A stretch of 64,000 nt of DNA from an uncultured Bacilli bacterium (lineage in GTDB: Bacteria > Bacillota_I > Bacilli_A > RF39 > UBA660), in contig CAKOYD010000004.1 in the NCBI GenBank assembly GCA_934130545.1, positions 16,780-80,779 of the forward strand, given 5' to 3'. The translations under genes and the position numbers were made by a program. The notes under the pieces were generated by a model. The model made no database searches. It was not told the origin of the DNA and saw only the letters and a list, made by a program, of their open reading frames with translations. Numbering within the stretch: the first letter of the stretch is position 1; each line of letters begins with the position of its first letter. Shown here piece by piece: positions 1-64,000 of the stretch.

Positions 1-571
1 AATACTAAAAAATGGTATTAATAAAGACATAACCTCTATTGATGATTTAATTGGTAAATTAAATGATTTAGCGGATACTACTATTACCTATTATTATAGC
101 TTATTAGATGATATTGAAAAAGAAATAGAGTTTAATAGAAGTTATCCATATAGACGTCTTCCCAAAAACTTTAAAACTTTAATTGAAACTGATGAATTTA
201 AACTAATGACTCATGGGCTTAATCTAACAATTGAAGATATCAAAAAATATTTAGGATACGATGATGACTTTTGGAGTTATATTCAAGATAAAACTAAAAT
301 TATTAAAGATCCTTATTTAGATTATGATTTAAAAATGCACTACTACGGTGTTTGGTATGAATTTAATGAAAACAAAGAATTAACAAAACTAATTATATGT
401 ATACCTGAAATAGTAGATTTAAAAACTGCTCAAATTGCTATCCATGAGTTTAGACATGCCCATGACATTTATACCGGTAAAATACAAGAAGACTCTATAC
501 TAGAAGACATTGCTAAACAAGAAGAAGATAAGTTCAAAACAAATTATTTAAAGAAAAAAATTAAGATATAA
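1..571 (+). CDS. HEXXH-motif metallopeptidase-like protein (ImmA/IrrE- or SprT-like), 5' end truncated by window edge
   Basis: Frame is open from nt 2 with no upstream stop; annotated Met at 206 is internal. Contains IHEFRHAHD (HExxH zinc-binding motif). Family assignment uncertain. Confidence 0.45.
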   Translation, partial: ILKNGINKDITSIDDLIGKLNDLADTTITYYYSLLDDIEKEIEFNRSYPYRRLPKNFKTLIETDEFKLMTHGLNLTIEDIKKYLGYDDDFWSYIQDKTKIIKDPYLDYDLKMHYYGVWYEFNENKELTKLIICIPEIVDLKTAQIAIHEFRHAHDIYTGKIQEDSILEDIAKQEEDKFKTNYLKKKIKI

Positions 572-595
572 TTTGCTATCTTAATTTTTTATATT

Positions 596-632
596 TTAAA
601 CAAAAAAGAAAACTTCAGTCCATAATGAAGTC
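596..632 (-). terminator. Rho-independent terminator downstream of CDS 650..1144
   Basis: Minus-strand hairpin ACUUCA-loop-UGAAGU (plus 612-617/626-631) followed by UUUCUUUUUU. Confidence 0.4.
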
Positions 633-649
633 TTCCTAAAATAAAAATA

Positions 650-1144
650 TTAACTATCTCTGCATATAGGCTCCTGTACTTGTTCTAAACCTACCTTATC
701 AGTTTTCTTAACCCCAAGTAATACCTTTAAACTAGTATCACTTTTAATAGAATTCAAAAAACTAATTCTATCTCTAACATCTTCCATATCATTAACTATT
801 CCATTACCATATAAAGTATAAGTAAATTCATAAAACTTATTTACTTCTAAATTCTTTTTTATTTCTGGACTAATTTTATGGGTAAAACAATTATGATCTT
901 GATAAGCATCTAATACAATATAAGACTCTTCTGGTACTTCTGCTATATAATTCTCTAATAAATTTACTACTCTATATGTTTTAGTAAATGAACAATCATA
1001 ATATAATTCTTTATTACTATTAGTATTATCTATATTATTCTCTTTATCCAGTAAAGTTGTAGTACTTCTCATATAAATAATATATCCTCCTAATAATAAT
1101 ACAAATACAGAAAGAAAACAAACTATATACTTATAATATTTCAT
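650..1144 (-). CDS. hypothetical membrane-anchored protein
   Basis: 164-aa ORF with N-terminal hydrophobic helix (IVCFLSVFVLLLGGYIIY); no recognisable domain. Confidence 0.4.
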   Translation of the reverse strand: MKYYKYIVCFLSVFVLLLGGYIIYMRSTTTLLDKENNIDNTNSNKELYYDCSFTKTYRVVNLLENYIAEVPEESYIVLDAYQDHNCFTHKISPEIKKNLEVNKFYEFTYTLYGNGIVNDMEDVRDRISFLNSIKSDTSLKVLLGVKKTDKVGLEQVQEPICRDS

Positions 1145-1269
1145 ATAATCACCGCCATTCTATTATAAATATCTTCCTATCTAAATATTATCATAAACTA
1201 ATTTTATTCGCAATAAATAACATAAATAATTATCAAAAATAGTTACAGTTTAGTCAAATAATCGAGTAG

Positions 1270-1660
1270 AGAAAATTAAATAATATCCATTATATTTAAC
1301 TTGCCCCTCTCACACCACCATACGTACCGTTCGATATACGGAGGTTCAATTTATATTGCAGTATATACTTTTAAATAATGGGCTAATACACTAGGCCTTT
1401 TTGTTTTAATTTCCTTTTAAACTTCTGAATAGATTTAAGATGTAGCTTAGACTTTATTATACCTGTCTTAGTAGTATAGAAACCAAAACCTAAATATTTT
1501 ATTTGGTTAGGTCTGGTTATTTTACTTTTGGTTACATTGGCTTTTAAACCTAATTTCTTTTCTATAAATCTTGTTGTAGTTTCCATAACACGATTTGCCG
1601 CTTACTCCAATTTTACTACAATTATACAATCATCTGCATATCTTGTAAATATTTGAATAT
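1270..1660 (-). mobile_element. group II intron remnant (domain V-like hairpin plus truncated intron-encoded protein)
   Basis: GC-rich patch in AT-rich DNA. Minus strand 1344..1315 reads CCUCCGUAUAUCGAACGGUACGUAUGGUGG, resembling group II domain V (GAGCCGUAU...ACGUACGG, 2-nt AC bulge). The adjacent 67-aa ORF matches RT domain 7/X of intron maturases. Confidence 0.5.
1383..1586 (-). pseudogene. group II intron reverse transcriptase/maturase fragment (RT7-X region only)
   Basis: TRFIEKKLGLKANVTKSKI...KYLGFGF matches the RT-7 'FLGF' block of LtrA-like IEPs. In-frame stop 5 codons upstream of Met; RT0-6 absent. Confidence 0.55.
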
Positions 1661-1793
1661 TTTATATCGCTTATAGCTTATTTATTTAATTAAACATAAA
1701 ATTATGATATCAAAAAGTATGAAAGCCCTTCATTTATTAATAATTCAAACTATAATCTTTGCATATTTTAAATAGAATATTGAAAATATCTTT

Positions 1794-2666
1794 CTAATTA
1801 ATATTTAATATATTTAATAATTTAGTTAAATATTCTTTGTCATTAAATTCATTAATTGCAAAACATTTTTTGCCCATGTCTTTAAAAGAAGCACCACACG
1901 AATATAATTTAGTTCTATCTAATATTATAAATCGATCGTGAAAAGAATCATTGTTTATAAATATTATGTTAGTGTATTGGCTTTCATATTTGTTTTTTAA
2001 TATTCCATCTATATTTTTAGATACTACTATAATCTCTTTATCAACTGTTCTTAATAAATCTAGCAATTCCTTCCCAGCATAATTATCTATTATAATTATT
2101 TGACTTTTTGATTTACCAAAAATATCTAAAAGTAACGAATAAGCGTCATACAATTCTCCCTCAAAAAAAATTTTATTTATTTCTTTTTTTTCATTAAATC
2201 TATTAAATGTATCTTCTAATTTCAAAATTCTATTCTCATGATTAATTAGCATTTCGCTGGTTAAAGTAGATTTCGCAAAATATTTTCTCATTTTAACAAA
2301 TGCATCTATTATTTGAATATTAACTCTAACAGCAATATCACTTTTTAAAAGCCCCGATAACATCATTATTCCTTGTTCAGTTAAAACATATGGCAAATAT
2401 TTTATATTGTATCCCCTTAAATTGTTGCTTTTGTTCAAGGTCGCAATTTGCGACCTTGAAGATATCATTTTAAATTCTTTCTCTGTCAATTGAAAACAAA
2501 ACGATTCAGGAAATCTGTTCATATTTCTTTTTACAACTTCATTTAATCTTTTCGTTTCTACTTGATAAAGCAGCGCAACATCTTTCGAAAACATCACTTG
2601 TGTTCCCCTAACTTCATAAATCATATCTTCAATCACAAAACATTCCTTCTCAATTACTTCTTTCAT
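1794..2666 (-). CDS. ORF6N-domain protein (KilA-N/antirepressor-like N-terminus)
   Basis: EVRGTQVMFSKDVALLYQVETKRLNEVVKRNMNRFPESFCFQLT...LRGYNIKYLPYVLTEQGIMMLS is the ORF6N signature. Start placed at MKEVIEKE (AGGAGG RBS 8 nt upstream) rather than the ORF-track Met at 2696. Confidence 0.6.
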   Translation of the reverse strand: MKEVIEKECFVIEDMIYEVRGTQVMFSKDVALLYQVETKRLNEVVKRNMNRFPESFCFQLTEKEFKMISSRSQIATLNKSNNLRGYNIKYLPYVLTEQGIMMLSGLLKSDIAVRVNIQIIDAFVKMRKYFAKSTLTSEMLINHENRILKLEDTFNRFNEKKEINKIFFEGELYDAYSLLLDIFGKSKSQIIIIDNYAGKELLDLLRTVDKEIIVVSKNIDGILKNKYESQYTNIIFINNDSFHDRFIILDRTKLYSCGASFKDMGKKCFAINEFNDKEYLTKLLNILNIN

Positions 2667-3005
2667 TACATATCCTCCTTTAATTAAAAGAGACACTTAT
2701 CAAACAAATAAGTATCTCCGCATCACATACATTTCCATCTTGCCTATAGAAATATATTTTATCGTTTAAATTGTCATACAAATATTAGGCAAATTAATTA
2801 GTATGTATTGATTATATACCCAAGCAACATAAAATACAACCATTTACATTTAAAATCATCAAAAAAAGAACCTAGATAAAAATCTAAGTCCTTATAATAT
2901 ACTTTATTTACTAGCCTTAATAGCAGCTTGTGACCCGTAAACCAAAGGAAACCTGTTTGGAGCAACTTATCACTCCACGGAGACTAAAATGACTTATTAT
3001 TACAA

Positions 3006-4970
3006 CTATATCTCTTTTTTTGCTATTTCATATTTGATGCATAATTCATCGTTAATTTTTATAATTATAAGCACAAATAGTTTTAAGAATCTAATATAGT
3101 TACTATGATGTACATTTTCATCACCAAAAGGTTGAGTTCCATGACCATACATATTTCTTAAATCCAATGAATTAACAAACTCAGATTTATTCAAACAGTA
3201 GTTTAAATAGTCTTGTTCTGGTTTTGAAAACAATGTACTTTCAAATCTTAAAACACCATTTTGTACTAAAACATCTATTTCTTTTCTTTGCCTTTCATTT
3301 AATTTCCAATAGCTAATTACATCATTCATATATAAATCATATAATATAGCTATTTGAATTCTATTTTTGATTTTTATATAACCATCTTCATCCACATAAA
3401 CATAATTATCATCTATTAGTTTTTGCAGTGATGGTTGTTCATATTTAACTATTTCTTCTTTTTTAATTTTACCTTTTATAAGTAGTTCATAGAAATTCTT
3501 ATAACTTTTCTTTTCCTTTTCAACATATGATAACATGCATTGATCTGAGAATAAATAATATGTTATTAAATCATATTCTCTTCCATTAGAATAAACATAT
3601 TTATTATTTAATAAACTTTTTACATTTTTAAAAAATAAATGTGTTGATGATATTTGTAATAATTCTGGATCTATTTTACCATCATCTACTAAATAATTAA
3701 ATTGTTTTAAGCAACTGTCGATTTCTGGCAATATTGTTCTACACTTTTCAAGATAATTTGAGTTTTTCGATGGAAGACTAATATTATAATTTTCAATATT
3801 AAATTCCCTAACTAAATAATCTCTAAAAAACCACTCGAGAATATTCTCAATTCGAACATTTAATTTTTCTAATTGAACACAGTAGCCATACATTTGCAAA
3901 TCCGCTAATTGATCTATTCTTTTAAATGCCGCCCCTATGGGATAATCTCTTTTAGAACGCATGAAAATGGTTCTTTCAAATATTCCCATCAAATTAGTTT
4001 TACTCACCAAATTCCATCTCATTTGGTTGTCGACATACTCAAATAAATATATAAAATTATTTAATAAAGTACTATTATCGTCTATATTTTGTTTTATCCA
4101 ATTTATATTATATGCAAATTCCCAGTTTTGTCCTTTAATATTAAACTCTACAGTTTCCTTTTGATTTTCTTTAAAAAGAACCAAAGTAGACATTTCTATA
4201 CCGGGATTATTTTTAAATAATTTCTTTTCTTGTTCTTCAACCTTCTTTTTAGCTAATAATTTCGTTTTATCATCTATATTTAACTCATTTGTTGCTTGCA
4301 AATTTACTATTAGCCTTAAATAATTTAAATTTGCAAATTCACTATTGATATAATTTTTAAGAATCTCATTTTTGTCTTCATCTGTTAAACTCTTAGGAAA
4401 AATTCTATGTGAATAATTTCCCAAATGATCTGTTTCATATTCATCAAGCAATAATACTGCACTATCAGTATATTTTAATAATTTTTCGCGTAAAATTTTA
4501 TCATATGTATGTACAATATTTTTATTATGCAAGGTGAAGTGCAAATAGGCATCATTTTTTTTGAGAATTTGAGAAAAAATATTGTCACTTATTCTTTCAT
4601 AAACTTTATACTTATCAATTACTTCAAAAAAATCTTCCATATAATTATGTTCAACATCTTTCAAATATTCTTCAATATTGTCATTATTTATCTTTGAACA
4701 AAACTTACCAATTATTTTATTAATTTTTTTTGACGATTCATTACAAATGTCTTTGATATCACCTTGTACGTTTTTTAAATACTCTGGATTAAATAATTTT
4801 AAAATATTATAAAATTCCAATATATCATTAATTGTATAGTACTTATCTGTAATATTTTTTGCAATATCTACAGCCTTATTAAAGTTATATGCTGTTGTCA
4901 TATCACCATTAGAATAAAATTTAACTCTTTCCACGATATCACCACTTTTCAAATACCTATTATACCACAA
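3006..4970 (-). CDS. large hypothetical protein (654 aa), orphan cargo next to serine recombinase
   Basis: Long uninterrupted ORF with coding-like composition. No motif I can assign (no P-loop, no clear nuclease or HTH signature). Confidence 0.5.
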   Translation of the reverse strand: MWYNRYLKSGDIVERVKFYSNGDMTTAYNFNKAVDIAKNITDKYYTINDILEFYNILKLFNPEYLKNVQGDIKDICNESSKKINKIIGKFCSKINNDNIEEYLKDVEHNYMEDFFEVIDKYKVYERISDNIFSQILKKNDAYLHFTLHNKNIVHTYDKILREKLLKYTDSAVLLLDEYETDHLGNYSHRIFPKSLTDEDKNEILKNYINSEFANLNYLRLIVNLQATNELNIDDKTKLLAKKKVEEQEKKLFKNNPGIEMSTLVLFKENQKETVEFNIKGQNWEFAYNINWIKQNIDDNSTLLNNFIYLFEYVDNQMRWNLVSKTNLMGIFERTIFMRSKRDYPIGAAFKRIDQLADLQMYGYCVQLEKLNVRIENILEWFFRDYLVREFNIENYNISLPSKNSNYLEKCRTILPEIDSCLKQFNYLVDDGKIDPELLQISSTHLFFKNVKSLLNNKYVYSNGREYDLITYYLFSDQCMLSYVEKEKKSYKNFYELLIKGKIKKEEIVKYEQPSLQKLIDDNYVYVDEDGYIKIKNRIQIAILYDLYMNDVISYWKLNERQRKEIDVLVQNGVLRFESTLFSKPEQDYLNYCLNKSEFVNSLDLRNMYGHGTQPFGDENVHHSNYIRFLKLFVLIIIKINDELCIKYEIAKKEI

Positions 4971-5024
4971 AGGTATTAATTTTAATTATGTAGCAACTAA
5001 ATTATCATATTTATTCGTGTTCTA

Positions 5025-6617
5025 TTAAAAACCATTTTTTTTACTTGTTCCATTTATTTCTAGTTTTATCGTTTCATTCATAAAGTTTAATTTCCATTCA
5101 AAATAATCTTTATGAATAATTATCCTTTCTACAAATTCTTCTATAATTTTATCATCAACACCATTATAGTTAATATCAAGTAATCTTCTAATACTCTTTT
5201 TTGCATTCTCAATTCTAACTTCTAATGGCTCAATTGATTCACATTTCTTTTCTAATTCTATAATTTCTATTTTATACTTCTCTATTCTACTAGATAACTT
5301 CTTTTGAAACATATCATATAAATTTATATCTATTGTTTTATCTAAATATGTATCTATAAGTCTATCAAATTTTTCATTTTCTTTTTCTATAAATTGTTTT
5401 AATTTATCAATTCTTTGTCTTATCTTTATCTCTGGATGAGCATCTATATCTACTCCTTTCATTAATCTTTCAAATAATTGCTTTCTATTATCAGGATTTT
5501 GAGTAAGATTCCTAAATATATATTCAGCCATGTATTGTAATTTCCATTCTTGGACTTCTTTCATGTTGCAACCATCTTTAAATCTACTCTTAAGTCTATT
5601 CTTCTTGTTATAACAAACATAGCAATATGTAGTATCATTTTTATTATTGTGATAAATCTTTCTATTAAAATTTGATCCACATTCACAAACTAATTTTTTA
5701 CTCCATATATTTCTTGGTACACCTGTTGCCTGTCTTTTTCCTACCTTAATAGGTTTAGAGTGACTATCCATTATTTGTTGAACTTTTTTAAAATCTTCTT
5801 TTGCTACAAGTGGTTCATGTCTGCCTTCAACAACTACTTGTTCAACTTCACCATAATTCATTTTGGGTTTTTGTTCTAAGTAATCAGGTATATAAGATTT
5901 TCTATAAACTATTGTACCTGAATAAAATGGATTCCTTAACACTCTGGAAACATATGAAAGACTCCAATTAGTTAATCCCATAGATGTATGAGCTTCCATT
6001 TTGGTTAGTTCATCAGCTACTTTAACTGTTCCTTTACCACTTAAATATTCAGAAAAAATAAATTTAACTATTTCAGCTTGTGCTTCATTAACTACCAAAT
6101 CCTTTCCTACTTTGTTATAACCAAGTATATTTCCTGTTCCATAGAACACTCCATTTTGAAATGATATCATTTGTCCTGCTTTAACTCTTTGAGATGTTTT
6201 CTTACTTTCGTTTTGGGCTAATGTAGCCATAAGAGTAAGTTTTAGTTCTCCATCTTCATCATTAAATGTCCAAATATTATCTTCAATAAAATATACTTCT
6301 ACTCCAATATTTTTTAGTTTTCTAGTTTCTTGCAATGTATCAACTGTATTTCTTGCAAATCTTGATACCTCACGAGTAACTATTAGATCAAATCTTCCTG
6401 TTTTTGCATCCTCCATCATTCTCATAAAGTTTTTTCTTTTCTTTGTAGATGTTCCTGTTATACCTTCATCTATATATCTATCATATAAAATCCAGTTAGG
6501 GTTCTTCTTTAGAATATCATCATAGTATTGAACTTGATTATCTAAAGCAGATAATTGAGTTTCATGTTCTGTTGAAACTCTAGCATATATTGCTACCTTT
6601 CTTTTCATTTCTCTCAC
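5025..6617 (-). CDS. large serine recombinase (resolvase/invertase N-domain + recombinase domain + zinc ribbon)
   Basis: N-terminal VAIYARVSTEHETQ...DLIVTREVSRFARN (catalytic Ser domain). C-terminal Cys cluster CECGSNF...CYVCYNKK. Size 530 aa. Confidence 0.9.
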   Translation of the reverse strand: MREMKRKVAIYARVSTEHETQLSALDNQVQYYDDILKKNPNWILYDRYIDEGITGTSTKKRKNFMRMMEDAKTGRFDLIVTREVSRFARNTVDTLQETRKLKNIGVEVYFIEDNIWTFNDEDGELKLTLMATLAQNESKKTSQRVKAGQMISFQNGVFYGTGNILGYNKVGKDLVVNEAQAEIVKFIFSEYLSGKGTVKVADELTKMEAHTSMGLTNWSLSYVSRVLRNPFYSGTIVYRKSYIPDYLEQKPKMNYGEVEQVVVEGRHEPLVAKEDFKKVQQIMDSHSKPIKVGKRQATGVPRNIWSKKLVCECGSNFNRKIYHNNKNDTTYCYVCYNKKNRLKSRFKDGCNMKEVQEWKLQYMAEYIFRNLTQNPDNRKQLFERLMKGVDIDAHPEIKIRQRIDKLKQFIEKENEKFDRLIDTYLDKTIDINLYDMFQKKLSSRIEKYKIEIIELEKKCESIEPLEVRIENAKKSIRRLLDINYNGVDDKIIEEFVERIIIHKDYFEWKLNFMNETIKLEINGTSKKNGF

Positions 6618-6716
6618 CTCTACAAAGAAACTACCATTTTTATTAAAAGAAGTTTAGGGTGCGATTTTGCACATAAGAAAAAGAAGTCTTTCAACTTCTT
6701 CATCGCACATTTGACA

Positions 6717-7157
6717 TTAATCAAAATCTTCTAAATCAATATTCCATAGACCTAACTTGCCATTAATTTCTTTATCAACATTAATCTTTTTAATATTTTT
6801 CAATTTCCATGCATATCCAGTCCTATATTTTGAACCATATGCAATATTATTCTCGTTAATTATCTTTTTGTTTAAATCATCATCTAATTCTAAACAATCT
6901 TCAATTTCAACTTCTGCTAATATTCTTCTTGAAGGAAATTCTAAATTTATATTTTTAAATTTTTTCATTTCTTCTTTGTCGATTCCAACTCCGGCATGAA
7001 TTAATACTTTTCCACGATAATTTATTTTCCAAGATCTAAACTCATATTTTTTTATACCCTCTGCAACTAATGTAGCCCATGGTTGTTTTAATGTTAATAC
7101 CTTCACTTTTATCACCAATAATATTTTATCATAAAACTTATAATTCTTATCATTCAA
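6717..7157 (-). CDS. ASCH-domain protein
   Basis: LTLKQPWATLVAEGIKKYEFRSW matches the ASCH 'QPWA...G.K..E.R' core. Confidence 0.6.
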   Translation of the reverse strand: MNDKNYKFYDKILLVIKVKVLTLKQPWATLVAEGIKKYEFRSWKINYRGKVLIHAGVGIDKEEMKKFKNINLEFPSRRILAEVEIEDCLELDDDLNKKIINENNIAYGSKYRTGYAWKLKNIKKINVDKEINGKLGLWNIDLEDFD

Positions 7158-7208
7158 ACAATAATATTCAATAAAAATATGATATAATAATTAATTAGGA
7201 GGGATAAG

Positions 7209-7985
7209 ATGCAAAGTGAGCAAGAAATAATTGAAGAATTACTTACAAAATTTACACAAATAGCTGCACAAGGCTGGATTGAAAGTCATAGACAACATAA
7301 TACTGGTATAGGTAAAACTTTTGAAGATTTATTAGAAAAAGTTGAAGATAATTTGGGCGAACCTGATTACAAAGGTATTGAGTTAAAAACTCATAGAAAA
7401 AATAGCAACTCTTTTACAACACTGTTTACTGCTTGTCCAGATGGACCTAATCCTAGTGAAAATACTAGATTAAGAGAAACATATGGTGAAACATATGCTG
7501 ATTCAGGTTTAAAAACTCTTCACACCTCAATTTTTGCAACTAGGAAAACAACATACTTTAACAAATTTAAATTTCAAATGGAAGTAAATTATGAGGATAA
7601 AAAGATTTACCTACTTGTCTTTGATATGAACGAAGAATTAATTGAGAAAATTACATTCTGGACATTTGATTCTTTAAATAAAAAATTAGAAAAGAAATTA
7701 AAAATATTAGCTTTAGTGGATAGTAAAAGCAAAAAGGAAAATGGAAAAGAACTATTTAAATATGACAAAATAACAATTTGCAAATTCAAAAATTTTGATA
7801 AATTTTTGAAAGCCGTAGTTGATGGAAAAATAATGTTAGATATTCGTATCGGTGTTTATAAAAGTGGTCAATATTTTGGTAAAACACATGATCATGGAAC
7901 TGGATTTAGAATTAAAGAATCCAACTTAGAATGCTTATATGATATATTTGAGCTTAGAAGTTTTGAAGAAGAAAAGGAAGATTGA
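7209..7985 (+). CDS. Type IIP restriction endonuclease, MvaI/BcnI family
   Basis: GIGKTFEDLLE...GIELKTHRKNSNSFTTLFTACP and C-terminal GKIMLDIRIG...THDHGTGFRIKESNLECLY align by pattern with BcnI (GQILERQFG...GEFELKGMRN...LTLFHKKP; VLVMDLCID...PHDRGPHLRIPISKLDKLY). Convergent with the MTase gene. Confidence 0.7.
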   Translation: MQSEQEIIEELLTKFTQIAAQGWIESHRQHNTGIGKTFEDLLEKVEDNLGEPDYKGIELKTHRKNSNSFTTLFTACPDGPNPSENTRLRETYGETYADSGLKTLHTSIFATRKTTYFNKFKFQMEVNYEDKKIYLLVFDMNEELIEKITFWTFDSLNKKLEKKLKILALVDSKSKKENGKELFKYDKITICKFKNFDKFLKAVVDGKIMLDIRIGVYKSGQYFGKTHDHGTGFRIKESNLECLYDIFELRSFEEEKED

Positions 7986-7987
7986 GT

Positions 7988-9223
7988 TTAATCTTCTTTT
8001 TTCATTATTACAATATATTCATGTGCCATAGTAGATACCGTTTTCCCAGTTTGATTTGTGGGTGATGTTTTCTTAGGTTGCCTTTTATTTGGAATATTTC
8101 TTACAATTGTTTCAATATGTTTAAACCCATTTTGTTCAAAAACGTATCTTGTAAATTCATCTGTTGGTAATTCTATATCACTTACACGACGATTTCCAAC
8201 AACATAAGCACAAATTCCATTTTTCTTAATTATTTTACTTACATTTTTCATTGATTTTTTATAATCTCTATAGAATGACCATATTTCCTTTGCTCGTTTT
8301 GGCCTTTCAGCTTCTATTGTCTTAATTATTTCATCGAGTTGGTCAAAACCAGTTTTTTCAATATCAGTAGTTTTTCCACCCATTAACTTTTTGTCCAACT
8401 TTCTAGCATCTTCAATTCCTAGCCACTCATTTGATAAAGTAGAAAACTGTCCATATGCAACAGTAGTACCACTATCTCCATATGGTGGAGAAGTTATTAC
8501 AATATCAACTGAATTTTCTTGAATTAAATCATTTGGTATTTCTTCTGAAGAATTAAAGTTATATACTTCGTGATTATATATTTTATTTTCTTTTTCATAC
8601 TCAATATATCCATCTATGTTTCTTTTTACTTTTTCTTTGAATAACTCTATGGTATTAGGATTCCATGTTTCAATTTTCTCTTTTGGGATTCTATATAATT
8701 TGAATTCCCCATTTCTTGTTAAAGATACTTCCCTTAATGTTTCACTAAATGGAACCAAGAAGAAATCTTTTTCATCATCATCTTTTATATTATCAATAAA
8801 GTATTTAATAATTAATAAATCATTTATTTGTTTATCTTTAAACCAAAAATCAATATTATTAATATTTGGCTTTTCTAAATCAATACTTTTATTTGAAGTA
8901 ATATACTTTTCAAAATTTTTAAATAATGACTTTATATTGTTTATATCAACCTTTGTAACTTTAGATTTAGATATTAGTCTTGCCAATGGATTTAAATCTG
9001 TACCGATACATTTTAATCCTACAAGTGACCCCTCAACAAGCGATGTACCAGTTCCACAATATGGATCAAATAGCACACTCATTTCTTTTGTTTTGTATCT
9101 ATTTAATATTTCTCTTGCAACTTGTGGAATCATCATAGCTGGATAAATGTGAAAAGAATGTGTATATTCTTTTGTGTCAGCTCCAATGAAATCCCAAAAA
9201 TTATCTTCATATTTTTTACCCAT
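7988..9223 (-). CDS. DNA methyltransferase (amino-MTase; SPPY motif suggests N4-cytosine, M.MvaI/M.BcnI-like)
   Basis: Motif I LFDPYCGTGTS; motif IV DIVITSPPY; N-terminal HSFHIYPAMMIP typical of this MTase group. Ends 2 nt from the REase stop. Confidence 0.85.
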   Translation of the reverse strand: MGKKYEDNFWDFIGADTKEYTHSFHIYPAMMIPQVAREILNRYKTKEMSVLFDPYCGTGTSLVEGSLVGLKCIGTDLNPLARLISKSKVTKVDINNIKSLFKNFEKYITSNKSIDLEKPNINNIDFWFKDKQINDLLIIKYFIDNIKDDDEKDFFLVPFSETLREVSLTRNGEFKLYRIPKEKIETWNPNTIELFKEKVKRNIDGYIEYEKENKIYNHEVYNFNSSEEIPNDLIQENSVDIVITSPPYGDSGTTVAYGQFSTLSNEWLGIEDARKLDKKLMGGKTTDIEKTGFDQLDEIIKTIEAERPKRAKEIWSFYRDYKKSMKNVSKIIKKNGICAYVVGNRRVSDIELPTDEFTRYVFEQNGFKHIETIVRNIPNKRQPKKTSPTNQTGKTVSTMAHEYIVIMKKED

Positions 9224-9325
9224 TCATTTCACCTCATTCTATTTAATTATACCATATAATTTGATATTTTATCCTATTAAAATAATTTTCTAAGGAATTA
9301 TGAACTAATCATATTCCCTAGGCTT

Positions 9326-9598
9326 TTATATATAAATATCTACCATAATATTTTCTTTTAGTTTTTTTGCTCGTTCTAATCCACATGATTGTAATCTCTT
9401 CCTATATTTTTTTATATCATCATTGGTAATCTCAATAGTAGTTAAATACATATCCTTTGACTCAATATTTTGATTATAGACATTATTACAATTGTTTTCT
9501 ATATCATAAATATCTTTTAAATAATTTAATTTCCATTCTACAGTAATTTTTACAACATCAGTTAGTTGCAAAACACTAATTTTAATGATAAAATACAT
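9326..9598 (-). CDS. hypothetical small protein upstream of methyltransferase gene
   Basis: 90-aa ORF co-directional with the MTase; no recognisable HTH. Could be a controller-like or spurious ORF. Confidence 0.3.
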   Translation of the reverse strand: MYFIIKISVLQLTDVVKITVEWKLNYLKDIYDIENNCNNVYNQNIESKDMYLTTIEITNDDIKKYRKRLQSCGLERAKKLKENIMVDIYI

Positions 9599-9664
9599 TA
9601 TATAATCCGATTAATTAACAATACTTATAATCAATTTATAGATTTTAAGAAAGAAGTGACACTT

Positions 9665-10153
9665 ATGCTAAACATAGAAAAAATATATAAAGAAACAAAA
9701 TATTTAGACGATTTATTTTCATTACAATTTGATATCAAATCTCCTGAAATTATAAAAAAATATAAACTTGAATTATTGGTAGAATTTGGAGAACTAGCTA
9801 ACGAAACAAGATGTTTTAAATTTTGGTCAATAAATCAAACTGGTAAAAAAAATCGTATATTAGAAGAATATATTGACTGTTTATTTATGATATTATATTT
9901 TTGTAACATTACAAATGTATCTTTAAGGGAAAATTTTTCTGCAACAAGTAACAAGGATATTATAGAAACATTTCTGACACTTTATAAATTAGGAAATGAT
10001 TTAGTCCAAAAGCTTGAAAAAGAAACTGTAAAAAAATTATTAGTAGAAATACTATATCTTTCACAATTGCTTGAATTCACATTAGAAGATTTAACAAATG
10101 AAACGAAACGAAAAAGCCAAATTATTCAAAAAAGATTAAAAAGCAATTATTAA
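9665..10153 (+). CDS. dimeric dUTPase-like / all-alpha NTP pyrophosphatase (dUTPase_2 family)
   Basis: ELLVEFGELANETRCFKFWS...ILEEYIDCLFMILYF matches the dimeric dUTPase core. Start moved to MLNIEKIY (9665) because the ORF-track start 9566 overlaps the upstream ORF. Confidence 0.55.
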   Translation: MLNIEKIYKETKYLDDLFSLQFDIKSPEIIKKYKLELLVEFGELANETRCFKFWSINQTGKKNRILEEYIDCLFMILYFCNITNVSLRENFSATSNKDIIETFLTLYKLGNDLVQKLEKETVKKLLVEILYLSQLLEFTLEDLTNETKRKSQIIQKRLKSNY

Positions 10154-10435
10154 ATATATCTTTTTTTGTTTTTTTATTTATCTGATACTAAAAGTCTAAG
10201 TTTGAATAAATATGCAAAGAAAAAGTTCAACTTATAAGTCAAACTTAAAAAATTAAATCTTGAACAATTATATTTTCTTCTTCATTTTTATTTAATTTAT
10301 TATATTCCATAATTGCATTTATTATATATTGTTCTACATATCTTTTATCTCTTTGTTTTATTTCGGGTGGCAAAACATTTTCTATCTTTTCTTTATTGAA
10401 AGATATTTTATCATTTTGATTTCCCTTCTTTTCGT

Positions 10436-11134
10436 TTAATATTCTCTCTCTAATATGTCAAAATCAATTTTTTTATCTTTTGCAATCTTTTTAATTTTAA
10501 TTGCTTGTGCATGACTAGGTGTTACCAAACAATACTCAATAACTCCTAATACCAGTTTTTGTTCTGCAAATCCTAAATAAGATAACTCTACAGCTGGCTT
10601 TATACCCATAGTAAGACCGTTTTTATTTGTTTTTAAAACTGTTTCATCAACTAATGTTAATAATTCAGGTATTAAATAAGTTAATCTTATATATCTTCTT
10701 ACCATTTCTCCAGATTCACTATTTGCAATTGCATCTCTTGACTTATGCAACCCAGTTGCACATGTTTTTTTCCCTTGATGTTTTATAGCATCCATTTTCA
10801 TTTTATAAGCAAATGCCTTTTCACTCGGCAAAACTCTTTCTCTATATATATTAGAATCCACCATAAATATTGTAGCTTCATCATCATTGAGTTCTTTTAA
10901 TACAACTTCTATTTCTTGTATTCCTAAAATTTCTAATGCTTTCTTTCTTCTATGACCAGATATTAATTCATATCTTCCATTTTCTTTTTCTCTTACCACC
11001 ATAGGATTCAACAATCCATTTTCCTTAATACTTTTAACCAATTCCATTAACGAACTATCATTATTTACTAAAAATGGATGTTCTTTAAAATTATCTATCT
11101 TGCTTAGATTAACTTTAATTAATTTATCATTCAT
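10436..11134 (-). CDS. ParB-like nuclease domain protein (ParB/Srx N-domain)
   Basis: LNPMVVREKENGRYELISGHRRKKALEILG is the ParB N-terminal box. Confidence 0.7.
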   Translation of the reverse strand: MNDKLIKVNLSKIDNFKEHPFLVNNDSSLMELVKSIKENGLLNPMVVREKENGRYELISGHRRKKALEILGIQEIEVVLKELNDDEATIFMVDSNIYRERVLPSEKAFAYKMKMDAIKHQGKKTCATGLHKSRDAIANSESGEMVRRYIRLTYLIPELLTLVDETVLKTNKNGLTMGIKPAVELSYLGFAEQKLVLGVIEYCLVTPSHAQAIKIKKIAKDKKIDFDILEREY

Positions 11135-11610
11135 AACCTATCTTCTCCTTTAATTTCATAATTTAATTTCCAGTTTAAATATTCCTCATAAGATATTTCG
11201 TGCTTTTCTCTTTTTATTTTTTGCTTTTTCCATTCTTGTAATGAATTAATTAATAATTTAATCTCTGGCTTATTAATATTTTTGACTTGTGATAAATCTA
11301 ATCTATAATTTGGAATATACTCTTCAAGCCAAAAGAACAAATAAATTAAATCTTCAGGATTTTTATAATCATATTTCTTTAATGAATTAAAATTAACTTT
11401 AAGAAATTTGGCAATATCTTTTACTCTATCATCCTTTGGATTTCTATCTCCTTTCTCATATCTTGTCATCGTTCTTCTCTTGCATTCGCCAGTTAATCCC
11501 AAGTGTTCTGAAATTTTGTCCTGTGATAAATGTCTCAATTCTCTTACAAAAGCTATTCTAGATCCTTGAGATAAATCCCTTAATTCAGGTTTTACATACA
11601 ACAATCGCAT
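11131..11610 (-). CDS. XRE-family HTH transcriptional regulator
   Basis: LRELRHLSQDKISEHLGLTGECKRRTMTRYEKGDRNP is an HTH_3 pattern. Overlaps the parB-like gene by 4 nt (operon). Confidence 0.7.
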   Translation of the reverse strand: MRLLYVKPELRDLSQGSRIAFVRELRHLSQDKISEHLGLTGECKRRTMTRYEKGDRNPKDDRVKDIAKFLKVNFNSLKKYDYKNPEDLIYLFFWLEEYIPNYRLDLSQVKNINKPEIKLLINSLQEWKKQKIKREKHEISYEEYLNWKLNYEIKGEDRL

Positions 11611-11632
11611 TTTTCTTACCTCCTAATTCTTG

Positions 11633-11677
11633 TCGCATATTATTTAATTTCAACCAAAAAAAGATTGAAATATGCGA
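11633..11677. promoter_or_regulatory. imperfect palindrome upstream of XRE regulator gene (candidate operator)
   Basis: TCGCATAT(TATTTA)ATTTCAA-N11-TTGAAATATGCGA lies 23 nt upstream of the regulator start. Confidence 0.3.
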
Positions 11678-11804
11678 TAAAAGTATCTATTTCAATCTTT
11701 AAAATAATATTTTTACTTCAATTTAGAATTGGAAGTAAGAATGTTTAAACATTCATTTTTTTAGTTTTTTATATAATCATTGGATTTACAGTATTTTAAG
11801 TAAA

Positions 11805-14441
11805 TTACTTTCTATCCCCAGATTTGATTGCGGCTTGAGCAGCAGCAAGTCTAGCAATAGGTACTCTAAATGGTGAGCAAGAAACATATGTTAATCCAAC
11901 ATTATGACAGAATTCAACACTAGATGGATCTCCACCATGTTCTCCACAAATACCAAGTTTAATATTTGGTCTTGTAGCCTTACCTTTTTCTACCGCCATT
12001 TTAACCAATTGACCAACACCTACTTGATCTAATTTAGCAAATGGATCTTGTTCATAAATTTTCTTTTCATAATATGCACCTAGGAACTTACCAGCATCAT
12101 CTCTAGAAAAACCAAATGTCATTTGTGTTAAGTCATTAGTACCAAATGAGAAGAATTCAGCTTCAGTAGCAATTGCATCAGCAGTTAATGCTGCTCTTGG
12201 TATTTCAATCATAGTACCGATATGATACTCCATATCAGAACCTTTTTCTTTCTTAACAAGTTCAGCAGTTTCTACTACTATATCTTTAACATATTTTAAT
12301 TCTTTAACTTCTCCAACAAGTGGAATCATAATTTCAGGAACAATATCGTATCCTTCTTCTTCATGAACTTCAATTGCAGCTTCCATTAAAGCACGAGTTT
12401 GCATTCTAGCAATTTCTGGATAAGTAACTGCTAAACGGCATCCTCTATGACCCATCATTGGGTTAAATTCATGTAATTCGTTGCATACATCAATAATATG
12501 TTCTACAGTCATTCCCATAGCTTCAGCAAGTTCTTTCATTTCAGCTTCTGTTTTAGGAATAAACTCATGAAGTGGTGGATCAATATAACGTACAGTCATA
12601 GGTAATCCTTTTAATTCCTTATACATTTCTTTAAAGTCGCCTTTTTGATATGGAATTAATAAACTTAGATATTTTTCTCTATCTTCAACTGTTTCAGATA
12701 AAATCATTCTTCTTAAGTTAAATATTCTTTCTTCATCAAAGAACATATGTTCTGTACGACAAAGTCCAATACCTTCAGCACCTAATTCAATAGCTTTTCT
12801 AGTATCTTTTGGTGTATCAGCATTAGTTCTAACACCTAACTTACGATATTTATCAGCCCATGCCATAACACGACCAAATTCACCTGCTATAGTAGCATCA
12901 ACTGTTGGAATAGCACCATCATAAATATTACCAGTAGTACCATCAATAGAAATTATATCTCCCTCATGATATACTTTACCAGCTAAAGTAAATTCTTTCT
13001 TAGCTTCATTCATTATAATATCGCCACAACCAGATACACAGCAAGTACCCATGCCACGAGCAACAACTGCTGCATGAGATGTCATACCACCACGTACTGT
13101 TAAAATACCTTGAGCAGCTTTCATACCTGTAATATCTTCAGGAGAAGTTTCAAGTCTAACTAATACAACTTTCTCTCCTTTACCACCGATACCATAAGTA
13201 GCTGCATCTTCAGCAGTAAATACAACTTTACCACAAGCAGCACCAGGAGAAGCACCCAAACCTTTTCCGACAGGCATAGCAGCCTTTAAAGCTTTACTAT
13301 CAAATTGAGGATGTAATAATGTATCTAAGTTTCTAGGATCAATCATTAATACAGCTTCTTCTTCAGTTCTCATTCCTTCATCAACTAAATCACAAGCAAT
13401 CTTTAAAGCAGCTTGAGCAGTTCTCTTACCATTTCTTGTTTGTAACATGTATAATTTACCATGTTCTACAGTAAATTCCATATCTTGCATATCACGATAA
13501 TGGTTCTCTAAAGTAGTACATACTTTTTTAAATTCTTCAAAAGCTTCAGGGAATTTATCAGCCATTTCAGATATCTTCATTGGAGTTCTAACACCAGCAA
13601 CAACATCTTCACCTTGCGCATTAGTTAAGAATTCACCAAATAATCCTTTTTCACCAGTAGCAGGGTCTCTTGTAAAGGCAACACCTGTACCACAATCATC
13701 TCCCATATTACCAAATGCCATTGATTGAACATTAACAGCAGTTCCCCAAGAATATGGAATATCATTATCTCTACGATAAACATTAGCACGTGGATTATCC
13801 CAAGATCTAAATACAGCCTTAATAGCACCCATTAATTGTTCTTTTGGATCATCAGGAAAATCTACACCAATTTTAATTTTATATTCTTCTTTAAACTCTC
13901 TAGCTAATTCTTTTAAATCATCAGCAGTAAGTTCAACATCTAACTTAACATTCTTTTCTTCTTTCATCTTATCAATTAATTGTTCAAAGTATTTCTTACC
14001 AACTTCCATAACAACATCAGAATACATTTGAATAAATCTACGATAACAATCCCAAGCCCATCTAGGATTATTAGACTTTTCTGCAAGAACATTAACTACT
14101 TCTTCATTTAAACCTAAATTAAGAATAGTATCCATCATACCAGGCATACTAGCTCTAGCACCACTTCTAACAGAAACTAATAATGGATTTTCTTTATCTC
14201 CAAATTTCTTTCCTGTAATCTCTTCCATCTTAACAATATACTCATTAATTTGGCTTTGAATTTCATCATTAATTGTACGTCCATCTTCATAGTACTTAGT
14301 ACAAGCTTCAGTAGTAATAGTAAATCCCTGTGGAACTGGCAAACCAATATTTGTCATTTCCGCTAAATTAGCACCTTTACCACCAAGAAGGTTTCTCATA
14401 TCAGCATTACCTTCTGTAAACAAATAAACATATTTTGTCAT
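11805..14441 (-). CDS. ppdK: pyruvate, phosphate dikinase
   Basis: 878 aa. N-terminal FTEGNADMRNLLGGKGANLAEM, phosphohistidine region GGMTSHAAVVARGMG, C-terminal PEP-utilising domain. Confidence 0.95.
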   Translation of the reverse strand: MTKYVYLFTEGNADMRNLLGGKGANLAEMTNIGLPVPQGFTITTEACTKYYEDGRTINDEIQSQINEYIVKMEEITGKKFGDKENPLLVSVRSGARASMPGMMDTILNLGLNEEVVNVLAEKSNNPRWAWDCYRRFIQMYSDVVMEVGKKYFEQLIDKMKEEKNVKLDVELTADDLKELAREFKEEYKIKIGVDFPDDPKEQLMGAIKAVFRSWDNPRANVYRRDNDIPYSWGTAVNVQSMAFGNMGDDCGTGVAFTRDPATGEKGLFGEFLTNAQGEDVVAGVRTPMKISEMADKFPEAFEEFKKVCTTLENHYRDMQDMEFTVEHGKLYMLQTRNGKRTAQAALKIACDLVDEGMRTEEEAVLMIDPRNLDTLLHPQFDSKALKAAMPVGKGLGASPGAACGKVVFTAEDAATYGIGGKGEKVVLVRLETSPEDITGMKAAQGILTVRGGMTSHAAVVARGMGTCCVSGCGDIIMNEAKKEFTLAGKVYHEGDIISIDGTTGNIYDGAIPTVDATIAGEFGRVMAWADKYRKLGVRTNADTPKDTRKAIELGAEGIGLCRTEHMFFDEERIFNLRRMILSETVEDREKYLSLLIPYQKGDFKEMYKELKGLPMTVRYIDPPLHEFIPKTEAEMKELAEAMGMTVEHIIDVCNELHEFNPMMGHRGCRLAVTYPEIARMQTRALMEAAIEVHEEEGYDIVPEIMIPLVGEVKELKYVKDIVVETAELVKKEKGSDMEYHIGTMIEIPRAALTADAIATEAEFFSFGTNDLTQMTFGFSRDDAGKFLGAYYEKKIYEQDPFAKLDQVGVGQLVKMAVEKGKATRPNIKLGICGEHGGDPSSVEFCHNVGLTYVSCSPFRVPIARLAAAQAAIKSGDRK

Positions 14442-14566
14442 TTTATCATCCTTTCATCAGTATGTTTTTATAATACCAAATCTAGACAAATAATTCAATA
14501 AAAATATCTAAATTTTACTTATAATTTACATAGAAAAATACTATTACTAATCTCTTAATAATAGTA

Positions 14567-15158
14567 CTAATTATTCTTACCTTTTTTTCTTTCTCTTATA
14601 AGTTTTCTCCTTATTTTAGGAACCAAAGAATTATAATATTGTAATCTCTCATCGCTATTCATCACAGATACTGGATTATCTAAATTATTTCCATATCTTA
14701 ATTTAATTAATTCTATATCATCATCTGGTAAAATCTTTAAGACATTATCAATTTCTTCTCTAGTATAATCACTAAAAAGTTCATATATAGTTGCTTGCCT
14801 TTTCCTTGTATTACTTCTTAACTTATTAATATTACTACTTATTATTCTAAAAACAACATCTTTAGAAATAGACATCATATCAGCTATCTCTTGTTGAGTA
14901 TGTGCTTTTCCATCATAAAAACCAAAATATAACATTATTACCTTTAGATCTCGTTCCTTCAAACGTCTCATAATATTCATATATCATCCTATTATAATCT
15001 TTTTCAATATATTCATCTTCTATATCAATTTCACTAGGAATAACATACCCTAATTGAATATCTCCCTGCTTCATCTTTTTAAATAAAATTAATACTTCTT
15101 CTTTAGATGACTTTTTAGGAAGTTGTTTTGTATCTATAAATAATTCATAATAATTCAT
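14567..15158 (-). pseudogene. frameshifted/internally deleted paralog of the downstream sigma-70-like gene
   Basis: ORF 14913..15158 (MNYYELFIDTKQLPKKSSKEEVLILFKKMKQGD) matches the N-terminus of the 699-aa protein but lacks region 2. It shifts frame into ORF 14567..14980 (IMLYFGFYDGK...region 4 plus one 40-aa repeat unit). Confidence 0.5.
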
Positions 15159-15180
15159 CTTGGTATCTCCATTTCTATAA

Positions 15181-17280
15181 TTACTTATTCTTACTTCTTT
15201 TTAACGTATTACCTCTATTACTTAGCAAACGTTCCATCTTACGCACTAAATAAGTATAAAATCTAACTCTTTCATAAAAATTTATAGCAGATACTGGATT
15301 ATCTAAATCATTTCCATATCTTAATCTTAATAATTCTTTATCTTCATCTGATAATTCTTCTATCATTTCATTTATTTCTTCTCTAGTATAATCACTTAAA
15401 AGTTCATATATTGTTCTTAATTTCTTTTTACAATTATCATCTTTAATTGCTTCCATACCATTTTCTAATAATTGCATGTTTTCTCTTAATTTACCAAGAC
15501 TTTCCTTTATTAATTTATAAATATATGTTGTAGAAACTGGCATCATGTTTGATATCTCAAAAACACTATACCTTTTACCATCCACAAATCCAAAATAAAG
15601 ACTTATTATTCTTCTATTACGTTCATTCAAACATTCCATGCTTTGTTGTAGTAACTTCAACTGTGCATCATCATATATTTTTTTAATATAATCTCTTTCC
15701 ATATCTACTTTACTTAGAAGAATATTTCTTAATTTAACATTATTACCAAATTTATCAGGATAAATAATATCATCAAAACTAATTTTATCTTGATAAGTAT
15801 TTAATTCTTTCAAAAACATATTTATTTCTTCATTAATACATTTTTTTGCATACAATAAAAAGTCTCTATCGTCTGATTTACTATAAATATCAACAGCCTT
15901 AACAAGTCCAAGACATCCAATTGCTACTAACTCTTTTTTATCATAACAAACATCCATAAAATTATTTTTAACATATTGGATAACTAAACCAATATTCTTA
16001 GTAATTAACTCTTCTCTTGCTTTCATATCTCCCTGTCTTAATCTTCTCAATAATGCCAATACTTCCTTCTTGGTTAATTCTTTAAAAAAGACATCACAAA
16101 TAAATAAATCATTACAACTTATACGAGTTCCACTATCTTCTAATGTATTTTCATTATTACCTGTTTTTGCTAATAAACGTTTCATTTTAGGATATAAACA
16201 AGAATAGAACTTACATCTTTGTTCATAATCAATTGTAGATACTGGATTATCTAAATCATTACCATATCTTAATCTCAATAATTCTTTATCTTCATCTGAT
16301 AATTCGCTTATTACCTTATCTATTTCTTCTCTAGTATAATCTCCTAAAAGTTCATATATAGTTTGTAATTTATTAGACTTGTTATTAAATCCTACTTTAC
16401 ATGCCAATATTTTTTTCATTTTAGGAACTAAATAAGAGTTAAACATACCATTATTCTTATGATCTATTATGGATACTGGATTGTCTAAATCATTTCCATA
16501 TCTTAATCTCAATAATTCTTTATCTTCATCTGATAATTCTTCTATTATTTCATCTATTTCTTCTCTAGTATAATCACTTAAAAGTTCATATATAGTTCTT
16601 ATGTTTAACTGCCTTTTTCTTATTGGTTCATTGCCAAGTTCTAATCGTTGTATATTTTCTTTCATATGTTCTAAACTGTCATTCATTATTTCATATATAC
16701 GTGTATGACTTACATTCATCATATCTGCTATCTCTCGATGAGTATATATCTTACCATCATAAAATCCAAAATAAAGCATAATTATTTTCTTACTACGTTC
16801 ATTTAAACAGTTCATACTTTGCTGTAATAATCCATACATATAATTATTATAATCTTTCTCTTCAAACATTTCTTCAATACTAACATCATCAGACAAATTA
16901 TCCTTTAACTTAACACCATTAAATCCATCATCAAAACTTAAAATATTACTATCTTTATTTAATCTATTTATAAAGTATTCTATCTCTCTATGAATATAAT
17001 TCCCAATATGTGTTGAAAAATATTTATGCTTTAACATATCAAAATTATCAATACCTTTAATAAGTCCAAGACATCCAACTGCTACCAATTCTCTCTTATC
17101 ACAACATACATCATTAAAATTATTTTTAACACATTGAATAACTAAATCAATATTACCACTAATTAACTCTTCTCTAGCTTTCATATCTCCTTGTTTCATT
17201 CTATCAAATAATACTAGTACTTCTTTATTCGATAATCTTTTAGGAATCTCTCCATCAATAAATAATTCATTATTTTTCAT
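15181..17280 (-). CDS. sigma-70-family protein with two tandem SigH-like modules and four region-4.1-like repeat units
   Basis: Two copies of region 2 (DLVIQCVKNNF...GCLGLIKGIDNF and GLVIQYVKNNF...GCLGLVKAVDIY) and of region 4 (IIMLYFGFYDGKIYTHREIADMMNVSHTRIY / IISLYFGFVDGKRYSVFEISNMMPVSTTYIY). Several copies of TIYELLSDYTREEIDE.IEELSDEDKELLRLRYGNDLDNPVS. Confidence 0.7.
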   Translation of the reverse strand: MKNNELFIDGEIPKRLSNKEVLVLFDRMKQGDMKAREELISGNIDLVIQCVKNNFNDVCCDKRELVAVGCLGLIKGIDNFDMLKHKYFSTHIGNYIHREIEYFINRLNKDSNILSFDDGFNGVKLKDNLSDDVSIEEMFEEKDYNNYMYGLLQQSMNCLNERSKKIIMLYFGFYDGKIYTHREIADMMNVSHTRIYEIMNDSLEHMKENIQRLELGNEPIRKRQLNIRTIYELLSDYTREEIDEIIEELSDEDKELLRLRYGNDLDNPVSIIDHKNNGMFNSYLVPKMKKILACKVGFNNKSNKLQTIYELLGDYTREEIDKVISELSDEDKELLRLRYGNDLDNPVSTIDYEQRCKFYSCLYPKMKRLLAKTGNNENTLEDSGTRISCNDLFICDVFFKELTKKEVLALLRRLRQGDMKAREELITKNIGLVIQYVKNNFMDVCYDKKELVAIGCLGLVKAVDIYSKSDDRDFLLYAKKCINEEINMFLKELNTYQDKISFDDIIYPDKFGNNVKLRNILLSKVDMERDYIKKIYDDAQLKLLQQSMECLNERNRRIISLYFGFVDGKRYSVFEISNMMPVSTTYIYKLIKESLGKLRENMQLLENGMEAIKDDNCKKKLRTIYELLSDYTREEINEMIEELSDEDKELLRLRYGNDLDNPVSAINFYERVRFYTYLVRKMERLLSNRGNTLKRSKNK

Positions 17281-17344
17281 ATAAAATCACCATTAATCCC
17301 CTTAAGTAGCCATTATTATACCACAATTTTAAAAAAATACTAGA

Positions 17345-17566
17345 TTATTTTAATACATCCAAAAAAGATTGAATCATATTAATATTATCTAGTACTTTAT
17401 TTAACTTATCTTTTCTAGTTAACTTATACTTATCCAACATATCATTATAAAATTCTTTAAATAAATAAGGATCTCTATTTAAATACTTATACCAATAACT
17501 ATTTTCTCTAATAAATCTTTGTAATCTAGGATCAGATTTAATTTTATACTGTGTTTCTAAATCCAT
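17345..17566 (-). CDS. small conserved protein, YlbE-like
   Basis: DPRLQRFIRENSYWYKYLNRDPYLF resembles Bacillus YlbE as I recall it (…WYRKLSRNP…). Weak, memory-based. Confidence 0.35.
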   Translation of the reverse strand: MDLETQYKIKSDPRLQRFIRENSYWYKYLNRDPYLFKEFYNDMLDKYKLTRKDKLNKVLDNINMIQSFLDVLK

Positions 17567-17937
17567 TAATCTTCAAATCTCTTATAGATAGCGCGTGGTT
17601 GATAAGTATTAGTTGTACCACTACTTCCTTTATTTACAAACAATTCTGAAAATAGTCCTAAAGCTTTCTGTAAAGAAGTAATACCATTCTGCACCTTATC
17701 AACATCAATATTTTTAGCCATATTAACTAAATCATTTAAACTAGTTGATTTACTAGACTTACTTTCTTCCACAGTAGGTTTTAAATACTTCTCCCAAGCC
17801 TTATTATCTTCTCCGTATAAGTCATACACTTCATATATTTTTTGCCAAGAATCATTATTATTTTTTACATACGTTATTAAAGATGGATTCTTTCTAACAA
17901 ATGATTTAAAATCATCAATATTAGCCATATAAATCAC
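17566..17937 (-). CDS. conserved hypothetical, YlbD-like (putative coat-associated)
   Basis: Pairs with the ylbE-like gene (1-nt overlap); FKSFVRKNPSLITYVKNNNDSWQKIYE pattern. Weak assignment. Confidence 0.35.
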   Translation of the reverse strand: MIYMANIDDFKSFVRKNPSLITYVKNNNDSWQKIYEVYDLYGEDNKAWEKYLKPTVEESKSSKSTSLNDLVNMAKNIDVDKVQNGITSLQKALGLFSELFVNKGSSGTTNTYQPRAIYKRFED

Positions 17938-17961
17938 CTATTACATTATATGCAATAAATA

Positions 17962-20289
17962 TTATTTATTTGTCGTTTTATTTCTCTTCTTAAATATTTT
18001 TCGATATATTTCTTCATAATCACTAACAAATATTATCTCTAATCCTTCTTTTATTATATCATCTATTTCTTCGATATCATTACTATTATCTTTAGAAATA
18101 AAAACTGTTTTAATACCACATCTTTTAGCGGCTATTAACTTTTCTTTAAGTCCTCCTACTGGTAATATTTTACCACGTAAAGTAATCTCTCCTGTCATAC
18201 TAATATCATTAGGTACTGGTTTATCTAAAAATAAACTAATTAATGTTGTTAATATTGTAATACCCGCTGATGGACCATCTTTTGGTATAGAACCTGATTC
18301 AAAGTGAATATGAATATCATTATTATCTAATATATCACTATTTATTCCATAATTATCACAATTAGATTTAATATAACTTAAAGCTATCTCTACTGATTCT
18401 TTCATTACTTCTCCAATAGAACCCGTAATATTTATATTACCTTTACCCTTAAAATATATTGCTGACGTCTTTAGTACCATCCCACCATATGGTGTATATG
18501 CTAAAGTATTAACTACTCCCGAAGTATTATTCTCTAAACTATCATCAACATTATATTTATAATTACCTAAATAAGAAGTAATATTATCATTATCTATAAA
18601 ATAAACACTTCTCTTATTAAACTCATCTTCGACAATAATCTTTCTAACTAAACTCTCTAATATTCTTTCTAACTCTCTTACTCCTGACTCTTTAGTATAA
18701 TAATTAATAATTATCTTAATAGCTTCTTTACTAATACTAATATTCTCCATCTTATAAGAAGATAACATCTTAGGCACTAAGTAATTTCTAGCTATCTCTA
18801 TCTTTTCATACTCTGTATAACTAGATAGTTCTATTATTTCTAAACGATCCTTCAAAGCTTCCGGAATAGTATTAACATTATTAGCGGTCAATATAAACAT
18901 TACTTTTGACAAATCAAACTTTTCTTCTATATAATTATCTATAAACATACTATTTTGTTCTTTATCTAATATATCTAATAATGTTGTTGATACATCTTTA
19001 CGATAATCTTTAGTAATCTTATCTATTTCATCAATTAAGAATACTGGATTATTAACTCCACACTTACGTATTCCCTGAATTATCTTACCAGGATAAGCTC
19101 CTATATAAGTCTTACGATGTCCCATTATTTCTGCGTCATCAATAATACTACCTACACTAACCTTAACAAACTTTCTATCTAAAACATTAGCAATAGACTT
19201 AGCTAAAGTAGTCTTACCAACACCAGAAGGCCCTACTAAACATATAATTGGACTATTTAAATCATCACTCTTACTCTTAGAAGCTATATATTCTAATATT
19301 CTATTCTTTATCTTACTAAGTCCATAATGTGATTTATCTAACTTATTCTTAATATCTTTTATATCTTTATTATCTATTGTTGAAGTATTCCACGGAAGAT
19401 TAATTAACCAATCAATATAGTTTCTAATAATACCTATCTCGGCTGAAGTAGCAGGCATTAACTCATATCTAGATATCTCTTCATTAAGTCTATCTATTAT
19501 ATAACTAGGAGCATCCATCTTATTAATCTTATCTTTAAGTTTCTTAATATCTCCCTCTTTTATATCTAATTCCCCTATTTCTTCCTTAATCAACTTAATC
19601 TTTTCTTTTAATATATAATTTTTTTGCTCTTCATCTAATCTATCTCTAAGTTTAGACTCAATACTATTCTCTAACTTAACAGTTTCTATCTCTTTATGTA
19701 AATCTTCTATTAAAAGTTTAGTACGATACATTGAATTAGATATCTCTATATATTTAAACTTATCATTATATGATAACGGTAATTCTGAAATAATAATATC
19801 TGATATTCTCCCTAAATTATTTAACCCATTAATTCTTCCTAAAACATTATTAGACATATTAGAGGATATCTCTATAAACTCTTCTAAGTTCTTAAATAAT
19901 ACTCTCTTTAAAGCTGTCGCCTCTAACTCATTATAATCATAATCTTTAGTAGGAATAATAAAAGCCTCTACTATCTTATTATCATCTTCAAAATAATTTA
20001 ATACTTCTACTCTATCAATACCTACTAAAACTAATCTAATATTCTTATTAGGTAATACTAACTTAGATTTAATTTTAGCTAAGATAGCTATCTTAGGAAG
20101 TTCTCTTAAATTAGGACTCTCTTCTAAAGAATCTAGGTTATTTACTAACAAAATATTCCCATCATGGATTGATTCACTAAGTTCTATTATTTTCTTATCT
20201 CTTTCAAGATTAAACTCAACCCTAAGTTCATTATAAGGAAACAAAATTAAGTCATGCAAAAATAATATTGGTAAATTAGTTTCAACCAT
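17962..20289 (-). CDS. lon: ATP-dependent protease La (LonA)
   Basis: Lon N-domain, AAA+ Walker A GPSGVGKTTLAKSIA, C-terminal protease domain with DGPSAGITI (catalytic Ser). Confidence 0.95.
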   Translation of the reverse strand: MVETNLPILFLHDLILFPYNELRVEFNLERDKKIIELSESIHDGNILLVNNLDSLEESPNLRELPKIAILAKIKSKLVLPNKNIRLVLVGIDRVEVLNYFEDDNKIVEAFIIPTKDYDYNELEATALKRVLFKNLEEFIEISSNMSNNVLGRINGLNNLGRISDIIISELPLSYNDKFKYIEISNSMYRTKLLIEDLHKEIETVKLENSIESKLRDRLDEEQKNYILKEKIKLIKEEIGELDIKEGDIKKLKDKINKMDAPSYIIDRLNEEISRYELMPATSAEIGIIRNYIDWLINLPWNTSTIDNKDIKDIKNKLDKSHYGLSKIKNRILEYIASKSKSDDLNSPIICLVGPSGVGKTTLAKSIANVLDRKFVKVSVGSIIDDAEIMGHRKTYIGAYPGKIIQGIRKCGVNNPVFLIDEIDKITKDYRKDVSTTLLDILDKEQNSMFIDNYIEEKFDLSKVMFILTANNVNTIPEALKDRLEIIELSSYTEYEKIEIARNYLVPKMLSSYKMENISISKEAIKIIINYYTKESGVRELERILESLVRKIIVEDEFNKRSVYFIDNDNITSYLGNYKYNVDDSLENNTSGVVNTLAYTPYGGMVLKTSAIYFKGKGNINITGSIGEVMKESVEIALSYIKSNCDNYGINSDILDNNDIHIHFESGSIPKDGPSAGITILTTLISLFLDKPVPNDISMTGEITLRGKILPVGGLKEKLIAAKRCGIKTVFISKDNSNDIEEIDDIIKEGLEIIFVSDYEEIYRKIFKKRNKTTNK

Positions 20290-20448
20290 AATGACACCTC
20301 CTGTTAGTAAACAAAAAAAGATTATCCTAATTATTACTTAATATAAATAATAGAATAATCACTTCCTTTGTTGGCTTAATATTCTAACATAAAAAAAAAA
20401 TATATCAATATTTTTGACATATTTTTTACATTTTTTTATTTACCAATA

Positions 20449-20664
20449 TTAACCAAAATCTTTATCTTTATCCCCTTCACAATATCCTTCCCCTATTTTA
20501 TCTCCTTCAATATATTCTTTATTCATAACCTGACAACTCATCTTGGTAACAGTATCTTTTAAATAACCACCAAATATTCTAACTAAACCAATAGCTACTA
20601 CTGTTATTAAAGATATAATTAATACATATTCAACCAAAGTCTGACCTTTTCTATTTAACTTCAT
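20449..20664 (-). CDS. Flp/Fap family type IVb pilin (class III signal peptide)
   Basis: MKLNRKGQTLVEYVLIISLITVVAI matches the Flp G/xTxxEYxLI prepilin motif. Confidence 0.65.
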   Translation of the reverse strand: MKLNRKGQTLVEYVLIISLITVVAIGLVRIFGGYLKDTVTKMSCQVMNKEYIEGDKIGEGYCEGDKDKDFG

Positions 20665-20743
20665 TATATGACCTCCTATTGTTATCTTAATTATAATATA
20701 TAACTAAGTTTATTGTCAATATAATACCATATTAATTTAACAT

Positions 20744-21433
20744 CTAAGCACTTTTAACCTCAACATAATCCCCTGAATCAAGATATATAATACCTTTAAC
20801 CCCATTTAAATTAGCAAATATACTTTCATACTTATTAATCTTCTCTATCTTAGTTAAAGTAATATATACATTATTACCATCATCCATATATAATAAAAAT
20901 CTTTCTTTATCTACTTCATTAGGGCTATATTCAATAATAGATATATGTTCTAAAATAATTCTATCTATTAAATTAAATTTATCTACAAACTTATTATATA
21001 TACTACTAACATCCCCTACTAGATATGGTAAGTTCTGGATATTCTTAGTATTATCTACTATTTCTCTACTAGATAATACTAACTTCTTACTATCCATCTT
21101 AATACATATTGGATTATATTCATAAATAGTTATATATATTTTACCAAAAAACTTTTTCTTAACTTTAGCTTTCTCTATATAAGTATTCTTTTTTAACTCT
21201 TTCTCTATCTTTTTACCTCTTGTTAAAATAAAAGAAGGATAAGAAGATAAATTAGATAATTCTATTACTTCTTTATCAGTTATAATATTATTATTTATAA
21301 CATAAATATTACTTATCTTTAAAGAACATATATAATATCCTAATAAACTTATAATAATTAATACTAATATAAATATTAATAGTTTTTTAATACTTAATTT
21401 TCTTTTCTTTACTTTTACCCTTTTTTTATTCAT
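20744..21433 (-). CDS. cell division protein FtsQ/DivIB-like
   Basis: Basic N-terminus, single TM, POTRA-like body; located immediately downstream of murG-murB. Confidence 0.55.
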   Translation of the reverse strand: MNKKRVKVKKRKLSIKKLLIFILVLIIISLLGYYICSLKISNIYVINNNIITDKEVIELSNLSSYPSFILTRGKKIEKELKKNTYIEKAKVKKKFFGKIYITIYEYNPICIKMDSKKLVLSSREIVDNTKNIQNLPYLVGDVSSIYNKFVDKFNLIDRIILEHISIIEYSPNEVDKERFLLYMDDGNNVYITLTKIEKINKYESIFANLNGVKGIIYLDSGDYVEVKSA

Positions 21434-21446
21434 ATCGCACCTTTTA

Positions 21447-22340
21447 TTAATTATCTATGATTACTTGTTCTAAATATAAGTCTATATTATTATTTTCTTT
21501 TACTTTATCTTTAGCTAAATTAATTAAGTTTATTATATCCTCCCCTGTTGCATTATCTTTATTAACAATAAAGTTAGCATGCATATCAGATATCATTGCC
21601 CCACCAATACTATATCCTTTTAAGTTAGCGTCCTCTATTAACTTTCCAGCATACATTCCTTCTGGATTTCTAAAGACACTTCCTGCGGATGGATACTCAA
21701 GTGGTTGGGTTGCTTTTCTTTTTTCAAATCTTTTTTCTATTACAGCATTCATTTCTTCTTTATTACCAGGTTTTAACTTTAAAACTACTTCTAAAACGAT
21801 ATAGTCTTTATTCTTCTTAATAAATGAATTACGATAAGAAAAATCCATATCTTCATTAGTTAACTCTACTATTTCTAGTTTAGGAGTAAGAACTTTAGCG
21901 GATACAAATACATCACTAAATGACTCATTATATGCTCCAGCATTCATACTAACTGAAGCCCCTATTTCTCCCGGTATAGAAACTGAAAACTCCAACCCTG
22001 ATAAAGAATTATTAATAGCCATATTAGCTAATTTAGATAATGATACTCCAGCCCCTACTACTACTTTATCACCATCAAACTCTATCTTATCTAGCTTAGA
22101 TAACTTTATAACTACACCATTATATCTATTATTTTTAAATATTACATTAGAACCATTACCAAGTACTAAATACTTATAATTATTCTCTTTAAGAAAACTA
22201 ATTAATTTAACTACTTCATCTATATCTTTAGGAAATACTAAATAATCACATTTAACATCTAATCGATATGTATTATATTTCTTTAAAGATACATCTTCAT
22301 ACATCTCGATATTATTACTTCTAGTAAAACTTCTTATCAT
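21447..22340 (-). CDS. murB: UDP-N-acetylenolpyruvoylglucosamine reductase
   Basis: FAD-binding N-domain YNTYRLDVKCDYLVFP...LVLGNGSNV; MurB C-terminal domain. Confidence 0.9.
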   Translation of the reverse strand: MIRSFTRSNNIEMYEDVSLKKYNTYRLDVKCDYLVFPKDIDEVVKLISFLKENNYKYLVLGNGSNVIFKNNRYNGVVIKLSKLDKIEFDGDKVVVGAGVSLSKLANMAINNSLSGLEFSVSIPGEIGASVSMNAGAYNESFSDVFVSAKVLTPKLEIVELTNEDMDFSYRNSFIKKNKDYIVLEVVLKLKPGNKEEMNAVIEKRFEKRKATQPLEYPSAGSVFRNPEGMYAGKLIEDANLKGYSIGGAMISDMHANFIVNKDNATGEDIINLINLAKDKVKENNNIDLYLEQVIIDN

Positions 22341-23415
22341 CCATTATCAATTCCTTTAATACTTCATATATCCTACTAGAACTATCTTTTATCCCTAAAT
22401 CTTTTAAATTATTCTTAATCTCATTATATTCTTTTTCATTCTTTAAAATTCTATCTATCATAGTAATTAAATTATTTCTTGTTAAATCTTTTTCTTCTAA
22501 TATTAAAGCAGCATTTTTATTAACTAAATCCATAGCATTTTTATATTGATGATTATTAGTAACATAAGGACTAGGTATAAATATTGAAGGTACACCTAAT
22601 ACCATAATTTCACTCATAGTAGTAGCACCCGCTCTAGTTATCATTAAATCAGTTACTTTCATTAATGATGGCATTTCATAAACAAAAGGTACTATCTTAA
22701 CATTACTAGGTACATGAGTCTTCTTTACTTTTTCATAATAAGTATTACCTGTTACAAATAATACTTCATAATCTTTATCTCTAAAACTATTTAAAAACGA
22801 TACTAACTTATCATTAACTGTCTTACTACCTAATGATCCCATAACTATTAAAACTAATTTCTTATCTTTAGATAATCCATAATCTTCCTTATTAGCAGCC
22901 TTCATAGCAACTGCTTTCTCACTACAAGGATTACCTGTTAATACTACTTTATTTTTATCAAACTTATCCATTGTTGATTCAAAAGACACTCCAACTTTAT
23001 CAGCATACTTTGCTAAATATCTATTAGAAAGACCTACTACTGAATTTTGTTCATGAATAAATGTCTTCTTACCTAACTTCTTTCCAGCCCATACAACAGG
23101 TGCTGTTACATACCCTCCTGTTCCTATAACAATATCCGGATCAAACTCTTTAATAATCTTCTTACATTTTAAACAAGCATTAATAAAGTAATATGCTGTC
23201 TTAAAGTTATCAATAGTTAGTTTTCTCTTAAATCCAGTAATTTTAATAGCTTCATATCTAATACCCATTTCAGGAATTAAATCTTTCTCCATTCTATCAT
23301 CAGTACCAATATATAAAAACTCACTATTTGGTTCTTCTTTTTTTATCTTATTAATGATAGCAACAGCGGGAAAAATATGTCCTCCTGTACCACCAGCGCT
23401 AATAACTGCTCTCAT
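22321..23415 (-). CDS. murG: UDP-N-acetylglucosamine--N-acetylmuramyl-(pentapeptide) pyrophosphoryl-undecaprenol N-acetylglucosamine transferase
   Basis: MRAVISAGGTGGHIFPAVAI N-terminal glycine-rich motif; 364 aa. Confidence 0.9.
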   Translation of the reverse strand: MRAVISAGGTGGHIFPAVAIINKIKKEEPNSEFLYIGTDDRMEKDLIPEMGIRYEAIKITGFKRKLTIDNFKTAYYFINACLKCKKIIKEFDPDIVIGTGGYVTAPVVWAGKKLGKKTFIHEQNSVVGLSNRYLAKYADKVGVSFESTMDKFDKNKVVLTGNPCSEKAVAMKAANKEDYGLSKDKKLVLIVMGSLGSKTVNDKLVSFLNSFRDKDYEVLFVTGNTYYEKVKKTHVPSNVKIVPFVYEMPSLMKVTDLMITRAGATTMSEIMVLGVPSIFIPSPYVTNNHQYKNAMDLVNKNAALILEEKDLTRNNLITMIDRILKNEKEYNEIKNNLKDLGIKDSSSRIYEVLKELIMDDKKFY

Positions 23416-23529
23416 TCATATACACCTCTATTTAATTATATCAAAAATAAAACCTAAAGTAATTATTTTCTACTAAATTATACACTTTTAATAAGAAAAA
23501 TATGTAAAAACATGTTCTACATATCCCAC

Positions 23530-24738
23530 TTATTTAAAATATTTAATAATAAAAGTAGTTCCTTCTCCTTTAGTAGAGTCTACACTTATCATCCCATTAT
23601 CTTTCTCTATTATCTTTTTTGATAACGAAAGTCCTATTCCAACACTATCTCCTGATGACATCTTCCCTTTATAAAACCTCTTAAATATATTATCAATGTC
23701 TTCCTTATCCATTCCTTTACCAAAATCTTTTATCTTAATCTCATAATATAAATTATTAATCAAACCCTCAATAATAATCTTACTACCATTATCAGAGTAC
23801 TCAATAGCATTCTTTAATATATTAGTAATAGCCTCTACTTGCCATCTAAAATCACAATATATCCTACTATTTTCCCCCTTAAATATAATCTTTATATCTT
23901 TTAAATCACATAAATTAGCAACATTACTAATAGCCATATCTATTATATCTTTAATATTATTATCTTCTTCGATAAAAGTAATAGTATTAGACTCAAACTT
24001 TGATAAAGTTAAAATAGATTGTACTAAAAAAGTAATATTAAGTACTTCTCTTTTAATTTGCCTAATAAACTTATCTCTAACTATATTATCCATATCTGGA
24101 TTATCAATCATATTATCTAACATAATAGTAATAGAAGTCAGTGGTGTCTTTAACTGATGCGATATATCTTGTAATGATTCTTTTAAACTAATCTTATCTT
24201 TTAAAGAATTATCTGCTTGTTCTCTCAACATAACTGTTGTCTTATATATTTCTTGCTTTAAGATAGATAACTTATCCTCACTTAAATCATCTAGTTTTAA
24301 TTCATAATTCTTATGATTTATATCCTCAATTAACTTAATAATCTTATTAATCTCTAGGTCATCTTCTATTTCATATCTAACTATTAAATAAAATACTAAT
24401 AATATCATTAATACTAATAATAATATCTTAATTACACTATACTTCTGATGAATAGTATCATTTAATGCTATATAAGAATCATTTTCTATATCATAACCAT
24501 ACTCTTTTAAATAATTCAATCCTGAACTATTACTATTTAATAATTCCATTACTTCTTCCGTAGAAACATCTGGATATTTATTTCTAATAACCTCAATCAT
24601 CGCATTTACTTTATAATTAAAATTCTTTCGATATCCTTGATACTCTCTTCTTGAAATAATAATAAATACTATTAAAAAGCTAATAATTACTCCTATAAAA
24701 CTTAATATATATCTTTTAAATCTCTCTTTATTTTTCAT
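23530..24738 (-). CDS. sensor histidine kinase
   Basis: Two N-terminal TM helices; H-box ISHQLKTPLTSI; HATPase_c GxGxG (GIGLSLSKKII). Confidence 0.85.
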   Translation of the reverse strand: MKNKERFKRYILSFIGVIISFLIVFIIISRREYQGYRKNFNYKVNAMIEVIRNKYPDVSTEEVMELLNSNSSGLNYLKEYGYDIENDSYIALNDTIHQKYSVIKILLLVLMILLVFYLIVRYEIEDDLEINKIIKLIEDINHKNYELKLDDLSEDKLSILKQEIYKTTVMLREQADNSLKDKISLKESLQDISHQLKTPLTSITIMLDNMIDNPDMDNIVRDKFIRQIKREVLNITFLVQSILTLSKFESNTITFIEEDNNIKDIIDMAISNVANLCDLKDIKIIFKGENSRIYCDFRWQVEAITNILKNAIEYSDNGSKIIIEGLINNLYYEIKIKDFGKGMDKEDIDNIFKRFYKGKMSSGDSVGIGLSLSKKIIEKDNGMISVDSTKGEGTTFIIKYFK

Positions 24739-25381
24739 CTATTCTATATCCTATTCCCTTAATTGTTATAATTATATCCGTCCCTAATTTCTCTCTTATT
24801 CTTTTTAAATAAACCGTAAGTGTATGATCATCAACATCATTACCAGTAATCTCCCATATCTTATCTAGTAAAGTATTTCTTCTAACAACTTTCCCAATAT
24901 TAATAAATAATAGTTGTAATATCTTTAGCTCTAAACTAGTTAGCTTAACTTCTTCATCATTCTTTTTAACTATCATCTTATCGATATCAAAATATATATC
25001 TTCTACTTTAATAATAGATTGTTTCTTCTTTCTTAAAATAATTTTATTTACTCGAACTAATAACTCTTTAGTAGAAAATGGTTTTGTCATATAATCTTCT
25101 GCTCCTAAATTAAGGCCTTTAATAATATCATCCTCATCATCTCTAGCTGTTAAAAATATTACCGGAATATCTAATTCTTTTATATTATTACTATATAAAT
25201 CAAAACCATTACCATCTCCTAGCATAACATCTAATATAATAACTTCTGGAATAGTATCTTCTAAATACTTTAAAGTATCTTTAACACTACTAGTATAATC
25301 TAATTGATAATTATTCATCTTAAAAGCATATATTAACCCATCAACTATATTCTTATTATCTTCTACTAATAAAATACGCAC
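24728..25381 (-). CDS. OmpR-family response regulator
   Basis: REC domain MRILLVEDNKNI...DVMLGDGNG; winged-helix C-terminus. Confidence 0.9.
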   Translation of the reverse strand: MRILLVEDNKNIVDGLIYAFKMNNYQLDYTSSVKDTLKYLEDTIPEVIILDVMLGDGNGFDLYSNNIKELDIPVIFLTARDDEDDIIKGLNLGAEDYMTKPFSTKELLVRVNKIILRKKKQSIIKVEDIYFDIDKMIVKKNDEEVKLTSLELKILQLLFINIGKVVRRNTLLDKIWEITGNDVDDHTLTVYLKRIREKLGTDIIITIKGIGYRIDEK

Positions 25382-25440
25382 TCTATATCACCTTATATCC
25401 ATTATAACACAAAGAAAGGGATACTATACTCCTAATATCC

Positions 25441-27957
25441 CTATATATTATCTTTTCTAATTGTCTCTATTGTATTCTGTTTATTTATCTTATTTATTGA
25501 ATATCTCATAATAATATAAACTATTATAAATACAAATATTATACATATAATAATAGCTTTATATGGTATAACATACACTGCCTCATACATTTTACTAAAA
25601 GATTTATGTACTGCATATGATCCAATAATACCTAATATTGTTCCATAAATAAGTGCTTTAGTACTATAAAATAAAGTCTCTAAATTAATCATTCTATTAA
25701 ACTCTTTCTTAGTCATACCAACACTTTTTAACATTGCAAACTCTTTTTGTCTAAGTTCCATATTAGAAGTAATAGTATTAAATATATTAGTTGTACCTAT
25801 CAAAGTAATAACAGTTATAAAACCATATAAGAATATACTAATTACTAATATCATTGATTTCTCTTCTTTTGCTACTTTACTAATATCATAAACATATAAA
25901 TCAGAGTCAATACTTGCTATATCTTTAGTTAATTGTTCACTATTATTAGTATCTATTAATAATTTATATGGATAATAATTTATATTATTAAAATACTTAG
26001 TATTTAAGAATAAAAATCCACCATCATAATATGCATTTTCCATTCCACTAGGTCTAATATTAGATACTTTACCTACTTCTACTTTAATATTATCTCCGTT
26101 AGATAACTTAGAATCTATAATATCGCCATCTTTATATTTATACCTTCTAGCATCATAATACTTAGCTTTCTTATCACCAGGTTTTTTAATATAAAAACTA
26201 TAATTATCTACTAAGATACCTTTATCTTTTAAATCATCATAATTACCATTAATCTCTTTAATGTAAGAAGCGAATGTTTCATCATCAAGTAGTAAAACTT
26301 CTAGATTAATATATTTTCCTTCTTCATCACTGCTAAAATAATAATTATTATCATAAGTATTTATCATTGAAAAGTCTCTCATTATTATGTTTGATTCACT
26401 ATTATATAAACTAAAAGATTTATTTATATTATCTAGGTTAGTAATTTCATCTATTTGAGAAGAAGAGTAATTATTACCTAAACTTATAACAAGATTATAA
26501 TCATAGTTAGTATAATAATTACTAGATTGTCTAAAGCCTTCATTAATAAAAGCGGACATAGTAATAAATACAAAGATACTTACGGTTAAAGAAATAACAG
26601 TAGTACGATATTTTTTCTTACTTCGGCATAAATTCTTATAAGCAAGTACTCCACCTTCTTTAAATATTTTTTTAATTATTTTTGGAGTATGAAGTTTTTT
26701 AGCATCAATTTTAATATCATTTGAACTTCTTAAATTATCTATAGGACTTACTTTAGAAGCCTTCTTAGCAGAACTAATAACTGAAAAATATATTGTAATA
26801 AAACCAAGAACAATCGAGATTATAATAGATAAAATAGATACTTTAAAAACAATACCATCAATACTATTAAATAAGAAGTCTCCAAGAAGAATATTAACTA
26901 TCTTAATTAATATAAATACTGCTAATAAACCACATAATATTCCTAAAGGAATAGCAATCATTCCTAAGATAAATCCCTCATATAAGACACTTTTCTTAAT
27001 TTGCTTCTTGGTAGCGCCAATACTAGCTAACATCCCATACATCTTCATCTTTTCAGTTGTTGATATAGCAAAAGAATTTCTAATACAAAAGGCACTAGTA
27101 AATATAATAATAAATATTACTACTCCTGCTATTGTCATTAACGTACTAAATGTTGAATTACTAAACTTTAATGCTTCCCATCTAAGTAATTCATTATTTA
27201 TTTGATAATCATAATTAAATTTTTTCTCTGTTCCTATCTCATCATAACTAGAGGCTCCTAATAATTCACAAATAGATTTCTCATAATCATATGGTTCCTT
27301 TAATGAAACATAAGCATCTAATTTCTTACTAGTAGTATTAGTAGTTATTCCATAATTATCATTATCAACATTCTCTTTATATACAATTCCTACTATCTTA
27401 TAACTCTTTAAACTACTATTTATTATTTCTTCAGCATTTTCTTCTAAATAAGGATTGCTGTTATATAATGGATATCCTTCGCCATCTACTCTATCTCCAA
27501 CATTAAGATTAATAACATCTCCTACTTTATATTTACCTTTTAACTTTATCTTATTACTAATAGCTATTTCATTATCATTTTCTGGATATCTACCCTCTAT
27601 TACCTCATAAGATAAATTACTTAGTGAATCTTTATCCATAGAAGCTATCTCTATATAAGGAAATGTACTATCTATTTCAATAGATGAATAACCTAGTTTA
27701 TATACTAAATTAATATCTTTAATGTCTTTATTTAACTTTAATTTATTTATATCATTATCATTTATGTTTAATAATTCAATATGATAATAACCACTCTCAT
27801 TAATAGCATTCTCAACTAATGTTTGTCTAAAACTACTAACCATACTACTAACAGCACATATTAAGGCTACTGATAAGATAATACCAATAATCGTACCAAT
27901 AGTTCTCTTCGTATTAAGTTTTAAACTTTTTGTAACTAATTTATTAAGGACATTCAT
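25441..27957 (-). CDS. ABC transporter permease, FtsX-like (MacB/BceB-type, duplicated FtsX domains)
   Basis: 838 aa with two 4-TM FtsX modules and a large extracytoplasmic domain. Confidence 0.8.
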   Translation of the reverse strand: MNVLNKLVTKSLKLNTKRTIGTIIGIILSVALICAVSSMVSSFRQTLVENAINESGYYHIELLNINDNDINKLKLNKDIKDINLVYKLGYSSIEIDSTFPYIEIASMDKDSLSNLSYEVIEGRYPENDNEIAISNKIKLKGKYKVGDVINLNVGDRVDGEGYPLYNSNPYLEENAEEIINSSLKSYKIVGIVYKENVDNDNYGITTNTTSKKLDAYVSLKEPYDYEKSICELLGASSYDEIGTEKKFNYDYQINNELLRWEALKFSNSTFSTLMTIAGVVIFIIIFTSAFCIRNSFAISTTEKMKMYGMLASIGATKKQIKKSVLYEGFILGMIAIPLGILCGLLAVFILIKIVNILLGDFLFNSIDGIVFKVSILSIIISIVLGFITIYFSVISSAKKASKVSPIDNLRSSNDIKIDAKKLHTPKIIKKIFKEGGVLAYKNLCRSKKKYRTTVISLTVSIFVFITMSAFINEGFRQSSNYYTNYDYNLVISLGNNYSSSQIDEITNLDNINKSFSLYNSESNIIMRDFSMINTYDNNYYFSSDEEGKYINLEVLLLDDETFASYIKEINGNYDDLKDKGILVDNYSFYIKKPGDKKAKYYDARRYKYKDGDIIDSKLSNGDNIKVEVGKVSNIRPSGMENAYYDGGFLFLNTKYFNNINYYPYKLLIDTNNSEQLTKDIASIDSDLYVYDISKVAKEEKSMILVISIFLYGFITVITLIGTTNIFNTITSNMELRQKEFAMLKSVGMTKKEFNRMINLETLFYSTKALIYGTILGIIGSYAVHKSFSKMYEAVYVIPYKAIIICIIFVFIIVYIIMRYSINKINKQNTIETIRKDNI

Positions 27958-27959
27958 AC

Positions 27960-28631
27960 CTATACCTCCCTAATAATTTTGCCGTCTTCTATTTCAATTA
28001 TTCTATCAGCACACTTGGCTATCTCCATATTATGGGTAATCATAATAATAGTTTGTTTATATTCTTTATTAGATTTTCTAAGTAGTTCTACTATTTCATC
28101 ACTAGATTTACTATCTAGGTTGCCGGTTGGTTCATCCGCTAAAATAATAGTGGGATTAGTTATTAATGCTCGACCAATTGAAGTTCGTTGCTGTTGTCCA
28201 CCTGATAATTCATTAGGTAAATGGTGTCTTCTCTTTTCTAATCCTAATGTTTTAATTAAATTATCTAAATAGTTTTTATCTACTTTTCTATTATCTAAAT
28301 TAATAGGTAAAGTAATGTTTTCTTCTACATCTAAAACCGGAATTAAGTTATAGAATTGATAAATAAGACCTACTTGTCTTCTTCTAAATATTGCTAACTT
28401 ATCATCATCAAAACTGTAAATATCATTACCATCGATGTATACTTTACCTGATGTTGGTTTGTCAACACCTCCTATTAAGTGTAATAGTGTTGATTTACCA
28501 CTACCACTAGCGCCTACTATTGCTACAAACTCACCCTTTTCTACTGAAAAAGATACATTATCAAGTGCTACTACTTTTGTTGTATTTTTACCATAAATCT
28601 TTGTTAGATTCTCAACTTTTAATATTTCCAT
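27960..28631 (-). CDS. ABC transporter ATP-binding protein
   Basis: Walker A GASGSGKSTLL, signature LSGGQQQR, Walker B ILADEPTGNLD. Confidence 0.9.
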   Translation of the reverse strand: MEILKVENLTKIYGKNTTKVVALDNVSFSVEKGEFVAIVGASGSGKSTLLHLIGGVDKPTSGKVYIDGNDIYSFDDDKLAIFRRRQVGLIYQFYNLIPVLDVEENITLPINLDNRKVDKNYLDNLIKTLGLEKRRHHLPNELSGGQQQRTSIGRALITNPTIILADEPTGNLDSKSSDEIVELLRKSNKEYKQTIIMITHNMEIAKCADRIIEIEDGKIIREV

Positions 28632-28733
28632 AGTCTTCTCCCTTCACTAACAATCTAATTATATGATAACCAAAGTTACATGCAAGTTACATAACTAAAA
28701 AAAACGCCTATATAAATATATAAGCGTTAAATA

Positions 28734-29180
28734 TTATAAATTATTTAATCTATCTCTAATTAAAGTACTAACTACTGACATATCAGCACGTCCTGCTACT
28801 TTACTAGATACTTCTTTCATAATTTTACCCATATCTTTACTAGATGTAGGGTTAACTAATGAAAAAGCTTCATCTAATATTTTATTTACTTCTTCATCAC
28901 TTAATTTAGGAGGTAAATAACTATTAAGTATTTCTATCTCTTTTTCATTTTGACTAATTAAATCTTGTCTATCAGCTTTTTTAAATTCATTAATAGCATC
29001 ATTACGCATCTTTATTTGTTTAGAAATAACTTTAATCATTTCATCATCTGTTAATTCCGCACGAGGGTCTTTCTTTTCTAATTGCATAGCGCCTTTAATC
29101 ATACGAATAACTGATAATTTAAAGCTATCTTTATTTTTCATGCATTCTTTTAAATCATTATTAATACGTTCTGCTAGCAT
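28734..29180 (-). CDS. GatB/YqeY-domain protein
   Basis: LKECMKNKD...KGAMQLEKKD pattern of YqeY; typical position downstream of rpsU. Confidence 0.8.
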   Translation of the reverse strand: MLAERINNDLKECMKNKDSFKLSVIRMIKGAMQLEKKDPRAELTDDEMIKVISKQIKMRNDAINEFKKADRQDLISQNEKEIEILNSYLPPKLSDEEVNKILDEAFSLVNPTSSKDMGKIMKEVSSKVAGRADMSVVSTLIRDRLNNL

Positions 29181-29196
29181 CTTGTCATCTCCTTAA

Positions 29197-29448
29197 TTAG
29201 TTATTAACTTTGCTTTCTGCTCTACTATTTCCTTTATAGCTCTTAAAACTATTACTTCTCTTATAGTTTTTATTAGCTTTACGTGAATTCATAGTATTTA
29301 TTTTCTTTTCTTCTCTTAATCTTACGCCTGGTTTTTTATAACCATCAGCTCTTTCTCTAGCTTTAGAAAGGGTACCATTTCTAGCAACTTCTGTTTTTAA
29401 TCTTCTTAATGCAAAGTCTAGATTGTTATCTTTTACTTTTACTGACAC
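29197..29448 (-). CDS. rpsU: 30S ribosomal protein S21 (extended basic C-terminus)
   Basis: LDFALRRLKTEVARNGTLSKARERADGYKKPGVRLREEKK matches the S21 core. Confidence 0.8.
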   Translation of the reverse strand: MSVKVKDNNLDFALRRLKTEVARNGTLSKARERADGYKKPGVRLREEKKINTMNSRKANKNYKRSNSFKSYKGNSRAESKVNN

Positions 29449-29478
29449 TTCTATCCCTCCCTTCCTAAATACATCTAG

Positions 29479-29507
29479 ATTATATCACTTTTTTCTGCGT
29501 AATACAA
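29479..29507 (-). promoter_or_regulatory. sigma-A-type promoter for rpsU operon
   Basis: Minus strand TTGTAT-17-TATAAT with TG-extended -10 (TGATATAAT). GGAAGGGAGGG RBS follows before the rpsU ATG. Confidence 0.45.
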
Positions 29508-29782
29508 GAATAAAAGTAAATTTATACTTCCAACATTTCACAATGATGGGCTTTCTGCTCCCTAAAAGCACTATTGTGCCTTATCCACAGACTTAAATTC
29601 CGATAATCGCTACCGTACTCTATTACTAACTTAAAGAAAATTTGTTTACTTAACAAATATATTTAGCCTCCACAAACGACTATTCTTATGCTCTATTATC
29701 ACCTCCCTGTATTACATATATATCATGTCATTTTAAATAAGTCAACCAAATTAACTCCAAGCATACAAAGTAAATTATAGAT

Positions 29783-29807
29783 TAAAAAAAGAGCAAGCAT
29801 TTGCCCT
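29783..29807 (-). terminator. Rho-independent terminator of smpB
   Basis: Minus strand GGGCAA-AUGC-UUGCUC hairpin followed by UUUUUUU, 2 nt after the smpB stop. Confidence 0.5.
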
Positions 29808-30242
29808 TTAAAGATGATATTTCTTTTGTATTTCTCTATCTATATCTCTTTGTTTAATTGCTTCTCTCTTATCATAATCATGACGACCTTTAGCAAGACC
29901 AATCTCTACTTTAGCTCTCGATTTAACTAAATATACTTTTAAAGGTATTAAAGTGTATCCTTCCATCTCTAACTTATCTCTTAGTTTATATATTTCTTTC
30001 TTATGAAGTAATAACTTTCTTGTTCTAGTTTCTTCATGATTGAATCTATTTCCTTGTTCATAACTAGCAATATGGCTATTAAGTAAATATGCTTCACCAT
30101 TTTTAATGATAACATAACTATCTCTAATATTCATCTTACCATTTCTAATAGACTTAATTTCTGTACCTGTTAAAACTATGCCTGCTTCATAAGTACTAAT
30201 AATATCATAATCATGTCTTGCTTTTCTATTAACTATTTCCAT
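29808..30242 (-). CDS. smpB: SsrA-binding protein
   Basis: [29 protein letters not shown] is the canonical SmpB N-terminus. Confidence 0.9.
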
Positions 30243-30251
30243 ATAACCACC

Positions 30252-31427
30252 CTATTTAACTACTACAGTCTCATCATACTTTGTCACATAACCTGCATAT
30301 TTATCATGAATACTTTGATAATTTTTTAATAAATCATCATTTAACTTACTAAAAGGTATAACTCTAAAGTCAGTATAATCATCATAATAAGTATACAATA
30401 ATTCATTATAATCATTATTTATCTTAATGTCTACCTTATCATCTTCAATTACCTTAGTAATTTTTACTGAAGACATTAAACCAACTCTATTAGATACATC
30501 TTTAACACTATGGGCTGATAAGAAATTACCAAGTGAATATATGACTAAAGTGTCTCCTATATGTTCAATAGGTCCAACTACATGAGAGTGTGTTCCAATA
30601 ACAATATCCACTCCTAAAGAAGCTAAATACTCTGCAGCATCTTCTTGATAAGTAGTTTTATCAAAATTATATTCTTCTCCAAAATGCATAGCCACCATTA
30701 AGACATCTACTTTATCTCTTAATTTTTCTATATCACTTTTAACTACTGCTTTATAGTTTTCATAAGCACTTTTAGAACTTGTTGGCCAAATATTTACATA
30801 GTATTCTTTCCCATTAGGTACACTAATACCATTTGTACCATAAGTATAATTTAATAAAGCATATTTGATATTATTTTTTTCTTTGATAACTACTGCGTCT
30901 CTATCTTCTTCGCTACAATAACTACCAACTGCTAATACATCACTATGTTCTTTCCAATACTTACAAGAGTTTTCTACTGCTTTACTACCTCTATCAAGGG
31001 TATGGTTAGTAGCTAAACTAACCATGTTAAAGCCCGCATCAATCATAGCATCTCCTACTTCATATGGTGAATTAAAAGCCGGATAAGAAGATACTCCTAT
31101 ATCAGAACCTCCTAAAATTGTTTCTTGGTTATAATAAGCTAAATCATAATCTTTGGCAATATTTTTTATTTCTGTTACCATTGGTTTAAAATCATAACCA
31201 TTTCCTTTAGCATTTTCTTCTGCTTCTTCATATATATAATCATGAATAAGCATATCTCCAACCATTAGTAAAGACAATTTATATTCTTTATTTTTAGTAT
31301 TATTATTACTTTCTTTAACATTAATATCATCATGAATATTATTACTATTAAATGATCCGCCATGATTAATAAAAACTATTCCTACTACTAATAAAGCAAT
31401 TATAAATAAATAACTTAACTTTTTCAT
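30252..31427 (-). CDS. CapA/PgsA-family metallophosphatase (poly-gamma-glutamate/capsule synthesis-like)
   Basis: MVSLATNHTLD, LAYYNQETILGG, signal-anchor N-terminus. Confidence 0.7.
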   Translation of the reverse strand: MKKLSYLFIIALLVVGIVFINHGGSFNSNNIHDDINVKESNNNTKNKEYKLSLLMVGDMLIHDYIYEEAEENAKGNGYDFKPMVTEIKNIAKDYDLAYYNQETILGGSDIGVSSYPAFNSPYEVGDAMIDAGFNMVSLATNHTLDRGSKAVENSCKYWKEHSDVLAVGSYCSEEDRDAVVIKEKNNIKYALLNYTYGTNGISVPNGKEYYVNIWPTSSKSAYENYKAVVKSDIEKLRDKVDVLMVAMHFGEEYNFDKTTYQEDAAEYLASLGVDIVIGTHSHVVGPIEHIGDTLVIYSLGNFLSAHSVKDVSNRVGLMSSVKITKVIEDDKVDIKINNDYNELLYTYYDDYTDFRVIPFSKLNDDLLKNYQSIHDKYAGYVTKYDETVVVK

Positions 31428-31432
31428 CTTAT

Positions 31433-32671
31433 CTACCCCATTGGTACTACTTCAATATTACTATCCATGCTTTGAACGACTTCTTTATATTTATTATATA
31501 CTCTTTCACTATCAGGTAAATACTCTCTAATATCTGAATTACTAAAAGGTATTACTTTAAAATTACTAAATCTATTATTATAATAAGTATAAGTTAAATC
31601 ATTCTTAACATTATCAATAGTAATACTAACATCATCTCCAACTACTTTCTTATTAATAGTTAAACTACTCATAAGACCTATTACACATTTATAATCAGGG
31701 CAACTATAATCTCCTGCTGACACATTAATATCACTATATTGTGCTGATAAGAAATTACCAAGTGAATAAAATACTACTGTATCATTAATATATTCAACAG
31801 GTTCTATAACATGTGGATGTGTTCCAATAATAATATCTACTCCTAAAGATTCTAAATATTTAGCAGCATCTTTTTGATAACCAGTTGGTGTATGAGTATA
31901 TTCAACGCCCCAATGCATTGCCACTATCAAAACATCTACTTTATCTCTAACTTTTTCAATATCACTTTTAACTACTTCTTTATAACTTTCATATGCTGCA
32001 TCAGAACTTGTTGGCCATACATTAACATAATAATCTTCATAAGTAGGAAGTCCATTTGTTCCATAAGTATAATTTAATAAAGCATATTTAATATTATTTT
32101 TCTCTTTGATAATTACTTCATTTCTATCTTCTTCACTACAATAACTACCAACTGCTAATACATCGCTATGTTCTTTCCAATACTTACAAGAGTTTTCAAC
32201 ACCATTTCTTCCGGCATCCATTGTATGATTAGTAGCTAGACTCACCATATTAAAACCAGCATCAATCATCGCATCTCCTACTTCATATGGTGAATTAAAT
32301 CTTGGATAATGACTAGCACCACCTCCAAGTATTGTCTCTTGATTATAATAAGCTAAATCATAATTACTAACATAATCTTTAATATAACTAACTATTGGTT
32401 TAAAATCATAACCATTATAATTAGCTAACTTATGAGCATAATCATATACTGCTGCATGAATTAAATTATCTCCTACCATAACTAATGATAAAGAATAATT
32501 TTCTTCTTTTGGTTTATCATCAGGTTTATCATCAATAATATTATTATGTATTTCTTGATGATCCGCTAAATATTTAACATATAATCCTGCTCCAACTATT
32601 ACTATAGCTAGGAAGAATATAACAATAAATGCATTATTACCTTTAGTATTACTTTTTCTTTTTCTCGCCAT
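31433..32671 (-). CDS. CapA/PgsA-family metallophosphatase, tandem paralog
   Basis: Same motifs (MVSLATNHTMD); paralog of CDS 30252..31427 as judged from the shared motif blocks. Confidence 0.7.
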   Translation of the reverse strand: MARKRKSNTKGNNAFIVIFFLAIVIVGAGLYVKYLADHQEIHNNIIDDKPDDKPKEENYSLSLVMVGDNLIHAAVYDYAHKLANYNGYDFKPIVSYIKDYVSNYDLAYYNQETILGGGASHYPRFNSPYEVGDAMIDAGFNMVSLATNHTMDAGRNGVENSCKYWKEHSDVLAVGSYCSEEDRNEVIIKEKNNIKYALLNYTYGTNGLPTYEDYYVNVWPTSSDAAYESYKEVVKSDIEKVRDKVDVLIVAMHWGVEYTHTPTGYQKDAAKYLESLGVDIIIGTHPHVIEPVEYINDTVVFYSLGNFLSAQYSDINVSAGDYSCPDYKCVIGLMSSLTINKKVVGDDVSITIDNVKNDLTYTYYNNRFSNFKVIPFSNSDIREYLPDSERVYNKYKEVVQSMDSNIEVVPMG

Positions 32672-34763
32672 AATCTACATCCTTTACTATCTTAAAATCA
32701 ACCATACTAGTTTCACGAGAAGCGTTAATAACTTCTACAGTAACTACATCACCAAACATATATCTATTCTTACTGTTCTTACCAACCATAATACCCAATT
32801 CTTTATCATAGACATAATAGTCACCTTTAATATCTTCTACTTTAACTAAACCTTCTACAGTATTTTCAAGTTGAACAAATATACCAAAATCACAAACTCC
32901 ACTAACAACACCTTTAAATACTTCTCCAATATGTCCTTCCATATATTGGGTCTTTTTCATCTTTTCTACATCACGTTCACAATTTATTGAATCCTGTTCT
33001 TTAATAGAAGAATGATCAGCAATAACTGGTAATAACTTCTCCCACTTAGATATTGTTTTAGTAGAATACTTTCTTAAATAATCTTTAACTAATCTATGTA
33101 ATGTTAAGTCCGGATATCTTCTAATAGGAGATGTAAAATGTGAGTATCTCTTACTACCTAAACCAAAATGTCCAATATTAACATTAGAGTATTTGGCTTT
33201 AGCCATCGTCTGAATAGCTAAACTACTTAAAATACTGCCTTCTTCTTTATCTTTAAACATCTCTAACATCTTTTGATAACTATAATTCTTTATCTTATTA
33301 ACATCCATATTAAAACTATATCCCTTTAAAGATAAGAATCTAATAAATGTCTTTAACTTTTCTGGATTTGGTTTATCATGAACACGATATATACCAGGTA
33401 AATCCATATCTTCGACAAAACCAGCCACTGTTTCATTAGCCACTATCATAAAGTTTTCAATTAATTTTTCTCCAGTACGTTGACTACGTAACACTATATC
33501 TATTGGTTCACACTTTTCATTAACTAATATTTTAGCTTCTGGACTATCAAACTCTAAATATCCTCTTCTAACCATCTTACTTCTAAGAATATCTGATAAT
33601 TCTTTCATTAACTTTAAGTTATCAGCAAAATCTTCATATCCTTCTGGAATAGTATTTTCTTCTAATATCTTATTAACATTACTATATGTCATTTGTTTTT
33701 TAGAACATATAACACTTTCAAAAATACGATAATCTACTACTTCACCTTTATTATTAATTTTCATAACACAAGATAAAGCTAATCTATTAACATTAGGATT
33801 TAATGAACATATACCATTAGATAATTGATGAGGAAGCATTGGAATAACTCTGTCAACTAAGTAAACACTAGTACCTCTTTTAAAAGCATCTTTATCTATC
33901 TCTCCATCCTGCTTAACATAATAACTAACATCCGCTATATGAACACCTAATTCATATAAACCATTATCTAATTTCTTAAGTGATACTGCATCATCGATAT
34001 CTTTAGTATCATCACCATCAATAGTAAATATAAGCTCACGTCTTAAATCAATACGACCACTTAAGTCTCTTACTAATACTTCACTAGGTAGGCTATTTAC
34101 TTCTTCCATTTCTTCTTCAGAATATTTAGGATCAAAACCATATTGATAAGCATATGACAAGATATCTACACCAATATCATTTTTATGACCAATAATAGCT
34201 ATAACTTCCCCTAAATAAGTATTATCTTTAAAAGGCATCACTACTACTTTATGTCCTGGTACAGCATTCATGGTATGACCATTAGGAATCTCTATTATCT
34301 TACCATTTTTCTGATCAGATTTAACAAAGTTCTTACCATTCTCTGTATAAAACTCTCCAACAATATTTGACTCATCACGTTTTAATACTTTAATTACTTT
34401 ACCCTCATTACTTCTTTTATCAATAATTTCTATTAAAACAATATCACTATCTCTAGCATCTAATAAGTTTTTAGCATTAATGTATACATCATCATGATCT
34501 TCTCCAATAATAACAAAACCATATCCTTTAGCATTTATTATAATCTTACCCTTTAAATAATGCGTATTAGTAATAAGTGTATATCTCTTTTTCTTTTCAC
34601 TATAATATATCTCTCCATCACTACACATCTCATCTAAAACATCATTAAGTTTTCTTAACTCTTCTGGAGTCTTTAACCCTAATAAATCATTTATTTCAAT
34701 AATAGTTAAAGATAAATTTTTCTTACTATTTAAACATTCTAATATCTTATCTTTCATATCCAT
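32649..34763 (-). CDS. rnr: ribonuclease R
   Basis: Cold-shock N-domains, RNB catalytic domain (DIDDAVSLKKL...HIADVSYYV), C-terminal S1 domain (GEVFKGVVSGVCDFGIFVQL). Confidence 0.9.
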   Translation of the reverse strand: MDMKDKILECLNSKKNLSLTIIEINDLLGLKTPEELRKLNDVLDEMCSDGEIYYSEKKKRYTLITNTHYLKGKIIINAKGYGFVIIGEDHDDVYINAKNLLDARDSDIVLIEIIDKRSNEGKVIKVLKRDESNIVGEFYTENGKNFVKSDQKNGKIIEIPNGHTMNAVPGHKVVVMPFKDNTYLGEVIAIIGHKNDIGVDILSYAYQYGFDPKYSEEEMEEVNSLPSEVLVRDLSGRIDLRRELIFTIDGDDTKDIDDAVSLKKLDNGLYELGVHIADVSYYVKQDGEIDKDAFKRGTSVYLVDRVIPMLPHQLSNGICSLNPNVNRLALSCVMKINNKGEVVDYRIFESVICSKKQMTYSNVNKILEENTIPEGYEDFADNLKLMKELSDILRSKMVRRGYLEFDSPEAKILVNEKCEPIDIVLRSQRTGEKLIENFMIVANETVAGFVEDMDLPGIYRVHDKPNPEKLKTFIRFLSLKGYSFNMDVNKIKNYSYQKMLEMFKDKEEGSILSSLAIQTMAKAKYSNVNIGHFGLGSKRYSHFTSPIRRYPDLTLHRLVKDYLRKYSTKTISKWEKLLPVIADHSSIKEQDSINCERDVEKMKKTQYMEGHIGEVFKGVVSGVCDFGIFVQLENTVEGLVKVEDIKGDYYVYDKELGIMVGKNSKNRYMFGDVVTVEVINASRETSMVDFKIVKDVDYGEKKKK

Positions 34764-34790
34764 CCTCCATTATTAATAACATGAAAAATA

Positions 34791-35276
34791 TTACTCTATT
34801 GTAGTAATTAAATTCTTCGTATTAGGTAAAGATAAATTATTATCTTCTGTACCAGATGCTCCAACATTTAATACTACTTCACTAGTACCATCATTATATA
34901 TATAAACCATTCTATTAATAGTTTCACTAGCACTAATCGTTCCACTAGTAGCAGCATTTTGAGTAGCTCTAACACTGTCAAGACTACCATCAATTAATTC
35001 ATACCAACAAGCATAATTTAATGTTTTAGAAGTTGAATTAGTAATATTTAATTCTATACTAATACTCTCTCCTGGAAGAACACCAACAACATGTCCCTCA
35101 TCCAAAGTAATTACCTTATTAATAGTATTTACTGTATTAATCTTAACAACATTATTAACTGAATAATTATAACTATAATAAGAATAAGTAGTATATATAC
35201 CTACTCCTATTAAACCAACTATTAAAGTAACAACTAGTATTAAATATTTTAAAGGAATCTTTTTAATCTTTTTCAT
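34791..35276 (-). CDS. secreted/membrane-anchored hypothetical, possible camelysin/TasA-like fold
   Basis: N-terminal TM/signal. ISIELNITNSTSKTLNYACWYEL resembles the TasA-family beta-rich core. Weak. Confidence 0.35.
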   Translation of the reverse strand: MKKIKKIPLKYLILVVTLIVGLIGVGIYTTYSYYSYNYSVNNVVKINTVNTINKVITLDEGHVVGVLPGESISIELNITNSTSKTLNYACWYELIDGSLDSVRATQNAATSGTISASETINRMVYIYNDGTSEVVLNVGASGTEDNNLSLPNTKNLITTIE

Positions 35277-35401
35277 ACCAAATGCTCCTATCTAACTACT
35301 ATAATGATAGCATAAATCAAACTAATTGGCAATCAAAAAGAATCAATTTATTTAAATTGACTCTCCGAGTTTATTTTAACATATAGTTTAAAAATACGTT
35401 T

Positions 35402-35848
35402 TTACTTAGACTCTCTTGTAATACCATAACCATCTAGTAACTCATTTTGTTTACCAAACATAACCTTTTCATCTTCTTCTTCCATATGATCATATCCAAG
35501 AAGATGTAAAATACCATGTGTTGCTAAGAAAAATACTTCTCTCTTAACTGAATGATTATATAACTCTGCTTGTTCTATAGCTTTTTCATAAGATATATAA
35601 ATATCTCCTAAAAGTCTAAAATCTTCATAAACAACATCCATATTATCTTCAAGAGCAAAACTAATAACATCAGTCTCTCTATCTACATTACGATACTCAC
35701 GATTTATCTTTCTTATTTCTTCATTATCAATAAATATTATATTAAATACAGCATTCTCTATATCTAATTTCTTAACTACATATTTAATATAATCCTCTAA
35801 CTCACTAGTATTAATATCATTATTAGTATTATTAAATATCTCAAACAT
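35402..35848 (-). CDS. ybeY: rRNA maturation endoribonuclease YbeY
   Basis: HGILHLLGYDH (H3xH5xH metal site). Confidence 0.85.
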   Translation of the reverse strand: MFEIFNNTNNDINTSELEDYIKYVVKKLDIENAVFNIIFIDNEEIRKINREYRNVDRETDVISFALEDNMDVVYEDFRLLGDIYISYEKAIEQAELYNHSVKREVFFLATHGILHLLGYDHMEEEDEKVMFGKQNELLDGYGITRESK

Positions 35849-35857
35849 ATATATCTC

Positions 35858-36484
35858 CTATCTAAACCATCCAATAGCATCAATATTGAATGAATATATA
35901 AGTATTATACACAATATTAAAATAAAAATAAAGTTAATAAATGAATCTCTCTTCATAAATTTAGGAAGCCTACTCTCTATTGCCGATAAAGCAACATAAA
36001 TTAAGAAACCGCAAAAACCACCAACAACATTTAATATTACATCATCTATATCAAATACTCTACCTATCTTTAATTGTACTAACTCAATAGTTAAACTAAC
36101 TATTAAAGTTAGTACAAGAGGATAACCAACCTTATTAGCCTTTAAATAATAAGATACAAAGAACCCAAAAGGTAAAAACATAAGTATATTACCAACCACA
36201 TTCTTAACAAACTTAGGACTACCAAAACTATACCTAAACATTTCTTTAAAAGGCACTAAATTAACCCCACCATAATTAACATCCTGATAAGTAACAACAT
36301 AATATAAACATAATATATATATCATAAATATTAATGCTAATAATTCTCTATGAAATACAAGCTTCTTATTATATTTTATTAAATAAGCTATTCTAAAAGA
36401 AGACACTATGACAGTAATAAGCACTATCATAGGCCATATATTCATTACATTATCTAATAATAAAACCTTAAACATAACTATCAT
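35858..36484 (-). CDS. VanZ-family membrane protein
   Basis: GNILMFLPFGFF...ELVQ...RVFDIDDVILNVVGGFCG. Confidence 0.65.
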   Translation of the reverse strand: MIVMFKVLLLDNVMNIWPMIVLITVIVSSFRIAYLIKYNKKLVFHRELLALIFMIYILCLYYVVTYQDVNYGGVNLVPFKEMFRYSFGSPKFVKNVVGNILMFLPFGFFVSYYLKANKVGYPLVLTLIVSLTIELVQLKIGRVFDIDDVILNVVGGFCGFLIYVALSAIESRLPKFMKRDSFINFIFILILCIILIYSFNIDAIGWFR

Positions 36485-36510
36485 TCCTAACTAAATATAT
36501 AATAACATTG

Positions 36511-37425
36511 CTATACTTTTTTTTTCAAAACAAATTGAATATAATCACTACCATCTGTTGACTGAGAAAATTTTAAATAATCTATTCCTATAACGCTTGT
36601 TGAAGTTAAATCAAAAGAAATAGTCCCTGAAGAAGTTTTTGCATTACTCCAAACAATTTTTCTATCTAAAACCACTGAAACGTCATCTTCACTAGAATCA
36701 TTATATACGCTAATTTCTAATCGATAACTTCCTGATTCAAACCCACTAAGCTCAATATAATTCTCTACATCGCCCTCTAATACATTGCTTTTCCAAATTC
36801 CACTTGTACTGTTATATATAAATGGCCATGTTTCATCATTCGATACAGTATACTTACTACTATCAACAATCTCGTATGTTCCAGCTCCAACAACAGTACC
36901 AACACTATCATCTACATTTCTAACAGCAATACCAGTAGAAGTTAAACTAGCAGAAAACTTTTTATTTAAAATATCAGATGAACTAGTATTACTATTTATC
37001 CATAATTTTATAGTAAATGTTCTAGAAGAACCAGGGTTTAATATAACATCTCTAATAATAATATTACTGTCAGTTGATAAAGCAGCAGGATTCTCTCCAT
37101 CCATAGATACTCTAATTAAATCACTACTAATAGTACTATCACTAGAAGGATCTAATATAACATTAAACTTGTATGCTAATGTTCCAATATTAGTTATAGT
37201 AATAGTACTATCACTTTGACTCATGCCATCTGTATCAGTCATTGGATATGCATTATCTAAAATAATACTAGTATTACTATAACTTAACTTTAATGTTCCA
37301 GTACCATAACTTTGTACAATAGAGCTTACTTCATTAGTAAACAAAGCATAAGTTTCTTTACCAATAGACACTAATAACACTAAAACAAGTAGTGATAATA
37401 ATAACTTTTTATTTCTTCCTTCCAT
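36511..37425 (-). CDS. TasA/camelysin-family secreted protein with SipW-cognate-type signal peptide
   Basis: Signal peptide then GKETYALFTNEV (cf. TasA ...AAFND, SipW-cognate class). Ser/Thr-rich beta body ITITNIGTLAYKFNVILD. Confidence 0.5.
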   Translation of the reverse strand: MEGRNKKLLLSLLVLVLLVSIGKETYALFTNEVSSIVQSYGTGTLKLSYSNTSIILDNAYPMTDTDGMSQSDSTITITNIGTLAYKFNVILDPSSDSTISSDLIRVSMDGENPAALSTDSNIIIRDVILNPGSSRTFTIKLWINSNTSSSDILNKKFSASLTSTGIAVRNVDDSVGTVVGAGTYEIVDSSKYTVSNDETWPFIYNSTSGIWKSNVLEGDVENYIELSGFESGSYRLEISVYNDSSEDDVSVVLDRKIVWSNAKTSSGTISFDLTSTSVIGIDYLKFSQSTDGSDYIQFVLKKKV

Positions 37426-37524
37426 TCTATTTCACCCTATCCTATCTATTAATAATTTTATCAAAACTACAAATATATATCAAGTAATTTAACAAAAAAA
37501 ATTATTTTACATACATTATCATAG

Positions 37525-37971
37525 GTGAATGTAATGAACATTAGTAAATTTGGTAATGACTATTTAATTAAAATATATAAGGAAGAAATAAAAGATATTG
37601 ATATCTATGATATAGATGATATCTATACTTTAATTAAATTAATTATTAAAAAAATAATTAAGAATAATAATATATCCGGTAATTACCAAATAAATATTTA
37701 TACTAATGACATATATGGCATGATAATAGAATTTAATAAAATAAAAGAAAATAGTTATATTGACCTAAAAATCAATATAACTATAGATAGTATCTTTCTC
37801 TATAAAACTAATAATAATTACTTAAATACTAATAACACTATCTATTACTATAAGAATAATTATTATATCTTACCTAAAGATAATAATATAAACTTACTAG
37901 AAGTAGAAGAAGTATTATACGGTAATATTGTTAAAGAAATATTAGCTAAAGGTATTAAAGTAAAATTATAA
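37525..37971 (+). CDS. hypothetical protein, possibly MecA-like adaptor
   Basis: N- and C-terminal patterns (…EVLYGNIVKEILAKGIKV) loosely resemble MecA. Low confidence. Confidence 0.3.
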   Translation: MNVMNISKFGNDYLIKIYKEEIKDIDIYDIDDIYTLIKLIIKKIIKNNNISGNYQINIYTNDIYGMIIEFNKIKENSYIDLKINITIDSIFLYKTNNNYLNTNNTIYYYKNNYYILPKDNNINLLEVEEVLYGNIVKEILAKGIKVKL

Positions 37972-38060
37972 CATCTCACATTTTTCCATACTTTTCAACA
38001 CCAAATTATCACATTTTTCCGACTATTTTTACCACACTTTTTCACATTTTCCCAAAAAAA
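37972..38060. repeat. three direct copies of TCACATTTT(T)CC at ~31-36 bp spacing between convergent genes
   Basis: Copies at 37975, 38011 and ~38046. Confidence 0.5.
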
Positions 38061-38068
38061 CTAAATTT

Positions 38069-38269
38069 CTATAATGATTTATACTTTTGATTTCTAGCAT
38101 TAACACTATTTTTATTTGTATACTCTAGTTTACTTTCTTTAATTAAAGGTCTTAAAATCTTATAAGCAGCATAACTTTTTGAAGAAATATTTAAATATTC
38201 ACGTATTTGATTTGCAGTGCGTGGAATTTTACAATACAACAAAACATCACAAAAAATTTTTTGTTCCAT
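38069..38269 (-). CDS. small winged-helix/HTH DNA-binding protein
   Basis: PRTANQIREYLNISSKSYAAYKILRPLIKESKLEY is a typical wHTH. Confidence 0.45.
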   Translation of the reverse strand: MEQKIFCDVLLYCKIPRTANQIREYLNISSKSYAAYKILRPLIKESKLEYTNKNSVNARNQKYKSL

Positions 38270-38365
38270 TATTTTTTGTGTATCATTTGTGTCGATTTGT
38301 ATATCACTTTGTGTATCACTTGTATCAATTTGTGCATCACTTGTGTCGGTTTGTGTATCACAATT
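38270..38365. repeat. degenerate tandem array (~8 units) of TTTGTGTATCAC / TTGTGTCGR short repeats (iteron/operator-like)
   Basis: tttgtgtatca|tttgtgtcga|tttgtatatcac|tttgtgtatcac|ttgtatcaa|tttgtgcatcac|ttgtgtcgg|tttgtgtatcaca, immediately upstream of the small HTH gene. Confidence 0.6.
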
Positions 38366-38435
38366 AACAAAACTATTTCTAAAAATTACTCTAACAATTA
38401 CAAAAAGCCTCCGTTATAGAGGCTTAACTACAATA

Positions 38436-39116
38436 TTAAATATCAAGAATTAACTTAACATTAGCAGTTATATTTTCATCACTTAACTGTGATTCTAAAT
38501 TTAAACTTTGAATCATTGCAGAATATTCAACACCATTATTTAGTTTTTCTAATAATTCTTTACAATAATATCTCGGAACATAACCCAAATGAAATACTTT
38601 ATCATTTTCTTTAAAAATAATTTTAATTGCATTTTTATCGTTAATATTATTAGGTTCTGGTTCTAAATACAATTTTTTATTAACTCTAAGATAATCTTTA
38701 CACTCATTAATATCCTTACAATGACTTGTTCCAGCTACATCAAACTCAATCTTACTTGAATCAAAAGAAGGAACAAATTCATAATTATCAGTAATAGTTC
38801 TACCTCTTGTTGCTCTTAAAATCTCAAAATCATCAGAATCTTTTTCCAAATTATAACAATTAAGTATTTCTAAATAATCAGGCCTTGTTTCATTAGGTAA
38901 TCGTGTTAAAATATTTGTAAATAAACGTTTACTTTCATATGTTTTTTTTAAATCTTCAAATCCAGGAAAATATTTAAAACCAACTTTTTTAGCATCATCT
39001 AATTCTGGATTAACATAACTAAACTTATATATATTACCATTTCTACATAATACTCCAACCTTATATCTTCTTCTAGAAATTGGCTCTTTCCAAATTAACC
39101 ACAACTCATTTTTCAT
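38436..39116 (-). CDS. HipS-like N-domain fused to HIRAN domain (putative antitoxin/partner of Hip kinase)
   Basis: N-terminus LWLIWKEPISRRRYKVGVL...NGNIYKFSY...LFTNILTRLPNET resembles the HipA N-subdomain-1/HipS. C-terminus NDKNAIKIIFKENDKVFHLGYVPRYYCKELLEKL matches the HIRAN core. Confidence 0.5.
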   Translation of the reverse strand: MKNELWLIWKEPISRRRYKVGVLCRNGNIYKFSYVNPELDDAKKVGFKYFPGFEDLKKTYESKRLFTNILTRLPNETRPDYLEILNCYNLEKDSDDFEILRATRGRTITDNYEFVPSFDSSKIEFDVAGTSHCKDINECKDYLRVNKKLYLEPEPNNINDKNAIKIIFKENDKVFHLGYVPRYYCKELLEKLNNGVEYSAMIQSLNLESQLSDENITANVKLILDI

Positions 39117-39126
39117 CTCTCACACC

Positions 39127-39984
39127 TCATTTAATTATACTTAATAATATGTCTCTCCGCTTAATTAAGTATAGTATTATATAATCTTTGTGTTTATTAG
39201 TCAACAATTCAGCAGGTATTTTATTCACTATTGTTTCTATTATTTCATCTGTTAAACTATTAAGTTTGTCTATCTCAGGAACAACTAGCATAGGAAAATT
39301 ATCATATAAGAATTGTACCAATTCAAAATGTTTATACTTTTCTTTATTATTTTCTTTATATATCAATGTTTTACTTCTTCGAACATATGAATCAAAATCC
39401 TTTATTCCTTCATAATACTTTTGTGCATTACCTAAATTTCTAAATTCTCTTAACAAACTATCCCCATTATCATACAATGGAGATATATATGACTTACCTT
39501 GTTTTTCAATAATTCCCCAATTCTCTTCATGTCTATCCTGCTCTCCAATTAAAGCATCAAAAATCATTATTCTAATAAAACCTTTAAACAATTCTTCATC
39601 TATATCATCTAGTATCATTTTTATATTTGATACAGTATAATAATTTTTTCTTTCACTTAACTCCTTATTTAAATACGCAACTATATCCGTATGTGGTGCT
39701 GTAAATCTATTAGAGAAATAATAATTTAAAACTCCAATTCTCCCAGTATTATCATATGCCAAATCTATTTTTGCGCATTCAAAACCAAGTATCTTTGCAA
39801 TTTCATATGCAATTTTTTCAGAACAAGCTTCACTACAGTCATAATCTTCTCTTTCATACTTAAACATAGCAATTTCATTTTTGTTATTTATTGCAAGCAA
39901 TTTTTTCCTTGAACCACGAACAATAGGAATATCTTGTAAAAACTCAAAATCATTTCCTACCCTTTTAATTTTATATTCTTCCAT
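39127..39984 (-). CDS. HipA-family Ser/Thr kinase, core kinase domain only (HipT-like length)
   Basis: P-loop-like IVRGSRKKLLA (cf. HipA GxQxK). Catalytic motif FDALIGEQDRHEENWGII...SPLYDNGDSL matches HipA FNLLIGNTDDHAKNFSLL...SPAYDLLS. Confidence 0.7.
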   Translation of the reverse strand: MEEYKIKRVGNDFEFLQDIPIVRGSRKKLLAINNKNEIAMFKYEREDYDCSEACSEKIAYEIAKILGFECAKIDLAYDNTGRIGVLNYYFSNRFTAPHTDIVAYLNKELSERKNYYTVSNIKMILDDIDEELFKGFIRIMIFDALIGEQDRHEENWGIIEKQGKSYISPLYDNGDSLLREFRNLGNAQKYYEGIKDFDSYVRRSKTLIYKENNKEKYKHFELVQFLYDNFPMLVVPEIDKLNSLTDEIIETIVNKIPAELLTNKHKDYIILYLIKRRDILLSIIK

Positions 39985-40088
39985 AAAACCACCTTACTAT
40001 ATTAAGTATAGCATAATATTTTATTTTTAAATACATGATTAACAACATTTAATAAAAATTTACAAAAAAGATCCTACCTTAGTAGAAT

Positions 40089-40331
40089 CTATTCAGCACT
40101 TTCATCAACATTAAAATCTTTAAGTTCTCCATTATCTGCTAAAATCTTATTTACTTTATCAGATACTTCAGTTAATTTATTATTACAATCTTTTACTAAT
40201 TCCATAGCCTTAGTATATTTATTAATTGCATCATCTAAATTAACTTCTCCAGACTCTAATTCTTTAACAATACTTTCTAATTCTTTTATTTTATCTTCAA
40301 AACTTATATCTTTATCTTTTTTCTTATCCAT
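40089..40331 (-). CDS. xseB: exodeoxyribonuclease VII small subunit
   Basis: SFEDKIKELESIVKELESGEVNLDDAINKY is the XseB signature. Confidence 0.85.
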   Translation of the reverse strand: MDKKKDKDISFEDKIKELESIVKELESGEVNLDDAINKYTKAMELVKDCNNKLTEVSDKVNKILADNGELKDFNVDESAE

Positions 40332-41599
40332 TAATTTTCACTCACCTTTACTACCTTAGAATATATATTACCATCTTTTAGATTAATAACTATATCATCA
40401 TTATCTTTAACATTAGCTATACTAGATACTACTACATTATCTTTCTTAACAATACCATATCCTCTATTTAAAGTACTAATTGGATTTAATACTTCTAACT
40501 TTTCAGTCAATCCTAACAAAGCTTGTTCTTTAAACTTATATAACATACTAGGATTAGTTAATATATAAGAATTACTACTCTTAAATAATCTAACTTTATT
40601 ATTATCAATAACTATATTAATCTCTTTATTTAGTTTATCTATTAAATTATCTAATTTTTGTTCTAATATTTCATACATAGCAGTTGGTTTCTTTAATATA
40701 TAACTATTTGCTACATTACTAATTCTAGTTTGATAATTATTGATAGTATTATTAATAGCTTGATAACTTCTTCCTTTAGCAGTTTCTAAATAATTTAATA
40801 TTGTACTAGTATCCGGTACTGCTAACTCTGCTGCCGCTGTTGGTGTTGGAGCTCTTAAATCTGCTACAAAGTCTGCAATTGTAAAATCTATTTCATGTCC
40901 TACCGCACTAATAACTGGTACTTTTGAATTATATATTGCTCTAGCAACTATCTCTTCATTAAATGGCCATAAGTCCTCTAAAGAACCACCACCACGACCA
41001 ACTATCAAAGTATCTATATCATAAGTATTAGCTAACTCTATCTTCTTAACTATATCTGCTGCAGCATCATTCCCCTGTACTAAAGCCGGAAATAGTATCG
41101 TTTCACATATAGGATATCTTCTCTTAATAGTTGTTAATATATCTCTAATAGCCGCTCCTGTTGAAGCAGTAACTATTCCAATCTTCTTAGGCATTCTAGG
41201 TATTCTTTTTTTATGTTCCGGATTAAATAATCCTTCTTTAGCTAAATCTTTCTTTAACTTCTCAAAAGCAACATATAAATTACCAATACCATCTTCTGCC
41301 ATATTCTCAACATATATCTGATAAGAACCAGTCTGTTCATAAACACTAATTCTACCTACTACTAAAACCTTCATCCCATCACAAGGCATAAACTTTAAAT
41401 TACCTGTATGATAAGAAAACATAACCGCATTTAATCTACTAGTTTCATCTTTTAAAGTAAAATAATAATGTCCTCTTGTATGTGCCTTAAAATTAGATAT
41501 TTCCCCCTTTAAATATACCATTCTTAAATTAGTATCATTCTCAAACTTAGTCTTTAAATATCTATTTAATTCACTAATAGTTATATAATTATTGTTCAT
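40331..41599 (-). CDS. xseA: exodeoxyribonuclease VII large subunit
   Basis: N-terminal OB fold (LKGEISNFKAHTRGHYYFTLKD) and catalytic core. Confidence 0.9.
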   Translation of the reverse strand: MNNNYITISELNRYLKTKFENDTNLRMVYLKGEISNFKAHTRGHYYFTLKDETSRLNAVMFSYHTGNLKFMPCDGMKVLVVGRISVYEQTGSYQIYVENMAEDGIGNLYVAFEKLKKDLAKEGLFNPEHKKRIPRMPKKIGIVTASTGAAIRDILTTIKRRYPICETILFPALVQGNDAAADIVKKIELANTYDIDTLIVGRGGGSLEDLWPFNEEIVARAIYNSKVPVISAVGHEIDFTIADFVADLRAPTPTAAAELAVPDTSTILNYLETAKGRSYQAINNTINNYQTRISNVANSYILKKPTAMYEILEQKLDNLIDKLNKEINIVIDNNKVRLFKSSNSYILTNPSMLYKFKEQALLGLTEKLEVLNPISTLNRGYGIVKKDNVVVSSIANVKDNDDIVINLKDGNIYSKVVKVSEN

Positions 41600-42002
41600 T
41601 ATCTACCCTACTATGATAAACCTTATCAAGAGCACCATTAATCATCTTACAAACACTATCATCAGAATAACTCTTGGCAAGTTCTACTGCTTCATCAATA
41701 CTAACTAAACTAGGTACATCAGTATATAATAATTCATAGATAGCAATTCTTAAAATAGCTTGATCAGTTAACCCTAATCTATCTATTGTCCAATTATCTA
41801 AATACTTATTAGCACACTCATCTATCTCTTTAATATTCTCTACAACACCATGTACTAAATTAGTAATAAACTTACTCTTAACTCCAGTTTGTGAATCTAT
41901 TATATTATCTATATCATAATCAATATTATTAGTCTCATACAACTTAATTTGATATAATATTGTCATTGCTTTATATCTTTGTTCATGTCTACTTAATTCC
42001 AT
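41589..42002 (-). CDS. nusB: transcription antitermination factor NusB
   Basis: 137 aa; R..A...L..Y N-terminus and conserved operon position upstream of xseA. Confidence 0.85.
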   Translation of the reverse strand: MELSRHEQRYKAMTILYQIKLYETNNIDYDIDNIIDSQTGVKSKFITNLVHGVVENIKEIDECANKYLDNWTIDRLGLTDQAILRIAIYELLYTDVPSLVSIDEAVELAKSYSDDSVCKMINGALDKVYHSRVDNEQ

Positions 42003-42183
42003 CTAAATCACCTACCAACTAAATCATAACATAAAATAAACATTTTGTTAACCATAAAACTCTATTTAAAGAAAAAAATATACATCTGAAGGCAACTAAA
42101 CTATATATAAAAATGCCAGTCACTAGCTAACATATATAACTCATCTTTTTCATTTTACATAAATATTAAACATATATTATTAT

Positions 42184-43470
42184 ATGAAAAGTAAATTTAT
42201 TAAATCCACTATTATTCTCCTAATAGGAGGCTTATTAACTAAAATATTAAGTATGGTTATTAGAATATTTCTAACTAGAGCTATAACTACTAAAGGAATA
42301 GGATTATATATGTTAATCTTACCAACATTTAATCTCTTTATTACTCTATCAACATTCTCATTACCAATATCTATATCTAAACTAATAAGTGAAAATAAAA
42401 AAAGAAGTAAAAATATCATTCTATCTATTATTCCTATATCTTTATTATATAACTTTATATTAATGTTTATATTAATTATTATTAGTCCCTTAATTAGTAA
42501 ATACCTACTTAATAATACTACTCTATACTATCCTGTTATGGCAATATCTTTAACCTTACCATTTATTTGTATTTCTAATATTATTAAAGGATACTTCTTT
42601 GGCAAAGAAAAAATGATTCCCTATACCATGTCTAATATTATCGAACAAATAGTAAGATTAATACTAACTATAACTCTTATTCCTAAACTAATGACTATTA
42701 ATTTAACCATTGCTATTGTTGGAGTAGTCCTTATAAATATTGTAAGTGAATTATCTTCTACTATTACTATGATGTTGTTTATCCCTAAAGTAATAGACTT
42801 AAAAGTAGAAGACTTTAAATATAATAAAGGTATATTTCGAGAAATATTAAACGTAAGTATTCCCACAACTAGTAGTCGACTAATAGGCTCAATTACCTAC
42901 TTTCTAGAACCCATTATCTTAACATATGTTTTATTACAAGTAGGATATACTAATGACTTTATAACTAATCAATATGGTATTATTAATGGTTATGTTTATC
43001 CTATCTTATTATTACCATCATTCTTTACCATGGCTATATCTAATGCCCTCCTACCTGTTATGTCCAATAACTATAATAACAATAGAAAAACATATGCTAA
43101 AAATAAACTAAAACAAGCCATTATTATTTCTCTCTTAGTAGGAGTACCTGCTACAATTATCTTAATGATATTCCCTGAATTCTTCTTAAAACTTATCTAT
43201 AACACTACCCTAGGAAGTAATTATATTAGAATAGTTGCACCTATATTTATCTTACACTATATTCAAGCGCCCCTAACAATAGCCCTCCAAGCAATGGGTA
43301 AATCAAAGATTGCCATGAAAGGTACACTATATGGATCAATAATAAGAACAATATTATTATTTACTACTAGTTATTTAAAAATAGGAATATGGGGATTAAT
43401 AATAGCAACAACATCAAATATTATATATGTAACTATTCAACATATTTATTATGTAAAAAAATATATATAA
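42184..43470 (+). CDS. MOP-superfamily flippase (SpoVB/MurJ/Wzx-like polysaccharide biosynthesis protein)
   Basis: 428 aa, ~12 predicted TM helices, typical polysacc_synt N-terminal pattern. Confidence 0.6.
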   Translation: MKSKFIKSTIILLIGGLLTKILSMVIRIFLTRAITTKGIGLYMLILPTFNLFITLSTFSLPISISKLISENKKRSKNIILSIIPISLLYNFILMFILIIISPLISKYLLNNTTLYYPVMAISLTLPFICISNIIKGYFFGKEKMIPYTMSNIIEQIVRLILTITLIPKLMTINLTIAIVGVVLINIVSELSSTITMMLFIPKVIDLKVEDFKYNKGIFREILNVSIPTTSSRLIGSITYFLEPIILTYVLLQVGYTNDFITNQYGIINGYVYPILLLPSFFTMAISNALLPVMSNNYNNNRKTYAKNKLKQAIIISLLVGVPATIILMIFPEFFLKLIYNTTLGSNYIRIVAPIFILHYIQAPLTIALQAMGKSKIAMKGTLYGSIIRTILLFTTSYLKIGIWGLIIATTSNIIYVTIQHIYYVKKYI

Positions 43471-43508
43471 AAAACTAGAACTCAATGTCCTAGTTTATTT
43501 ATTTTATA

Positions 43509-43955
43509 CTAATTAATTATATCATGAATATTGTTTATTATATCAGTAGAAACAACATCTTCATCATATGTGATAAATATATTAACATCATTTTTAATAA
43601 CATAATCAAAATCAGTATATGCACTATTAATACCATCTATCATAAGCAATTCCTCTATCATACTCTTTAAACAATATTCACAGCATAAATCTTTAATAAC
43701 AATAGTATATTTCTTACAATTTTTCATATATTTATCAAAAGCCAATATTGAAGGAATCTTAATTAAATCTAAATACAATAAAATTTCTTTTTCCAATATC
43801 TTTAGTGACATTACAAAACTATCATATTCTACATATACACTAAAATCATTATTATCTATCTTAACATCATCAATTCCATTTAACGAAAGAAGATAATCAT
43901 CTAATCCTATAAAACTATACTTTAATTCTAGTCTAATCTTTAATCTGCTCACCAA
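43509..43955 (-). CDS. hypothetical protein
   Basis: 148-aa ORF; Cys pair LCCEYC in an HMA-like context but no clear motif. Confidence 0.3.
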   Translation of the reverse strand: MVSRLKIRLELKYSFIGLDDYLLSLNGIDDVKIDNNDFSVYVEYDSFVMSLKILEKEILLYLDLIKIPSILAFDKYMKNCKKYTIVIKDLCCEYCLKSMIEELLMIDGINSAYTDFDYVIKNDVNIFITYDEDVVSTDIINNIHDIIN

Positions 43956-43998
43956 TTACCACCTTCTATTAAAATGAGGTAGAATAATTTCACTGTAA

Positions 43999-45093
43999 CT
44001 ATTTATTTCCTTCTTCTTTCTTACTATTTAAATCTAATTTTAAGACTCTACATCTATTAGTTTTCTTCTCATCAGTACTTTCTTCAGGTTTGCTATTTCC
44101 ATATAATGAAGTTGTTATAATATTATAAACTGTATTATAACAAGTTCGATCAACAACACTAGTTTTTAAAGTTTGATCAACAAAGTCTTCACTATCATCA
44201 TCAAGTTCTTGAACAATATATTCATACATTTCATCACTTATACAATCATATTGCTTAATCTTCTCTATAATACCGAGTTTTTTACCTATATAATATATCA
44301 AAAATGTTTCTGTAAAAATACTATCTACTTCTTCCATATATTCATAAATCTTATCTAACATATCTTTATATTTTTTTCTCTCATTCATAGAAATATATCT
44401 ATCCCAATTCTTTTGAATATTAATTATTCTTTCTCTAAAAGATATTAATACATCTAAATGAGCACTAGCATATGATGCTAACATCGAATCATATCTTTCA
44501 ATAATACTAAGCATGCAATTATTTATTCCACTACTATTTATATCTTCAGGTCTCCTAAATCTTTCATGTAATATTTTTTCTAAATCACATTCACTAAGTA
44601 TTTCTTCAATCATTTTTTTAGCATAATACTTTAAAATTATTTCACTATGATTATAAGAATCATATATTAATAAGAATCCATATTCAATACTTCTTTCTAC
44701 CTCTTCATCTTTCAACTTACTTAATTCAAATAATACTCTTTTACCAGAATATATTGCTTCACTAATAGCATTATATTTAATATCCTTTGTTAATTCTTCC
44801 ATAATAATAACTAGTTCTATTCTCTCATAATCAGTATCTGTATTATCCAAAAAATAATCTGCTACATTCTTAATAAAACTAATATCATTCTTAAACTTTA
44901 AAACCATATATTTAACAAACTCATAATCTTTCTTAACACTATCTGAACATAAATTATACATTTCTTTATCATTTGAATATTCAATAACTTTCATCATAAA
45001 ATATTTATCATTTTCTAATTCATCAACTGAATAATTTCCTAAATCATCACCATTAATATAACTAATAATTAATTCTTTACTATATTTACTCAT
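43999..45093 (-). CDS. hypothetical protein, DUF4116-like repeats
   Basis: Repeated ...NDKE...vikyd... units reminiscent of DUF4116. Overlaps the upstream sigma gene by 4 nt. Confidence 0.35.
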   Translation of the reverse strand: MSKYSKELIISYINGDDLGNYSVDELENDKYFMMKVIEYSNDKEMYNLCSDSVKKDYEFVKYMVLKFKNDISFIKNVADYFLDNTDTDYERIELVIIMEELTKDIKYNAISEAIYSGKRVLFELSKLKDEEVERSIEYGFLLIYDSYNHSEIILKYYAKKMIEEILSECDLEKILHERFRRPEDINSSGINNCMLSIIERYDSMLASYASAHLDVLISFRERIINIQKNWDRYISMNERKKYKDMLDKIYEYMEEVDSIFTETFLIYYIGKKLGIIEKIKQYDCISDEMYEYIVQELDDDSEDFVDQTLKTSVVDRTCYNTVYNIITTSLYGNSKPEESTDEKKTNRCRVLKLDLNSKKEEGNK

Positions 45094-46004
45094 AAAATCA
45101 CTCCTTCTTTATAATATCTCACTAATTTACGTGATGAATATCTTAATTTTCTTAAAGCATGGGCTTCTATCTGCCTAACTCTATCTTTTGTAATACCATA
45201 TTGTTTACCAATTTCCCAATATTTTTTTGTATCACAACCACCTAAACCATATCTTTGATGAATAATATCTTTTACTCTTTCATCTTTCATTGCTAAATCA
45301 ACATCTCTAATAAATGCTTGGCGTTCACTCTCATTAATAATATCTCTTTCCATATCATTTCTATCTACCATATTATCACTTATATCATCAAATATACTAA
45401 TATCAATAATTAACTTTAAATAATTCTTAATAGTCGTCTTATTAATATCATTTGTATCCATATTTAAGTTTATATACATCTTTTCAAATAATAATAAAAT
45501 ATCTTCTGCAAAAGAATGACAAATAGAATCATAAAACATTTCTCTAAGTAAATCATAATTTAACTTTTCATTACTTTTTCTTAATTCAACATAATTATTA
45601 AACAGATTTATAAATTCATCAACACTACAACCGAATAAATCACATATTAAGAAGTCAGAACCTCCTAATTTTCCATAAACTTCATTAAAGAATGTTGTTG
45701 TAAATAAATTTGAATATTTACTAATACTTAATAATTCTCCATTATATATCTTTTGTATCCATACCTCTGTAAAAGCACTAATAATATCATCGATATCATA
45801 CAAACGTGTTGATAAAACTACTAAATTATTTCTAGATATATAATTATATACAACATAAAGTGTCCATAATATTACCTTATCCATATACTCTTTCTTTAAT
45901 AAATCATTACTAACACTTGTCGCTTTTCTATAAAGTTCTTGAGCTTCTGCTAACTTCAATTTATCAAAACTAGATATTTGATTAAATAATTCATTCATAA
46001 CCAA
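45090..46004 (-). CDS. sigma-70-family RNA polymerase sigma factor
   Basis: Clear region 4: VKDIIHQRYGLGGCDTKKYWEIGKQYGITKDRVRQIEAHALRKLR. A region-2-like segment lies upstream. Confidence 0.7.
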   Translation of the reverse strand: MVMNELFNQISSFDKLKLAEAQELYRKATSVSNDLLKKEYMDKVILWTLYVVYNYISRNNLVVLSTRLYDIDDIISAFTEVWIQKIYNGELLSISKYSNLFTTTFFNEVYGKLGGSDFLICDLFGCSVDEFINLFNNYVELRKSNEKLNYDLLREMFYDSICHSFAEDILLLFEKMYINLNMDTNDINKTTIKNYLKLIIDISIFDDISDNMVDRNDMERDIINESERQAFIRDVDLAMKDERVKDIIHQRYGLGGCDTKKYWEIGKQYGITKDRVRQIEAHALRKLRYSSRKLVRYYKEGVIL

Positions 46005-46028
46005 ATTACCTCCCCTTCAAATATATAA

Positions 46029-46595
46029 CTAAATTCTTTCTTTAATTTTACTTTTATTCTTAGGAAACTTCAATGTAAAGAAAGCAACTGGAACTCTATC
46101 ATTATTTATAGAATTTTCTATATCTGCAAAAGATTTAATTGAATCAATACCAAAACCATTATCTACTAAAATACTTTTAAACTCATCAAAAGATACAATA
46201 AACTCATTATAACAGCCACTATATATTTCCTCTGGATCTGAATCAAATACACTATCACCATCTATTGCCTTATAACAACCAAATGATATAACAACAAAAT
46301 CAGATAAAGGTTTAGCGTCCACTAATGGAACATTTTCCTCTTTATCCATATCCTCAGCTCTATAAAATAATTTACAAATAGCAGATATTGATAATTCATC
46401 ATATTTCTTTCCATCAATACCTAACTTAACAATTAAACTTTCTAAATAATTTTCTAAATTATTAATTGCACCTCTTTCATTTTTTCTCTGTTCAATCTCA
46501 AATAGTGAAACAATATCTCCAGTATCATTAACATCATAACTAATATATTTACTTTCTATTTTATTTTTTAATTCTATTAATTTTTCTTTACTCAT
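46029..46595 (-). CDS. hypothetical protein
   Basis: 188-aa acidic ORF in the operon with the sigma factor; no motif. Confidence 0.3.
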   Translation of the reverse strand: MSKEKLIELKNKIESKYISYDVNDTGDIVSLFEIEQRKNERGAINNLENYLESLIVKLGIDGKKYDELSISAICKLFYRAEDMDKEENVPLVDAKPLSDFVVISFGCYKAIDGDSVFDSDPEEIYSGCYNEFIVSFDEFKSILVDNGFGIDSIKSFADIENSINNDRVPVAFFTLKFPKNKSKIKERI

Positions 46596-46618
46596 TATAA
46601 TTCCTCCTTAAAATAATT

Positions 46619-47221
46619 TTATTTAATTAATTTTTTAACTTTTCTCTCACTTTTAACACAAGCAAAATAATCATCACCTGCTGTGTCATAATAAAAACCT
46701 AAACCATCCATTGTTTCATCTGCCATACTATGTAATCTTTTCACTTTAACTTCTCTATCTTTATCACTAATACGTCCATACATCCCAAGACAAATATTAA
46801 GACCTAAATCGTGTAATTGCTTAATTTTATCAATATCACATATATCATATGGATTATGTGTTAAAAACAAATCACAATTATCAACTTTAAATATTGAAGA
46901 ACCCATTAATACTAATGGCCTATCATCATAAATTATTAGTTTACCATTACTTAAGCCAAACACCTCTCCAAAAGATGAAACAACAGCTACTAACTTTAAA
47001 CCTAAACTATCATATTTGCCTTTATTTATTTCAATAGCAGTTTCATCTGACAAATTTATATCTAAAAAAGACAAATAATCACCATACATCTTAGTTTGCT
47101 TATATAATCTACTTACCCATTCAACAAAATCTGTATCATTCAAAATATTAAATATATCATACCTCTTACCAACAGATTTACAATATTGATAATATAAGCA
47201 AAACAAATATTCACTTTTCAT
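46619..47221 (-). CDS. hypothetical protein
   Basis: 200-aa ORF, first gene of the minus-strand operon divergent from lysR; no motif. Confidence 0.3.
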   Translation of the reverse strand: MKSEYLFCLYYQYCKSVGKRYDIFNILNDTDFVEWVSRLYKQTKMYGDYLSFLDINLSDETAIEINKGKYDSLGLKLVAVVSSFGEVFGLSNGKLIIYDDRPLVLMGSSIFKVDNCDLFLTHNPYDICDIDKIKQLHDLGLNICLGMYGRISDKDREVKVKRLHSMADETMDGLGFYYDTAGDDYFACVKSERKVKKLIK

Positions 47222-47282
47222 AACTAACCTCCTATATTTTTTTACTTTTTCCCCAAAAGCACTAGTATTATACTCTAAATCG

Positions 47283-47291
47283 TGATATAAT
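47283..47291 (+). promoter_or_regulatory. TG-extended -10 element (TGATATAAT) upstream of LysR-family gene
   Basis: 55 nt upstream of the ATG at 47346; AGGAGG RBS at 47337. Confidence 0.3.
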
Positions 47292-47345
47292 CAAAATACA
47301 TATTTTTTATATGTTATATAACTATTAGTTATATCAGGAGGAATT

Positions 47346-48239
47346 ATGAATATAAACTTAGAACTCTATAAAACTTTTTATTATGTTGCTAAAAATGAAA
47401 GTATATCAAGAGCAGCTAATGAATTATTAATAAGTCAACCAGCTATAAGTAAAGCAATTAAAACTTTAGAGGACCAGCTTAATACTAATCTTTTTATTAG
47501 AAAAAGAGACGGTGTTGAGCTAACCGAAGCCGGTGAAACCATCTATAAAAAAATAAAAGATGCTATGGACTTAATTGGTTCTGCCGAAAGCGACCTAAAA
47601 ACTTTAACAAATATGGAATCAGGTACAATTAATATTGGTGCTAGTAAAACTATTATTCATGAGTTTTTAATGCCTTACATAAAATCATTCCATAAAGCAT
47701 ATCCAAATATAAATATTAAAATATATACTGACAAAACATCAGATGTAATAAAAAAAGCAAAGATGGGAATAATAGATGTTATATTTACCAACTTACCATA
47801 TAATTTACCACAAGAATTTAACGAATTTAAATTGATAGATTTACATGACTGTTTTGTTGCTAATGAAGACTTTTCTGAATATAAAAATAAAAAACTAACA
47901 ATTAAAGACTTAGAAAATCTTCCATTATTAGTTTTAACTAAAGGTACTGCAACAAGAATTAGACTTGATAATTTTTGTGAAGAAAACAATATACATATTA
48001 AACCGGCAATGGAATTTAGTAGTAATACTTTAAAAAAAGAATTTACTGAAGAAGGCTTTGGTATAGGTCTTTTAAATGAAGAACATATAAAAGAAGAATT
48101 ACAATCAGGTAAACTATTTAAATTAAATATTAATCTAACATTAAAAGAAAAATATTTAGGTATGGTATATAACAAAGAAAATAAAAGTCTTGTTGCCAAA
48201 AACTTTATAAAATACATAAAAGATAGTATTAAAAACTAA
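47346..48239 (+). CDS. LysR-family transcriptional regulator
   Basis: N-terminal HTH LELYKTFYYVAKNESISRAANELLISQPAISKAIKTLEDQL; substrate-binding C-domain. Confidence 0.85.
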   Translation: MNINLELYKTFYYVAKNESISRAANELLISQPAISKAIKTLEDQLNTNLFIRKRDGVELTEAGETIYKKIKDAMDLIGSAESDLKTLTNMESGTINIGASKTIIHEFLMPYIKSFHKAYPNINIKIYTDKTSDVIKKAKMGIIDVIFTNLPYNLPQEFNEFKLIDLHDCFVANEDFSEYKNKKLTIKDLENLPLLVLTKGTATRIRLDNFCEENNIHIKPAMEFSSNTLKKEFTEEGFGIGLLNEEHIKEELQSGKLFKLNINLTLKEKYLGMVYNKENKSLVAKNFIKYIKDSIKN

Positions 48240-48241
48240 TA

Positions 48242-49951
48242 CTATCTTTTTGAACGTCCATTTTCAAAATCTTTTAATTCATCTTCTGTTATAACACCAT
48301 TTTGTTGAAGAGCATTTAGTGTTTCATGTGACAATTGTGGTTTTATTGATAAATCTCTACTAACATATAACGCTAGTTCTGCTTGTTCGGTAGGAGTAAA
48401 TTTCCTAATAAAGTTTTCATTTGCCACTTCTTCAACTATTGAAGAAAATAATGCTTCATTTTTTATATCATTAAATGAACTTTTACCGCCTGAATGCTTT
48501 ATATCACCCTGCTCCATATTATAACTAACTCCACCACCAGAACTACCTAAACCATCTGAACTATTAAACAAGTTTCTATATATTTGTAATGTTTGTAGTA
48601 ATTCGTTATCCTTACCAACACGAATAGTTTCAGCTTTACCGGTCTTAACAGAATATACATAATTACTACCATTATCATCCGGATAAATACCTCTAAATAT
48701 ATAATCTCTTTTTTGCTTCCTAGCATTTAACAAATCATACAAGATTGTTCTAGAACTCCTAGAAGTGTTAAGATCACCTTTATAATCGGTTGTAGATATT
48801 GAAACATATCCTCCTGGTCTTTTAGAATCATTTAAATACCTATCAGGAGCAATTTGTGCTAAGCAAAAACAAGTTTTAAAGAAATCCCCTCTCATAAAAG
48901 AAGAAGTTTTTAATACAACTCTCTCCCAATTGATGATCTCATACTTCTTACCATCTATTTCATATAAGCCATTACTATCAAGAATTACTTTTTCATTATT
49001 ATAAATAGCAAGTAATACATCTAAAGCTGAAGAAGTATGAGTAAGACTAGAACCAGTCATTATATTTAAAACATTAAGTGCTTCATCACCTAATTCACTT
49101 CCTTTAGGAAATCCAAGTAAATGTGGAATATTAAAATCATTAAGTTGAAAAGTAAAATTAAAAGTTGAGCCATCAGCCAATTTTACAGAATTTTCAACAT
49201 TATTTCTCCTTGAAGTATATATTGTTCTATAAGTTTCAATACATAAATTTAAATTTTCAAACAAAATAGTCATAACTTTCTTCATTGCATCATTACTAGA
49301 AGATATAACTTTATTCCCCATAGGAAAATCATTTATATTAATTTCTGATTTTTCTTTTGATCCTGTAATCTTCTTACCACCACTAGTATAAATCTCAGTA
49401 TCAGACGATTTTTTATATGTGAATTTTCCATTCTTTTGAGACAATACTTCATTATAATATTTTGATCGAGAATCAGCCTCAACTATAATATTTCTACCCA
49501 TAGCAGCCTCAATTAAATTAACTAATGCCACATCATCAAAACAAAATCTTTTATTTAATCTATCCGCCAAATATTTAACTTGTGCATATACATCACATTT
49601 AAATTGTTGCGGATATCCCTTAGATTTTAAAAAACTTTCAAGTTTCAAAGAAATACTTTCTTGATTATAATTATTTAAAACAAAATCTATCGATTTACCA
49701 TATTCTCTACCTGCAAATTCATTAATAACACTAATAACAATATTAGTATATAGTTCAATTGCTTCTTTATATAACTGAAGAATATCTCGTAATATAACAT
49801 TATCATCTTCATAATCTTTTTTATATGACTGAAACTTCATATTAATCTCATTAAAGTTTGAAATTAAAAGTCTAGCTATATCAACTCTAGATACATTAGA
49901 AGAACCATATATATCCTTTAGTATATCTTTTTTATTATCCATATCTATCAC
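48242..49951 (-). CDS. large hypothetical protein (569 aa)
   Basis: Long ORF convergent with lysR (stops 2 nt apart). Gly/Ser-rich segment SSGGGVSYNMEQGD; no assignable domain. Confidence 0.4.
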   Translation of the reverse strand: MIDMDNKKDILKDIYGSSNVSRVDIARLLISNFNEINMKFQSYKKDYEDDNVILRDILQLYKEAIELYTNIVISVINEFAGREYGKSIDFVLNNYNQESISLKLESFLKSKGYPQQFKCDVYAQVKYLADRLNKRFCFDDVALVNLIEAAMGRNIIVEADSRSKYYNEVLSQKNGKFTYKKSSDTEIYTSGGKKITGSKEKSEININDFPMGNKVISSSNDAMKKVMTILFENLNLCIETYRTIYTSRRNNVENSVKLADGSTFNFTFQLNDFNIPHLLGFPKGSELGDEALNVLNIMTGSSLTHTSSALDVLLAIYNNEKVILDSNGLYEIDGKKYEIINWERVVLKTSSFMRGDFFKTCFCLAQIAPDRYLNDSKRPGGYVSISTTDYKGDLNTSRSSRTILYDLLNARKQKRDYIFRGIYPDDNGSNYVYSVKTGKAETIRVGKDNELLQTLQIYRNLFNSSDGLGSSGGGVSYNMEQGDIKHSGGKSSFNDIKNEALFSSIVEEVANENFIRKFTPTEQAELALYVSRDLSIKPQLSHETLNALQQNGVITEDELKDFENGRSKR

Positions 49952-49984
49952 CTTCTATTAAATAAATTATAACAAAAAAAAGTA

Positions 49985-51790
49985 TTACTTTAAATACTTT
50001 TTTAATATATTATGTAATTTATTACTATCCATAGGTTTCATTATATAATCTAAATTATAAGTCTTATATTTACTCTCAAGCTCATTACCATTAGTTAACA
50101 TAACTACTACATTAGGACTATATCCTGCCATTCTCTTAATCTTATTACTAATATCAGGATTACCTATAAGATTAGCATCTAACCAATAAAACTCTGAACT
50201 ATCAGGCATCATATCGTCTAGTAAAATCATATCATAATGATTATCACCATATAACAAATTAGTAAACTCTATATAATCATAAGCTACTGTTATATTAATA
50301 TGATAAGGCTCTAATAAAAGTATTAAATTATTTATCTTATCTTTATTATCATCTACTAATAGAATATTCTTACTAGATAAGTCAAAATACTCCACTTTTC
50401 TATTTCTTTTAGATATCTCTACTTCTTGATAATTTTTCTCTATTCTTTGATTAATTGTTAAACAAAACTCTAACTTACCATCAACATTATTAATAGTAAA
50501 CTTTATTTTTTGTAATTCTACTAACTTCTTTAAAACATTATACTCTAACCCACTTAATACTTTATCATAATCTTCTATCTTATCTAAACCTTTTGTATTG
50601 TCTATAATCATCGTAAACTTCATTCTAGATACTACGCCAAGTTCATATACATCAAGTTTTAATAAAATATCTTTAACTTCAAAGTTAGCCATAATAGTAC
50701 TATATAAACTAATTAAAGTCTCTTTAATCTTTTCATCATCCCCGCTTAAAACAGGATGAATATTATTATCAAAGTCATAAGTAAATTTAACTTTATCATT
50801 AATAGATTTAATATCAAATAACTCTCTAATTTCCCCAAATAATTCTTTAGTATCATACTTATATTTCTTTAATGGATACTTACCACTTTCTATCTTAGAT
50901 AACTCTATACTACTCTTAATCTCATTAACAAGATTAACTGAATATTTCTGTATTTCTTCTTTATCTTTAATAAATTCTTCATCACTATTATAATGTTTAT
51001 TACCAAATTGTAATAACTTAGTAAGTGAAGCATCAATACTAGATGATAAATTATTCATACTATTAACTGTTGCATCTTTTTCTCTTTCTAATAAATCATT
51101 AGTAGTAGTTAATTCTTTAATTAATTTAACATCCGGATTCTCAATCGTAAAATACATAAGAAATATTACCAAAGTCTCAATAGGTGTTGTCAATAGCATA
51201 TATGGATACTTCATCTGTATTGCTCCACCAATTCCTGCTAAAATAAGAAATATAAAAATAGGTAAATATTGTTTCATACTAATATTTTTAATTTTCCATA
51301 CAATAACAATAAGCCAAATACTCATTACTATAATTAATACAGCCTGTAAAAATCTAACTGAAACCCCATAAGAATAAACATAAGTACCGTCATTATAGTA
51401 TTCCATAGGTAAAAATATTTCTATAGCTGATAATACAAAGAATAATACTATGCATACACACTTTACAGTATAGAAAAACTTACTATTTTCTAAATCACTA
51501 TTCTTCTCATTAAAAGCAACTACAAAAACATAGTAAGTATATATCATTAAAAATAATAAATAATAAATAAGTAATGCCTTTGTAACTACCACATTAATAA
51601 TAGGAATCTTATCCATATGCATAACAGTATAAAAACATCCTAATTCAATTAGTAATCCAAAGACATTAGATACTAATAAGCACTTAAATATTCTATTCTC
51701 TAAATTAGAAATATGCTCTTTCATAAAATAAAATATATTTAAAAGTACAACATAAACAAGACTTGTAATTTGAAGTAATATTAAACTCAT
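49985..51790 (-). CDS. polytopic membrane sensor protein with degenerate kinase core and C-terminal receiver (REC) domain
   Basis: ~6-7 N-terminal TM helices. Central region lacks an obvious H-box. C-terminal ILLVDDNKDKI...DMILLDDMMPD is a REC pattern. Confidence 0.55.
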   Translation of the reverse strand: MSLILLQITSLVYVVLLNIFYFMKEHISNLENRIFKCLLVSNVFGLLIELGCFYTVMHMDKIPIINVVVTKALLIYYLLFLMIYTYYVFVVAFNEKNSDLENSKFFYTVKCVCIVLFFVLSAIEIFLPMEYYNDGTYVYSYGVSVRFLQAVLIIVMSIWLIVIVWKIKNISMKQYLPIFIFLILAGIGGAIQMKYPYMLLTTPIETLVIFLMYFTIENPDVKLIKELTTTNDLLEREKDATVNSMNNLSSSIDASLTKLLQFGNKHYNSDEEFIKDKEEIQKYSVNLVNEIKSSIELSKIESGKYPLKKYKYDTKELFGEIRELFDIKSINDKVKFTYDFDNNIHPVLSGDDEKIKETLISLYSTIMANFEVKDILLKLDVYELGVVSRMKFTMIIDNTKGLDKIEDYDKVLSGLEYNVLKKLVELQKIKFTINNVDGKLEFCLTINQRIEKNYQEVEISKRNRKVEYFDLSSKNILLVDDNKDKINNLILLLEPYHINITVAYDYIEFTNLLYGDNHYDMILLDDMMPDSSEFYWLDANLIGNPDISNKIKRMAGYSPNVVVMLTNGNELESKYKTYNLDYIMKPMDSNKLHNILKKYLK

Positions 51791-51828
51791 TTCCTAGCAC
51801 CTCTTACATTACAAGTATATCATATATT

Positions 51829-53640
51829 TTATTTTTGGAAAAGTCTTTTTTTCTTTTTTGTATTATTAACAGCATTATTGTTCTGATACATTTTTTCAAG
51901 TTCAATAAGGTTAGGCTTTTTACTAGCATTAAGTGGCATTTCATCAATAAATACTACATCACTAGGTACCATATATTCAGGAACACTAACCATGCAGTTA
52001 TCAATAATTTGACGTTTTAAATCTTCATCAGCTACAACACCATCTTTAACAACAACATAAGCAACAGCTGTATTTTCTACTTTAGCATCAGGTACAGTAA
52101 TTACTTCACAATTTTTAACAAAATCAAGTGTAGCAATACTTCTCTTAGTTCTTTCAGGAATTAACTTTGTCGGATTACCTTTAGCATCAAATGTTAATAC
52201 CATTCTTCTAAGTCTACCATCTAAGAAAATCTCTCCTTGTTCATTATAATGAAGTATATCTTCACTATTATACCAAACAACACCATTCTCATCTTTAACT
52301 AAATTATGATTAGTAGCTTCTTCATCATTATGATAACCATTCATTCTAGCAGCTGAATACATATAACCAACACCAGGTTCATTAGGTCCTAATTCTTTAC
52401 CAGTTTCAACATCTAATACTTTAAGAATATTACCAACACATGGTTTACCCATACTACCTAAACTAGCTCCATTATAATAACAATATGCAAATGACCCAAT
52501 TAACTCATTAGCGCCATATCCTTGAACTACCTCTGCTGTTCCACCATTTCTTCTAATATACTCATCAGCACCTAACTTAACACTATCTTTAAGTTCAGCA
52601 CCACCAGTAACTATAATCTTCCATCTAGAACAATCCATCTTCTTATTCATCTCTGTCATCTTTTGAATATATGGTGGAATAGTTAACCAATGATTAAATC
52701 TATAAAAGCTATTTCTATTAACAATAGTCTTAGGATTAAATAATGGATCTAAAGCAAGTGCTACACCTAAACTTAATGGTTCATGTATCATATTAATTAA
52801 TGAATAATATAACCATGTTGGGAATGTTGAAAACATAACATCATCAGGTTCAAATCTATTAAGCTCTGTCATACCCATTATTTGTACCATTGCGTCCAAT
52901 CTATCCCAAGAAGCCTTAACAGCCTTACAATTTCCTGTTGAACCACTAGTATATGCCACTGCGGCAATATGATTAGTATTATATTTAGCTTCTTCCACTT
53001 CTTTAGTACTATTTCTACCAAGATCTATTACCTCATCAAAACAAAAAACATTCTCTCCATCATATAACTTCTTATTACAACCCTTTAATTTTTCAATTAA
53101 CCCATATTTAGCTTTAGACATTGTACAAGCATTAAAACCTCTAGGTATACTATCTATTAAAGAAGTAGTAATAACCTTCTCTACCCCAATTTCTTTTAAA
53201 GCATCTTGCATATCTTTAGAATAAAATATATCATTAGCTACAAAAAACTTTGAATTAAAATTAGATAATTCTCTCTTAACTTCTGAAGGATTACTAGCCG
53301 CATTAACTAAATGCATAGTAGCGCCTATTTTATCTAAAGCATAAACAGCCGCAATAGCATAAGGAGTACCTAATAAACTCATGGTAACTACATCATCATA
53401 CTTAACACCTAATTCACTAAATCCTTTAGCCATATTATCTATTAAAGTTAAAAACTCTCTAAAAGTATATTCTCTACCAAAGTATAATATTGCTTTAGCA
53501 TCTGGTTTAGATAGTGCTACATCTTTAAATCTTTCATACATTGTCTTATGTTCTAAGATTTTCTCCATCTCTCCAGCATTCTTAATTTGCATTACTCTTT
53601 CTTTTAAATTAACAAAATATTCTTTACTAAATTTTTCCAT
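51829..53640 (-). CDS. AMP-dependent synthetase/ligase (acyl-CoA synthetase-like)
   Basis: AMP-binding motif YTSGSTGNCKAV; C-terminal P-loop-containing region. Confidence 0.8.
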   Translation of the reverse strand: MEKFSKEYFVNLKERVMQIKNAGEMEKILEHKTMYERFKDVALSKPDAKAILYFGREYTFREFLTLIDNMAKGFSELGVKYDDVVTMSLLGTPYAIAAVYALDKIGATMHLVNAASNPSEVKRELSNFNSKFFVANDIFYSKDMQDALKEIGVEKVITTSLIDSIPRGFNACTMSKAKYGLIEKLKGCNKKLYDGENVFCFDEVIDLGRNSTKEVEEAKYNTNHIAAVAYTSGSTGNCKAVKASWDRLDAMVQIMGMTELNRFEPDDVMFSTFPTWLYYSLINMIHEPLSLGVALALDPLFNPKTIVNRNSFYRFNHWLTIPPYIQKMTEMNKKMDCSRWKIIVTGGAELKDSVKLGADEYIRRNGGTAEVVQGYGANELIGSFAYCYYNGASLGSMGKPCVGNILKVLDVETGKELGPNEPGVGYMYSAARMNGYHNDEEATNHNLVKDENGVVWYNSEDILHYNEQGEIFLDGRLRRMVLTFDAKGNPTKLIPERTKRSIATLDFVKNCEVITVPDAKVENTAVAYVVVKDGVVADEDLKRQIIDNCMVSVPEYMVPSDVVFIDEMPLNASKKPNLIELEKMYQNNNAVNNTKKKKRLFQK

Positions 53641-53747
53641 TCTATAACTTCATCCCTTCCATATACCTAAAAAATAGGTAATTTTCACTTCTTGGCAAGT
53701 ATTTTACCACAAAATTTTAAAAAATGATATACCATTCATCCCACTTT

Positions 53748-54257
53748 TTACTTTTTTTCATTATCTATGCACTCTAAAATAGTTTTTTCATTCTTTAATA
53801 TTTCGTCCATCTTTCGATGTAATTCTTCCAAAATTAACTCGTTCTTAAGTGTTGTCTTATACTCATTATTACTCTTAATCTTCTCTTTTTTAGCTTCTCT
53901 ATTCTGACTCATCATAATTATTGGTGCTTGAATAGCAGATATACAAGATAAAACTAAATTAAGTAAAATAAATGGATATGGATCAACTGCTTGCATAGCT
54001 ATTACATTTAATACTATCCAAAATATTAAAAACAAAACAAATATTATTATAAATGTCCATGATCCTGCTACCTCAGCTAACTTATCAGATACTTTCTCTC
54101 CAATTGTCCTATTCTCTTCCTTATCAACATTAATAGCAATAGGTTCATTTATCAACATATCAAATAATTCATCAAAATTATCCATTGTATCATTATCTGT
54201 CTTATTTAAAATCATCTTAACTAATTTCTCTTTATTCATCTTTCCCATCTTTACCAC
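53748..54257 (-). CDS. DUF1003-family membrane protein
   Basis: Two TM helices then PIIMMSQNREAKKEKIKSNNEYK...ELHRKMDEI, typical of DUF1003. Confidence 0.55.
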   Translation of the reverse strand: MVKMGKMNKEKLVKMILNKTDNDTMDNFDELFDMLINEPIAINVDKEENRTIGEKVSDKLAEVAGSWTFIIIFVLFLIFWIVLNVIAMQAVDPYPFILLNLVLSCISAIQAPIIMMSQNREAKKEKIKSNNEYKTTLKNELILEELHRKMDEILKNEKTILECIDNEKK

Positions 54258-54322
54258 GACCTTACTACTTAATTATAACATAAATCCTAGTTAACAATAA
54301 ACATTAACTAGGATATTTTTAC

Positions 54323-55600
54323 TTATTTTTTCTTATCAATAACTATAACACTCTTATTAGAAAAATCAATATTCTTAATAACCTTATTAACTTCTTCTAA
54401 ACTAATAGAATTTATCACACCAATAATATTATCTTCAATATGATTATCAAATATAATATTATCTACTATCATTTCATTAACCATCTCAATATTCTCATAA
54501 CTAAATATTTCATTACTAATTAATACTTTTTTCTTTCTCTTTAAGTCCTCTTCAGTAATATGAATATTACTTATTTCTTTATCAATCTCTCTAATTAATT
54601 CTTCATACTTCTCTGATTCTCCAATTAAAGAAATAATGAAATGCGTATCACAATTTAATAAATTATATCCAAGTGTATTAGCTATAATACCTTTCTTCTT
54701 TAACCTACTATCAAATATCGAAGTATCAGAAAATATAATATTAAATATCAAGAATAATATAACATTAAGTTTTCTAGTTTCCATATCAAAATCTTCAACA
54801 TTAATTTTAATATTATAAGCTAACTTTGGTATATCCGTATTTATCTTTATAACTTCATACTTCTTAACAACACTATCTTTTTCAAAGACTTCCGGTCTCT
54901 TAACAGCATCCCTCTTGTCATATTCTTTACTATCCATCTTCTTCTTAATAACTTCTAAAACTTTATCTTTATCAAAAGAACCGGTAATAACTAAAAACAT
55001 ATTACTAGGATGATAAAAAGTATTATAACAAGTCTCTAAGTCTTCCTTAGTAATACTATTAACTTCTTTCTTTGTGCCGATAATTGACTCTTTAAAAGAA
55101 TTACTATGTAAGGTATTCTCTCTAATCTTATCATATAGAATATCCATTGGTCTATCATCACACATATTTATCTCTTGAGTAATTATCCCCTTTTCTGACT
55201 CGACATTCTCCTCAGTTAAATTAATACTACCAACAAAATCTAATAAATATTCGATATTCTCTTCTAAATTATCCGGTCCTGAAAATAAATATGTTGTATT
55301 TTTAAAAGTTGTATAGGCATTAGTAAGTGCCCCACTTTTGGCATAAAACTCTTCCGGTTGAGGATCTTTCTCTTGAACAAATACTTTATGTTCCAAAAAG
55401 TGTGCTATTCCATTAGGAAACTTCTTCATCTTATTACTATTATATGGAACAAATTCATTATATACTGAACCATATCTTGTTGTATATGTTACATAATTAT
55501 TATGAAAATTATCTTTAGTATATAAATATACATCTAACCCATTTTTTAACTTTTCATAATATATTACTTCATCAATCTTCTTAATTCTAATCTCCTTCAT
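54323..55600 (-). CDS. M16-family zinc peptidase (insulinase-like), active subunit
   Basis: Inverted zinc motif HFLEH...E. Start placed at MKEIRIKK to avoid overlap with the upstream paralog. Confidence 0.8.
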   Translation of the reverse strand: MKEIRIKKIDEVIYYEKLKNGLDVYLYTKDNFHNNYVTYTTRYGSVYNEFVPYNSNKMKKFPNGIAHFLEHKVFVQEKDPQPEEFYAKSGALTNAYTTFKNTTYLFSGPDNLEENIEYLLDFVGSINLTEENVESEKGIITQEINMCDDRPMDILYDKIRENTLHSNSFKESIIGTKKEVNSITKEDLETCYNTFYHPSNMFLVITGSFDKDKVLEVIKKKMDSKEYDKRDAVKRPEVFEKDSVVKKYEVIKINTDIPKLAYNIKINVEDFDMETRKLNVILFLIFNIIFSDTSIFDSRLKKKGIIANTLGYNLLNCDTHFIISLIGESEKYEELIREIDKEISNIHITEEDLKRKKKVLISNEIFSYENIEMVNEMIVDNIIFDNHIEDNIIGVINSISLEEVNKVIKNIDFSNKSVIVIDKKK

Positions 55601-56852
55601 GGTGTCCCTCCAATACATATACTGCATTTGGTTTTACTTTCTTAGATAAAGAAATAATATCATCTCTTGTTATCTTTTCAATATTTCTTATTCTTACATC
55701 AGCATCCTCTGAATTAACTAACACTTTTGCCAAATAATTATTAATAATACCAACTGGATAATCAAAACTTGTTGTTATACCACTAATAATGGCCTTTTTA
55801 GAAGCCTCTAGTAATTCATCATTAAACTTTCCTTTACTAATATCTACTAAACTCTTTCTTACAAGTTTTAAAACAGCCTCATCATTACCTGGTTCAACAC
55901 CAGCATAGATAAATAATATATTATCATAAGCCTTGTGTGAAGAATTAACATAATAAGCATAAGAATTCTTACCTCTTACTGTATCAAACAATATTGAATT
56001 AGAAGAACCACCTAACATCTCATTATAAACAAGTAAAACATACTTTCTCTCAAAATCAGTTAACCCATTTAATGAACATAACATAGTAAATTGACTCTGA
56101 TTAGCATCCTCTATATCTTTGTATTTCTTTATTCTTTTAGCAGGTTCTAGTTCTTTAACTAAAATATCAACTCTCTTAGGATGAAACATATAAGCCTTAA
56201 AATTATCTTTAAAAATATTCTTTATTTTATCTCCATCTACATCTCCTACTACAAAAATATCAATAATACTATTATTAATAATATCTTTATAATAAGTATA
56301 TAAATTCTCACTATCTATCTCATCAAGTTCTTCAATATATCCATAAGGATTATATGAATAAGGTTTATCAGGATACTTAGAAAATAAATTAAATAAAGCA
56401 TACTTTAACTTATTATCTTTTATACTATGAATATTCTTAGCCAACTTATTCTTACTCTTTTTTAAATCTTCATCATTAAACTTACCATTCTTAACATTAG
56501 GATTAAAAATAACATCTAATAAAAACTTTATTGATTCTTCATTCATCTTATTTTCTGTATATATCTCATTTAAAAACCTTGTTCTAAAAGATAAAACATT
56601 ATCATTACCTATCCTAATATTAGATGAAGATAATTTTAAATCATAAAGATTCTCTGTCTCTTTAACTAACTCTATTTCAGATGGATAATTATATGAAGAA
56701 GAAAGTAACATATCTTTTAATATATTAGTCTTTGTAATACTTTTAGCATTAACACTATATCTAAAATCCACCTCAACAGTAATTGTCTTAAACTTATTAG
56801 TATTAATAATATGTAAGTTATATGCATTCATATCATAATTTGTATATTTCAT
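55587..56852 (-). CDS. M16-family peptidase-like protein (likely non-catalytic partner)
   Basis: M16 fold-like length and arrangement; lacks HxxEH. Start tentatively at MKYTNYDM. Confidence 0.65.
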   Translation of the reverse strand: MKYTNYDMNAYNLHIINTNKFKTITVEVDFRYSVNAKSITKTNILKDMLLSSSYNYPSEIELVKETENLYDLKLSSSNIRIGNDNVLSFRTRFLNEIYTENKMNEESIKFLLDVIFNPNVKNGKFNDEDLKKSKNKLAKNIHSIKDNKLKYALFNLFSKYPDKPYSYNPYGYIEELDEIDSENLYTYYKDIINNSIIDIFVVGDVDGDKIKNIFKDNFKAYMFHPKRVDILVKELEPAKRIKKYKDIEDANQSQFTMLCSLNGLTDFERKYVLLVYNEMLGGSSNSILFDTVRGKNSYAYYVNSSHKAYDNILFIYAGVEPGNDEAVLKLVRKSLVDISKGKFNDELLEASKKAIISGITTSFDYPVGIINNYLAKVLVNSEDADVRIRNIEKITRDDIISLSKKVKPNAVYVLEGHHEGD

Positions 56853-56884
56853 ATCTTCCTCCCAGTTATTATTGTGGCTATTTT

Positions 56885-57604
56885 TTATAATTTTAAACAA
56901 CTTTCTAAGGATAAGATAATCATATTATTAAGATTCTTCTCTCTCTCTTCACTATTCATCTTATCAGTAAAGCAAAAAGAATCAGATACTGTAAGAAGTG
57001 CTGTTACATTCTTACCTAATACTCTAGCATTATTAAATAAACTAAAAGTCTCCATCTCTACACCTAAAACATTATGTTCTCTAACCTTTTGTTTATAATC
57101 ATTATTTTTTTCATAAAAAACATCAGATGAATAAATTCTACCCTCAACTAATTTCATATTAATATCATGACTAGTCTTAGTAATAACATCATTTAAATAA
57201 TTAGAAGAAGCAATAACACTATCTTTATAATCATCTAAAATACGTCCATACATTGAATCACTATAAGATTCTTTAACTAAAATAACATCTCCTAACTTTA
57301 AATCAGGATTATAAGCTCCACAAGAGCCTATTCTAATAATATAATCTACATCATACTCATTTAATAATTCATAAGAATATATTCCCATACTTGGATTCCC
57401 CATTCCTGATGGAAATACAGTTACTCTTTTATTTTTATAATAACCAGTATATGCTGTCATTCCTCTAACACTATTAACTAACTTAACATCAGTTAAAAAC
57501 TTATCTGCTATATATTGTGCCCTTTTAGGATCCCCTGGCATTAAAACAATATTAGCTATATCTTCTTTCTTACTTTCAATATGCACTGTTGCCATATTTA
57601 TCAC
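56885..57604 (-). CDS. deoD: purine nucleoside phosphorylase DeoD-type
   Basis: MATVHIESKKEDIANIVLMPGDPKRAQYIA...SCGAY is the PNP/UDP family signature. Confidence 0.85.
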   Translation of the reverse strand: MINMATVHIESKKEDIANIVLMPGDPKRAQYIADKFLTDVKLVNSVRGMTAYTGYYKNKRVTVFPSGMGNPSMGIYSYELLNEYDVDYIIRIGSCGAYNPDLKLGDVILVKESYSDSMYGRILDDYKDSVIASSNYLNDVITKTSHDINMKLVEGRIYSSDVFYEKNNDYKQKVREHNVLGVEMETFSLFNNARVLGKNVTALLTVSDSFCFTDKMNSEEREKNLNNMIILSLESCLKL

Positions 57605-57671
57605 TACCTTTCATTAAAATTATACTATACTTTATTATTAAAATAAAGAAAAAGAAGCATAGTATACACTA

Positions 57672-59897
57672 TTACTCCTCATTATTATTCTCTAGTTTAA
57701 CTAATACTTCACGAGGTTTTGAACCATTTTGTGGTCCTATTATTCCTCTTTCTTCTAATAAGTCAATAATTCTAGCTGCTCTATTATATCCTAAACGATA
57801 CTTTCTTTGAATTAATGAAGCACTAATCTTACCTGTTCTAACAGCGAAATCAACTATTTCATTATATAGTGGATCATCATATTCATCACTAGATTCATAG
57901 TTATCATCACCTGCTGACCCACTACTAGATGAACTACCACGATCAATAGTCAATGATTCATCATAAATAGCCTTCTGTTGACTAATAGTATAATCAACTA
58001 TTGCTTGTATTTCTTCATCAGATACATAAGCACCTTGAATACGTGTTGGACTATTTGCTCCCATTGGTAAGAATAACATATCACCTTTACCTAACAGTTT
58101 TTCTGCACCACCAGCATCTAGTATTGTACGAGAATCAATTTGTGATGAAACTGCAAAAGATATACGAGATGGAATATTGGCCTTAACAACACCAGTAATT
58201 ACATCAGTCGAAGGTCTTTGTGTTGCAACAATCAAGTGAATACCTGCTGCACGAGCCATTTGTGTAATTCTCATAATAGAGTCCTCAACCTCTTTAGCCG
58301 CTACTAACATCAAATCAGCTAACTCATCAATAATAACAACTATATATGGTAATCTCTGATATTCAGGATTCTTCTCACAAAACTCATTATATGAAGTTAT
58401 ATTTTTATTCTTAGTAGCTTCAAACAAATCATATCTTCTTTCCATTTCTACAACAATATTCTTTAAAGCAATTGAAGCCTTTTTAGCATCCGTTACAACC
58501 GGTGCAAGTAGATGTGGTACTCCATTATACATTGAAAATTCAACTTTTTTAGGATCCACTAACACTAACTTTAACTCACTAGGTTTAGTACGCATAAGCA
58601 TTGAAGCAATAATACAGTTTATACATACTGATTTACCACTACCAGTTGAACCTGCTACTAGCATATGTGGAGTTGTATTAATTTCACAATATCTAACCTT
58701 ACCCATAATATCTTTACCAAGACCTACTGAAAGTAATGTCTTATCAGTTATTGCAGGCATATTAGAAAATACTTCTCTAAAACTAACCGGAGCATTAACC
58801 TTATTAGGAAGTTCTATACCAATAGTATTCTTCCCTGGAATAGGTGCCTGAATTCTAACATCCTTAGCAGCTAAAGCAAGTGCTATTTCTCTTTGAATAG
58901 ATAATAACTTACTAACCTTTGTCCCAGCCTTTAACTCTAATTCATATTGCGTAACTGTTGGTCCAATATTAACTTGTACTATCTTACCTGATATATCAAA
59001 TACCTTAAGTATTTCTTCTAACTTACTAATACAATTTTTAGCATTCACTTCATTTTCTTTACTACTAACATTCTTACTTGCTTTAAGTAAAGAAATAGGA
59101 GGTAATTTATAATCAGTATTAATTGGTACTTCCATCTCATTACTAGGAGGTAATACTACATCATCATTCTTAACAATAGGTACTTCCTTATTACTATTAC
59201 TACTAACTTCACTATCTTTAACCTTTGTAAGTTCATCTACTGAAGATATAACTATTCTCTTATCTTCCTTAACCTCATCAGGTTCATTCTTAACACTATC
59301 TCCACTAGATATTGGAACTTCACTCTTCTTCTCTTTTTTCGTCTTAAGTTTAATCTTAGATAATAACTTAGCAATTGAAGTATTAAAGAATAATACCACT
59401 CCAATAACAACCATTGTAACTAAAACAATATATACTCCATCTTTAAAAGATATATAAAATAAATAACCAAATAGTGCTCCTACCATACCACCACCACAAT
59501 TATCTATCATATCCGTATTCTTAAATGTCTTCATAATATTATCTAATGTTTCAGTAATAATTTCTTGCCCTTGTAATTCATTAACATACTTCATATGTAA
59601 AAGTACTAATAAAGCAATAACTAATACATATAACCCTATCATTCTACTATTTATTAAATCAGGAATCTTTCTCTTTAAAATAAGATAAATCCCAATACCT
59701 AATAAAAATACTAAAAATAAAGGATAAATAACCCCCACTAAAAAAACAGCAAATGATCTAATAAAATTCCCAGCTGGACCATATCCCCCAATTCCAATTA
59801 TCGAAAACAAAATTAGTAATACACCTACTACCTCATTACTATATTCAAATTTAGCACCATCTTTTTGTTTCTTTTGTTTCTTCTTTGCCATAATCAT
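57672..59897 (-). CDS. ftsK: DNA translocase FtsK/SpoIIIE
   Basis: N-terminal TM helices, low-complexity linker, motor domain with Walker A GSTGSGKS, C-terminal gamma (winged-helix) domain. Confidence 0.9.
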   Translation of the reverse strand: MIMAKKKQKKQKDGAKFEYSNEVVGVLLILFSIIGIGGYGPAGNFIRSFAVFLVGVIYPLFLVFLLGIGIYLILKRKIPDLINSRMIGLYVLVIALLVLLHMKYVNELQGQEIITETLDNIMKTFKNTDMIDNCGGGMVGALFGYLFYISFKDGVYIVLVTMVVIGVVLFFNTSIAKLLSKIKLKTKKEKKSEVPISSGDSVKNEPDEVKEDKRIVISSVDELTKVKDSEVSSNSNKEVPIVKNDDVVLPPSNEMEVPINTDYKLPPISLLKASKNVSSKENEVNAKNCISKLEEILKVFDISGKIVQVNIGPTVTQYELELKAGTKVSKLLSIQREIALALAAKDVRIQAPIPGKNTIGIELPNKVNAPVSFREVFSNMPAITDKTLLSVGLGKDIMGKVRYCEINTTPHMLVAGSTGSGKSVCINCIIASMLMRTKPSELKLVLVDPKKVEFSMYNGVPHLLAPVVTDAKKASIALKNIVVEMERRYDLFEATKNKNITSYNEFCEKNPEYQRLPYIVVIIDELADLMLVAAKEVEDSIMRITQMARAAGIHLIVATQRPSTDVITGVVKANIPSRISFAVSSQIDSRTILDAGGAEKLLGKGDMLFLPMGANSPTRIQGAYVSDEEIQAIVDYTISQQKAIYDESLTIDRGSSSSSGSAGDDNYESSDEYDDPLYNEIVDFAVRTGKISASLIQRKYRLGYNRAARIIDLLEERGIIGPQNGSKPREVLVKLENNNEE

Positions 59898-59946
59898 TCA
59901 CTTCCTACCATAAAAATTATATCAAATTACTAATTAAAAGTAAATA

Positions 59947-60894
59947 TTACCCCTTATTATAATTAGCAATATCTTTATTAATTATAAATAACTCTATCCC
60001 TAATCCTTTATCTATCTTGCCTGTCTTAATACCACTATCAAGATCAAATAAATAAGATAAGTAATTAGCTAACTCTTCTTTAGTATAACTATATATTTTA
60101 GGAATAGTCTTCTGTACTCTAAATGGATGAGCATCTATTTCTCTACTTATCCCATTTGCATCCATTCCCTTATCATATAAAGTCTTTACTTGTAATAAAA
60201 ATCTAAATTGATTAGCTAGTAAAGTAATAATAGATAATTCATCATACCCATTATTAATAAACTTACGATATAAACTAAGTGCTCTATCAGTATTTCCAAC
60301 AATAACTGCTTCTGAAAGTAAATATATCTCTTCTTCTATATTATCTATAGTAATCTCATTAACATCATTTCTATTAATTATTTTATCATCACTTTTATAT
60401 AAAAATATCTTATCTACTTCATTAGTAGCATTATCAATATTATTACCCACCCTACTAATAAAATAATCTAAAGTAGTACCATCTATCTTATATCCATTAC
60501 TCTGTATATAATTCTTTAAATAAGTCTTAATATAACCTTTATTATCACTAACATTAATAACTTCTCCAATAGTACTTAACTTCTTATATAATTTCTTTCT
60601 ACTATCTACCTTATCACCATTAACTACTAATACTAAATAATTATCCCTATTATAATTATCTAAATATTTAAGTAAATCATTATCGTCCATTTGAAAACTA
60701 AAATTATCACATACAATTAACTTATTCTTTTCAAACATTCCTACCATTGATAAATCATCTATAACATCTCTTAAAAGAAAATCATCAAGATTATATCTTA
60801 TCTCTTCCTTAATACCTAATTTATCTTTTATATCATTAATATATTTATTAGTAATACCTAAATCATTACCATATATTAAATAAAAATTTTTCAT
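59947..60894 (-). CDS. holA: DNA polymerase III delta subunit
   Basis: MKNFYLIYGNDLGI N-terminus and overall HolA-like length/pattern. Confidence 0.6.
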   Translation of the reverse strand: MKNFYLIYGNDLGITNKYINDIKDKLGIKEEIRYNLDDFLLRDVIDDLSMVGMFEKNKLIVCDNFSFQMDDNDLLKYLDNYNRDNYLVLVVNGDKVDSRKKLYKKLSTIGEVINVSDNKGYIKTYLKNYIQSNGYKIDGTTLDYFISRVGNNIDNATNEVDKIFLYKSDDKIINRNDVNEITIDNIEEEIYLLSEAVIVGNTDRALSLYRKFINNGYDELSIITLLANQFRFLLQVKTLYDKGMDANGISREIDAHPFRVQKTIPKIYSYTKEELANYLSYLFDLDSGIKTGKIDKGLGIELFIINKDIANYNKG

Positions 60895-60901
60895 CCTACC
60901 A

Positions 60902-61771
60902 CTACTCTTCTTCTACACACTCATATCCATTACTCTTATAGTATCCTACTACTTCATCATAAGATGTCATTAACTCATAATTTTCTATTGATTTACCACT
61001 ACTAGTATAAGTAAATATTAATTCATTATCATTAAACTTATAATCATCCATCCTATTTTCAGCCCATAAATTAGTATACTTAAAGCTATTATAATCACCC
61101 TTATTATAAAACTGATAACTAACATCATGACTTAAATATCTTAATTTTTTCTTTTGATCAAACTCTAAATATAACTTATCACTATATTTATATTCTTCTG
61201 ATTTTATACCATCATTTATCGTACAAAGAACCTTATCATATTGTTTCAAATACTTATCTTTATTAAAATAAATATATATTGCCCCCGCTAAAAGAAAAAG
61301 AAAAATAATAAGCATAAAATATAAAAAGCCTAATGATTCATTATTCTCTTCTTCACTAGCATCCACTACCTCTTTAGGAATAGTTAATTCATCTAACTTA
61401 ACTAAAAGATCATTCCCAACATTTTTATCATTATTTGAAATAATTTCTACCTCAGTCATATTACTAATATCAATCGCACTATATTCATTATCATTAACAT
61501 TACTAATAATTTTATTAACATAATCAAAAATAATATTCTCTTTATCTTGTTTAACATCAAAAATAACTATTGTATTACCTTTAATATAAACTGTGCCATA
61601 ACATAAAATACCACTCTGATAATCATTATTATCAGCATATATTATATAATTATCACTATATTTGACATGAGTAAAACAAGCAAATACTGAAACTCTTTTT
61701 TCCTTCTTATTAAAAGAAGCATTAATATCTTTTACTTTAAGTATCTTCCCTATCACATTTACCCACTCCAA
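60902..61771 (-). CDS. hypothetical single-pass membrane protein
   Basis: Central TM LGFLYFMLIIFLFLLAGAIYIYF; no domain. Confidence 0.3.
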   Translation of the reverse strand: MEWVNVIGKILKVKDINASFNKKEKRVSVFACFTHVKYSDNYIIYADNNDYQSGILCYGTVYIKGNTIVIFDVKQDKENIIFDYVNKIISNVNDNEYSAIDISNMTEVEIISNNDKNVGNDLLVKLDELTIPKEVVDASEEENNESLGFLYFMLIIFLFLLAGAIYIYFNKDKYLKQYDKVLCTINDGIKSEEYKYSDKLYLEFDQKKKLRYLSHDVSYQFYNKGDYNSFKYTNLWAENRMDDYKFNDNELIFTYTSSGKSIENYELMTSYDEVVGYYKSNGYECVEEE

Positions 61772-61867
61772 TTATATTTCTTCTACTTAATAATATCACA
61801 AAAACTAATTATAGACAAGCATATCATCATAAAAAAACATGCTCTTTTCTAAGCACATTTTTCTCTA

Positions 61868-62785
61868 TTATTCTTCATATCTAACTTCACTCATATAATT
61901 AAAACCACTTATAAATGAATCATCTGAATAATCTCTAACTCTATTAGTCATTACATCATTTATTGGTATTAAAGTATAATCTTTAAGTATTACATACTTA
62001 TAAGTAAATGTTAAAACATCATCATAATATTTAGTTAATAGATTAATCTTTACTGTAGTAGTAATTGTCTTATTTAAATCAGTATCAAAATAACTCATTA
62101 ATTCATAAAAACCTTTGTCAGTCTTTACTATTCTCTCATTATATATTCTAATAACTTTTTCTCCTTCATAATTACCACTAACCTTATCAATAGTGGGATA
62201 CTTATTATTAGAATTATATAATAATCTATATATAATATTATCTTTAACATAAACATAATTAGACATAAAATCATAATCTATTTTCTTACCAAGATACTCC
62301 ATAGAATATTCCCACTTTAAATAATCACTAAGTTTATAATCAGCATTTAAATACATATCATAACTATCTCTAACTTTATTATCCGTATTATTATCATGTA
62401 ATGTATATAAAGTATCTTTATCATCAAAGAACGCTATATCAGCACCCCAACTAGGTCTAATATTCATAACTTTAATATTACTAGGTATATCATATACTTT
62501 CTTATATTCAAAATTACCACTATCTAATAAACTAGGATTAAATATATAAATAGCATTATTACTAATAAAAGCATATTTATTAAAACAAGTATCTTCATTT
62601 AATATATCCCCATTAGTAACCTTATTATAAGCATAATCCTTATCTTTTTTAGTATTCTCCTTAGCTTCCTCCACTAATGTTTTAGAACTAATAACCCCAT
62701 TCTTATTTAGCATAAATATCAATAAAATAATTACCCCAATAACTAAAATACCAATACCTACATATAATAATTTCTTATTTTTCAT
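61868..62785 (-). CDS. hypothetical signal-anchored protein
   Basis: Start moved to MKNKKLLYV to avoid overlap; N-terminal TM; Asn/Tyr-rich. Confidence 0.3.
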   Translation of the reverse strand: MKNKKLLYVGIGILVIGVIILLIFMLNKNGVISSKTLVEEAKENTKKDKDYAYNKVTNGDILNEDTCFNKYAFISNNAIYIFNPSLLDSGNFEYKKVYDIPSNIKVMNIRPSWGADIAFFDDKDTLYTLHDNNTDNKVRDSYDMYLNADYKLSDYLKWEYSMEYLGKKIDYDFMSNYVYVKDNIIYRLLYNSNNKYPTIDKVSGNYEGEKVIRIYNERIVKTDKGFYELMSYFDTDLNKTITTTVKINLLTKYYDDVLTFTYKYVILKDYTLIPINDVMTNRVRDYSDDSFISGFNYMSEVRYEE

Positions 62786-62792
62786 ACCCCAC

Positions 62793-63884
62793 CTATTTTT
62801 CGATATAGCCGCTTGTCTTTTGTGTGTACATATCATCAGTTACCGTTTTATATCTCTTACCATCATAATCATCAGTAAACCCATTATAAGCTTTATAAAT
62901 ATCTCCTGTTTCAGTATCATATACTCTTTCATAACCAAGTATTGCATCACTTTGTTTTTGACTCATAATATCATAAGACTTATTTCTCTTCTCCCATGAA
63001 TCCATAATACCATCACTTATTTGATTACCTATTGCTCTAATTTGCTCAAAATTTTTCATAACAGCATCCTGCTCACTATTAAATCCAGTAATAAAAGTAT
63101 CACTAAACTCCAAAGAGGAAACAATAGTCCTTAATGTATCCTGCCAATCAATAAATTCATCTTTTGGCGTAGTAATAAAAATTGCATCATAAACATTTAA
63201 ATATTGTATATCTATCTGCTTTCCTGAAATTATATTCTCATAAACATAATATGTTCCAACATCATAAACATAAGCCGTAAATAAGCCTTCTCCTTCTTTA
63301 CCATTCTCATCTTTAAATGACGCTCTTAAAGTATCTCCACCAAGACTACCTTTACCTAGATTTTCACTCACAGTAAAATTATTTAATACTGGAAAAGTAA
63401 ATGCAGTTGTATTATTTAAAGTACCTAAATCATTAAATATTTTATAAAAGCCCTCAGTATCTTTAGTAGCAATTACACTTGCCTTAGCAAATATATTGTT
63501 TGGATAATACTTTTGTTGCCATGCTTTAGCTTCTTCTGACTTGTTATATCCCTCAGTCTTTAAATTAAAGAAAAATTGATAAAGAGGATTTTCTGGATTA
63601 TACATCTTAATCGTATAATGGATATAATCTCCCAGTGTATCTACTTTCCAACCTACCGGCTTCTTTATAGAAAAGTTCCCATTATTATAGTCTTCTAAAA
63701 CTACTTCACTCGCACTATTCTTAACAATCTTAACGTCTGTATTCAAACCAATACCTCCACCATCAATAACTTTAATAATATCGCAAGATACCCCTACTAA
63801 AACTAATACACCTACTACTATTAAAGTAATAAATAATGGCTTATTGGATTTTAATTTAACTAATTTATCTTTTAAATTTTTCAT
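62793..63884 (-). CDS. hypothetical signal-anchored protein
   Basis: N-terminal TM (LFITLIVVGVLVLVGV); no domain. Confidence 0.3.
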   Translation of the reverse strand: MKNLKDKLVKLKSNKPLFITLIVVGVLVLVGVSCDIIKVIDGGGIGLNTDVKIVKNSASEVVLEDYNNGNFSIKKPVGWKVDTLGDYIHYTIKMYNPENPLYQFFFNLKTEGYNKSEEAKAWQQKYYPNNIFAKASVIATKDTEGFYKIFNDLGTLNNTTAFTFPVLNNFTVSENLGKGSLGGDTLRASFKDENGKEGEGLFTAYVYDVGTYYVYENIISGKQIDIQYLNVYDAIFITTPKDEFIDWQDTLRTIVSSLEFSDTFITGFNSEQDAVMKNFEQIRAIGNQISDGIMDSWEKRNKSYDIMSQKQSDAILGYERVYDTETGDIYKAYNGFTDDYDGKRYKTVTDDMYTQKTSGYIEK

Positions 63885-64000
63885 ACTTCACTCCTTTTCA
63901 TTAGCTAATTATAGTATACTCTACCAACTAATATATATCAATTAATTTGCCGAATAAAACAATGTTTCTAATGACAAGTCCAATCTAAATATAGTATAAT

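Follow-up and report, generated by a model that had tools for sequence, protein, structure and literature searches.

We analyzed a 64,000-nucleotide stretch of DNA from an uncultured Bacilli bacterium (referred to as the window here), in which a long open reading frame lies beside a recombinase gene, and asked what this gene encodes and whether it is, as an initial annotation had proposed, single-gene defense or abortive infection (Abi) cargo of an integrative element. The frame is open on the minus strand from 3006 to 4970 and comprises 654 codons counted from a TTG at 4970. As that annotation had stated, the recombinase gene (5025..6617) lies directly upstream on the same strand, an ORF6N gene (1794..2696) is found on the other side, and the 654-aa protein contains neither a Walker A nor an SPPY/DPPY motif according to our pattern check.

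The protein belongs to the candidate defense family PDC-S56

The PADLOC model PDLC05039 (PDC-S56) matched the protein with an E value of 1.1e-228, aligning residues 14 to 650 with positions 6 to 645 of a 649-position profile, and the whole architecture is common, more distantly, to a second PDC-S56 model, PDLC05038. On this sequence match we assign the window protein to PDC-S56, a single-gene system from which it shows no difference. PADLOC candidates of the PDC type were nominated for their location within BREX, DISARM, or type I R-M systems (bioRxiv 10.1101/2024.01.29.577857, Payne et al.), and homologs of the window protein are likewise found inside type I R-M operons.

An exhaustive profile search retrieved 1,963 homolog clusters (50% identity), of which 988 had an E value of ≤1e-30; a word-indexed search returned 931 relatives. 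Nearly all family members from the exhaustive search are ∼640 aa long and align end to end. With a full-length family match and ∼2,000 homolog clusters, the protein is not the orphan for which it had been taken; the same clusters and their uniform ∼640-aa architecture bear out the view that the frame is clearly coding. The hosts are mostly Bacillota and also include Cloacimonadota, Mycoplasmatota, Sneathia, Treponemataceae, Muribaculaceae, and DPANN archaea, in a patchy distribution. Six plasmids carry family members. From viruses the family is essentially absent, or almost so: two loci or contigs in IMG/VR contain a PDC-S56 homolog, and a protein search of the GenBank phages (n = 50,697) returned none.

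Searches of Pfam, NCBIfam, and PHROGs with the full protein yielded nothing significant, PDB sequence and profile searches gave spurious matches only, and Pfam had no match for ten divergent relatives, plasmid and archaeal ones among them. At the nucleotide level, the initial 12 kb of the window matched neither plasmids nor phages. No mention of PDC-S56 and no experiment on any member was found in the literature or in the supplements to the PADLOC preprint.

Comparison with the family also bears on the start codon. The gene probably starts at GTG 4934 and not at TTG 4970, which would give a coding sequence at 3006..4934 (minus strand) and a product of 642 aa. We draw this from three features: the N termini of the family read M-x-R-V-K-F-Y-S, with GTG 4934 at the aligned position of the window gene; this GTG is preceded by a Shine-Dalgarno-like GGTGAT at 4938..4943; and residues 1 to 13 have pLDDT values below 50 in the AlphaFold2 (AF2) model (the 654-aa numbering is used throughout). 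By consensus match only, the region 4932..4967 (minus strand) may hold expression signals of the gene's own, namely, an extended −10-like TGGTATAAT at 4959..4967 followed by GGTGAT and the GTG start (4932..4943). The promoter scan did not list the TGGTATAAT site, as it lacks a −35 element.

A C-terminal motif resembles the HEPN RNase site

The most strongly conserved residues are located in a C-terminal module (residues 580 to 654; 3009..3233, minus strand), which we delimited by conservation and by weak matches to HEPN models, and this tail alone matches both PDC-S56 HMMs. They comprise E585, N594, R605-N606-x-Y608-x-H610, Y625, and K638. Across an alignment of 341 sequences, E585, N606, and H610 are the sole residues of the whole protein that are 100% invariant, and R605 is conserved in 99.4%. 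The alignment near the C terminus reads D-L-R-N-x-Y-x-H-G, with RN-x3-H in 258 of 260 full-length relatives and KN-x3-H in the remaining 2. In the window protein this segment is R605-N-M-Y-G-H610, encoded at 3141..3158 (minus strand), and it is the only R-x4-H of the protein. An earlier reading of the protein as devoid of motifs had overlooked both this R-N-x-x-x-H (R605..H610) and the invariant E585.

The active site of HEPN RNases is defined as Rx4-6H in which the arginine is followed by a polar residue (N/D/H), plus an acidic residue upstream (PMC3710099). R605-N606...H610 has this spacing and a polar residue at the corresponding position, and the invariant E585 would provide the acidic residue, lying 20 residues before the motif in the preceding helix, although its surroundings differ from the typical Ex3[KR]. 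When 40 C-terminal fragments were scanned against Pfam with a loose cutoff, the only families that recurred were HEPN families (DUF4209 in 6, HEPN_RiboL-PSP in 5, and HEPN_Apea in 2 fragments, with Csx1_HEPN found once), whereas 16 unrelated families were matched once each. In those fragments that were rescanned individually, the DUF4209, RiboL-PSP, and Apea matches all extended over the motif and its following helix, and the PADLOC model for Csx1/Csm6 CARF+HEPN proteins matched one C-terminal fragment with an E value of 6.7e-4. The similarity of the motif segment to DUF4209, RiboL-PSP, Apea, and Csx1/Csm6 is weak at the profile level: all of these matches, that to the PADLOC model included, fall short of the curated thresholds, the Pfam ones scoring 13 to 18 bits against gathering scores of 22 to 28 (DUF4209, 15 versus 22; RiboL-PSP, 17.5 versus 28; Apea, 13 versus 24 bits).

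The family also resembles known HEPN RNases of Abi and other defense systems (AbiD/F-Abi2, the C-terminal HEPN of AbiA, ApeA, RiboL-PSP, DUF4209/C6orf70, and HEC-08) in three respects: a conserved R-N-x3-H near the C terminus with an upstream Glu, a large noncatalytic N-terminal region, and genes that are found within R-M operons as well as on mobile elements. DUF4209 in particular is an HEPN family that occurs in R-M operons (PMC3710099). Taken at the level of sequence, these likenesses make it plausible that the C-terminal module is an HEPN-like RNase active site and suggest that the PDC-S56 protein probably works like an HEPN RNase; we stop short of classing it as an established HEPN member. 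A reading of the conserved blocks, by eye, as PD-(D/E)xK or HNH nucleases was dropped, the regions being helical and no model supporting either family.

Predicted structure of the PDC-S56 protein

The full-length AF2 model has a pLDDT of 82 and a pTM of 0.72 and consists, in order, of an N-terminal helical domain, a small sheet (residues 261 to 288), a second helical domain, a region of helices and hairpins (∼458 to 580), and three terminal helices that carry the motif. The N-terminal and middle regions (residues ∼14 to 508; 3447..4931, minus strand) thus comprise two helical domains around a three-stranded sheet, with no relative detected for this part of the protein. We propose that it is the sensor or regulatory part. 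The invariant blocks of the second helical domain are NLNYL, TLLNNFIYLF, EWFF..YL..EF, and LEKC.

The initial annotation had recommended a sensitive profile search and a structure comparison. Foldseek with the full model against the PDB found nothing of note, its best hit having an E value of 0.04 and covering helical repeats only. No similarity to the HEPN fold was detected in the fold searches, and the sole fold-level likeness is to winged-helix DNA/RNA-binding domains, from which a winged-helix-like subdomain is likely present in the model at residues ∼509 to 577 (3240..3446, minus strand). This subdomain is followed by three helices, versus four in the canonical HEPN core. Three helices would not suffice for an HEPN core that stands by itself, which other helices or a second chain would have to complete. 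Around the motif, the isolated domain model has its lowest pLDDT values (62 to 69).

Two alternatives to an HEPN-like RNase arise from these data. A defense effector with a different chemistry, e.g., another nuclease or an NAD- or nucleotide-targeting activity located in the middle domain, would account for the many invariant polar residues of that domain (D314, R318, E332, E375, E408, and K409), to which no fold can be assigned, and would accommodate an HEPN assignment that is built from a motif and subthreshold matches alone. However, all three fully invariant residues are in the C-terminal module, and no other enzyme family model gave even a weak recurrent match, so that we regard a non-HEPN effector as unlikely. 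The winged-helix likeness, together with the undetected HEPN fold, could instead point to a nucleic acid-binding protein that has no nuclease activity, e.g., a regulator or a factor that assists recombination or R-M, in which the R..H motif serves binding. We find this quite unlikely: the absence of any variation at E585, N606, and H610 among 341 divergent sequences is what a catalytic site would show, a regulator of 640 aa would be a large one, there is no consistent partner operon to regulate, and the tight linkage to a recombinase is restricted to one clade. An HEPN-like RNase remains the reading that we carry forward.

The gene is cargo of a serine recombinase island in ppdK

The 530-aa large serine recombinase encoded upstream (5025..6617, minus strand) matches Pfam Resolvase (E value of 2.8e-28), Recombinase (1.7e-21), and Zn_ribbon_recom, and we presume that it is the integrase of an island. 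It is coinherited with the PDC-S56 gene in the related loci L004 to L010. In a blastn comparison, the DNA common to close relatives is restricted to about 2913..6718 of the window, and the flanks differ each time. The common DNA contains the recombinase gene with ∼100 bp upstream of it and the PDC-S56 gene with ∼90 bp past its stop codon, at nucleotide identities of 97% (L004), 90% (L009), and 80 to 81% (L005/L008 and L010). The left edge of this unit, upstream of the recombinase gene, was located by alignment to 6672..6718 (minus strand; blastn boundaries at 6700/6718), where the relatives have a common sequence and a hairpin resembling a terminator (AAGAAGT..ACTTCTT, with a run of T behind it). 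The right end, defined by alignment, translation, and a pattern search, is a conserved ∼80-bp segment (2917..2995, minus strand) that closes in the 14-bp repeat CAAGCTGCTATTAA (2917..2930).

About 76 bp past the PDC-S56 stop codon, the translated sequence reads ...YGSQAAIKASK, followed by a stop, a copy of the 3′ end of ppdK. The ppdK gene itself is at 11805..14441, with a PPDK C terminus of ...AAQAAIKSGDRK before the stop, and its last codons contain the other copy of the repeat, CAAGCCGCAATCAA (11824..11837, minus strand), which is the left boundary of the island. The 14-mer CAAGCNGCNATHAA occurs exactly at 2917..2930 and 11824..11837 and nowhere else in the 64-kb window (0.38 occurrences expected at the one-mismatch setting). 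From these two exact copies, the island spans ∼8.9 kb and is sited in the 3′ end of ppdK between direct repeats, and the recombinase and PDC-S56 genes form a discrete 3.8-kb module at its right end. The same arrangement at the ppdK 3′ end is present in L005. With a recombinase gene, repeat-bounded edges at a conserved target, and a module found in different contexts, the locus has the features of an integrative element, and its sequence looks as if the large serine recombinase had integrated it site specifically, with the ppdK reading frame preserved. Neither excision nor a circular form was observed, and an empty ppdK site was not seen, the island being present in 11 of 11 contigs that encode an identical PPDK.

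Between the module and ppdK, the island carries variable cargo on both strands (6717..11610), which we annotated by Pfam- and PADLOC-type profile matches: ASCH (6717..7157, minus), an MvaI/BcnI REase (7209..7985, plus; E value of 4e-58), a 411-aa type II MTase (7988..9223, minus; PADLOC MTase_II, E value of 6e-130), dUTPase_2 (9566..10153, plus), a ParB-like protein (10436..11134, minus), and an HTH regulator (11131..11610, minus). The interval 7209..9223 is a complete type II R-M pair flanked by the ASCH and dUTPase_2 genes. In L004 a type IIG R-M enzyme and an MTase take the place of this cargo, and in L005 to L008 the interval from ppdK to the recombinase gene is almost empty, leaving PDC-S56 as nearly the sole cargo. 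The island also varies within one population: its ParB-like gene encodes 298 aa in the contig L091 (6296..7192) and 232 aa in the window (10436..11134), although both contigs encode an identical PPDK.

One related locus, L010, contains a second, decayed copy of the element (L010b, 5300..7726) with a remnant of the recombinase (176 aa). Its att core and ∼80-bp right end are those of the intact element, so that the right end is kept even where the cargo differs. In the slot of the PDC-S56 gene, this copy encodes a 427-aa ABC-type ATPase that matches the AriA, GajA, Old, and AbiLi models. That a defense-type gene occupies the same slot is good circumstantial evidence for a defense role of PDC-S56. 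The outer flank of the decayed copy matches 2850..2916 of the window.

We also noted a hairpin in the right end (2959..2976, minus strand) whose pairing, judged by eye, is apparently kept despite changes on both sides. Its arms read GGAGT..GCTCC in the window and GAACG..CGTTC in L005 and L010b, and the homologous positions are found in L004 and L009 as well. The hairpin may serve as a site for the recombinase or as a terminator.

SCC-type islands are mobilized by the large serine recombinases Ccr and integrate into the 3′ end of rlmH/orfX between short direct repeats. The island described here shares with them a large serine recombinase, an insertion in the 3′ end of a conserved housekeeping gene that keeps its frame, repeats of ∼14 bp, and a modular, exchangeable cargo. 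It differs in its target, ppdK, in having a single recombinase gene, and in carrying defense-type cargo (R-M, PDC-S56, and ABC ATPase) rather than resistance genes.

Distant homologs have no conserved partner gene

To place the module in the context of the whole family, we surveyed the neighborhood of PDC-S56 homologs in 80 genomes (±10 kb), and no gene cluster was consistently found beside them. The 140 immediate neighbors are spread over 137 Pfam families. The most common neighbors are tyrosine integrases (11 loci), large serine recombinases (9), generic ABC ATPases (9), HsdM (8), and IS3 transposases (5). At one locus (L070), the PDC-S56 gene is inserted between hsdS and hsdR, with gaps of 3 bp and 18 bp, respectively, and three further loci (L077, L050, and L053) show a similar embedding in type I R-M systems. 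We conclude that the gene is autonomous and mobile and that its association with R-M systems is a recurrent one. The initial annotation had suggested that co-occurrence with integrases and defense islands be checked; integrases and R-M operons do occur near homologs, but an R-M-type neighbor cluster was found at only 13 of the 80 loci, a raw count that would correspond to a modest enrichment in defense islands.

A recombinase gene is directly upstream only in relatives of at least 80% identity, one case of a plasmid resolvase apart. We considered the recombinase as an obligatory partner and rejected this idea, given that the adjacency is confined to these relatives and that no neighbor is conserved. 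On the Enterococcus hirae plasmid pHDC14-2.69K (L003, 7245..10702), a homolog of 25% identity is located 34 bp downstream of the gene for a 203-aa serine recombinase; it adjoins a gene for a TIR domain protein, and the plasmid region is rich in resolvase genes. In three Clostridia loci (L023, L026, and L027, in the last at 11950..12688), the PDC-S56 gene is followed on the same strand, after a gap of 3 to 4 bp, by an ORF of ∼245 aa, which may be a lineage-specific partner gene.

These contexts also bear on the idea that the gene stabilizes its element in an addiction-like manner or serves the island in another selfish way, e.g., as a toxic nuclease that penalizes element loss: strict inheritance with the recombinase as a 3.8-kb unit in the close clade, its place as near-sole cargo in L005 to L008, and the frequent role of HEPN-type proteins as toxins of toxin-antitoxin pairs (PMC3710099) would fit, but no small partner or antitoxin ORF occurs in any context, most distant homologs have no recombinase nearby, several lie inside type I R-M operons, and a defense-type ATPase fills the slot in the sister element, which together make stabilization improbable.

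Proposed function

Four independent lines support the gene as candidate single-gene defense or Abi cargo of an integrative element, as had initially been suggested. The protein is a full-length member of a PADLOC candidate single-gene system; the gene shares a discrete mobile island, which repeats of the ppdK 3′ end delimit, with a type II R-M system; a sister element has a defense-type ABC ATPase in the same slot; and distant homologs, which have no conserved partner, are found near integrases or inside type I R-M operons. A defense role of some kind is thus likely. For the more demanding statement that PDC-S56 is, as a whole, a candidate single-polypeptide antiphage (Abi-type) effector with an HEPN-like RNase mechanism, we see somewhat better than an even chance.

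We infer the following mechanism, in which sensing, dimerization, RNase activity, and the antiphage phenotype are all predicted features. The ∼500-residue helical N-terminal and middle region would act as sensor and autoinhibitor, the winged-helix-like subdomain would bind nucleic acid, and the C-terminal module would form an HEPN-like, metal-independent RNase site from E585, R605, N606, and H610. As each chain has one R-x4-H, two chains would probably be needed and would together form the RNase site, as in other HEPN RNases. Upon infection, host and/or phage RNA would be cut and phage growth stopped. In the locus studied here, the gene is the fixed cargo of the 3.8-kb serine recombinase module.

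More tentatively, PDC-S56 could represent a structurally atypical new branch of HEPN RNases, in which the three-helix tail is completed by helices of the ∼500-residue sensor or by dimerization. This branch would act as a one-protein Abi system and travel as the fixed cargo of a minimal 3.8-kb cassette that targets ppdK and swaps PDC-S56 for an Old/AriA-like ATPase. This combination is possible, with the odds somewhat against it; if it holds, the cassette would be a simple natural shuttle for single-gene immunity.

The idea of a defense role for PDC-S56 is not new, the family being already part of a public defense database, and because this idea has been cataloged, the advance made here is incremental and not conceptual. 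The new elements are the proposed active site, the revised start codon, the likely winged-helix-like subdomain, and the description of how a ppdK-targeting serine recombinase island with exchangeable cargo is built. If confirmed, the proposal would assign a function and a mechanism to a family of ∼2,000 clusters for which Pfam, NCBIfam, and PHROGs have no model, and it would supply a PADLOC candidate with a testable active site (E585, R605, and H610). The 3.8-kb module of recombinase and cargo, with its ends mapped in ppdK, offers a compact natural system for the shuttling and exchange of single defense genes among gut Bacillota.

Features flanking the island

Beyond the right repeat of the island, a group II intron remnant had been reported. 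The region 1261..1346 (minus strand) matches the group II intron domain V/VI model of Rfam (RF00029) over its full length and is a plausible 3′ remnant, although the match is below threshold at 25.6 bits versus a gathering score of 40 (E value of 0.036). It is located just downstream of a 67-aa ORF (1383..1586, minus strand), which looks RT-like by eye only and had no match in Pfam. Together, the RF00029 match and this ORF are consistent with the decayed 3′ end of an intron.

The ORF6N protein (1794..2696, minus strand) is encoded just outside the right repeat and matches another PADLOC candidate, PDC-S05, with an E value of 1e-84. ORF6N-type ORFs also flank the PDC-S56 gene in Sneathia (L071) and Citroniella (L080).

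Follow-up and report, generated by a model that had tools for sequence, protein, structure and literature searches.

A gene of an uncultured human-gut Bacilli species encodes two complete sigma factor modules in one polypeptide (Table 1). From its sequence, this 699-aa gene arose when two adjacent cassettes of a SigE/SigK-type tandem array became fused in frame. The typical cassette consists of a two-domain core, sigma2 plus sigma4, followed by one or two copies of a domain called T in the following. Sigma factors carry one sigma2 and one sigma4 domain per polypeptide, and one sigma is used per polymerase.

The window, i.e. the whole stretch of 64,000 nucleotides analysed, contains the gene as a single ORF on the minus strand, as the original prediction had it. 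Its position between ppdK (11805..14441) and ylbE, ylbD and lon (17345..20289) is confirmed too, and the locus is organized in the order murG-murB-ftsQ-lon-ylbD-ylbE-array-ppdK. At 25% GC roughly 9% of random codons are stops, and according to our own arithmetic 699 open codons would occur by chance with p ~1e-28. In independent gut metagenome assemblies, 26 contigs are listed with the identical protein. All the 22 that were read, which stem from several studies and different assemblers, carry it.

Table 1. Features of the fused gene and of the remnant cassette next to it (positions in the window)
Feature	Position	Strand	Remarks
Sigma-fusion ORF	15181..17280	minus	699 aa, stop TAA; order sigma2A-sigma4A-T1-T2-sigma2B-sigma4B-T3 plus short C-terminal motif
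Extended -10-like element TGGTATAAT	17315..17323	minus	35 nt 5' of the ATG; consensus match only
Sigma module A, residues 1-215	16636..17280	minus	sigma2 ~16954-17229, sigma4 ~16639-16878; Pfam r2/r4, AF2 helices
T1, residues 228-296	16393..16599	minus	~68-aa sigma4-derived domain
T2, residues 306-374	16159..16365	minus	lacking in the 618-aa allele that other strains carry (alignment gap)
Fusion junction TGNNENTLEDSGTRIS, residues 373-388	16117..16164	minus	former gene end, intergenic spacer and start codon, now translated
Sigma module B, residues 386-607	15460..16125	minus	sigma2 ~15802-16071, sigma4 ~15442-15693
T3, residues 622-690	15211..15417	minus	T HMM
C-terminal motif NTLKRSKNK	15184..15210	minus	ends nearly every array gene, whatever the last domain
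81-aa ORF	14913..15158	minus	start of degraded third cassette; N-terminal 33 residues kept, sigma2 deleted, then frameshift
137-aa ORF	14567..14980	minus	sigma4 HTH and fourth T (14588..14794) of degraded third cassette; T HMM match

The two modules and known sigma factors

The duplication of region 2 and of the region-4 HTH, proposed from the letters of the sequence, was borne out by a domain scan. Pfam Sigma70_r2 (33.4 bits, cut-off 24) and Sigma70_r4 (85.2 bits, cut-off 24.1) each match in two stretches, and the layout drawn by custom HMMs (core A 1-215, T 228-296, T 306-374, core B 386-607, T 622-690) assigns two complete modules to one chain, as had been suggested. With the family core HMM, module A reaches 256 bits and module B 228 bits; the generic model TIGR02937 matches at 129.9 bits (cut-off 42.9). 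In AF2 predictions helical sigma2 domains span residues 18-109 and 404-493. The full-length model comprises separate folded helical domains, seven predicted, joined by disordered linkers, and with a pTM of 0.25 is uninformative on how the domains are arranged.

The modules differ in region 2.3/2.4. Module B carries a canonical YA..CI.EEI motif, comparable to the consensus TYA.RCI.NEI of the wider family. The corresponding stretch of module A, STHIGNYIHREI, deviates from the near-invariant TYA..C..N, and features His, Ile, Tyr and Arg at four positions where at least 90% of the family have Tyr, Ala, Cys and Asn, the His replacing the Tyr equivalent to sigma70 Y430. Given these departures, module A may be unable to open promoters. 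In region 2.1/2.2, module A is conserved to the same degree as the other cassettes.

The modules had been described as SigH-like, an identity which does not hold: the best specific NCBIfam matches of both belong to group 3, with SigK and SigE leading, rather than to ECF group 4, and no SigH model occurs among the best 25 families. With SigE and SigK of Bacillota the modules share the sigma2-linker-sigma4 build, and about 205 of 235-241 profile positions are aligned per module (residues 396-604 in module B). They are not members of either family, since the models tested (NF004471, NF006158, TIGR02846 and TIGR02835) returned 208.5, 197.2, 195.9 and 193.4 bits, the two modules summed, against cut-offs of 252, 339, 298.65 and 348.6. 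The pro-sequence of SigE and SigK is absent, the first profile position aligned being 27 for SigK and 35 for SigE; module A opens at the mature-type motif ELFI..P..LS. No spoIIGA gene was found among the scanned neighbours of the array locus. Some related genomes host a plain cassette downstream of murG-murB-ftsQ, roughly the position of sigE and sigG in Bacillus. Unlike SigE and SigK, the modules described here are trailed by T domains, reside in variable tandem arrays, and are fused in pairs.

ECF41, ECF42 and SigJ resemble the 699-aa protein in that a sigma2-sigma4 core is followed in the same chain by additional C-terminal domains (SnoaL-like or TPR). Such extensions of ECF factors modulate sigma activity (PMC7826278, PMC3426412, PMC5766207). 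In contrast, the extension found here is derived from sigma4, and includes a whole second sigma core; this, and the best specific matches to group 3, led us to discard an ECF factor with a regulatory domain as the class of the protein. A term search of the ECF re-classification paper found no double-ECF or tandem architecture, and neither double sigma factors nor the T repeat turned up in full-text searches of the literature. A sigma-like protein of the MZA anti-phage system, MzaA, was considered and rejected, as matches are low (63.5 bits in NCBIfam against a cut-off of 800; 37.7 bits in PADLOC, to sigma2 only); no Mza genes occur among the neighbours of the 699-aa gene.

The split sigma factors SigO-RsoA of Bacillus and gp55/gp33 of T4, and synthetic swaps between sigma2 and sigma4 of ECF factors, indicate that sigma2 and sigma4 are separable and recombinable. 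The mosaic cassettes described below are a natural mirror of the engineered swaps. Yet, in those systems one sigma is distributed over two proteins, or has been made in the laboratory, whereas here two sigmas are hosted by one natural protein.

The T domain family

The repeat interspersed between the modules had been outlined as a 40-aa unit resembling region 4.1 and lacking the HTH. The resemblance stands, as matches of T to sigma profiles are confined to region 4.1. Both HMM and AF2 data (pLDDT 91.7) extend the unit to a folded domain of about 68 residues, and of the four copies originally assigned to the ORF three reside there, the fourth in the next one (Table 1); E values of the T HMM are ~1e-40 to 1e-41 for all of them. 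The pattern TIYE-x4-Y-x11-L-x10-RYG-x-DL-x-NP ... FY-x2-L-x-PKMK-x2-L corresponds to a sigma4-like fold minus the first HTH helix. By profile comparison and predicted structure, T is a copy of sigma4 which has lost this helix: hhalign aligns T and sigma4 with a probability of 87.5% (E = 3.6e-6), with the first HTH helix falling on a 7-residue gap.

T domains form a large, unannotated and previously undescribed family of uncultured gut Bacilli. A profile search matched 1349 cluster representatives, including SigE/SigK-like and RpoD-like sigma factors and proteins devoid of a sigma core. Some of the latter are made up only of T repeats and a C-terminal sigma4-like domain, which argues that T works without a sigma core. 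Relatives also carry a sigma4-like domain that contains the HTH, called R, and T/R units are repeated up to 21 times. The RpoD-like proteins bearing T could not be supported as housekeeping sigma factors, no dnaG neighbour being identifiable at any inspected locus. Some of their genes adjoin integrase or SIR2/Mrr genes.

No Pfam or NCBIfam model is dedicated to T, and matches to region 4.1 are all sub-threshold. The same is true for matches to YlxM/UPF0122 and to phage late regulators of the RinA/ArpU type; T differs from these proteins in lacking the first HTH helix and in being organized in tandem repeats. Among solved structures none contains T, the best match being region 4.1 of SigA (E = 0.003). 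A phage or plasmid source of T/R was not apparent: a T-only protein had no tblastn matches among INPHARED phages or PLSDB plasmids, an IMG/VR scan with the family pattern detected no relatives, and a BFVD fold search with the T model nothing significant.

Array recombination and fusion junction

The array between ylbE and ppdK evidently recombines. Strains of one species, 97-99% identical in the flanks, exhibit at least five array architectures. Unfused alleles include a C-T-T cassette next to C-T-T-R, and two plain cores (C) side by side, and some forms are devoid of T; fusion is therefore not required. Exchanges also occurred within cassettes, as sigma2 and sigma4 halves have been swapped to form mosaics of differing ancestry. 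A breakpoint of this kind can be seen in module A, where dS is 0 in the sigma4 half, and 0.40 in the sigma2 half.

Comparison with an intact gene boundary (15120-15235) suggests how the fusion was formed. The stop codon is lost, GGAG is changed to GGAA, and the ATG to ATA; the former start codon of module B is now read as Ile387 (16120-16122), and the peptide running across the fusion is TGNNENTLEDSGTRISCNDLF. The fusion evidently arose by a small deletion, which took away the stop codon of cassette A together with part of the spacer between the genes. In module B, no canonical start codon lies in frame upstream of Met419. Because its start has decayed from ATG to ATA, module B can be made only within the 699-aa protein. 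A homologous junction is found in the 618-aa allele of other strains.

The cassette next door illustrates what decay looks like, as it has undergone both a deletion and a frameshift. The 137-aa ORF starts at an ATG of its own, preceded by AGGA, and matches Pfam Sigma70_r4 with E = 5e-10. No close source of this remnant was found among the sampled arrays. The strain-variable array, the fusion by small deletion and the large undescribed family of repeat domains had all escaped the original prediction.

Functional readings of the fused protein

A tethered sigma pair, a decoy and an anti-sigma-like scaffold, the roles suggested originally, may each apply to the 699-aa protein. Leaning only cautiously to this side, we infer that it is a functional bivalent sigma factor, born in a recombining sigma-cassette array. 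Either module would dock on core RNA polymerase through the conserved surfaces of regions 2.1/2.2 and 4.1, and each would read its own class of promoters through diverged 2.3/2.4 and 4.2 helices. The undocked module and the T domains would trail upstream of the promoter, providing additional sigma4-like interaction surfaces. Mean pairwise identities among 12 cassettes fit what would be expected of working sigma factors: they are highest in the regions that bind the core enzyme (0.74 in 2.2, 0.62 in 2.1, 0.58 in 4.1), and lowest in those that read DNA (0.47 in 2.3-2.4, 0.37 in the recognition helix of 4.2).

Alternatively, module B could be the one active sigma, and module A and the T domains tethered sigma-like surfaces offered to other partners, such as activators, proteins of the anti-sigma type, sigma4-targeting phage proteins, or the beta-flap belonging to a second polymerase. 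The substitutions at the near-invariant positions of module A are in line with this alternative, as are the incomplete HTH of the sigma4 fold of T, the net acidic charge of the T domains in this protein (-3 to -6), and the existence of core-less T proteins. Yet, the A-type 2.3/2.4 stretch is kept among A-type cassettes of different strains, suggesting an altered function which has been retained rather than decay; regions 2.1/2.2 of module A are conserved, and an A-type cassette exists in another strain as a gene of its own (373 aa, C-T-T). We regard a single active sigma as rather unlikely.

According to a further view, to which we assign a similarly low likelihood, the fusion is an evolutionary by-product, a tolerated and nearly neutral accident of the array that adds nothing to two separate sigmas, and may be decaying. 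Five architectures within a species, unfused and T-less forms among them, and the degraded cassette directly downstream would be easily accommodated. Approximate dN/dS values can be read both ways. Omega is 5-10 times higher than in the neighbouring housekeeping genes (0 to 0.12), but stays far under 1 in the two domains of module B that fold (0.28 in sigma2, 0.25 in sigma4; 0.34 for the module, CI 0.22-0.56), which speaks for selection on module B and for the bivalent reading. In the linker, 44% identical, omega is ~1.1, a value to which nine aligned residues contribute too few sites to be informative. Whole-gene dN/dS was dropped as a clean measure of selection once recombination breakpoints had been found. 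Against an accident, the junction is common to alleles in which the B modules are merely 74% identical (dS = 0.42), and the 314 codons that lack a start of their own contain zero stops and zero frameshifts. As cassettes recombine, however, gene conversion from intact paralogs could refresh the ORF, and hold module B open in the absence of selection on the fusion. Fused alleles were recovered from dozens of contigs, though their predominance is biased, since the sample was seeded with the fused protein.

That separate tandem genes have been collapsed or mis-joined in this repeat-rich region, the outcome by which the original prediction would have fallen, is effectively refuted: the same protein recurs at the same locus across studies and assemblers, the DNA repeats inside the gene share no more than 70-80% identity, too little for a collapse to be expected, the junction consists of specific point changes with no chimeric breakpoint, and a diverged allele has a homologous junction.

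A broader and more speculative extension of the bivalent reading would see in the ylbE-ppdK interval a combinatorial system of sigma diversification, in which T repeats, whole cores and the sigma2 and sigma4 halves are shuffled, and at times fused, by recombination, giving every strain a set of promoter specificities of its own. T domains would be sigma4 mimics, able to tether additional partners to RNA polymerase or to soak up factors that target sigma4, such as phage anti-sigma proteins, and the double sigma would have been selected rather than be an accident. We consider such a system doubtful at present.

Two complete modules in one natural chain raise the question whether such a protein serves two promoter classes, bridges two polymerases, or regulates itself. 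T adds to this an extensive repeat family, derived from sigma4 and lacking annotation, which is spread over SigE/SigK-like, RpoD-like and core-less proteins. Shuffling of sigma2 and sigma4 at the strain level would parallel, in nature, the chimeric sigma factors made by engineering, and would be an unusual way to vary the regulatory repertoire within a species.

Two sigma modules in a single reading frame

The 699-codon ORF encodes two intact sigma modules in one polypeptide, as the original prediction had it. Sigma70_r2 and Sigma70_r4 of Pfam each match the protein in two stretches, and HMMs built on its own parts resolve two cores (A and B, each with a sigma2 and a sigma4 half) and three copies of a repeat, here called T. 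A fourth copy had been expected; it sits in the next ORF downstream. The domain content of the protein makes it a member of the sigma70 family. The neighbours are those anticipated: the ORF lies between ppdK and the genes ylbE, ylbD and lon, beyond which come ftsQ, murB and murG. The organism is an uncultured bacterium of the class Bacilli from the gut, and the window has a G+C content of about 25%. In all strain variants ftsQ and lon are separated by a conserved ORF of 71 aa, for which Pfam gives no hit. Elsewhere in the window, two tandem paralogous ORFs match weakly the model of the lasso-peptide epimerase MslH, far under its cut-off.

Location of features in the window (nt) or in the 699-aa protein (residues)
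Feature	Position	Strand	Basis or remark
Single ORF, 699 codons	15181..17280	minus	ORF call
Core A	residues 1-215		own-part HMM
T, first copy	residues 228-296		own-part HMM
T, second copy	residues 306-374		own-part HMM
Core B	residues 386-607		own-part HMM
T, third copy	residues 622-690		own-part HMM
NTLKRSK-type ending	15184-15210	minus	
Remnant ORF, 137 aa	14567..14980	minus	sigma4 + fourth T unit
Strain-variable island	~7200-11610		beyond ppdK
71-aa conserved ORF	20449-20664	minus	
Tandem paralogs, 391 and 412 aa	30252-31427; 31433-32671	minus	
TGnTATAAT, example sites	17315-17323; 18053-18061; 23435-23443; 25401-25409	minus	

Both modules had been described as SigH-like. The nearest NCBIfam families are rather SigK and SigE, no SigH model occurs among the 25 best, and membership of SigH was discarded. 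Alignments to SigK and SigE span about 205 of the 235-241 profile positions and begin at position 27 or 35, hence there is no pro-sequence; scores are far under the curated cut-offs, and the modules were not assigned to these families either. Membership of the ECF sigma factors with regulatory extensions, or of MzaA, was likewise rejected. PDB sequence matches are to region 2 of SigF, SigK and SigA. Modules A and B keep the family patterns of regions 2.1/2.2 and 4.1. Region 2.3/2.4 of module A reads STHIGNYIHREI versus the consensus TYA.RCI.NEI, four near-invariant positions being different, and that of module B is nearer to the consensus.

Gene fusion in a recombining array

The two modules were fused by deletion. 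The junction between the second T copy and core B was compared with the gene boundary that remains intact immediately downstream (NTLKRSKNK end, stop, AATGGAGATACCAAG, ATG). The fused gene has lost the stop codon and part of the spacer at this point, with GGAG changed to GGAA and ATG to ATA (Ile387). The former spacer is now translated as ...NENTLEDSGTRIS..., and the first canonical in-frame start for module B is Met419, inside region 2.1. A homologous junction occurs in the 618-aa allele, the fused gene of other strains, which points to one fusion event behind both alleles.

Nearly every array gene, regardless of its last domain, ends with NTLKRSK(NK/IN/SN), both in the window and at loci L006, L009, L090 and L092. 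The fusion junction contains a decayed copy, and a looser S-L-x-x-K-K ending is found in the wider family. The ending could be a degron or docking peptide; lon is the third gene upstream of the array, after ylbE and ylbD.

Real decay at the locus is exemplified by the adjacent remnant of a third cassette, which has lost sigma2 and carries a frameshift after the deletion. The 137-aa ORF found there is a clean sigma4 plus T with its own ATG, and AGGA 6 nt upstream; perhaps it is not dead but expressed as a free-standing sigma4-T protein.

Cassettes reside between ylbE and ppdK. All listed variants share 97-99% DNA identity in the flanks (from lon to ylbE, and in ppdK), and neighbouring proteins are 97-100% identical, with omega <= 0.12. 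Between them five architectures were found (brackets enclose one ORF; C, sigma core; R, C-terminal sigma4-like HTH domain): [C-T-T-C-T] plus remnant in the window, [C][C-T-C-T][C-T-R][C], [C-T-T-C-T, 688 aa][C-T-T-R], [C-T-T][C-T-T-R], and [C][C] in the GTDB species representative. Proteins differ by 45-57% between cassette types, and by 0-39% within a type across strains. The array recombines, and codon comparisons indicate that cassettes are mosaics. Module A differs from the 618-aa allele at 3 of 115 codons in the sigma4 half (dS = 0), whereas the sigma2 halves are diverged (dS = 0.40); the pattern is reversed with the 373-aa gene of another strain, close in the sigma2 half and diverged in the sigma4 half. 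Among 80 species loci examined, double-core ORFs were found only in the species of the window; extra partial cores occur in a few very long T-family proteins elsewhere. A second strain-variable island lies beyond ppdK, with HTH_19, ParB_N, dUTPase_2 and DNA methylase genes in the window; other strains whose flanks are 97-99% identical have ORF6N, WYL or other genes in their place, downstream of ppdK (L006, L089 and L090).

The T domain and its family

T derives from sigma4. A repeat resembling region 4.1 with no HTH had been proposed, and T indeed gives sub-threshold matches to region 4.1 and misses the first HTH helix; beyond these matches no Pfam or NCBIfam model was found, nor was T found in solved structures. 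Independent tests agree that T is a sigma4 domain minus this helix. Profile-profile alignment of 178 T units with sigma4 of the same proteins (87.5% probability, E = 3.6e-6, 59 columns) leaves a 7-residue gap exactly at the expected first HTH helix. An AlphaFold2 model from a 50-sequence T alignment is helical (pLDDT 91.7; helices 12-21, 24-34 and 47-68); the unit measures about 68 and not 40 aa.

Relatives are usually organized as core-T-R, and R matches sigma4 at 97.7% (hhalign). In 1.84 billion representative proteins the T profile has 1349 matches at E <= 1e-3, of which 855 reach E <= 1e-10; one protein may hold as many as 21 units. T repeats, in variable number, follow a SigE/SigK-like core and precede R, precede R with no sigma core, or lie N-terminal to the core; in a further architecture an RpoD-like protein (regions 1.2, 2, 3, 4) is followed by 2 to 13 T and R, reaching about 1700 aa (proteins P0154-P0163; loci L049, L051, L055, L067, L094). 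No dnaG was identifiable beside the latter genes in the loci inspected; a phage integrase precedes one of them, and another is near SIR2, deaminase and Mrr_cat genes. RpoD-like members therefore cannot be called housekeeping sigma factors. P0005 (718 aa; L095, 5001-7157) has seven T and a C-terminal sigma4-like domain and no sigma core; its gene adjoins tex and nrdD, a context that looks housekeeping. No T or R relatives were found in phage, plasmid and viral-contig collections. The T family is not described in the literature searched, and the domain appears to be new.

A possible bivalent sigma factor

Module B has an omega of 0.34 (CI 0.22-0.56; sigma2 0.28, sigma4 0.25) between alleles 74% identical, despite having no start of its own; dN/dS values are approximate because of recombination. 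The linker is 44% identical (omega ~1.1), its 9 aligned residues being too few to inform. Across 12 cassettes, conservation is highest on the surfaces that in known sigma factors bind core RNA polymerase (region 2.2, 0.74; 2.1, 0.62; 4.1, 0.58) and lowest in the DNA-reading helices (2.3-2.4, 0.47; 4.2 recognition helix, 0.37). Working sigma factors whose promoter specificities have diversified should show such a profile.

The best-supported inference is that the 699-aa protein acts as a bivalent sigma factor. Core polymerase would be bound by one module or the other, each recognizing a promoter class of its own, and the undocked module and T domains would trail upstream, providing additional sigma4-like surfaces. 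The full-length AlphaFold2 model (mean pLDDT 72, pTM 0.25) has seven folded domains and disordered linkers, and does not inform on domain arrangement. Alternatively, only module B may be active, module A and T being regulatory or decoy surfaces; the unusual region 2.3/2.4 of module A speaks against function, its conserved polymerase-binding patterns for it. The fusion may also be a tolerated by-product of the array: unfused alleles occur, omega is well over that of housekeeping neighbours, and gene conversion by recombination could keep ORFs open, while the constraint on module B argues for function, as does the contrast with the decayed remnant. That the ORF was produced by assembly, as a collapsed or mis-joined array, is effectively excluded, since the identical protein is listed on 26 contigs, the 22 read, drawn from several independent studies (the Hadza and Nepal cohorts among them), all carry the same locus, remnant included, and DNA repeats inside the gene, only 70-80% identical, would not be collapsed by an assembler.

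The extended -10 motif TGnTATAAT occurs at 24 sites in the window versus 15.3 expected by chance, often just upstream of gene starts, those of the 699-aa ORF, ylbD, murG and a response-regulator gene included.

To our knowledge no natural protein that unites two complete sigma modules has been described, and the searches made here found none. The interest of the locus rests on this new and unprecedented architecture, on a large domain family, and on an unusual shuffling of sigma2 and sigma4 at the strain level, all directly testable.

Follow-up and report, generated by a model that had tools for sequence, protein, structure and literature searches.

A strain-variable hipIN-type module encoding a HipA-family core kinase and a HipS-like/HIRAN partner, located downstream of xseB in a lineage of uncultured Bacilli from the human gut

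We analysed a 64,000-nucleotide stretch of DNA from an uncultured Bacilli bacterium, referred to here as the window. Two adjacent genes, hipI and hipN, lie in it between xseB and an ORF of 148 aa, together with the following features:

40089..40331, minus strand: xseB (from the ORF list)
40069..40090, minus strand: intrinsic terminator of xseB, a 9-bp stem followed by a T run
40001..40045, minus strand: probable hipIN operon promoter region (consensus match only)
39127..39984, minus strand: hipI, 285-aa HipA-superfamily Ser/Thr kinase core (Pfam, PADLOC, PDB, AF2, Foldseek)
39176..39204, minus strand: predicted internal sigma-70-like promoter in the 3' end of hipI (consensus match, TTGACT-17-TATAAT)
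38436..39116, minus strand: hipN, 226 aa, starting 10 nt past the hipI stop codon
38787..39116, minus strand: N-terminal half of hipN (aa 1 to ~110), HipS-like domain, the equivalent of HipA N-subdomain-1
38436..38765, minus strand: C-terminal half of hipN (aa ~118-226), HIRAN domain and stop codon
38405..38425, minus strand: intrinsic terminator past hipN (8-bp stem, 4 of its pairs GC, then a T run)
38069..38365, minus strand: 3' remnant of an SLFN_AlbA_2/HATPase_c_4 gene (tblastn; weak Pfam Fic-like_C match)
38275-38361, minus strand: in-frame DTQ tandem-repeat linker inside this remnant
38069..38269, minus strand: 66-aa ORF, the winged-helix tail inside the same remnant
37976..38054, no strand assigned: spacer in which a 13-nt repeat occurs three times with a 33-nt spacing
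37525..37971, plus strand: flanking ORF of 148 aa

Between two terminators, hipI and hipN form a transcription unit of their own: the xseB terminator sets its upstream limit, and the one at 38405..38425 is the end of the module. No Rfam family reached threshold anywhere in the window. The flanking 148-aa ORF, described as mecA-like in the initial annotation, showed no match in Pfam, NCBIfam or the PDB sequences, which leaves that label without support, and it was dropped.

With regard to the kinase, HipI is a HipA-family core kinase without N-subdomain-1, as had been proposed. Its Pfam HipA_C score is 44.2 bits, where the cut-off lies at 30.5 (E 2.3e-11), it matches the PADLOC model PDC-M03A with an E value of 2.8e-66, and its PDB sequence matches are CtkA and HipT. 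The sequence holds IVRGSRKKLLA and FDALIGEQDRHEENWGII. The key residues comprise the Gly-rich loop G24/S25/R26/K28, located near the N terminus (aa 24-28), K42, the catalytic loop D150-R-H-x-x-N155, and D172-N-G. Across 48 homologues, G24/R26/K28, K42, D150-R-H-E-E-N155 and D172-N-G are invariant, and D150 and D172 align with D155 and D179 of CtkA in the PDB sequence match. When the AF2 model (pLDDT 88.6) was compared with known structures by Foldseek, CtkA ranked first (E 3e-12, TM 0.77), followed by HipT(Lp) (E 6.5e-8) and HipA (E 5e-7). In its fold and in its full set of catalytic residues, HipI corresponds to an active Ser/Thr kinase of the HipA superfamily. CtkA of Helicobacter pylori (JHP0940; PDB 3akj/3akk/3akl) is the solved structure closest to HipI (sequence E 5e-6). 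The sequence identity between the two is only 18%. We know of no HipS-HIRAN partner of CtkA.

The 226-aa partner encoded 10 nt downstream was confirmed as an ORF, and both halves that the initial annotation had proposed for it were recovered. The C-terminal half is readily recognized: Pfam HIRAN is matched over aa 122-208 with 43.9 bits against a cut-off of 24.7 (E 2.1e-11), this half contains the motif PNNxxDKNAIK, as in HLTF, and the whole protein matches PADLOC PDC-M03B with an E value of 2.2e-61. The domain matches of both proteins lie far above what chance would give. The HipS-like domain was not detected by sequence in Pfam, in NCBIfam or by phmmer against the PDB, and a fold comparison was needed; the HipN model matches both HipS and HIRAN structures. 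On the strength of this model, HipN carries the N-subdomain-1 that is missing from HipI, in the form of a HipS-fold domain fused to HIRAN. Matches of HipN in the PDB to designed Kelch-like 'SAKe' proteins were rejected as repeat artefacts. The HIRAN comparators are HLTF/Rad5 and lp_0118 of Lactobacillus plantarum (PDB 4xzf, 6l8o, 3k2y). Eukaryotic HIRAN domains are joined to SWI/SNF helicase-ubiquitin ligases acting at stalled replication forks, whereas the HIRAN domain in the window is joined to a HipS domain that is predicted to regulate a kinase.

The two genes match both PDC-M03 models, and the locus has the hipIN architecture of Gerdes et al. 2021, which is the PADLOC candidate PDC-M03. 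The hipIN pair, consisting of the HipI kinase and the putative antitoxin HipN, was described as clade XI by Gerdes, Baerentsen & Brodersen 2021 (PMC8262856), with kinases of 279-321 aa, and PDC-M03 (HipA + HIRAN) is among 145 untested PADLOC candidates. Kinase-first HipS-HIRAN modules had been said to be predicted only computationally, and our literature search agreed with this, as no experimental paper on hipIN or PDC-M03 was found. Given these earlier predictions, the locus is a further member of a known but uncharacterised kind. It shares with the published family a short core kinase without N-subdomain-1 and with a Ser beside the Gly-rich loop, a kinase-first bicistronic operon, a downstream gene for a HipS-like domain and HIRAN, and occurrence in Firmicutes (PMC8262856). 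We observed no architectural difference; the present member comes from an uncultured gut Bacilli. What is added to the published description is a population-level loss pattern, a conserved internal promoter-like element and fold-level confirmation of the HipS-like domain.

Several related systems differ in their arrangement. HipBST, known from E. coli O127:H6 and Legionella pneumophila (PDB 7ab3, 8ezr, 7vkb), comprises three genes in the order hipB-hipS-hipT, including the HTH protein HipB, and its HipS is a stand-alone protein of ~100 aa. In the module of the window, the kinase gene leads, HIRAN and the HipS-like domain share one protein, and no HTH-type HipB lies alongside the pair, the sole candidate, the 66-aa ORF, being a gene stump. 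HipL (Gerdes et al. 2021) shares the domains and their order with the window pair but is a single kinase-HipS-HIRAN polypeptide, in contrast to two genes with 10 nt between them. HipBA of E. coli K-12 shares the kinase superfamily and the catalytic motifs with HipI; unlike HipI, its 440-aa HipA has its own N-subdomain-1. The antitoxin of HipBA is HipB, an HTH protein whose gene lies upstream, and HIRAN plays no part in that system.

The hipIN module is a strain-variable insertion just downstream of xseB, in agreement with the initial annotation. A comparison of the spacing at this site revealed empty sites in contigs encoding an identical XseB protein: in contig L005 the flanks lie ~22 bp apart, and L007 is similar. 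At this variable hot spot, conspecific metagenome contigs carry empty sites, alternative cargo or a kinase-deleted allele. Homology of the alternative alleles to the window stops at 40048-40064, and the right edge of the variable region lies at ~37964-37972. In three contigs (L002, L008, L010) the site is filled by full-length SLFN_AlbA_2/HATPase_c_4 genes of 558-642 aa; in the window, the hipIN module has taken the place of most of such a gene. Residues 481-586 of such a protein match window positions 38365..38072 by tblastn (E 5.8e-24), and the stump and the full-length protein have identical C-termini (...KLEYTNKNS[IV]NARNQKYKSL). The 66-aa ORF, which had been taken for a separately transcribed small winged-helix gene, therefore loses its standing as a HipB-like third component or regulator: it belongs to the last ~100 codons of the AlbA_2/HATPase_c_4 gene, a stretch that also takes in the linker repeat. 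Iterons or operators were likewise rejected as a reading of the tandem repeat at 38275-38361, since it is an in-frame coding DTQ repeat that matches the linker of the full-length gene. When 79 hipN loci of other genomes were compared with the stump by tblastn, none matched. The spacer at 37976..38054 is the leftover upstream region of an AAA_14/DUF4143 gene that is deleted here and present in other strains.

Two alleles from the window's own species, L003 and L009, are deleted for the segment corresponding to 40001..39155 of the window, that is, for all of hipI but its last 9 codons. They retain a near-identical hipN (dS 0.016) as well as the operon promoter region. Such kinase-deleted alleles circulating in the same species, and the gene debris surrounding the module (the AlbA_2 stump and the deleted AAA_14 gene), would be expected if the module were itself a decaying relic without present function. 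We consider this most improbable, because both ORFs are intact with every catalytic residue present, the predicted promoters and terminators are intact, hipN has a dN/dS of ~0.07-0.12 relative to its relatives, and contigs with this XseB carry the hipIN allele more often than any other (8 of the 20 places represented).

The predicted transcription signals point to two routes to hipN. The operon promoter region contains TTGTTA-16-TAAAAT and a -10-like stretch, TATTAT/TATACT, overlapping the first of two 11-mer boxes. The best promoter-like site of the region lies within hipI, ~60 nt upstream of the hipN start (TTGACT-17-TATAAT, 39204..39176; 11/12 consensus positions). Of 33 homologous loci, 30 have a site scoring at least 10/12 at the equivalent position, whereas the background mean is 8.2. 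Synonymous codons at this site favour the consensus, with TTG in 23/28 cases (18% overall) and ATA in 29/30 (53% overall). Judged by its sequence, the internal site is a promoter-like element that is conserved across species.

The two genes are tightly coupled, and the coupling is asymmetric. In a census of kinases, hipN lies directly 3' of the kinase gene in 76 of the 77 evaluable loci; an IS-type transposase gene stands directly past the kinase in the single locus lacking hipN. Spacing between the two genes ranges from -19 to +49 nt in 73 of the 76 kinase-anchored loci. A second census, drawn from a different collection (both by motif-based retrieval) and anchored on hipN, found an intact hipI-type kinase at 49 of 74 evaluable loci and none at 25: four of these hold frameshifted genes, four hold short remnants, and 17 have no protein-level trace, several of the latter showing debris of the hipI 3' end at the DNA level. 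The kinase gene has repeatedly been lost and hipN retained. Reading UGA as Trp (genetic code 4) does not account for the in-frame stops of some kinase genes, as L011, L052 and L073 have truly shifted frames, with TAA, TAG and TGA among the stops; faulty assembly may lie behind frameshifts in metagenome-assembled genomes. Purifying selection acts on three syntenic orphan hipN genes (dN/dS 0.13-0.18), which suggests that HipN acts without the kinase, something that a pure antitoxin role does not predict. Natural single-chain kinase-HipS-HIRAN fusions also exist, with their parts in the same order as hipI-hipN; in the 520-aa protein P0289, which has the HipL layout and aligns over its whole length with HipI followed by HipN, aa 3-283 match HipI (E 1e-43) and aa 292-518 match HipN (E 3e-49).

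Apart from the transposase-bearing locus, the kinase is never found alone, which fits an obligate activating partner equally well as an antitoxin. HipN could accordingly be read not as an inhibitor but as an obligate subunit, one that makes the kinase complete in the way N-subdomain-1 does in HipA and takes it to DNA ends, the pair being a signalling kinase for DNA damage or replication rather than a toxin. The natural fusions and the role of its own that purifying selection suggests for orphan hipN would agree with this. We nonetheless regard it as decidedly unlikely, given that inhibition is the job of HipS in the two split systems solved so far, the HipBST of E. coli and of Legionella (PMC10627512; PMC9325769), and that independent losses of the kinase only are what a costly toxin predicts, such selective loss being unexpected of an ordinary signalling pair.

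We favour, with a probability of roughly 60%, a self-contained toxin-type hipIN module in which a HipS-like domain restrains the kinase, HIRAN senses a trigger, and the outcome is growth arrest or abortive infection. [quoted passage not shown] Transcription of hipN from the operon promoter and from the conserved promoter within the 3' end of hipI would, we propose, keep HipN in excess. The HIRAN domain, which binds 3' DNA ends in HLTF, would act as the trigger sensor, phage DNA ends or replication intermediates being the likely trigger, and its engagement would lift the inhibition of HipI. Released HipI might then phosphorylate an essential translation factor, comparable to GltX for HipA and TrpS for HipT, leading to growth arrest or abortive infection. 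For the hipIN family as a whole, analogy is the basis of the proposed target, of toxicity and its neutralisation, and of the part given to HIRAN.

Around hipIN in 44 genomes, housekeeping genes predominate and genes for defence or mobile elements are few; 150 flanking ORFs include four integrases, three AAA_21/PbeA, two PDC-S01 and two Fic proteins. No defence-island enrichment is evident from these neighbours, a point against the favoured reading. No third gene is conserved beside the pair, the nearest flanking ORFs at 44 intact loci having no common family. This predominance of housekeeping neighbours would suit a plain selfish addiction-type toxin-antitoxin pair that plays no part in phage defence, with HipN as antidote only and HIRAN autorepressing the operon in place of HipB. 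The lack of an HTH partner, whereas HipBA and HipBST both have HipB, is in line with this, as are the repeated loss of the kinase and its absence without hipN. We consider such a pair unlikely. The HIRAN domains studied to date bind DNA 3' ends and not specific operators (PMC8262856), and the DKNAIK motif is retained here. In the single-chain fusions, differential decay of an antitoxin cannot operate, which argues against the classical labile-antitoxin scheme. One homologous pair occupies a prophage accessory slot between endolysin and integrase genes, and PDC-M03 was picked as a candidate owing to its embedding in BREX, DISARM or RM systems.

The toxin-type reading can be taken further, tentatively and with more doubt than confidence: HipN may go beyond the part of an antidote and act as a switch that senses DNA ends and controls a growth-arresting kinase, hipIN then being an abortive-infection system. 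If so, the frequent survival of intact orphan hipN after loss of the kinase would mean that HipN confers immunity against incoming phages or mobile elements bearing hipI (anti-addiction) or has a kinase-independent role at DNA ends, and the promoter inside the toxin gene would be a device keeping the HipN switch in excess.

Bacterial persistence has its founding model in the Hip kinases. Work on the split HipBST systems established that the N-subdomain is able to inhibit in trans, and hipIN and HipL add to it a HIRAN domain of the DNA-end-binding type. By analogy, a HIRAN domain on the inhibitor suggests a direct link from the sensing of nucleic-acid ends to the shutdown of translation. For the catalogue, the locus is no surprise, as two computational studies had already described its family, and it offers a compact, intact hipIN example in an abundant human-gut lineage. 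Since the empty sites, kinase-deleted alleles, orphan hipN genes and fusions provide natural controls, both the question of toxin versus regulator and the sensor hypothesis are directly testable.

Near-identical boxes at the promoters of both genes had also been pointed out. The 11-mer CTATACTTAAT is not a significant repeat, as two or more matches arose in 6 of 100 shuffles of the window (0.29 expected), and no conservation of the box was seen at codons 271-273 of homologous loci. Nor are the boxes clean recombination sites: the deletion in L003 and L009 ends exactly at box 1 and 10 nt beyond box 2, for which a simple box-to-box crossover is insufficient. The part of the claim that stood is the arrangement itself, with exactly two copies in the window (box 1 at 40001-40011, box 2 at 39164-39174), each standing 3' of a -10-like hexamer, box 2 immediately so.

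The kinase gene and its downstream partner in the window, hipI (285 aa) and hipN (226 aa), were assigned to the hipIN family, listed in PADLOC as PDC-M03, with a probability of about 0.95. This bears out the main reading of the initial annotation, which had proposed a HipA-family kinase paired with a HipS-HIRAN protein. HipI matched Pfam HipA_C at 44.2 bits (cut-off 30.5), HipN matched HIRAN at 43.9 bits (cut-off 24.7, aa 122-208), and two PADLOC PDC-M03 models were matched, one per protein (E 2.8e-66 for the kinase and 2.2e-61 for the partner); an NCBIfam search of both proteins added nothing useful. In fold comparison, the predicted model of HipI (pLDDT 88.6) was found to be closest to the H. 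pylori kinase CtkA (Foldseek E 3e-12, TM 0.77), followed by Legionella HipT and then by E. coli and Shewanella HipA, and a PDB sequence search gave the same ranking. Across 48 HipI homologues (57-80% identity), G24, R26 and K28 of the Gly-rich loop, K42, D150-R-H-E-E-N155 and D172-N-G are invariant, D150 and D172 aligning with D155 and D179 of CtkA. HipI is an intact HipA-superfamily kinase core, and HipN combines a HipS fold with a HIRAN fold. As the Gly-rich loop lies only 24 residues from the N terminus, HipI lacks the N-subdomain-1 of HipA, as had been proposed at the outset.

This is exactly the architecture for which Gerdes, Baerentsen and Brodersen (mBio 2021) defined hipIN: a short HipI kinase (279-321 aa, a range that includes the 285 aa found here), which likewise lacks N-subdomain-1, and downstream of it HipN, in which a HipS-like domain is joined to HIRAN (PMC8262856). 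Their listing gives zero experimentally analysed members for the hipIN clade, and the authors suggested a possible role for HIRAN in detecting the DNA ends of invading phages (PMC8262856). The PADLOC PDC systems are 145 untested candidates put forward through 'guilt by embedding' in BREX, DISARM and RM loci (bioRxiv 10.1101/2024.01.29.577857), PDC-M03 being the HipA and HIRAN pair (PMC13245101); a 2025 paper found such pairs adjoining diDNase genes in Actinobacteria, with no test there either (PMC11706625). The earlier statement that the architecture is known from bioinformatic prediction only agrees with our full-text literature search, which had incomplete journal coverage and found no experimental characterisation of hipIN/PDC-M03. 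The system is a further member of a computationally described kind and, as a catalogue entry, ordinary; its lineage provides unusually clean natural controls.

Features of the hipIN region
40089..40331, minus strand: xseB (Exonuc_VII_S, E 1.3e-18)
40090..40069, minus strand: terminator-like hairpin after xseB
39127..39984, minus strand: hipI, 285 aa (Pfam HipA_C, PADLOC PDC-M03 model)
39204..39176, minus strand: internal promoter-like site TTGACT-17-TATAAT, the best of the region, inside the 3' end of hipI
38436..39116, minus strand: hipN, 226 aa (Pfam HIRAN, PADLOC PDC-M03 model)
38425..38405, minus strand: terminator-like hairpin after hipN
38069-38365, minus strand: stump of a SLFN_AlbA_2/HATPase_c_4 gene, with an in-frame DTQ tandem-repeat linker and a winged-helix tail
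38069..38269, minus strand: 66-aa ORF (ORF call)
37525-37971, plus strand: convergent 145/148-aa gene, the right flank, very AT-rich (GC about 18%)

The pair lies downstream of xseA and xseB, with 10 nt between the end of hipI and the start of hipN. The region holds three terminator-like hairpins against 0.2 expected; as one follows xseB and another follows hipN, the two genes form their own transcription unit. No Rfam family was present anywhere in the 64-kb window.

Searching with the exact XseB protein identified long conspecific contigs from human-gut metagenomes, which match the window at 91-100% identity in the flanks and delimit the hipIN-specific DNA to about 40048..38366. As had been suggested, hipIN is an insertion; its site, between xseB and the convergent gene, varies from strain to strain. 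The convergent gene itself is kept in all strains examined; searches of Pfam, NCBIfam and PDB sequences gave no hit to it, and the label 'mecA-like' is not supported. The spacing between the flanks extends from about 22 bp in an empty allele (L005) to full alternative genes. The hipI-hipN-stump arrangement recurs in one 100% identical contig (L001) and seven similar places; in another contig (L007), all that is left is the final 50 nt of the stump. Three carry a full SLFN_AlbA_2/HATPase_c_4 gene of 558-642 aa, alone or accompanied by an AAA_14/DUF4143 gene (L002, L008, L010), two carry such DNA with the gene apparently disrupted (L004, L006), and two have hipN without hipI (L003, L009).

These alleles also account for the 66-aa ORF, initially taken for a separate small winged-helix gene; that reading was ruled out, the ORF being the stump of the SLFN_AlbA_2/HATPase_c_4 gene. 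Its frame stays open upstream across a tandem repeat at 38275-38361 (DTQTDTSDAQIDTSDTQSDIQIDTNDTQ), and it ends in ...KLEYTNKNSVNARNQKYKSL; in full-length AlbA_2 proteins, a repetitive linker precedes the C-terminal ...KLEYTNKNSINARNQKYKSL. In tblastn, aa 481-586 of the L002 protein matched window 38365..38072 with 52% identity (E 5.8e-24), and the weak Pfam match of the ORF, Fic-like_C, corresponds to the winged-helix tail of AlbA_2-type proteins. The full-length alleles (558, 586 and 642 aa) differ by repeat number in the DTQ linker. None of 79 hipN loci from other species matched the ORF by tblastn. In the adjoining spacer (37976-38054), a 13-nt unit (TCACATTTTTCCA on the plus strand) occurs three times at intervals of exactly 33 nt. 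In other strains the same array lies in the spacer upstream of AAA_14/DUF4143, a gene deleted from the window; the window's spacer is a leftover of that upstream region, and the array may be an operator or promoter array. In L003 and L009, beside the loss of hipI, the AAA_14 gene has lost its first 37 codons.

The two contigs with hipN alone lack, at 6313-6400, window 40001..39155, that is, the ribosome-binding site, start codon and all but the last nine codons of hipI; that these last codons remain shows a deletion rather than an ancestral state. The upstream promoter region and a near-identical hipN are kept, with dN 0.002 and dS 0.016 relative to the window, compared with an xseA dS of 0.09 for the same pair. 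Among 79 hipN loci, sampled at one genome per species, 48 have an intact hipI immediately upstream and one (L026, 5844-6989) has instead a longer 381-aa HipA-like kinase (DRHFNN...DNG), which implies that HipN can pair with more than one kinase type. In four loci hipI is frameshifted or broken, although frameshifts seen in metagenome-assembled genomes can stem from faulty assembly; four retain a short remnant, 17 have no hipI detectable at the protein level, and five are cut by a contig end and non-evaluable. Several of the 17 still show debris of the hipI 3' end at the DNA level (L016, L044, L050). The sources are mostly uncultured gut Bacilli, 'Tenericutes' and 'Mycoplasma sp. CAG:877' assemblies, with further loci in Lachnospiraceae, Saccharibacteria, Niallia, Exiguobacterium and Fervidicella.

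In scans anchored on the kinase, 83 loci were recovered from metagenome and viral contigs. In 76 of them hipN follows immediately (73 at -19 to +49 nt), and in six the contig ends within 120 nt of the kinase. In the sole evaluable locus without an adjacent downstream hipN (L153, 2650-3433), hipI is intact and an IS3-like transposase ORF comes directly behind it, on a contig that stops before any point where hipN could reappear. The kinase is thus essentially never found without hipN, and in about one third of cases hipN is left without the kinase, which was lost in independent events, the two censuses coming from different collections by motif-seeded retrieval. Orphan hipN genes in three species (L049, L050, L053; hipN at about 7001-7690) share the order ABC transporter, hipN, dehydrogenase-like gene, and L053 still has the last 34 hipI codons upstream. 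Their low pairwise dN/dS (0.13-0.18 at dS 0.39-0.55, simple Nei-Gojobori estimates) shows that they are maintained.

The initial annotation had also pointed to two near-identical boxes. Both copies of the 11-mer CTATACTTAAT are present (40001-40011 and 39164-39174), but two copies were reached in 6 of 100 shuffles (0.29 expected), so the repeat is within chance, and the codons of box 2 vary between species. One end of the L003/L009 deletion falls exactly at box 1, and the other 10 nt past box 2. What stood was a promoter-like site directly upstream of box 2. Of 33 homologous loci, 30 have a site of at least 10/12 at this position (mean 10.6 there, 8.2 elsewhere in the gene), and the codons within it are biased at synonymous positions: Leu261 is TTG in 23/28 (overall share in these genes 18%), Thr262 is ACT in 20/27 (44%) and Ile269 is ATA in 29/30 (53%). 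Elsewhere, synonymous divergence between these loci is close to saturation (hipN dS 1.4-1.7). We read the bias as selection for an internal promoter, which would transcribe hipN independently of hipI. Three of the four short kinase remnants keep this segment (L024, L053, L058), two of them at 10/12 or better (L053, L058); L048, L003 and L009 keep the operon promoter region instead.

The HipN family comprised 1125 representatives (50% clustering, E <= 0.001), 369 of them at E <= 1e-10. In members of 506-530 aa (P0289, P0316, P0345, P0386), the C-terminal half matches HipN. P0289 is collinear with the two proteins from end to end, matching HipI over aa 3-283 (E 1e-43) and HipN over aa 292-518 (E 3e-49), with a linker of about eight residues between, and is a single-chain kinase-HipS-HIRAN fusion of the HipL type. 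Such fusions offer a Rosetta-stone argument for physical coupling of HipI and HipN. Prophages usually hold their accessory or defence genes in the interval between endolysin and integrase genes, and an IMG/VR prophage contig (L171, 4461-9472) carries the pair there, with a 56% identical kinase and with a CI-like repressor and anti-repressor beyond this region. Around 44 of the intact loci, the 150 nearest ORFs are heterogeneous and mostly housekeeping, with no recurrent third gene; mobile-element or defence ORFs were integrase (four), AAA_21/PbeA-like (three), ResIII (three), PDC-S01, Fic and AAA_14 (two each).

hipIN is tightly coupled as an operon, mobile and asymmetrically lost. In HipBST, a conserved Trp of HipS, inserted at the HipT active site, inhibits HipT (PMC10627512; PMC9325769). 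By analogy, the N-domain of HipN may hold HipI inactive, with extra hipN transcription from the internal promoter, as codon-level conservation suggests, keeping HipN in excess. Relief of inhibition would allow HipI to phosphorylate an essential translation factor, resulting in growth arrest. We consider this overall picture moderately probable. A labile-antitoxin scheme fits less well than a regulated switch, because covalent fusions exist. The maintenance of orphan hipN genes suggests an added role for HipN beside such a switch: it might confer immunity to incoming kinases, or it might act on DNA ends in its own right.

A 304-aa protein with an N-terminal signal-like segment is encoded at 36511-37425 (minus strand), one gene beyond the hot spot. 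Products in this slot range from 182 to 807 aa in conspecific strains, a spread that indicates a second hypervariable gene.
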